From: a virus
Direction: 5' to 3' (one strand)
Length of the DNA: 20,627 bases
Virus record (IMG/VR): IMGVR_UViG_3300044820_000144
Location: 115,592-136,218 of that record
This document shows, one piece after another, positions 1 to 20,627 of the stretch. How positions within the stretch are numbered: the stretch's first letter is position 1; every line of letters begins with the position of its first letter. Position numbers and translations under genes: made by a program. Below the pieces are notes generated by a model. It made no database searches. It had not been told where the DNA came from and saw nothing but the letters and a program-made list of their open reading frames with translations.

Positions 1-1
1 T

Positions 2-331
2 GCGCCGATACCGGCAATTCCTCCAGGGCAGATTCATCGTGTGATTTTCGATCAACTCACTACCCGATACGACAGCAGGGTCAAGGTGCAGCGTGCGGAT
101 GGGACGGACTATCCGGCCCAGTACAGCGTAAGGGTGAGTTATCGCGACTACCGAGGCAAGGGGAGGCAGGAGTCGTACACGCTGAATCTCGACATGTTCA
201 GCCTGGGGAAGTTCATGTCCTATCGCACGCTTTTCGACCTTGCTGATGACGTGCATAAGTTGTCTGATCGCGTCTGCGGTCTCCTTCCGGAGACGACCGG
301 CCCCGTGCTACAACGTGATCATGAGAAATGA
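2..331 (+). CDS. hypothetical protein (probably 5'-truncated by the window edge)
   Basis: Frame is open from position 2 (APIPAIPPGQIHRVIFDQ...) to TGA at 331. Protein-like composition; GC looks lower than downstream genes. Confidence 0.6.
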   Translation, partial: APIPAIPPGQIHRVIFDQLTTRYDSRVKVQRADGTDYPAQYSVRVSYRDYRGKGRQESYTLNLDMFSLGKFMSYRTLFDLADDVHKLSDRVCGLLPETTGPVLQRDHEK

Positions 332-434
332 CCGGATCGAACAGACCTGCGTGTCGCCCGACTGCATCGTCAAGCCCCCCGTCCGGGGCGGGGGAGTCAA
401 GCACGAGCAGTGCCCTCCGCCGCATGGACGCTGA
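321..434 (+). CDS. possible 37-aa Cys/His peptide
   Basis: ATG 321 to TGA 434: MRNDRIEQTCVSPDCIVKPPVRGGGVKHEQCPPPHGR (Cx4C...HxxC). Overlaps the upstream CDS by 11 bp; no clear RBS. Confidence 0.25.
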   Translation: MRNDRIEQTCVSPDCIVKPPVRGGGVKHEQCPPPHGR

Positions 435-441
435 GCCCGCG

Positions 442-447
442 TAGCCT
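442..447 (+). promoter_or_regulatory. putative -10 element (TAGCCT) upstream of a hairpin
   Basis: TANNNT hexamer 9 nt before the start of a 16-bp stem. Confidence 0.4.
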
Positions 448-456
448 GGTCCCTTC

Positions 457-513
457 GGTGCCGGGCCCCAGGTTGTTGCTTCGGGCAGCGTAAAACCCCT
501 GGGGCCCGGCATC
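457..513 (+). ncRNA. long GC-rich stem-loop (candidate small RNA or terminator)
   Basis: ggtgccgggccccagg (457-472) pairs with cctggggcccggcatc (498-513): 16 bp with one G-U. Inner hairpin tgttgc-ttcgg-gcagcg. Confidence 0.45.
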
Positions 514-625
514 ACCTCTCCCGCAGAAGGGGGCCCTCCCGCAGTTCTGCCCCGCCGGCGCTTGGCCGAGAGCCCAGCTGGTCGAGGGATGTCCGAGGGG
601 TCTGGTCGTGGGCGAGAATCGCCAG

Positions 626-967
626 ATGACCATACCCGCGGAGCTGCCCCAGGGGCCGGGCTACGAGGAGCTGCTCGGCATCCCGATCTCCGTCATCACG
701 CAGCTGGAGCGGCTGAGGGTGGACGCCTGGGAGGGGAGGCTCGGGTCGGCGGACGAGTGGGAAGAGGAGCACGCAGCGCTGCTGGATGGCCACCTCGTCG
801 ATGTAGAGCGGCTCCGCGCCTTGAGTGAGGCGCTTCGGCCCATCTGGAGACAAGATCGCGATGGCTGGGTTCTTCGCATGATCCACGAGCTGAACATCTT
901 GCTGCCGCCGAGCGCGGCGGAGGAGCCGCTGCCTCTCCCGGCCGTCGCCCAGCTGGCGGATGAGTAG
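626..967 (+). CDS. hypothetical acidic protein
   Basis: Helical, acidic ORF. ATG 626 lies 6 nt after GAGAAT (leaderless geometry). Confidence 0.7.
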   Translation: MTIPAELPQGPGYEELLGIPISVITQLERLRVDAWEGRLGSADEWEEEHAALLDGHLVDVERLRALSEALRPIWRQDRDGWVLRMIHELNILLPPSAAEEPLPLPAVAQLADE

Positions 968-1067
968 CGATCGTCACCTGTCGGTGCGGTCCACCTCACG
1001 GTGCCTCAGCGCAACCATCTGACCCGTATGGGTGACGCCGACACGCTCCGTAGGTCACCATGAGCAC

Positions 1068-1466
1068 ATGACGCAGGGAGTTCCCGAGGACGATCCGCAC
1101 CCGTGGTGGCCCCCCCCGCGGGGGGCGGACGAGGATCCCACCATGGTGGACCTGAGGGACATGGAGCTGGGCGGACCCCTGCACGAGGCGCAGGCGCCGG
1201 CGAAGAAGCGCCCATCCCCGGAGCGCGCCAAGATCGAGATGCTGTTCACGTGGGCGATCGACCTGCTCATCGTCGGGGTCATGGCCGTGGGCAACGAGTA
1301 CTTGAACCACTTCCTGGCCCAGAACGCGCCCGAAGGCATGCACGAGATGGAGATCCGGACGATCCGGGTCTTCTGTGAGGTGGCCACCCTCACCACGTGC
1401 GGCCTCATCGTGGTGTACGACATCTGGACGTTCGCGAAGGAACTGTGGGGAGGGAAGGCGGAATGA
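1068..1466 (+). CDS. membrane protein (2 predicted TM segments)
   Basis: Hydrophobic segments LFTWAIDLLIVGVMAVG and VFCEVATLTTCGLIVVYDIW. CACCAT+6 nt before the ATG; ATGA overlap with the next gene. Confidence 0.75.
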   Translation: MTQGVPEDDPHPWWPPPRGADEDPTMVDLRDMELGGPLHEAQAPAKKRPSPERAKIEMLFTWAIDLLIVGVMAVGNEYLNHFLAQNAPEGMHEMEIRTIRVFCEVATLTTCGLIVVYDIWTFAKELWGGKAE

Positions 1467-2182
1467 CTGCACTTCCGTTCGGTCATGGCCCCAGGGAGGC
1501 GGCTCGCCTGTACGCCTGGCGCGTGGGCCTGCTCGCCGGCTTCGTCGTCCTGTTCAACGTGTCCGCCTTCGCGTTCGTCGGCGGCCTGCCCTACAGCGGG
1601 TACCTCCTGGCCCTCCTGCTCCCCGCTTGCCTGGTCGCCTACAACCGGTTCGTGCGGAGGCCGCGCGCCTGGTGGGCCCACGGCGAGGTGGAAGTCGCCT
1701 ACCTGCGACGCGTCCTGGACGACTACTACGACCGCGAAGCCAGCATGATCACCGACCTGCAGCAGACCCAGCGCCAGCTTGCCGAGGCGCGCCGGCAGCT
1801 GCAGGAGGCGCACGCGGCGAGCACCAGGGATCCGAGCCGGCTGGCTGACGTGCTCCGCCCGGAGGGCAGCGCGACGGCGTGGTTCAGGCACGTGAGGCCC
1901 GGCGCGTTGGGCTTCCCTCATGACAGCGCCTTGGTTCGGATGTCTGGTCATCAGCCGTTCAGCGTCTACACGCCAGACGGCGACGAGGTGAGGCTGACTC
2001 CGCTCAGCGAGCATGGCCGGCTCATCATCGACGTTTCGATCATCCCTGCTGGGGCCCCGGACCCCCGAGCTTCGGAGACCCCGGGGCCCCGGATCTCGGA
2101 TGTCCGGGGGTCCGGCATTGTGGACCTGCGGAGGGCAGATGCGGCCGTCCGGCAGCCAGACCCGGAGGGCAGCCAGGGGTAA
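1463..2182 (+). CDS. membrane protein with coiled coil
   Basis: Two TM segments (VGLLAGFVVLFNVSAFAFV; YLLALLLPACLVAY), then a heptad-like stretch DLQQTQRQLAEARRQLQEA. ATGA coupling at 1463-1466. Confidence 0.75.
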   Translation: MTALPFGHGPREAARLYAWRVGLLAGFVVLFNVSAFAFVGGLPYSGYLLALLLPACLVAYNRFVRRPRAWWAHGEVEVAYLRRVLDDYYDREASMITDLQQTQRQLAEARRQLQEAHAASTRDPSRLADVLRPEGSATAWFRHVRPGALGFPHDSALVRMSGHQPFSVYTPDGDEVRLTPLSEHGRLIIDVSIIPAGAPDPRASETPGPRISDVRGSGIVDLRRADAAVRQPDPEGSQG

Positions 2183-2219
2183 GTCGTACGCGTGGGCCTG
2201 ATCGAATTCGACCGTACAA

Positions 2220-2408
2220 CTACGCCCGGGAGAAGGCTTCCCAGGCGTCTCGGGCGACGACCCACCTCACCGGCCAGGGCCCCCACTGTTGCCGGCCGCT
2301 CTCGGCCCACCAGCCGCGGTCGTCTCGCCAGACTCGTCCGATGGGGGTCTGGGTGGCGCGGTCGAGGAGTCGGCCCGTCGACTCGATGATGTACGGGGCG
2401 GGGCTCAC
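2220..2408 (-). CDS. small Trp-rich hypothetical protein
   Basis: GTG at 2408 lies 6 nt after TACCCT (2420-2415). Sequence includes IGRVWRDDRGWWAESGRQQWGPW. Confidence 0.6.
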   Translation of the reverse strand: MSPAPYIIESTGRLLDRATQTPIGRVWRDDRGWWAESGRQQWGPWPVRWVVARDAWEAFSRA

Positions 2409-2484
2409 GCGGCCAGGGTAGACGGGGAGACACAAGCGCGTTGCCCATCATGACCATGGGCGACGCGGAGAGAGATGGTGATGC

Positions 2485-3063
2485 ATGCCGGGACGTCTTG
2501 ATCGTGTGGACTTGAGTGGCCTGTCGGATGAGGCGACATGGCTGTACCTGCAGGAGCGGCTTCGAGTCGGTGACTGGGGGCCGTTGCTGCACGGGGAGCA
2601 GGCGGAGCGGATCCGGTCGCTGCTGGTCGCCGAGCTGAACCACGTGACGAGCGAGTTGTCGGCCCGCGCCTCGGACCTGGCTGTCCTGGAGCAGGAGTGC
2701 CACGCCCAAGGGCCGGCGGGCAAGGCCCGTTGGTTCGAGGCCCAGGCTCCGTACAACGAGTGGCGGGCCAAGGCGATCCGCTTCAAGCGGCTGGTCGAGA
2801 CGCGCCTGGCGGAGACGAAGCGCGCCGAGGTGGTGGTGCGCCGGGAGCGCAACGAGGCGAACGAAGCGTCCCGCAGGGAGGATCAGCGCTCGACGCTGCG
2901 GACGTTGGCGTTGGCGATCGCAGCCCACCAGGACGCCTGCCGCGACCTGGGCATCGAGCCTTCCCAGGCGGACCTGAAGCTGTGGCGGGTGTTGGACGAG
3001 GTGAGCGTGCCGTTGGGTACGGGGACGGCGACGTTGGCTCAGATGCTGGCCCGCTGGTTGTGA
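2485..3063 (+). CDS. hypothetical helical/coiled-coil protein
   Basis: 192-aa ORF with GC-rich third codon positions; purine-rich GGAGAGAG upstream. Confidence 0.85.
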   Translation: MPGRLDRVDLSGLSDEATWLYLQERLRVGDWGPLLHGEQAERIRSLLVAELNHVTSELSARASDLAVLEQECHAQGPAGKARWFEAQAPYNEWRAKAIRFKRLVETRLAETKRAEVVVRRERNEANEASRREDQRSTLRTLALAIAAHQDACRDLGIEPSQADLKLWRVLDEVSVPLGTGTATLAQMLARWL

Positions 3064-3069
3064 CCTGGC

Positions 3070-3107
3070 GCGGCGCCCCCGGGGTACCGTCCGAGGGCGC
3101 CGCTTCT
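3070..3107 (+). terminator. putative intrinsic terminator
   Basis: gcggcgccc (3070-3078) pairs with gggcgccgc (3095-3103), a 9-bp stem followed by ttct, 6 nt after the stop at 3063. Confidence 0.5.
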
Positions 3108-3206
3108 CCAGACACGGCCGTGAGCTGCATGCACCACTCCGCCGAGACTCGGCGTGACCCGAGGGCGGTCAGGCTAGTTGGCGTCCCAGCGTGATCGCGC
3201 CGATAT

Positions 3207-3416
3207 ATGCCGATGCGCAGATGGATCTACGACTTCGTGACGGGCCCGCGGTTCGGGGCGTACCGGCTGGCGGCATGGGTGGTGCAGATCCCGATCGCCA
3301 TCACGACGTCGCTACAGTCGTCGGTGGCCTACCTGGTGTTCTTGTCCCTGGCTGCGCTGGTGGAGTCGGCGCTGACGGACGTGATCGAGGGCTGGAAGTT
3401 CACGGAGGAGAGCTGA
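3207..3416 (+). CDS. small membrane protein
   Basis: Two hydrophobic stretches (LAAWVVQIPIAI; VAYLVFLSLAALV) in 69 aa. Confidence 0.7.
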   Translation: MPMRRWIYDFVTGPRFGAYRLAAWVVQIPIAITTSLQSSVAYLVFLSLAALVESALTDVIEGWKFTEES

Positions 3417-3418
3417 TC

Positions 3419-3559
3419 GTGGCGGAGTCGAAGCCGTTGACGGCGAAGCAGCAGGAGGAGCAGGACGCCTACGTGCAGAGCCTGGTCGACGCGGCGCCCC
3501 CGCTGACGCCGGCGCAGCAGCTGCTGGTCCTCCAGCTCTTCACGGCACGTCGCCCCTGA
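3419..3559 (+). CDS. small hypothetical protein (LVDxAPPLT motif)
   Basis: GTG 3419 after GGAGGAG. MAESKPLTAKQQEEQDAYVQSLVDAAPPLTPAQQLLVLQLF resembles small proteins of actinobacterial mobile elements (recalled, not searched). Confidence 0.7.
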   Translation: MAESKPLTAKQQEEQDAYVQSLVDAAPPLTPAQQLLVLQLFTARRP

Positions 3560-3607
3560 GTTTCCGCCTTCGGCTGGTCGATCACGGGGTCAACGTCCAG
3601 CGGGAGG

Positions 3608-3946
3608 ATGACCGTGACCAGCACGCACAACATCACCATCAGCGAGGAGCTGCGGACCAGCGAGGAGATCGCGGGCATCCGCGCGCTCGTGTCTGCGTCG
3701 GTCGGGGCGACGGGTCCGGTGGGGGCCACGGGTGCGACGGGCCCTGTGGGTGCCACGGGTGCCGGCGCGACGGGTCCGACGGGTCCGACGGGGGCTACGG
3801 GCCCTGCTGGGGCGACGGGGGCGACGGGTCCGAGGATCGGGCCGGCGTTCTCCCTGACGGGCGCCAAGGGCGGCAACACGGCCCTGGCGAACCTGATCGC
3901 GGGCCTGGCTGGCCTGGGTGTCCTGGTGGACAACACGTCTGCGTGA
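3608..3946 (+). CDS. collagen-like (Gly-X-Y) repeat protein with fibre-like C-terminal helix
   Basis: 14 GXY triplets (GAT/GPV/GPT/GPA/GPR); C-terminus TGAKGGNTALANLIAGLAGLGVLVDNTS. Confidence 0.85.
   Translation: MTVTSTHNITISEELRTSEEIAGIRALVSASVGATGPVGATGATGPVGATGAGATGPTGPTGATGPAGATGATGPRIGPAFSLTGAKGGNTALANLIAGLAGLGVLVDNTSA
3704..3835 (+). repeat. 9-bp-period coding repeat (collagen triplets)
   Basis: ggggcgacg/ggtccgacg-type units: 6 triplets, one GA interruption, then 8 triplets. Confidence 0.85.
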
Positions 3947-4001
3947 CCGGATCTCCGCAAGGCGACTGACGGCAGCCGCATGACCCCATAGGGTGACGTC
4001 T

Positions 4002-4319
4002 ATGGGCGTAGAGGAGTACGGCCGTTGGGTCACGGAGTTCCTGTTCAGGTTCGACGAACCGTGCATGGTCGGGATGGAACGGTCGATCTCGGAGATCGAC
4101 GTCGAGGAGCTGCTGCACGACGGGATCACCCGCGACGAGATCATCGAGGCGCTGCTGACCGGCGGCGCCGTCGTGGTCGCGATGCAGCAGCACCGAGTGG
4201 TGGCCAGGTGCCCGGACTGCGGGCGGAGCGGTAGCGTGATGGTCCCGACGCTGCCGCCGGATGACCTGGGTCTGCTGGGGATCCGGTGTCCCCGCTGCAC
4301 GGCTGCGAAGCTGAACTGA
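4002..4319 (+). CDS. zinc-ribbon protein
   Basis: CPDC...CPRC motif. ATG 4002 lies 7 nt after TAGGGT (3989-3994); TGATG coupling to the next gene. Confidence 0.8.
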   Translation: MGVEEYGRWVTEFLFRFDEPCMVGMERSISEIDVEELLHDGITRDEIIEALLTGGAVVVAMQQHRVVARCPDCGRSGSVMVPTLPPDDLGLLGIRCPRCTAAKLN

Positions 4320-4669
4320 TGGCCGCGCTGCGCTACTGGAGCCCGCTGGTCTTCGTGACCTCGATCCCCGTCTACGCGTGGCTCATGCTGCGGTGGGCGG
4401 GTCAGTCTCGGGCGATGCTGGCCTCGGCGATCTACTACACGTTCGAGTCGCTGTACTTCCTGTTCCGGGTGTTCACCGAGCTGCCGGCGCACAGCGTGTG
4501 GCAAGCCTTCCACGCGGGCGTCGACGGCCTGTTCGCCGTCTCCGGGTTGATTCTGGCCCAGCAGGCGTGGGACAACTGGCGCCGACGGCGGAAGAAGAAG
4601 CCGGCGCGGGGCCTGGGGCGGGTGGGCCTGCGACTGGGGCGGCTGGTGGTCATCCCCGTGGCAGAGTGA
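4319..4669 (+). CDS. membrane protein (about 3 TM segments, basic tail)
   Basis: Three hydrophobic segments followed by WRRRRKKKPAR; coupled start. Confidence 0.8.
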   Translation: MAALRYWSPLVFVTSIPVYAWLMLRWAGQSRAMLASAIYYTFESLYFLFRVFTELPAHSVWQAFHAGVDGLFAVSGLILAQQAWDNWRRRRKKKPARGLGRVGLRLGRLVVIPVAE

Positions 4670-4674
4670 CGGCC

Positions 4675-4992
4675 ATGGATGACGCGAAGCGGATCATCAT
4701 GGCCCGGCCGGTGGACCCGGCCCAGTACACCCCGGTCCGGCAGGCCCTGTGGCGTCGGGTGATCGCCGAGGCGGGCCGCAACCCGACCATCTACCCGGAC
4801 AGCGTGCAGATGGCCTGCGAGATGTGCGGGATCGCAGTGTGGGTGGGGCCCCGCCAGCGGGCGTTCTTGGACGAGGAAGGCAAGGTCGGCCGGGCCCCGG
4901 TCGTGCTGTGCATGTTGTGCATCGGCCACGAGGTCGTGGACGCCGACAGCGTCGCGGCGATCGATCTGGGGAACCCGCACCAGCCGGAGTGA
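4675..4992 (+). CDS. putative zinc-binding protein
   Basis: CEMC...W...CMLC motif; similar to 17549-17902. Confidence 0.8.
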   Translation: MDDAKRIIMARPVDPAQYTPVRQALWRRVIAEAGRNPTIYPDSVQMACEMCGIAVWVGPRQRAFLDEEGKVGRAPVVLCMLCIGHEVVDADSVAAIDLGNPHQPE

Positions 4993-4998
4993 CCAGCT

Positions 4999-5043
4999 CT
5001 GTGTGCCCCTCCTGTGTGCCCCTCGCCCGTTCTGTGTGCCCCT
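4999..5043. repeat. three exact copies of the 12-bp direct repeat CTGTGTGCCCCT
   Basis: Copies at 4999-5010, 5012-5023 and 5032-5043, between convergent genes. Confidence 0.95.
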
Positions 5044-5326
5044 ACCGCAGGACCGGCCGCAGGTACTCCGAGGCGATCCACGCGGTCATGGACACGTGCC
5101 CGTGCCGGCCGGGCAGGGCGAGCATCACTTGGCCCAGCCAGACGCCGTCGGTGTGCTTCCAGGCCAGCAGGAGCCCGGCGTGCCGGCCGGGGGGCAGGTC
5201 GGGGGCGTTCATCACCCAGCAGTGGGTGGGCAGCTCCTGGCGGGGCTGTCCGGCGGGCAGGCGGTCCCACCCGAGCCGGGTCGCGGTGGTGCGTGCCTCG
5301 TCGCCGTTGTACTGACCTCCGGCCAT
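5042..5326 (-). CDS. small beta-rich hypothetical protein, probably LexA-regulated
   Basis: HCWV...AGLLLAW...VWLGQV...WIASEYLRP. ATG lies 6 nt after CACCAT; SOS box upstream. Confidence 0.75.
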   Translation of the reverse strand: MAGGQYNGDEARTTATRLGWDRLPAGQPRQELPTHCWVMNAPDLPPGRHAGLLLAWKHTDGVWLGQVMLALPGRHGHVSMTAWIASEYLRPVLR

Positions 5327-5345
5327 CCCGCCATGGTGCCACGAC

Positions 5346-5361
5346 TAGAACACCCGTTCGA
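5346..5361 (-). promoter_or_regulatory. LexA (SOS) box
   Basis: TCGAACGGGTGTTCTA on the minus strand has one mismatch to the actinobacterial consensus TCGAAC-N4-GTTCGA. It sits just upstream of the putative -10 (5338-5333) of the 5326 gene. Confidence 0.75.
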
Positions 5362-5438
5362 GTGGCTTCGCGCCCCACGCCGACCGCAGTACGACACGTG
5401 GGGCCAAGCCTCTACGGGCGCGTAGTTCCCGCAGCCGT

Positions 5439-5654
5439 TCAGTCGTCGCCCCGCCGCGCCATGGCGCGGCGGGTGGCCTCCCATGCTCTCGCCCACCGGG
5501 CCCGGGTCTCCGGGCTGATCGTGGACTTGCGGTCGGTGACGCACTCGCAGCCCATGTACCGGCACACGCACCGCGGTTCGTTCCAGTGCCAGTCCCCGTC
5601 GGGCTCGCAGCCGCAGCCGCAGGTGCACACGGGGCGGGACTCCGGGGGCTTCAC
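5439..5654 (-). CDS. small Cys-rich protein
   Basis: GTG 5654 in GTGA overlap with the upstream stop; CTCGCGC...HW...CVC...GCEC. Confidence 0.65.
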   Translation of the reverse strand: MKPPESRPVCTCGCGCEPDGDWHWNEPRCVCRYMGCECVTDRKSTISPETRARWARAWEATRRAMARRGDD

Positions 5655-5980
5655 GTGGCTGCGTTCGGGTCGGGCTGCAGCATCCAGTACTTCTGCTCGG
5701 GGGGCTGCCAGAGCAGCAGGTTGGCGTCCTCCATGGCGACCAGGCCGTCGGCCACCTCCAGGGGCGGGATGCCCTGCTCGTCGGAGATGACCTTGATGCT
5801 GATCGGGGGCCCGTCCTCCACCCGGTACGGCCACTGGATCATCGCGAGCTTGGACTCCTCGTCGGCGCCCATCTCCTCCAGGCGGCGCAGGATTCGCGCG
5901 GGGCTCTCGACGAGAAGGCGGTTGCGGTGGCTCGGCCTGGGGTTACGAGCCGGCTTCCGAACCCTCTTCTTCTTCGGCAT
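5651..5980 (-). CDS. hypothetical protein (basic N-terminus, possible winged helix)
   Basis: Starts MPKKKRVRK; ISIKVISDEQGIPPLEVADGLVAMEDANLLLW has wHTH-like spacing. Confidence 0.7.
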   Translation of the reverse strand: MPKKKRVRKPARNPRPSHRNRLLVESPARILRRLEEMGADEESKLAMIQWPYRVEDGPPISIKVISDEQGIPPLEVADGLVAMEDANLLLWQPPEQKYWMLQPDPNAAT

Positions 5981-6476
5981 GAGCAGACCCTATGGGGTCG
6001 GCGGCGGCTGCTTCAGCTTGCTGGGCGGCGAGGATCTCGGCGGTGAACTTCTCCCGCCAGTAGTCCTTCGCCTCCTCCCAGGCGTCGTCGCCGATCCGCT
6101 CGCGCCACTCCTGCTCCCGCCGCTCCAGCATCTGGACCATGGTCGCGGCGGCCTGGGCCTTGTCGTCGCGGATCTTCTGCAGTCGCTCGGCGATACCGAC
6201 AAGGGTCTCATGGGCAACGAGTGCGTCAGCTTCGGTGACGGAGCGTATCTCGTGGGAGTAGGCCCCGCTGGTCCTGATGATCGACCCGAAGATCAGTGGG
6301 GGGCGACGGTCATACTCGTCGAAACCCACCCATGCCGTGATGACTTGGGCGTCGCCCACCTGTGTGACCTTGACCACACGAGAGGGCATGTCCTCGAACA
6401 TCGCCGCCCAGGTCAGAAGATCGATGGGGTCCCCGGAGCGATCGAAATACATCATCCTGATCCTACCTTCGGACAT
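5943..6476 (-). CDS. phage-type hypothetical protein
   Basis: YFDRSGDPI...W...ITAWVGFD...PPLIF...TEADALVAH pattern of a common uncharacterised phage family (recalled). CACCCT+7 nt before the ATG. Confidence 0.85.
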   Translation of the reverse strand: MSEGRIRMMYFDRSGDPIDLLTWAAMFEDMPSRVVKVTQVGDAQVITAWVGFDEYDRRPPLIFGSIIRTSGAYSHEIRSVTEADALVAHETLVGIAERLQKIRDDKAQAAATMVQMLERREQEWRERIGDDAWEEAKDYWREKFTAEILAAQQAEAAAADPIGSAHAEEEEGSEAGS

Positions 6477-6649
6477 ACCCGACAGGGTGCTGAACGGTCA
6501 CGTGCGGGCTGCTGCGGCGTTGACCCCCCACCCCGAGGCCCACACTCGCGGGTGTCTGCGTTCGTCGACTGGCGCCGATTCTTAGCCCCGGCGGGTGAAC
6601 TTCTCCTCCGCCGAACGGGTGATCTCTTAACAGTTACAACGGTGTAGTT

Positions 6650-6692
6650 CCACCGCTGCAACTCGGTGGCCTGCGCTCACTGTGGGTGAGCG
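6650..6692. terminator. tandem hairpins downstream of the minus-strand operon
   Basis: ccaccg-N8-cggtgg (6650-6669) and cgctcac-N5-gtgagcg (6674-6692), just past the stop at 6699. Confidence 0.45.
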
Positions 6693-6698
6693 ACAACC

Positions 6699-6845
6699 TC
6701 AAAACGGTTGCGAGCCCATCGCGATGATCGGGCAGAGATCTTGATGGCCGGGCTCCTCGGGATGTGGGCATATCAGGCTCTCGATCTTGTCCAGGAGGTT
6801 CTGCGGCATTCGTTCTGCATCGAGAAAAATGGTCACTTCCACCAT
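6699..6845 (-). CDS. 48-aa hypothetical protein (not in the ORF track)
   Basis: MVEVTIFLDAERMPQNLLDKIESLICPHPEEPGHQDLCPIIAMGSQPF; starts 14 nt after the previous stop. Confidence 0.55.
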   Translation of the reverse strand: MVEVTIFLDAERMPQNLLDKIESLICPHPEEPGHQDLCPIIAMGSQPF

Positions 6846-6859
6846 CCCGGCCGGCTCGC

Positions 6860-7069
6860 TCATCCTTGATCCTCGATGTCGATCCGGGCGGCGGCAGCGA
6901 GCATGGTCATGACCTTCAACGCCGCGGATGATTGATCGTTTTCGCAGGTGAACTGGTGAAACAGTTGCCGTTCGTCATCCGTCAACCGGTCCCACGCGGC
7001 CATCAGATGGACCGGATCTTCCAGCGGCATGAGGGTGGGCCGGCAGTCCTGCCACCGATGAGCTGCCAT
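6860..7069 (-). CDS. hypothetical protein
   Basis: TGATG coupling at 7069 with GGAGG RBS; MAAHRWQDC...FHQFTC. Confidence 0.75.
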   Translation of the reverse strand: MAAHRWQDCRPTLMPLEDPVHLMAAWDRLTDDERQLFHQFTCENDQSSAALKVMTMLAAAARIDIEDQG

Positions 7070-7305
7070 CAGTCGATCACCTCCACGGTTACGCGGACCC
7101 GCCGGCCGGCGAGCAGGGCCCACTGCTCGTGCTGCCCGTCGGGGTCCCAGGAATGCAGCGCCACCCACACGCCGCGTTCCTTGGTGGGGTCATTCAGCGG
7201 GCCCTCTACCTGCATATCGAATTCGGCGATGATGGCCATCCCGCCGTCTTCCGTCTTGACGTCCTCGGGTCCCAGGGGGCCCTCGTAGACCAGGCGTGTG
7301 CCCAT
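7069..7305 (-). CDS. phage-type hypothetical protein
   Basis: LHSWD...H...LAGRRVRVTVEV motif; GAGGTGAGG RBS. Confidence 0.8.
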   Translation of the reverse strand: MGTRLVYEGPLGPEDVKTEDGGMAIIAEFDMQVEGPLNDPTKERGVWVALHSWDPDGQHEQWALLAGRRVRVTVEVID

Positions 7306-7315
7306 GCCTCACCTC

Positions 7316-7513
7316 TCATCGAAACGGTGCAGTCGTGGTCATGGCGTCGGGGCGCCCGGCCCGGCAGGGCGGGCAGGGCAGCGGGTGGCCGTACACGGTG
7401 GCCAGCCTGTAGCAGTCCATGCCGTCGTCGGGGTGGCACAGCGGATCATCGTTCACGAACGCCGTGCCGCGCACCGGCCGGCCGCAGTGCGCGCACGCCG
7501 GCGGGCCCATCAC
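7316..7513 (-). CDS. small zinc-binding protein
   Basis: CAHC...LCHPD...DCYRL...H..CPPC; GTGA coupling. Confidence 0.75.
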   Translation of the reverse strand: MMGPPACAHCGRPVRGTAFVNDDPLCHPDDGMDCYRLATVYGHPLPCPPCRAGRPDAMTTTAPFR

Positions 7514-8082
7514 CCGTCCATGCCGCGGGCCCAGCGGATCACGTCGACAGCGAGCCGGGCCCGCTCGGCCAGGGTCCTGGCCGCCTTCTCCACTTCGGTC
7601 ACGACGTCCTCCTCAGTCCAGACGCGGTCACCGGGTAGGGGAGGTAGTCGATCCAGCAGTTCGTCGAACTCCAGCTTCAGCATGACGTCCTGCACGCATC
7701 CGGCCCTCTCCCCATGGCGTATCCGGTCTTCGGCCGACCAGCGGTCCCCGGCGTGTCCGGTGTCGAAGCCGACCCATCCCTCCAGGTCTGGTCCGTAGGT
7801 CCAGCCCCCGGGGACGGGGACGTCCACGTGGTCGTAGCCTCGGACGTAGTTGATCCCGGGCCGGCCGTCGGGCCAGAGGAACGGCTGGCCGGGCAGCATC
7901 TCCGCCGCCTCGGCGAGGAGCAGGTCTGGATGGTCGACCGGCAGTCTCACGTACCCGTTCAGGTTGCCGAACGGGGACACGTACAGGCAGCAGGGCAGGC
8001 CGTCGACCACCCACGCCCGGTAGACCTCGCGGTTGCTGAACTGGGCGATCTGGATCCCCGGCTGGTCGGGTTGGTGGGTCAT
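7510..8082 (-). CDS. conserved phage hypothetical protein
   Basis: NGYV.LP.DHP...V.VPGGWTY...WVGFDTGH.GD matches a widespread uncharacterised phage family (recalled); ATGA coupling. Confidence 0.85.
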   Translation of the reverse strand: MTHQPDQPGIQIAQFSNREVYRAWVVDGLPCCLYVSPFGNLNGYVRLPVDHPDLLLAEAAEMLPGQPFLWPDGRPGINYVRGYDHVDVPVPGGWTYGPDLEGWVGFDTGHAGDRWSAEDRIRHGERAGCVQDVMLKLEFDELLDRLPPLPGDRVWTEEDVVTEVEKAARTLAERARLAVDVIRWARGMDG

Positions 8083-8612
8083 CGTGCCTCCAGGCGCTGG
8101 CGTGCGCGCAGGGCAGCCGCCACCAACTGCTCGGCGATCGCCTCGCTCCCGCTGCTCGTGAACTGGATCAGCAGGCGCATCACCTGCGGATCCTCCAGGA
8201 CCCTCTCGTCCTCCAGGTCGAACTCCTGCCCACCCCCGATGGTCATGGATCGGACCAGCAGGCGCATCACCTCAGCCAGGCTCAACCGGGGCCCGGTCCG
8301 CTCGCACCCGTACTGGCAGGCCAGGTCACCCCGCCCGTTGCCCCACACCCGGCAGATCAGCGGACGCACGTCGTAGACGGTGCACCGCCCCCACCGGTCC
8401 AGGGCAGCACAGTGCAGCTGCGCGCCGGCGTTCCACGCCTGCGCCCGGACCGAGGAGAACGGCTCGATGTGCACGCCCCGCGCTTCGATCCGCTCACGCT
8501 CCGCCTCGGACATGTTGATCGGCCCGCACGCGCTCCAGCACAGCCCCTGACACTGGATCGTGGGCAGCTCCGCGTACAGGGCCTCCAGGGCCGCGATGGT
8601 CGCCTCGTTCAT
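8079..8612 (-). CDS. YkgJ family Cys-cluster (Zn/Fe-chelating) protein
   Basis: CQGLCWSACG...CAALD..GRCTVYDVRPLICR..G signature. Confidence 0.85.
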   Translation of the reverse strand: MNEATIAALEALYAELPTIQCQGLCWSACGPINMSEAERERIEARGVHIEPFSSVRAQAWNAGAQLHCAALDRWGRCTVYDVRPLICRVWGNGRGDLACQYGCERTGPRLSLAEVMRLLVRSMTIGGGQEFDLEDERVLEDPQVMRLLIQFTSSGSEAIAEQLVAAALRARQRLEAR

Positions 8613-9358
8613 CGCGGTCCGTCCGGGTCCAGGGCCCGCAGCGTGTAGTACCCCGCCGCCTTGATCTCTTTCCGGTACTTGACCAGCTGGTGCACGCACC
8701 GCCCCGACGCCTTCGCGTGGAACGTGACCGGCGGCCCGTCGGGCACGTACAGGTTCCAGGTGAACGTCTCACGGGCCTGACGGGGCGTCACCACCCCCAA
8801 GCAGGCCGGGCACCTGGTGGGGTCGGCGTACCGCTCCATCTGCTCGATCTGCACGTTGGCGCGCTCCACCTCCACCTCCTCACGGCACGGCGACGGCTCC
8901 CCGCACGCCCGGCACACCGGGTAGTGCTCATTCGGGTAGAAGTCGAACGAGCCCTGGTTCCCGTGCCAGAGCCACCCCCGGAACTCCAGGCCCTGGCGCT
9001 CGGCGACGTCGCGGGCCTTCACCGGGTCGACGGGACGCGGGTGCGGCGCGAACCAGTACATCGCCGGGCCCCGGCCGCCGAACAGGTGCTGGTCCCACCA
9101 GCGGGCCAGCCTGTCCTTGCCCTGCAGCTGGGACTTCGCCTCGGCGATCTCCAGCCGGGCGCGGGCCACGAAGACCCGTTCGTCCTCGGTCCACTCGTCC
9201 TCGGGGATCTCCTGAATCTCGATCAGCTCGTACACCCGGTGCGCCCAGGGGATCAGGGTGCCGATCGCGAACTCGTCGGTCTCGGGTGCACCTGGGCGCC
9301 GCGTGAACCAGGAGACGACGCCGCGGGGGCGCCAGTCGTAGGGCAGACCGTGACTCAT
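8609..9358 (-). CDS. hypothetical protein with two Cys/His knuckles
   Basis: HYPVCRACGEPSPC and CPAC...FH...C; ATGA overlaps at both ends. Confidence 0.85.
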   Translation of the reverse strand: MSHGLPYDWRPRGVVSWFTRRPGAPETDEFAIGTLIPWAHRVYELIEIQEIPEDEWTEDERVFVARARLEIAEAKSQLQGKDRLARWWDQHLFGGRGPAMYWFAPHPRPVDPVKARDVAERQGLEFRGWLWHGNQGSFDFYPNEHYPVCRACGEPSPCREEVEVERANVQIEQMERYADPTRCPACLGVVTPRQARETFTWNLYVPDGPPVTFHAKASGRCVHQLVKYRKEIKAAGYYTLRALDPDGPR

Positions 9359-9513
9359 GACAGCCGTGTCGCCCCCCGCTCGAAGCCTTCGGCGATCCCC
9401 CGCAGCGTCTCGGCCAGGTGCTCGGTGGTTAGGCCGTGGGCGGACCACACTGCGACGGTCCCGTCCGTGAGCAGGGAGACCGTGAGGATGGCCTCGGGGT
9501 GAGATTCGGACAC
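9355..9513 (-). CDS. 52-aa hypothetical protein (not in the ORF track)
   Basis: MSESHPEAILTVSLLTDGTVAVWSAHGLTTEHLAETLRGIAEGFERGATRLS. GTG lies 6 nt after TAGGCT; ATGA overlap with the 9358 gene. Confidence 0.75.
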   Translation of the reverse strand: MSESHPEAILTVSLLTDGTVAVWSAHGLTTEHLAETLRGIAEGFERGATRLS

Positions 9514-9581
9514 CCACACAGCCTAGACATCGTTACCCTATGGTGTCTGCTTGTCACCCCATCGTGTTCGACGGAGGCATC

Positions 9582-9806
9582 ATGGGCACCCTGAAGACGC
9601 TCAGCCACGAAGGCGACACCCGGATCAGCTGGGACGCCGACAACCCCGACGAGGTCGCGGTCGCCCGCGAGGCGTTCCTGCGCCTGATTCGCAGGGGCTA
9701 CCTCGCGTACACCGCCGACGGCGACGAGGCTCGCGGTAGCCAGATCCACGCCTTCGACCCCGAAGCGGAGACCGTCGTCCTGGTGCCGGCGCTGCAGGGC
9801 GGCTGA
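9582..9806 (+). CDS. small Gly-Gly-terminated protein, putative ubiquitin-like (beta-grasp) fold
   Basis: GGAGG RBS; 74 aa; apparent beta-beta-alpha-beta-beta-beta pattern; ends ETVVLVPALQGG-stop. The gene is well supported, the fold is inferred. Confidence 0.7.
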   Translation: MGTLKTLSHEGDTRISWDADNPDEVAVAREAFLRLIRRGYLAYTADGDEARGSQIHAFDPEAETVVLVPALQGG

Positions 9807-9808
9807 CC

Positions 9809-10396
9809 GTGCCGTGGTTCGACGAGGGCTTGGCCTACCCCACTACCCCCTTGACCGCCCCCTACGTCCAGCTGTGGACGGTGACCAGCACGAGCATCTC
9901 CACCATGGGGTGGAACCCCGTCGCCGACACCGCGGCCAGCTGGACCACCACGAGCACCTGGGCCTGGCGCGTGGACAGCTGGACCATGCAATCCGGGTGG
10001 CCCATGCTGATCAGCAACGGGGTGCCCCCACCGCAGCCGGTCCTGGTCGAGACACCGGACGAGGTCCTGGTCCGGCGGGCGGCTAGGGCTGCGGCGTTCG
10101 ATCGGGCGGAGGAGTTGCTGCTGTCCCTGTGCAGCGCCGACCAGCGGGCCACCTACCGGGCGGAGGGATGGATCGATGGGCTGACCAACAAGGGGACTCC
10201 CTACCGGATCCAGTGCCGGATGGGGATCTCGGGGAACGTCGAGCTGTTCCGCGGGGACCACTGGGTCTGCCTGTGCGCCCACCCCCCGGCGTCCCTGCCC
10301 CTCGCGGACATCCTGCTGGGCCAGAAACTGGCCCTGGAGACCGACGAGGACTACTTCGTGTCCACCGCCAACGTCCACGGCCGCAGAGCCGCGTGA
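9809..10396 (+). CDS. hypothetical protein with S/T/W-rich N-terminus and CxCxHP...D..LxQK C-terminal domain
   Basis: Starts 2 bp after the GG-protein stop; contains RAEELL, YRI, GNV, CLCAHP, LPLADILLGQKLALETDE and TAN motifs. Confidence 0.8.
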   Translation: MPWFDEGLAYPTTPLTAPYVQLWTVTSTSISTMGWNPVADTAASWTTTSTWAWRVDSWTMQSGWPMLISNGVPPPQPVLVETPDEVLVRRAARAAAFDRAEELLLSLCSADQRATYRAEGWIDGLTNKGTPYRIQCRMGISGNVELFRGDHWVCLCAHPPASLPLADILLGQKLALETDEDYFVSTANVHGRRAA

Positions 10397-10411
10397 ACCT
10401 CGGGGAGCACC

Positions 10412-10621
10412 ATGACCGACCAGCCGCCAGATCCGCTCGCCGGCCCGCCCAAGAAGACGATCGAGGTCGTGGTGGCCCGCCTGTCCCTGCCGTGTGGCAT
10501 TCGCGGCCTCGATGTCCTGTGCACCGGCCTGGAGGAGATGTACGGGGGCCCGCTGTACTTCCGGTCCGATGGCACCGACCCGCCCAATGAGCTGGTCATC
10601 GTCCGGAAGGAGGCCCCGTGA
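10412..10621 (+). CDS. hypothetical protein
   Basis: GGGGAG RBS; 69 aa; GTGA coupling to the next gene. Confidence 0.75.
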   Translation: MTDQPPDPLAGPPKKTIEVVVARLSLPCGIRGLDVLCTGLEEMYGGPLYFRSDGTDPPNELVIVRKEAP

Positions 10622-11013
10622 CCCGCATCACCCAGGAGGAGGTGAACGCCATCGTCCTGGCGCTGGTCGGGGACGAGGACCTCACCGAGTTCGCGCGGGT
10701 CGCCGAAGCCATCCGCGCCGGCGCCGTGGAGGTGACCGTGCGACAGCACTCGGTCAGCCTGCGGGTCCTGCCGCGCGGGGCACGAGCAGACTTCGCACAG
10801 CGGCTGCGCGAGCTGCGGGAGGCCGCGGGCAAGACCGTGGACCAGATCAGCGCCGAGATCGAGGTCTCCGATTCGTCCCTGATCCGCGCCCTGAACGGTT
10901 ACGCCCTGCCCCAGTGGCCCATCATCAGGGCCCTGATCGAGGCATGCGGCGGCAGCCCCGAGGACTACCGGGCGGACTGGCGCGCGGCCTACGACGACCG
11001 GGCGCGGGGATGA
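10618..11013 (+). CDS. XRE-type helix-turn-helix protein with an extra N-terminal module
   Basis: FAQRLRELREAAGKTVDQIS...VSDSSLIRALNG..LP.W...ALIEACG fits the actinobacterial XRE HTH pattern; AAGGAGG RBS. Confidence 0.85.
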   Translation: MTRITQEEVNAIVLALVGDEDLTEFARVAEAIRAGAVEVTVRQHSVSLRVLPRGARADFAQRLRELREAAGKTVDQISAEIEVSDSSLIRALNGYALPQWPIIRALIEACGGSPEDYRADWRAAYDDRARG

Positions 11014-11282
11014 CTGGCCCGTGGCGGGGCTGGTCGAGGGACTGGTGCTGCCGGCCCAACGCCTCCACCGTCCGCTGGTACACCAGCCGCCATGCCTGGG
11101 TGTGCCTGGGCGACCTCGTCACGAAGTGCCGGGTGCGGCGCCTGTGCGAGGCCCACGAACGGTGGATCGACCCGCCCACCAACCCCTACGCCCACCTGCA
11201 CGTCAGTACCTGCCAGCCATCTGCCTGCCCAGCCTGCTGGTGGAACGCCGGGTGGCGCCCCGACCACCTCGACCAGGGGTGA
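11010..11282 (+). CDS. small Cys/Trp-rich hypothetical protein
   Basis: ATGA coupling at 11010; MTGPWRGWSRDWCC...LCEAH...CQPSACPACWW. Confidence 0.55.
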   Translation: MTGPWRGWSRDWCCRPNASTVRWYTSRHAWVCLGDLVTKCRVRRLCEAHERWIDPPTNPYAHLHVSTCQPSACPACWWNAGWRPDHLDQG

Positions 11283-11286
11283 GCGG

Positions 11287-11742
11287 TTACTGCGGCGTGA
11301 CGATCCGCGGACCCGTCGGGGCGGTACCGGCGTGGGTGGCCCGCACGACGGCGTTCATCTGGGTGACCAGCTGGTGCAGGTCCCCCTGGCAGGTGTCGAT
11401 GTCGGCGAGCAGGTGGTGCAGGTCGTTCTGCGCGTCGGTCAGCTCCGCCACCACGTGGGACAGGTGAGCCAGGGCCTGGGCGGTCTCCTCGTGGGTGGCG
11501 TTGATCGTCGCCTCGGTCCGGGCCGTGGCCAGCTTGGAGCCCAGCAGGATCACCGACAGCAGGACCAGCTGCAGGAACGTCTGCGCGGTCCACGCCACGA
11601 TGATGATGAGGCTGCCGGTGCCCAGCGCGGCCGGCAGCGACACCAACGCCAACCCGGCGAACACGTAGGCGCACGCCATCGTGCCCACCGCCTCGGTGAT
11701 GATCAGGGCAACCCGTTCGTTGAACGCCCTCACCCCGCTCAC
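11287..11742 (-). CDS. DUF1003-like membrane protein with C-terminal coiled coil
   Basis: FNERVALIITEAVGTMACAYVF...IVAWTAQTFLQLVLLSVI pattern; GTGA coupling to the peptidase. Confidence 0.8.
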   Translation of the reverse strand: MSGVRAFNERVALIITEAVGTMACAYVFAGLALVSLPAALGTGSLIIIVAWTAQTFLQLVLLSVILLGSKLATARTEATINATHEETAQALAHLSHVVAELTDAQNDLHHLLADIDTCQGDLHQLVTQMNAVVRATHAGTAPTGPRIVTPQ

Positions 11743-12674
11743 AGCCCGACCGCCGTCAGCCACGCACGCGCCGCGCCCGCCAGACGAGCCGAGTAGCCCG
11801 CGTGCGGGCGATCCACCCAGCCCTGCTCGCGCAGCACCGCAGCCAGCGCCGCAGCCTCCGGTCCCACCGGCGCCGGCACAGGACCCGGCACGGGAGGCAC
11901 CGGCACGGGCAGGGGGGAGACGGGAAACGGGTTGGGCTCACCGGTCAGCGCGGCCAGCTCCTCCCCGAGCCCGTGCAGATCGACCCCCGACGGCGTCGTC
12001 CCGGCCGCCGTCAACCACTCCGGCGTGATCACAGCCCACGCCTCGTCGATGTACACGGCCGCGAAGTCCGGGAGCATCGACTGCACCCGACCCCACGTGG
12101 TCGCGCGGTACTGGCGGGGATCGAACGCACCCGCGTGGATGGCGTGGCCGCCCTCGATGCCGCCGTCCTTGCGTACCAGCGCCCACGGCTTGCCGGCGTT
12201 GAACTGGGTCATCGCGACCCGCGGGAACTTGATCCCCACCTGCAGCGACCCGAACACGTCGATCGCTGCCTTCATCGCGGCCGGGTCGGTGTGGTCGACC
12301 TTCGCGAACGCCAGGATCCTGTGCCCGGCGACGCCGGTCTTGCGCCAGTACGACAGGGCGTCCTGCATCACCGTGCCCTGGTCGGTGGCCGGGTCGTCGC
12401 GGTTGAAGCCCGTGACGTCGGCGTAGCCCTGCAGCAGGGCCTCCAGGCTCACCTCCACCGGCGACCCGGCGTAGGTGGTCCACGCGATGATCGCGTGGCC
12501 GATCGCCGCCCACACGCAGTCGCCGTACTGGTCGTTGCCGTACATCGGCCACGAGCCGACCTTCGACAGCCAGTCCCGCTGCTCCGGCGTGGTGGGCGCC
12601 CCGGTCAGGTGCGGGGCCAGGCGCAGCGCCGGCTTGGTGGGGTCCGGGTCGAGCTTGCCGTGGAAGAGGGTCAT
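11739..12674 (-). CDS. papain-like cysteine peptidase (candidate lysin)
   Basis: DW...MYGNDQYGDC (Cys), GGHAI (His) and TWG, then a Pro-rich linker and a short C-terminal helical domain. Confidence 0.75.
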   Translation of the reverse strand: MTLFHGKLDPDPTKPALRLAPHLTGAPTTPEQRDWLSKVGSWPMYGNDQYGDCVWAAIGHAIIAWTTYAGSPVEVSLEALLQGYADVTGFNRDDPATDQGTVMQDALSYWRKTGVAGHRILAFAKVDHTDPAAMKAAIDVFGSLQVGIKFPRVAMTQFNAGKPWALVRKDGGIEGGHAIHAGAFDPRQYRATTWGRVQSMLPDFAAVYIDEAWAVITPEWLTAAGTTPSGVDLHGLGEELAALTGEPNPFPVSPLPVPVPPVPGPVPAPVGPEAAALAAVLREQGWVDRPHAGYSARLAGAARAWLTAVGL

Positions 12675-12802
12675 GCCCCCAGGTTTCGACGCCGGCCCAC
12701 GCCGAATGCGCTCCCCATGTTCCCGTTTACCGAACCCGGGCGGCCCCGAAACCCCTTTTCAAAAAATGAAAATGGCGGATTCGAGTCGACTGTTAAGGCG
12801 GG

Positions 12803-13045
12803 TTATCGGGCTGTGGCCTTGCGGACGCAGGGCGCGGCGTCGATCCGGGACCGCTCGTCATCGGGCAGCTGGTCCTCACCCATCATGACGGCGATCTCCG
12901 CCTCGGCCGCGTCCACCGTTGTGGCGTCCAGCAGGCCGGCGGCGCCGGCCGCGACGTCTTCGCGCTTCAGGTGTGCGCACCCCTCGCGGTGCAGCACCCA
13001 GGCACCCTTGCCGGTGACGATCCAGATCAGCCGCCTGGCCTCCAC
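12803..13045 (-). CDS. hypothetical protein
   Basis: GAGGAGG RBS 5 nt before GTG 13045; VLHREGCAH...APCV pattern. Alternative start at ATG 13117. Confidence 0.7.
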   Translation of the reverse strand: MEARRLIWIVTGKGAWVLHREGCAHLKREDVAAGAAGLLDATTVDAAEAEIAVMMGEDQLPDDERSRIDAAPCVRKATAR

Positions 13046-13125
13046 CGCTGCCTCCTCGTCCCGGGGGCGCCATCGTAGCGAGCCATGCTGACCCTTACGG
13101 GCGCAACGGGTCAGCATGGCTCCTG

Positions 13126-13485
13126 CTAGTGCAACCTTCCGGGGTACCCCTCCTGACGCAGCCGCCGCCGTCGGTGGCTGCGCGGCCCACAGCTCGGACA
13201 CCAGGGTCCGGTGACGGTGCCGTCGTCGAACTCCAGGCACTCGGCCTCGTCCAGATCCTCGGGGCTGAAGCTGCGCCCGCAGTGGGCGCAGCTGGTCCAC
13301 TCCACCTCCTCCCGCGGGCGGGCCGGGGTCGCGCGCACGGTCATCCCCTCCTCGGTGACCGTGATCACGACCTGGCCGTCGCGGATGCCCTGCAGGACGA
13401 CCTCATAGTCAGCGGGCTCACCCCGAAAGATCATCTTCTCGGCGGCCTCGTTGATGAACTCCTGGCTGATCGGGGTGGGGCTCAT
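13126..13485 (-). CDS. zinc-ribbon protein with an N-terminal module shared with 10618-11013
   Basis: CAHC...WCPSC; ungapped N-terminal similarity to the XRE protein. Confidence 0.8.
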   Translation of the reverse strand: MSPTPISQEFINEAAEKMIFRGEPADYEVVLQGIRDGQVVITVTEEGMTVRATPARPREEVEWTSCAHCGRSFSPEDLDEAECLEFDDGTVTGPWCPSCGPRSHRRRRLRQEGYPGRLH

Positions 13486-13712
13486 AGCCAGCTCTCCACC
13501 ACGACCGGCGGGTCGCTCGGGTCGCGGGGGAAGGGCGTGTCGGCCTGCGGCGGGATCGCCGCCCGCGCCGACTCCAGGTCATCGGTGACGGCCAGGATCC
13601 GCCCCGGGTGGGGGCCGCCCGGTCCCACGACGTGCTCGCGGACCAGGAACTCGGCCTCCGGGTAGTCATCGGGCCGGTGGTAGATCGTGTAGACGGACAG
13701 GCTGCCGGGCAT
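13482..13712 (-). CDS. conserved phage hypothetical protein
   Basis: YTIYHRPDDYP...LESARAAIP...RDPSDPPVVVESWL pattern of a widespread small uncharacterised family (recalled). Confidence 0.85.
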   Translation of the reverse strand: MPGSLSVYTIYHRPDDYPEAEFLVREHVVGPGGPHPGRILAVTDDLESARAAIPPQADTPFPRDPSDPPVVVESWL

Positions 13713-13718
13713 GAGCGT

Positions 13719-14066
13719 TCAGCCCCGACGCAGGGCGGCGGCCTCGATGGCCTCCTGCTCGGTCATCCCGGTGTGCGGGTCGACGTTGTGGATGCGACGC
13801 AGCAGGGTCACGACCTGCCCGTCCACGTAGTTGTTCATCGCCGACTCCTGGTCCATGTTCAGCAGACGCCGCAGGGCCACCAGCTGCTGCACGTTCAGGC
13901 TGTCCAGCAGGTCGTTCACGCTGGCCTCCCGCTCGTCCGCGGCCATCCTGGCCCGCCGGGGGTCTGGGAACACCCCGTCGGGGACGGGGATCGCGATCCC
14001 GTGGAAGTGCGGGCCCGTGGGGTGGTCGTTGTTGCCGTCGTTGCCGTTGGTGGCGTCGTCGCTCAC
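13719..14066 (-). CDS. hypothetical protein
   Basis: GTG 14066 in GTGA overlap with GGAG RBS; helical C-terminal half. Confidence 0.8.
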   Translation of the reverse strand: MSDDATNGNDGNNDHPTGPHFHGIAIPVPDGVFPDPRRARMAADEREASVNDLLDSLNVQQLVALRRLLNMDQESAMNNYVDGQVVTLLRRIHNVDPHTGMTEQEAIEAAALRRG

Positions 14067-14347
14067 TGCGGGGTCTCCAGGAAGGTGTCGAGGGTGGCCC
14101 GGATCTGGGCCTGGGCTTCGAGCAGCCATGCCTGCTCGTCGGGGATGATGGCGTCGCCGGCGAAGTCGTAGTCCAGCTCGTGCAGCAGCCGGGCGATCAC
14201 TTCGAGCATCGCGGCCATGGCGCCGCGGGCCGCCGGCATCGGTAGGGGAGGGTCGCCGTGGGCGTGCCAGCGGGCGTGGCCCCGCCGGACCTCGTCGGCC
14301 AGGTCGTTGAGCCGGAAGTCCGCGTAGTCCCACGTGCCGCCGCTCAC
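14063..14347 (-). CDS. phage hypothetical protein (MSGGxxDY family)
   Basis: MSGGTWDY...LHELDYDFAGD; GTGA coupling. Confidence 0.8.
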   Translation of the reverse strand: MSGGTWDYADFRLNDLADEVRRGHARWHAHGDPPLPMPAARGAMAAMLEVIARLLHELDYDFAGDAIIPDEQAWLLEAQAQIRATLDTFLETPQ

Positions 14348-15393
14348 GGCCCCCCCTTGTCGTCGGGCTTGTCGTCGTCGCTGCCGTCGGTTTCGGGCTC
14401 GTCGGCGGCGTGGAACGCGCGTCGGAAGTGGTCGTACGCCTCGCTCCGGCGCCCGGTGTCGCCGCCGCGGTAGGCGCGGTAGGCGTCGTTCAGCGCCGAG
14501 TCGGAGAACTCCGGCACCTGCTCGGCCACGTAGGCCGCGCTCTTGGGCCCCAGGGGTCGCCGGCCTTCGCGCCGCAACCGCTCGTTGGTGGCCAGGCTGG
14601 CTGCCGAGCGGCGTTGGTAGCTGCCCGCATGGAACTCCTCGACGATCGCCGTCCACTTGGGCAGCTCCGAGGCCGGCAGGTACATCACCCTGCCCCGGGT
14701 CTCCCATGCCAGGTCGTCGAGGTGCTCGTCGCGAAGCTTCGCCGCGGTGTCGGCTCCGATGCCGGAGTAGAGCGCCAGGTCGGAGAACTTCACCCGGTCC
14801 GCGGTGAGGACCGCCTCGCGTTGGGCGGCCAGTCGGGCGCGGGCCGCTTCCTCGATCGCCAGCGTCATCTCCGCCGTGGGCCTGAACAGACGCCGCTCGA
14901 CCTCGGGCAGGTCGTAGATGTACGTGACCTTGCCGACCTGCTCGGTCGTCACCGGTGGTTCGGCGGCGATCGCGTCGAGGATCCGGTGGCGGTGCACCCC
15001 GAACCGGGTGGCCAGGGCACCCACGCTGCCGCGCCGCGGGCGCAGGTCCCGGATCTTCCACCCGCCGATCGACCAGCCCAGCTCCGGGACGGGCCAGACG
15101 TCGGCCTCCCATGTCCGGTCCCGGATCCGGTTGGCGACCAGGATCCGGACGATGGCCCGCTTCCCGCCCCGGATCAGGTCGGGGACGGGACGTCCGTCGT
15201 CCGGGTCGCGGTCCTCGCCGTGGCGGGTCCGCAGCGACCGCCTGCGGTCGGCTTCGGCGTGCCGCAGCGCGACCCCCGGGGCGATCTTCTTCTCCATCTC
15301 CCGGATCAGTTCCCGGCCGTCGTGCCATTCCCCGTCAGCGAGGATCTCGTCGGCCCGCTCCACCCACGGGTGGCGGACGATAGGTGCACTCAC
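14344..15393 (-). CDS. putative multi-domain DNA-binding protein
   Basis: N-terminal ILADGEWH wHTH-like start plus two internal HTH/wing-like segments. Confidence 0.8.
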   Translation of the reverse strand: MSAPIVRHPWVERADEILADGEWHDGRELIREMEKKIAPGVALRHAEADRRRSLRTRHGEDRDPDDGRPVPDLIRGGKRAIVRILVANRIRDRTWEADVWPVPELGWSIGGWKIRDLRPRRGSVGALATRFGVHRHRILDAIAAEPPVTTEQVGKVTYIYDLPEVERRLFRPTAEMTLAIEEAARARLAAQREAVLTADRVKFSDLALYSGIGADTAAKLRDEHLDDLAWETRGRVMYLPASELPKWTAIVEEFHAGSYQRRSAASLATNERLRREGRRPLGPKSAAYVAEQVPEFSDSALNDAYRAYRGGDTGRRSEAYDHFRRAFHAADEPETDGSDDDKPDDKGGP

Positions 15394-15405
15394 GATCTGT
15401 TGGCC

Positions 15406-16395
15406 TTACTGCTTGAGGGCGTCCCGGATCTCGGTGAGGCGCGCGATCGCCTCCTCGGTGCGCCGCAACCACTCGGGACGGTCCGCGTCCGTCATGAACT
15501 GGGTGATCGACGAAGGGGCCGGGAGAACAGCCAGCTGCCCCAGCGTCATCCCGTAGGCCGTCTTGGGGGAGCGGGTCTGGCGGCCGATGGTCTTCGTGTC
15601 CTGCTTCACCCCACCGGTCTGCAGGTCCTCGGCGTAGGTGTTGCGCAGGGCGGTGACGTACTGGACCTGCTTGGCGGAGCTGCGCAGGGCGTTCAACTGG
15701 CCCACGGCCGCGGAGACGTCCTCGGTGCGCAAGCCGGCGTCCAGGGTGAGTTTCGCCATCGCGGCGAACCCCTCGTCCGTGGAGATCTGGCCGAGCCGGT
15801 TCTTCACCGCGGCCGGGAGCTTGTCCCACCGGGTGCGCAGCAGGCCGGCTTCGTCGGCGCGCCGGTCCACGTTGGCCAGGTTCGCGGCAGCGCGCAGGGT
15901 GTGGACCTTCAGGCCGAGCCGGCGGGCGGCCTCCTCGGCGGACACGTTGTTGTCCAGCAGGTACAGCGCCTGGTGCAACCGGTCGGTTTCGTTCGTAGGC
16001 AGGCCGTGGCGGGTGTTCGCCTCGAACGTCAGCATGGTGATGGCCGACGGTTGGGCGCCGAGGATGACGTAGGCGTCCAGCTCCTTGGCGCCGGCGGTCT
16101 TGTGCGCCTGGAACCGGTGGTTCCCGTCGGCGATCAGCAGCGGTGCCGTCTGGGACGTCTCGGCGGTCAGGATGGCGGGGAACACGTCGCCGTTGCCCAG
16201 GGCAGCCACGTACCGGTCGACGGTGCCCCGGTCCAGAGGCTTCCCCACCCGCGCCTGGTTGTGCAGGGAGCGCTCCTCGTCGAACTCCTCCAGCGGGATC
16301 CCGGTCCGAAACTCCCAGGTGAACCCCCGATCGGTGAGCATCGCCTCGGTCTGCGGGCTTCGACTGGGACTGGGTGCCTTAACGCGAGGCGGCAT
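15406..16395 (-). CDS. ParB/Srx-like domain protein with HTH
   Basis: FPAIL...LIADGNHRFQA...EANTRHGLP, then HTH SAEEAARRLGLKVHTLR; GAGGAG RBS. Confidence 0.85.
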   Translation of the reverse strand: MPPRVKAPSPSRSPQTEAMLTDRGFTWEFRTGIPLEEFDEERSLHNQARVGKPLDRGTVDRYVAALGNGDVFPAILTAETSQTAPLLIADGNHRFQAHKTAGAKELDAYVILGAQPSAITMLTFEANTRHGLPTNETDRLHQALYLLDNNVSAEEAARRLGLKVHTLRAAANLANVDRRADEAGLLRTRWDKLPAAVKNRLGQISTDEGFAAMAKLTLDAGLRTEDVSAAVGQLNALRSSAKQVQYVTALRNTYAEDLQTGGVKQDTKTIGRQTRSPKTAYGMTLGQLAVLPAPSSITQFMTDADRPEWLRRTEEAIARLTEIRDALKQ

Positions 16396-17002
16396 GTGCC
16401 AGCTCCTCTTCCTGGTCCAGGGTGTTCTGGCTGCGGTCGATGACAGTGATGATCTTGCGCTGCAACGGGTTGATGACGACCTGAATCCGGCCCCGAATGT
16501 GGATCAGCGTGCCGGGGCGGGTGCCGGGGCGGGCGATGTCCGGTGCCAGGGCGCACCAGAGGGCTTCCTCCCTGCCGATGCCTCGTGTCCCTTGCCGATC
16601 CATGGCGTGGTCGGTGAAGGTCCACTCCTCATACCCCTGCGGCAGGAGGGACTCCGCCGGGGGGCGCAGCCCCCGGGGAGGTGCAGCTGGCGGTCCAGCT
16701 GGTCGCTCCGGTGGCTCGACAGCGGCCACCCGGGCGATCGGGATGTGGATGTACGAGGCTTCCACCGTGCCGCGCCGGGTCGTCGCCGGCTCGTCGGCCT
16801 CGACGCGTCGCCGGCCCCGGAACGTGGACTCCTCCACGAGGGTCCCGCAGCGGGTCCAGCCGTATAGGTCGCGGCGGAGCAGGTCGGCGTGGGGGTCGCA
16901 CAACTCCAGGTCGTAGCTGGACGACCCGAAGGTGATGCGCTCCCTGGTGGTGGCCGGACGGGGATCGAAGCAGCGATTGCAGTTGCCCAGTTTCGTGGTC
17001 AT
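16379..17002 (-). CDS. Lsr2-like dimerisation domain fused to a DUF4258-like domain
   Basis: N-terminus YDLELCDPHADLLRRDLYGWTRCG; C-terminus FTDHAMDRQGTRGIGREE...KIITV; AAGGAG RBS. Confidence 0.75.
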   Translation of the reverse strand: MTTKLGNCNRCFDPRPATTRERITFGSSSYDLELCDPHADLLRRDLYGWTRCGTLVEESTFRGRRRVEADEPATTRRGTVEASYIHIPIARVAAVEPPERPAGPPAAPPRGLRPPAESLLPQGYEEWTFTDHAMDRQGTRGIGREEALWCALAPDIARPGTRPGTLIHIRGRIQVVINPLQRKIITVIDRSQNTLDQEEELAHAASR

Positions 17003-17016
17003 TAGGCTCCTTCGGT

Positions 17017-17050
17017 CAACTGCCGCGAAGCTCCTACTTCACGGCTGTTG
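17017..17050 (-). promoter_or_regulatory. 5' leader hairpin
   Basis: Minus strand caac-a-gccgtgaag [taggag] cttcgcggc-a-gttg, just upstream of the RBS of the 17002 gene. Confidence 0.5.
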
Positions 17051-17234
17051 CGCACGCACGACGATACTCTATGGGCACGGCTGGTGACCCAGAGTCTGTG
17101 ATGCCGACTGTACGGGGGAAGGTGCGGCGTCCTGGGTGACCGCTGCCGGTCTCCACTGAACGTGGGATCCCGCCCCCCGGATCGCGAGAGATCGTGGGAT
17201 CCGTCCGCCCTCCACTGCGAAGGACCATGCCGCC

Positions 17235-17552
17235 ATGGGCGCCGAGGTACGCACCGACCAGGACTTCAACGACGTCCTGACCAGCGACATCCCTGTGATC
17301 GTGGACTTCTGGGCGCCCTGGTGCTCACCCTGCCGCCAGCTCGCGCCGGTACTGGAGGAGGTGGCCCGCACCTACAGCGGCGTGCGCGTCGTCAAGGTCA
17401 ACACGGATGAGAATCCTGTGGTGACCGCCCGGTACGGCGTCGGCTCCCTGCCCACCGTGATCGTCTTCAAGGACGGGCAGCCGGTCAAACAGATGACTGG
17501 CTCCAAGCCCAAGGCCGCGCTGCTGCGTGAGCTGGCACAGTGGCTCGAATGA
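17235..17552 (+). CDS. trxA: thioredoxin
   Basis: VIVDFWAPWCSPCR...KVNTDENP...YGV.SLPT...FKDG; 105 aa. Confidence 0.95.
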   Translation: MGAEVRTDQDFNDVLTSDIPVIVDFWAPWCSPCRQLAPVLEEVARTYSGVRVVKVNTDENPVVTARYGVGSLPTVIVFKDGQPVKQMTGSKPKAALLRELAQWLE

Positions 17553-17902
17553 GTCATCAGCACGAAGCGACAGGCGGCCAGGCGGACGGCGAACAGGAGG
17601 CCGCATGGCTGCTGCTGGCGGTCTACCGGGGCCACTGGGAGATCAACGACTACCCGGGGTCCCGGGTCCTGAAGGCCAACTGCGGTCACCTGGCGTGGCT
17701 CAGCCCCCAGGGTGAGCGCTACGTCGACGAGGGCGCCTACCTGTGCTGCATGGACTGCGGCGACGAGCTGTTCAGGGCGGACGACAAGGAGATCCGCAAG
17801 CAGGCCGTGGCCGGTGCCGTGGACCACATCCAGGCCAACCTCGGCCAGCCGGCCGCCGACTTCGCCCGGACCTTCATGCGCCGCCACGGCATCCGCGAGT
17901 AG
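17549..17902 (+). CDS. putative zinc-binding protein
   Basis: CGH..W.SP...CCMDC; ATGA coupling to trxA. Confidence 0.8.
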   Translation: MSHQHEATGGQADGEQEAAWLLLAVYRGHWEINDYPGSRVLKANCGHLAWLSPQGERYVDEGAYLCCMDCGDELFRADDKEIRKQAVAGAVDHIQANLGQPAADFARTFMRRHGIRE

Positions 17903-17921
17903 GTAGGCCCGCTCAACCCGC

Positions 17922-18638
17922 TCAGCAGTAGGGGACTCCGGCGGCGCGGAGCAACCGCACCCGGTCCCGCTGCCGGTCGGGGGGCATCTGGGACATCAGG
18001 ACCACCGAGCACGGGAAGTGCTCCAGCATCACCTTGGCGCAGAGCCTGTCGCGGTCCTCGCGTGAGCGCTCGACGGGCAGCAGGGGCGCGATGACGCTGA
18101 CGCTGGGCTCGTTCATCGCGGCGATCATCGCGTCGGGGATGACGCCCTCGGCGTGGCCCTCGCTCGGCAGGACCTGCGGGTCCAGCCAGACCAGGTGCCT
18201 ACCGGCGTAGCGGTAGGGCAAGCTCATCATGGTCAAGTCGCCGGCCCGGTTGGCGCAGGTGATCGACAGGGCTTCGACCACCCATCCCTTGGCCAGGGCG
18301 TCATGGTGCTTGACGGCGTCGTTCATCTCCCCTTGCTCCCACGGACGCCCGGTCAACGGGTTGATCACGTCGGCGACCGGGCCGTCCACGTTCATGGGCG
18401 GGGTGGTGTAGCTCTCGATGGTCAGGCCCAGGGCGTCGCCGTCGAACCCGCCCGCGGCGGCCCGGAAGATCGCCAGGATCAGCTCCCGGTCATGCTGGCT
18501 CGGCAGCACCATGGCGACCAGGTCGTTGCCCCGGAACACGTCGATGAAGGCCCTGATGTCGCGCGGCCCCCGCCGGCAGGCGCTCTCCTTGAGGGCGATG
18601 GCCCCTCGGACGGCGGATTCCTGCACGTCACGCAGCAT
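17922..18638 (-). CDS. hypothetical protein
   Basis: 238 aa; AAGGAG RBS and a -10-like TAGGGT (18677-18672) upstream. Confidence 0.85.
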   Translation of the reverse strand: MLRDVQESAVRGAIALKESACRRGPRDIRAFIDVFRGNDLVAMVLPSQHDRELILAIFRAAAGGFDGDALGLTIESYTTPPMNVDGPVADVINPLTGRPWEQGEMNDAVKHHDALAKGWVVEALSITCANRAGDLTMMSLPYRYAGRHLVWLDPQVLPSEGHAEGVIPDAMIAAMNEPSVSVIAPLLPVERSREDRDRLCAKVMLEHFPCSVVLMSQMPPDRQRDRVRLLRAAGVPYC

Positions 18639-18698
18639 TCGGGGGACTCCTTCGGGCGTGGGGGCGTCCCGACCCTACGCCACGCGCTCAGATCGGGG

Positions 18699-19073
18699 TC
18701 AGCCGCCGTTCGTACGAGGCCACGGCGGGACCGGCTTGGGGCCGATCCCGTCCCAGGGGGCCGCCCACTGCTCGCTGACCAGCACCGACGTCAGGTCCCG
18801 CCCGTCCGGCAGGGTGATCGACGCGTCGTAGCGGCCCCCGTACTTGTCGTCGTGGACCGAGGTGACGCTCACCTGCGTCCCGACCGGCAGCAGGGCAGCC
18901 AGGTTCGCGGTGGCCTCGGGGCCGCCGGGGGCGTCGTGCTCGCGGGCGTTGCAACCCAGCAACCTGAAGGACCGACCGAGCACCCACACCCCGAACCCGA
19001 GGTCGACGTCCAGCGCCACCGTGTCGCCGTCGATCACGCGGGCGACGTGGCACTTCCCGTACACGTGGTCCAT
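18699..19073 (-). CDS. thermonuclease (SNase family)
   Basis: RVIDGDTV..DVDLGF...RLLGCNARE...DKYGGRY. Confidence 0.9.
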   Translation of the reverse strand: MDHVYGKCHVARVIDGDTVALDVDLGFGVWVLGRSFRLLGCNAREHDAPGGPEATANLAALLPVGTQVSVTSVHDDKYGGRYDASITLPDGRDLTSVLVSEQWAAPWDGIGPKPVPPWPRTNGG

Positions 19074-19153
19074 GCCGACCGATTCGGCGCGCAGCCGGCC
19101 CGATCCGAGAGATGTACGACTGGAACAGCGGGCGACCGGGTGGTCGCGAGAGG

Positions 19154-19384
19154 TTAGGTCGGGGGCTCGGGGGCCTTGACCAGCAGGGCTTCGATGCCGT
19201 CGGCGCAAGCCACCTTGCCCGCCGTCACGGCCTCGCGCAGCCGTTGGATGGCGTCCTTGGCTGCTGCGTTCAGGGTGGCGTCGGCAATCCGGCCCAGGGC
19301 GGCCTCGGCGGCCTCGATCTGCTCCAGGGCGTCGGCCAGGTGGTCGATGGTGGTCTTGCGGTAGCGCCGGCGGGGCGCCGGCAT
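19154..19384 (-). CDS. small helical hypothetical protein
   Basis: TGATG coupling to the upstream gene; Ala-rich helices. Confidence 0.7.
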   Translation of the reverse strand: MPAPRRRYRKTTIDHLADALEQIEAAEAALGRIADATLNAAAKDAIQRLREAVTAGKVACADGIEALLVKAPEPPT

Positions 19385-20349
19385 CAGATCCGGACCCGGC
19401 GTCGATCAGCCGCGACCTTCAAGCCGATCTGGTCGGTCATCTCCACGAGGGTGTCCAGGGCGGCGCCGGCCCCGGCGAAGGTTGTGTCATAGCGATCGCT
19501 GTAGTCCACCAACCAATCTTGCAGGATGCGCCCCTCGCCACGCCAGGACGTCCACCGTGCCGTGGTCGGCGCCTCCTTCGGGTGCTCCTCGACCCATGAC
19601 GCGATGTCCCGGACCAGGGCCTGCGCCCGGCCCTCGATGTCGGTGTCGATCGACTCGATGACCATTTCCCGCAGGTCCGGCTCGTCAGGGATCGGGATGA
19701 GGCGCATCCGGCAGCCCGGCCCGCACTGGCGCAGGATCGACTGCAGCGCCTCGGCCTCGGCGCGCAGCTCCGGCGGCAGCAGGTAGGCCCCACCACCGGA
19801 CTCGGCCACGGCCACCGCACCCAGGCGGATCAGGTGGTCCCGCACCACCGAGCGGACCGCGTGCGGGGACAGCAGTTGCATGTTCAACTCATACGCCTGG
19901 ATGATCCGGTCGATCAGGCGCTGGGTGCGGGTCCGGTCCACCCCACGCAGCCGCTGGTCGACCACGCACCGCAGCCGCTGCGAGCCCGGCACCCGGCCGG
20001 CGCTGGTGCGGTGCGGGCGGAAGAACTGCAGGTCGGCCGTCCGCTCCTCGCAGAGGTAGCCGTCGTCGTCGGTCCACTGCCGGAACACCGTCCGCATCAC
20101 GTGCTCGGGGGTCTGGCGGGTCTCGCGGACCACCAGGCGGACCATGGTGCCCCGGCGGTCGTACTCGTCGGTCGCCGACGTCGTCGCCGACCGGAAGGCG
20201 TCCACGCCTCGGGCGGTGGCGGGCAGGAACTCCGGGTCGATGCCGGCCTCGATGAGCAGCTGCTTCATCCGGTCCCGGGTGATCGGCAGCGCGTCGGACG
20301 AACCACCGGAGGAGATCCGGTACCAGACGAACAGGCTGATCGGAGTCAT
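19384..20349 (-). CDS. DUF6744-like phage protein
   Basis: LFVWYRI...ITRD.M..LL.EAGID..FLP..ARGVDAFRSAT and ...SGGGAYLLP...R..PIPD....R.MV pattern (recalled). Confidence 0.75.
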   Translation of the reverse strand: MTPISLFVWYRISSGGSSDALPITRDRMKQLLIEAGIDPEFLPATARGVDAFRSATTSATDEYDRRGTMVRLVVRETRQTPEHVMRTVFRQWTDDDGYLCEERTADLQFFRPHRTSAGRVPGSQRLRCVVDQRLRGVDRTRTQRLIDRIIQAYELNMQLLSPHAVRSVVRDHLIRLGAVAVAESGGGAYLLPPELRAEAEALQSILRQCGPGCRMRLIPIPDEPDLREMVIESIDTDIEGRAQALVRDIASWVEEHPKEAPTTARWTSWRGEGRILQDWLVDYSDRYDTTFAGAGAALDTLVEMTDQIGLKVAADRRRVRI

Positions 20350-20383
20350 CGGGTGCTTCCCTCGTTCGGTGTGATGTGGCGTG

Positions 20384-20626
20384 TCACGGACCGGTCAGTT
20401 CCCTAGCCCGGCGCATGCCGTCGGTGGTGAGCATCCGGCCCCGGCCGGTCAGGGCGATCAGGCTCTTCGCGAGCAGGACCCGCTCGATCTCGGTGATGCC
20501 TGCGCCGACCTCGCCGATCCGGTCGGCCAGGGTCTTCTGCCCGGCCGGGTTGCCCCGGAAGTCGGTCAGGAGGACCTGCAGGTAGCGCTGCATCTGGGTG
20601 GACAGACCGTCTTCGGAGACACCCGC
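20384..20626 (-). CDS. ruvB: RuvB-like Holliday junction helicase, C-terminal winged-helix part (truncated by the window edge)
   Basis: DGLS...RYL..L....PAGQKTLA..IGE....I.EIE..LL...LI..TGRGRMLT matches the RuvB C-terminal domain; frame is open to the window end. Confidence 0.8.
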   Translation of the reverse strand, partial: AGVSEDGLSTQMQRYLQVLLTDFRGNPAGQKTLADRIGEVGAGITEIERVLLAKSLIALTGRGRMLTTDGMRRARELTGP

Positions 20627-20627
20627 G

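Follow-up and report, generated by a model that had tools for sequence, protein, structure and literature searches.

The stretch of DNA analysed here (the window, 20,627 nucleotides) forms the final 20.6 kb of a 136,218-bp IMG/VR virus record, a soil phage, which is about 95% complete, has a GC content of 69% and probably comes from a peat metagenome. An actinobacterial host is only a guess from the 69% GC. Two adjacent genes on the plus strand are the subject of this work (Table 1), and most genes around them belong to no known family. The translation of one, a 74-aa protein (P0001), ends in ETVVLVPALQGG directly before the stop codon; the other starts 2 nt past this stop and encodes a 195-aa partner (P0002) containing CLCAHP and DILLGQKLALETDE. 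An earlier note, made by reading the sequence, had picked out both reading frames and placed them at the head of a divergent arrangement, and all of this is present in the DNA: a 62-bp gap separates the pair from minus-strand genes ending at 9517 and 9519.

The ATG at 9582 is the likely start of the P0001 gene because GC3 is 0.92 within the open reading frame compared with 0.53 directly upstream. The public gene call cuts the partner to 130 aa (P0006). Despite this call, the N-terminal part of the full 195-aa frame is coding, as GC3 there is 0.95, and a start consisting of Met-Pro and an aromatic residue, common to the partner homologues, is consistent with the full frame. Neither a sigma-70-like promoter nor a terminator came out of a consensus scan of positions 9300-11300, although such a scan tells little about a phage of high GC. 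The 69-aa ORF and the gene for an HTH_31 regulator that follow the pair are probably part of the same operon; they lie outside the conserved module described below and are not among the neighbours common to the 20 loci compared. On the minus strand, a 54-aa ORF (9355-9519) of high GC3 appears to head the minus-strand operon. Among the divergent neighbours (8079-8699, 7510-8082, 8609-9361 and 11739-12674, all on the minus strand), one encodes a putative metal chelator of the CxxCxxCC type (PF03692); for the other three, the sole matches are PHROGs without known function (phrog_2164, 26381 and 19005).

Table 1. Features of the two-gene locus and its flanks, in window positions
Feature	Position	Strand	Basis or remark
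Divergent intergenic region, 62 bp	9520..9581	.	Upstream of the pair; sequence read directly
Ribosome-binding site GGAGG	9573-9577	+	4 nt before ATG 9582
P0001 gene, 74-aa ubiquitin-like (beta-grasp-type) protein, end LVPALQGG-stop	9582..9806	+	Translation, GC3, family, model
Codons of terminal Gly73-Gly74	9798..9803	+	Invariant in alignment A3
P0002 gene, 195-aa partner, start GTG	9809..10396	+	Translation; at least 105 homologous clusters
P0002 N-terminal region, Thr/Ser/Trp-rich, near-chargeless, conserved MP-aromatic start	9809..10060	+	GC3 0.95, homologues
P0002 C-terminal 111-aa domain, residues 85-195, predicted UBC/RWD-like topology a-a-b4-loop-a-a	10061..10396	+	Predicted structure
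Cys156-Ala-His158, candidate catalytic Cys and adjacent His, end of strand b4	10274..10282	+	Conservation, predicted complex
69-aa ORF, downstream	10412-10621	+	Same strand as the pair
HTH_31 regulator, downstream	10618-11013	+	Pfam HTH_31 8.5e-13

P0001 belongs to a very large family. An exhaustive profile search returned 2,125 representatives (counted at 50% identity) at E ≤ 1e-3 and 575 at E ≤ 1e-10, nearly all of them 70-140 aa long and matched as far as the protein end. Four residues, G11, W17, G73 and G74, are invariant in an alignment of 119 sequences (A3). The C terminus is Gly-Gly in 125 of the 148 best true matches, Gly-Gly followed by 1-45 residues in 18, and a single Gly in 4; conservation of the Gly-Gly end, on which the earlier note had hung its reading, is thus borne out. 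Given the 2,125 representatives and the invariance of G73 and G74, the reading frame is not a chance one. Two very long proteins with top profile scores, P0113 (3,939 aa) and P0114 (1,930 aa), were rejected as spurious: they are tandem-repeat ORFs that match only positions 2-37 of the profile, 45 and 21 times, respectively. In both, a unit of about 95 aa recurs dozens of times nearly unchanged; their high score is the sum of weak partial matches, and they are probably wrong-frame or repeat-DNA ORFs. Family members with N-terminal extensions showed no Pfam domain.

An AlphaFold2 model of P0001 made with the family alignment (pLDDT 89.6) has the order β-β-α-β-β followed by a loose tail, the last block having a pLDDT of 62, as for a flexible C-terminal tail. 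Its elements (strands 2-8, 11-17, 40-45 and 64-69; helix 22-37) agree with the secondary structure guessed earlier from the sequence. The closest PDB structures, all of them weak matches, are SUMO, PB1, MoaD, TtuB and protein L; they are beta-grasp proteins, and the confident model supports the beta-grasp-like fold that had been proposed. No Pfam, PHROG or PADLOC model matches P0001, and none of the 119 members matches a Pfam family, including ThiS (PF02597).

MoaD and ThiS are among the closest known proteins, resembling P0001 in size, in the predicted beta-grasp fold and in the tail, in which hydrophobic residues are followed by Pro at -5, a hydrophobic residue at -3 and Gly-Gly (VLVPALQGG in P0001, AFFPPVTGG in MoaD/ThiS from genomes). 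We compared alignment A3 by hhalign with 23 real MoaD/ThiS sequences read from Burkholderiales genomes. The half from the helix to the Gly-Gly tail was aligned (P = 0.0025, probability 12%), and the family pattern IlvPxlxGG lined up with AfFPPVTGG. This alignment of sequences is a lead, not a proof of homology. The nearest named cluster in the ESM Atlas is a ThiS family, with a weak score of 0.76.

The partner has an architecture common to at least 105 clusters: the MP-aromatic start is followed by a Thr/Ser-rich tract that varies, then by a charged linker, and the conserved domain measures about 108 aa. In P0002, the N-terminal 84 residues are rich in Thr, Ser and Trp and almost free of charged residues. 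Across the family, the corresponding 60-150 residues vary in length, are near-chargeless and rich in Thr, Ser, Ala, Trp, Tyr and Cys, and always begin with MP-aromatic. This region matches no known family and may be a disordered, target-recognition or self-assembly region. At the other end, most partner homologues (P0005-P0109) terminate in Ala-Ala or a similar sequence (ANRHAA, GRRAA, RAVA, PVAA); in P0002 this end lies at 10382-10393. The C-terminal tail of P0002 is loose in the model (pLDDT 51) and lies outside the predicted interface described below. By analogy, such a tail recalls ssrA-type C-terminal ClpXP degrons and would imply regulated turnover.

Conservation in the partner centres on the C-terminal domain. 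In an alignment of 89 sequences, Cys156 is invariant (89/89) and His158 is kept in at least 90%, which supports the Cys/His motif that had drawn attention to this gene. Also invariant (full-length numbering) are Q112, N143, P164, D167, Q172 and A187, and nearly so are K173, E180, N188, Y132 and R133. The domain was modeled with high confidence (pLDDT 92.8) as two helices, four strands, a short loop beginning at C156-x-H158, two further helices and a short strand. RWD, Ubc9, GCN2-RWD and UEV make up its top five VIA structure matches, all weak, and E2S, UBE2F, FANCL and BubB rank lower. A Foldseek search against the PDB found nothing, the Mad1 RWD domain standing second with a probability of 0.33.

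By these weak structural matches, the C-terminal domain appears to have a UBC/RWD-like topology. Eukaryotic E2 (UBC), RWD and UEV domains (Ubc9, RWDD2) appear to share the predicted order of a helix, a four-stranded antiparallel sheet, a loop and helices, and P0002 is also like them in placing its conserved Cys between strand 4 and the next helix. Bacterial E2-like proteins are known that have a conserved His C-terminal to the Cys and no HPN motif (PMC1779556, table row 6d), and in BilB, His151 adjoins the catalytic Cys138 (PMC10557695). The partner shows this bacterial pattern, with Cys156 at the end of strand 4, a near-conserved His158 and no HPN motif, and we read it from the model as a probable divergent E2-like protein. 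The earlier note had seen no classical HPN motif in the window and had suggested that the partner could be an unrecognised Cys-dependent ligase or transferase. The lack of HPN stands, but the partner is probably not of an unknown kind, given the UBC/RWD-like topology, with RWD, Ubc9 and UEV as the best, weak, matches. Sequence profiles did not retrieve this resemblance: none of the 89 members matched Pfam UQ_con, RWD or Prok-E2, hhalign of the family against Prok-E2_A showed no similarity (probability 0.04%), and neither PADLOC nor a PDB profile search gave a match. In the ESM Atlas, the look-alikes of the partner are viral or unnamed only.

The two families are strictly linked. HMMs of both were scanned over the six-frame ORFs of every locus fetched, and the genes occurred together in 28 of 28 determinable loci, which confirms for the family the adjacency noted in the window. 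In the partner-seeded loci (14 IMG/VR contigs, three database look-ups and three MAG contigs), the Ubl gene lies upstream on the same strand in 20/20; in the Ubl-seeded loci, the partner lies downstream in all eight that could be determined, a ninth contig ending too early. For 16 of 21 pairs, the distance from the Ubl stop to the partner start is between -11 and +6 nt, a spacing that points to translational coupling and co-translation of P0001 and P0002. Clustering of the ORFs within 6 kb in 20 loci gave no further family present in more than six of them, and in a whole-genome comparison of four unrelated carriers (45, 48, 65 and 69% GC), the pair were the only genes common to all four. On these grounds, the pair is a self-contained mobile cassette. 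Other carriers of the module are phages with a GC content of 45-65%, and it occurs in assemblies of Bradyrhizobium and Burkholderiales as well; the Bradyrhizobium sp. 150 element (P0013) is the one cultured carrier seen. In cellular genomes it is rare (3 loci by a narrow pattern scan and one Bradyrhizobium record), and it is absent from 50,697 deposited phage records, searched as DNA and protein, except for two metagenomic records; neither family was found in a cultured phage of this collection.

We considered whether the two genes might be read as one protein. A fusion by read-through or frameshifting was rejected, as the spacing of the two genes differs between pairs (1, 2, 3 or 6 nt past the stop, or overlapping) and the frame is inconstant. 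No fused form longer than 352 aa was found, which is weak evidence. P0029, a 259-aa ENA protein, looks like a fusion of Ubl and partner, but the family pattern of the Ubl breaks off immediately ahead of the FDP motif, so that an assembly frameshift is more likely than a natural fusion.

Individual loci depart from the simple pair. One IMG/VR phage contig (L021) has two complete pairs (2824-3538 and 5508-6306), one of which has the tail IHAG and a partner of only 138 aa. In virus Rctr197k (KX853510.1, 3704-6983; L001), the Ubl has two domains in tandem and the end IPG, and the partner is present as two paralogues; these genes adjoin a CRISPR array and a transposase gene. On a 47.8-kb contig (L075; 1223-2941 and 5214-5663), the pair lies between genes for an AAA/nSTAND-type NTPase and a Macro-domain protein; here the Ubl extends 45 residues past the Gly-Gly, and the genes for Ubl and partner have an unrelated 173-aa gene between them. 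A family of small proteins (about 78-90 aa) with the motif Y-D/H-H/R-P-x-D-F/Y-P and the end DDPxIxExWL is encoded close to the pair in 6 of 20 loci and is common to three of the four genomes compared; it occurs at 13485-13718 (minus strand) of the window, at 4688-4939 of L009 and at 7071-7346 of L016, and has no Pfam match.

The structure of P0001 with the P0002 domain was predicted as a complex. Three runs gave ipSAE values of 0.82, 0.80 and 0.82, compared with 0.01 for the best of three controls, and had at least 95% of contacts in common, with a partner pLDDT of at least 87. Of 80 solved complexes, 58 attain the ipSAE mark used, as do 2 of 110 mismatched pairs; this calibration is only rough here since our own family alignments were used. 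The predicted interface comprises 88 contacts. It involves residues 5-12, 41-54, 66 and 68-74 of the Ubl, and the first helix and residues 72-80 (C72, H74, P80), 83, 86-91 and 98-106 of the partner domain (domain numbering). Ubl tail residues 68-74 touch partner residues 72-80, and the invariant N59, C72, P80, D83, Q88 and A103 are in or beside the interface; by these positions, invariant partner residues would surround the docked Gly-Gly tail. Whether the tail lies near the Cys had been put forward as a check before any model was made, and the prediction (ipSAE 0.82) places it on the Cys-His loop. The body of the Ubl lies on the helix after this loop in an arrangement that resembles closed E2~Ub. 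The complex prediction supports binding and speaks to no chemistry.

An activating enzyme was sought in the carriers themselves. In six carrier phage genomes, 91-100% complete, we found neither a ThiF-type (PF00899) E1 nor a Prok-JAB peptidase (PF14464, the sole JAB model used), which extends to whole genomes what had been noticed in the window. The sole ThiF match, in the genome studied here, was rejected as an E1: it covers only profile positions 11-54 and corresponds to the Rossmann motif of a 384-aa CapD-like dehydratase. This protein is an NAD-dependent polysaccharide dehydratase/epimerase with the motif VLVTGAGGSIG (G000:C1:31166-32416; 1411-2565 in L008), and two other carrier phages have related ORFs.

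This composition sets the pair apart from known systems. All described bacterial Ubl systems include an E1 (PMC11601596), and in Bil and Bub operons it is always encoded, usually with a JAB or serine peptidase (PMC10557695, PMC11601596). Bil (BilABCD) and Bub are cellular anti-phage systems, whereas here the carrier is a phage and neither an E1 nor such a peptidase was found; the phage pair has no sequence similarity to them, and its partner has a Thr/Ser-rich N-terminal region. Unlike MoaD/ThiS, which work with MoeB/ThiF, P0001 has no Pfam ThiS match and is encoded without an E1, its partner resembles neither MoaE nor ThiG, and the context is one of early/regulatory genes rather than cofactor synthesis. 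TAPI of lambda and T1 is the one phage Ubl described previously that has a conserved C-terminal Gly and an adjacent Cys or metallo enzyme (PMC1779556). TAPI is part of a tail module, has a fused C-terminal domain and is paired with TAPK JAB/NlpC peptidases (PMC1779556), whereas the present pair lies among regulatory/replication genes and its partner is E2-like, not a peptidase.

The reading we favour is that the pair is an autonomous mobile phage cassette of a Ubl and an E2-like partner, a minimal module depending on a host ThiF/MoeB-type E1; we give this reading an even chance of being right. P0001 would be a beta-grasp Ubl with its free C-terminal Gly-Gly as the functional end, and P0002 its cognate partner, with Cys156, in the segment that follows strand 4, as a putative nucleophile aided by His158. 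On sequence grounds, the conserved free Gly-Gly suggests chemistry at the C-terminal carboxylate, and the invariant Cys with its His beside the tail points to a thioester carrier or transferase. As the carrier phages encode no E1, a host ThiF/MoeB-type enzyme would adenylate the Gly-Gly carboxylate, which is plausible because the P0001 tail resembles that of MoaD (FPPVTGG). Conjugation in archaeal SAMP systems and with Thermus TtuB needs no more than a MoeB-like E1. From the host enzyme, the Ubl would go as a thioester to Cys156 and then, early in infection, onto a protein of the phage or the host, perhaps in order to remodel the host or weaken a defence; target choice or self-assembly may be the task of the N-terminal region rich in Thr, Ser and Trp. 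As the pair recurs in thousands of uncultured phages and no E1 was found in the carriers, it may be an undescribed minimal protein-tagging module. The fuller claim, that uncultured phages of many lineages carry a self-sufficient two-gene device that marks host or phage proteins covalently, with host MoeB/ThiF as the E1 or with E1-independent activation, is tentative, and we lean somewhat against it.

The same observations could be met by a pair that carries out no Ubl transfer. A stable, non-catalytic heterodimer mimicking E2~Ubl might act as a decoy or inhibitor that traps or blocks CBASS Cap2, Bil or Bub defences or MoeB/ThiF pathways. The bacterial Ubl pathways are plausible targets because the known ones serve anti-phage defence (PMC11601596, PMC10557695), and such a role would suit the very confident and extensive predicted interface, a cassette without an E1, JAB or other enzyme, and the behaviour of the pair as mobile accessory genes in early/regulatory regions of unrelated phages. 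A binding mimic, however, needs no invariant Cys, near-invariant His or invariant Asp, Gln and Asn around the docking site of the tail, and the strict conservation of the free terminal Gly is left unexplained. We regard a decoy as unlikely.

Two further readings keep chemistry at the Gly-Gly tail and change its purpose, and each seems to us quite improbable. P0001 could be a ThiS/MoaD-type sulfur carrier, converted to the thiocarboxylate by host MoeB/ThiF, from which the partner would thiolate a nucleic acid or metabolite through Cys156. The alignment of its tail and C-terminal half with real MoaD and the weak score to the ThiS cluster of the Atlas fit such a relay. In MoaD-MoaE (1fm0, one of the structure matches of P0001), the Gly-Gly tail likewise inserts into the active site of the partner. 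The predicted partner fold, however, is like UBC/RWD and not like MoaE, ThiG or PP-loop sulfurtransferases, no other gene of sulfur metabolism or nucleic-acid modification co-occurs with the pair, and Pfam ThiS matches 0 of 119 Ubl members. The partner could instead be a Cys/His peptidase or transpeptidase for the Ubl tail, trimming precursors extended past Gly-Gly or cleaving host Ubl conjugates, with P0001 as its substrate or regulator. Its invariant Cys, Asp, Gln and Asn and near-invariant His could make up a papain-like catalytic set; in the model, a groove above the Cys-His loop holds the tail, as in a complex of a deubiquitinase with its product; and about 12% of Ubl members, with 1-45 residues past Gly-Gly, would need processing, yet no JAB was found. 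Against a peptidase, 85% of members, P0001 included, already end in Gly-Gly, the structural matches of the partner include no peptidase fold, and the C-x-H spacing and residue order are unlike those of papain-like enzymes.

In conclusion, phages carry a pair of families that is very large and entirely without annotation, neither family having a Pfam, PHROG or PADLOC model. Bacterial Ubl conjugation has so far been described as a weapon of the host against phages, always with an E1. We found no description of a phage-encoded pair of a Ubl and an E2-like protein in the literature searched, and one may exist elsewhere. If the pair tags proteins covalently, it would be the first ubiquitin-like conjugation system of prokaryotes to be encoded by a virus, and a phage counterpart of the host Bil, Bub and CBASS conjugation defences. 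An active pair would show the minimum size of a Ubl-transfer system, would tie housekeeping sulfur-carrier E1s to protein modification in bacteria, and would provide a new class of phage effector or a compact orthogonal tagging tool. Even if the association is non-covalent, the two proteins form a strongly co-evolving module.
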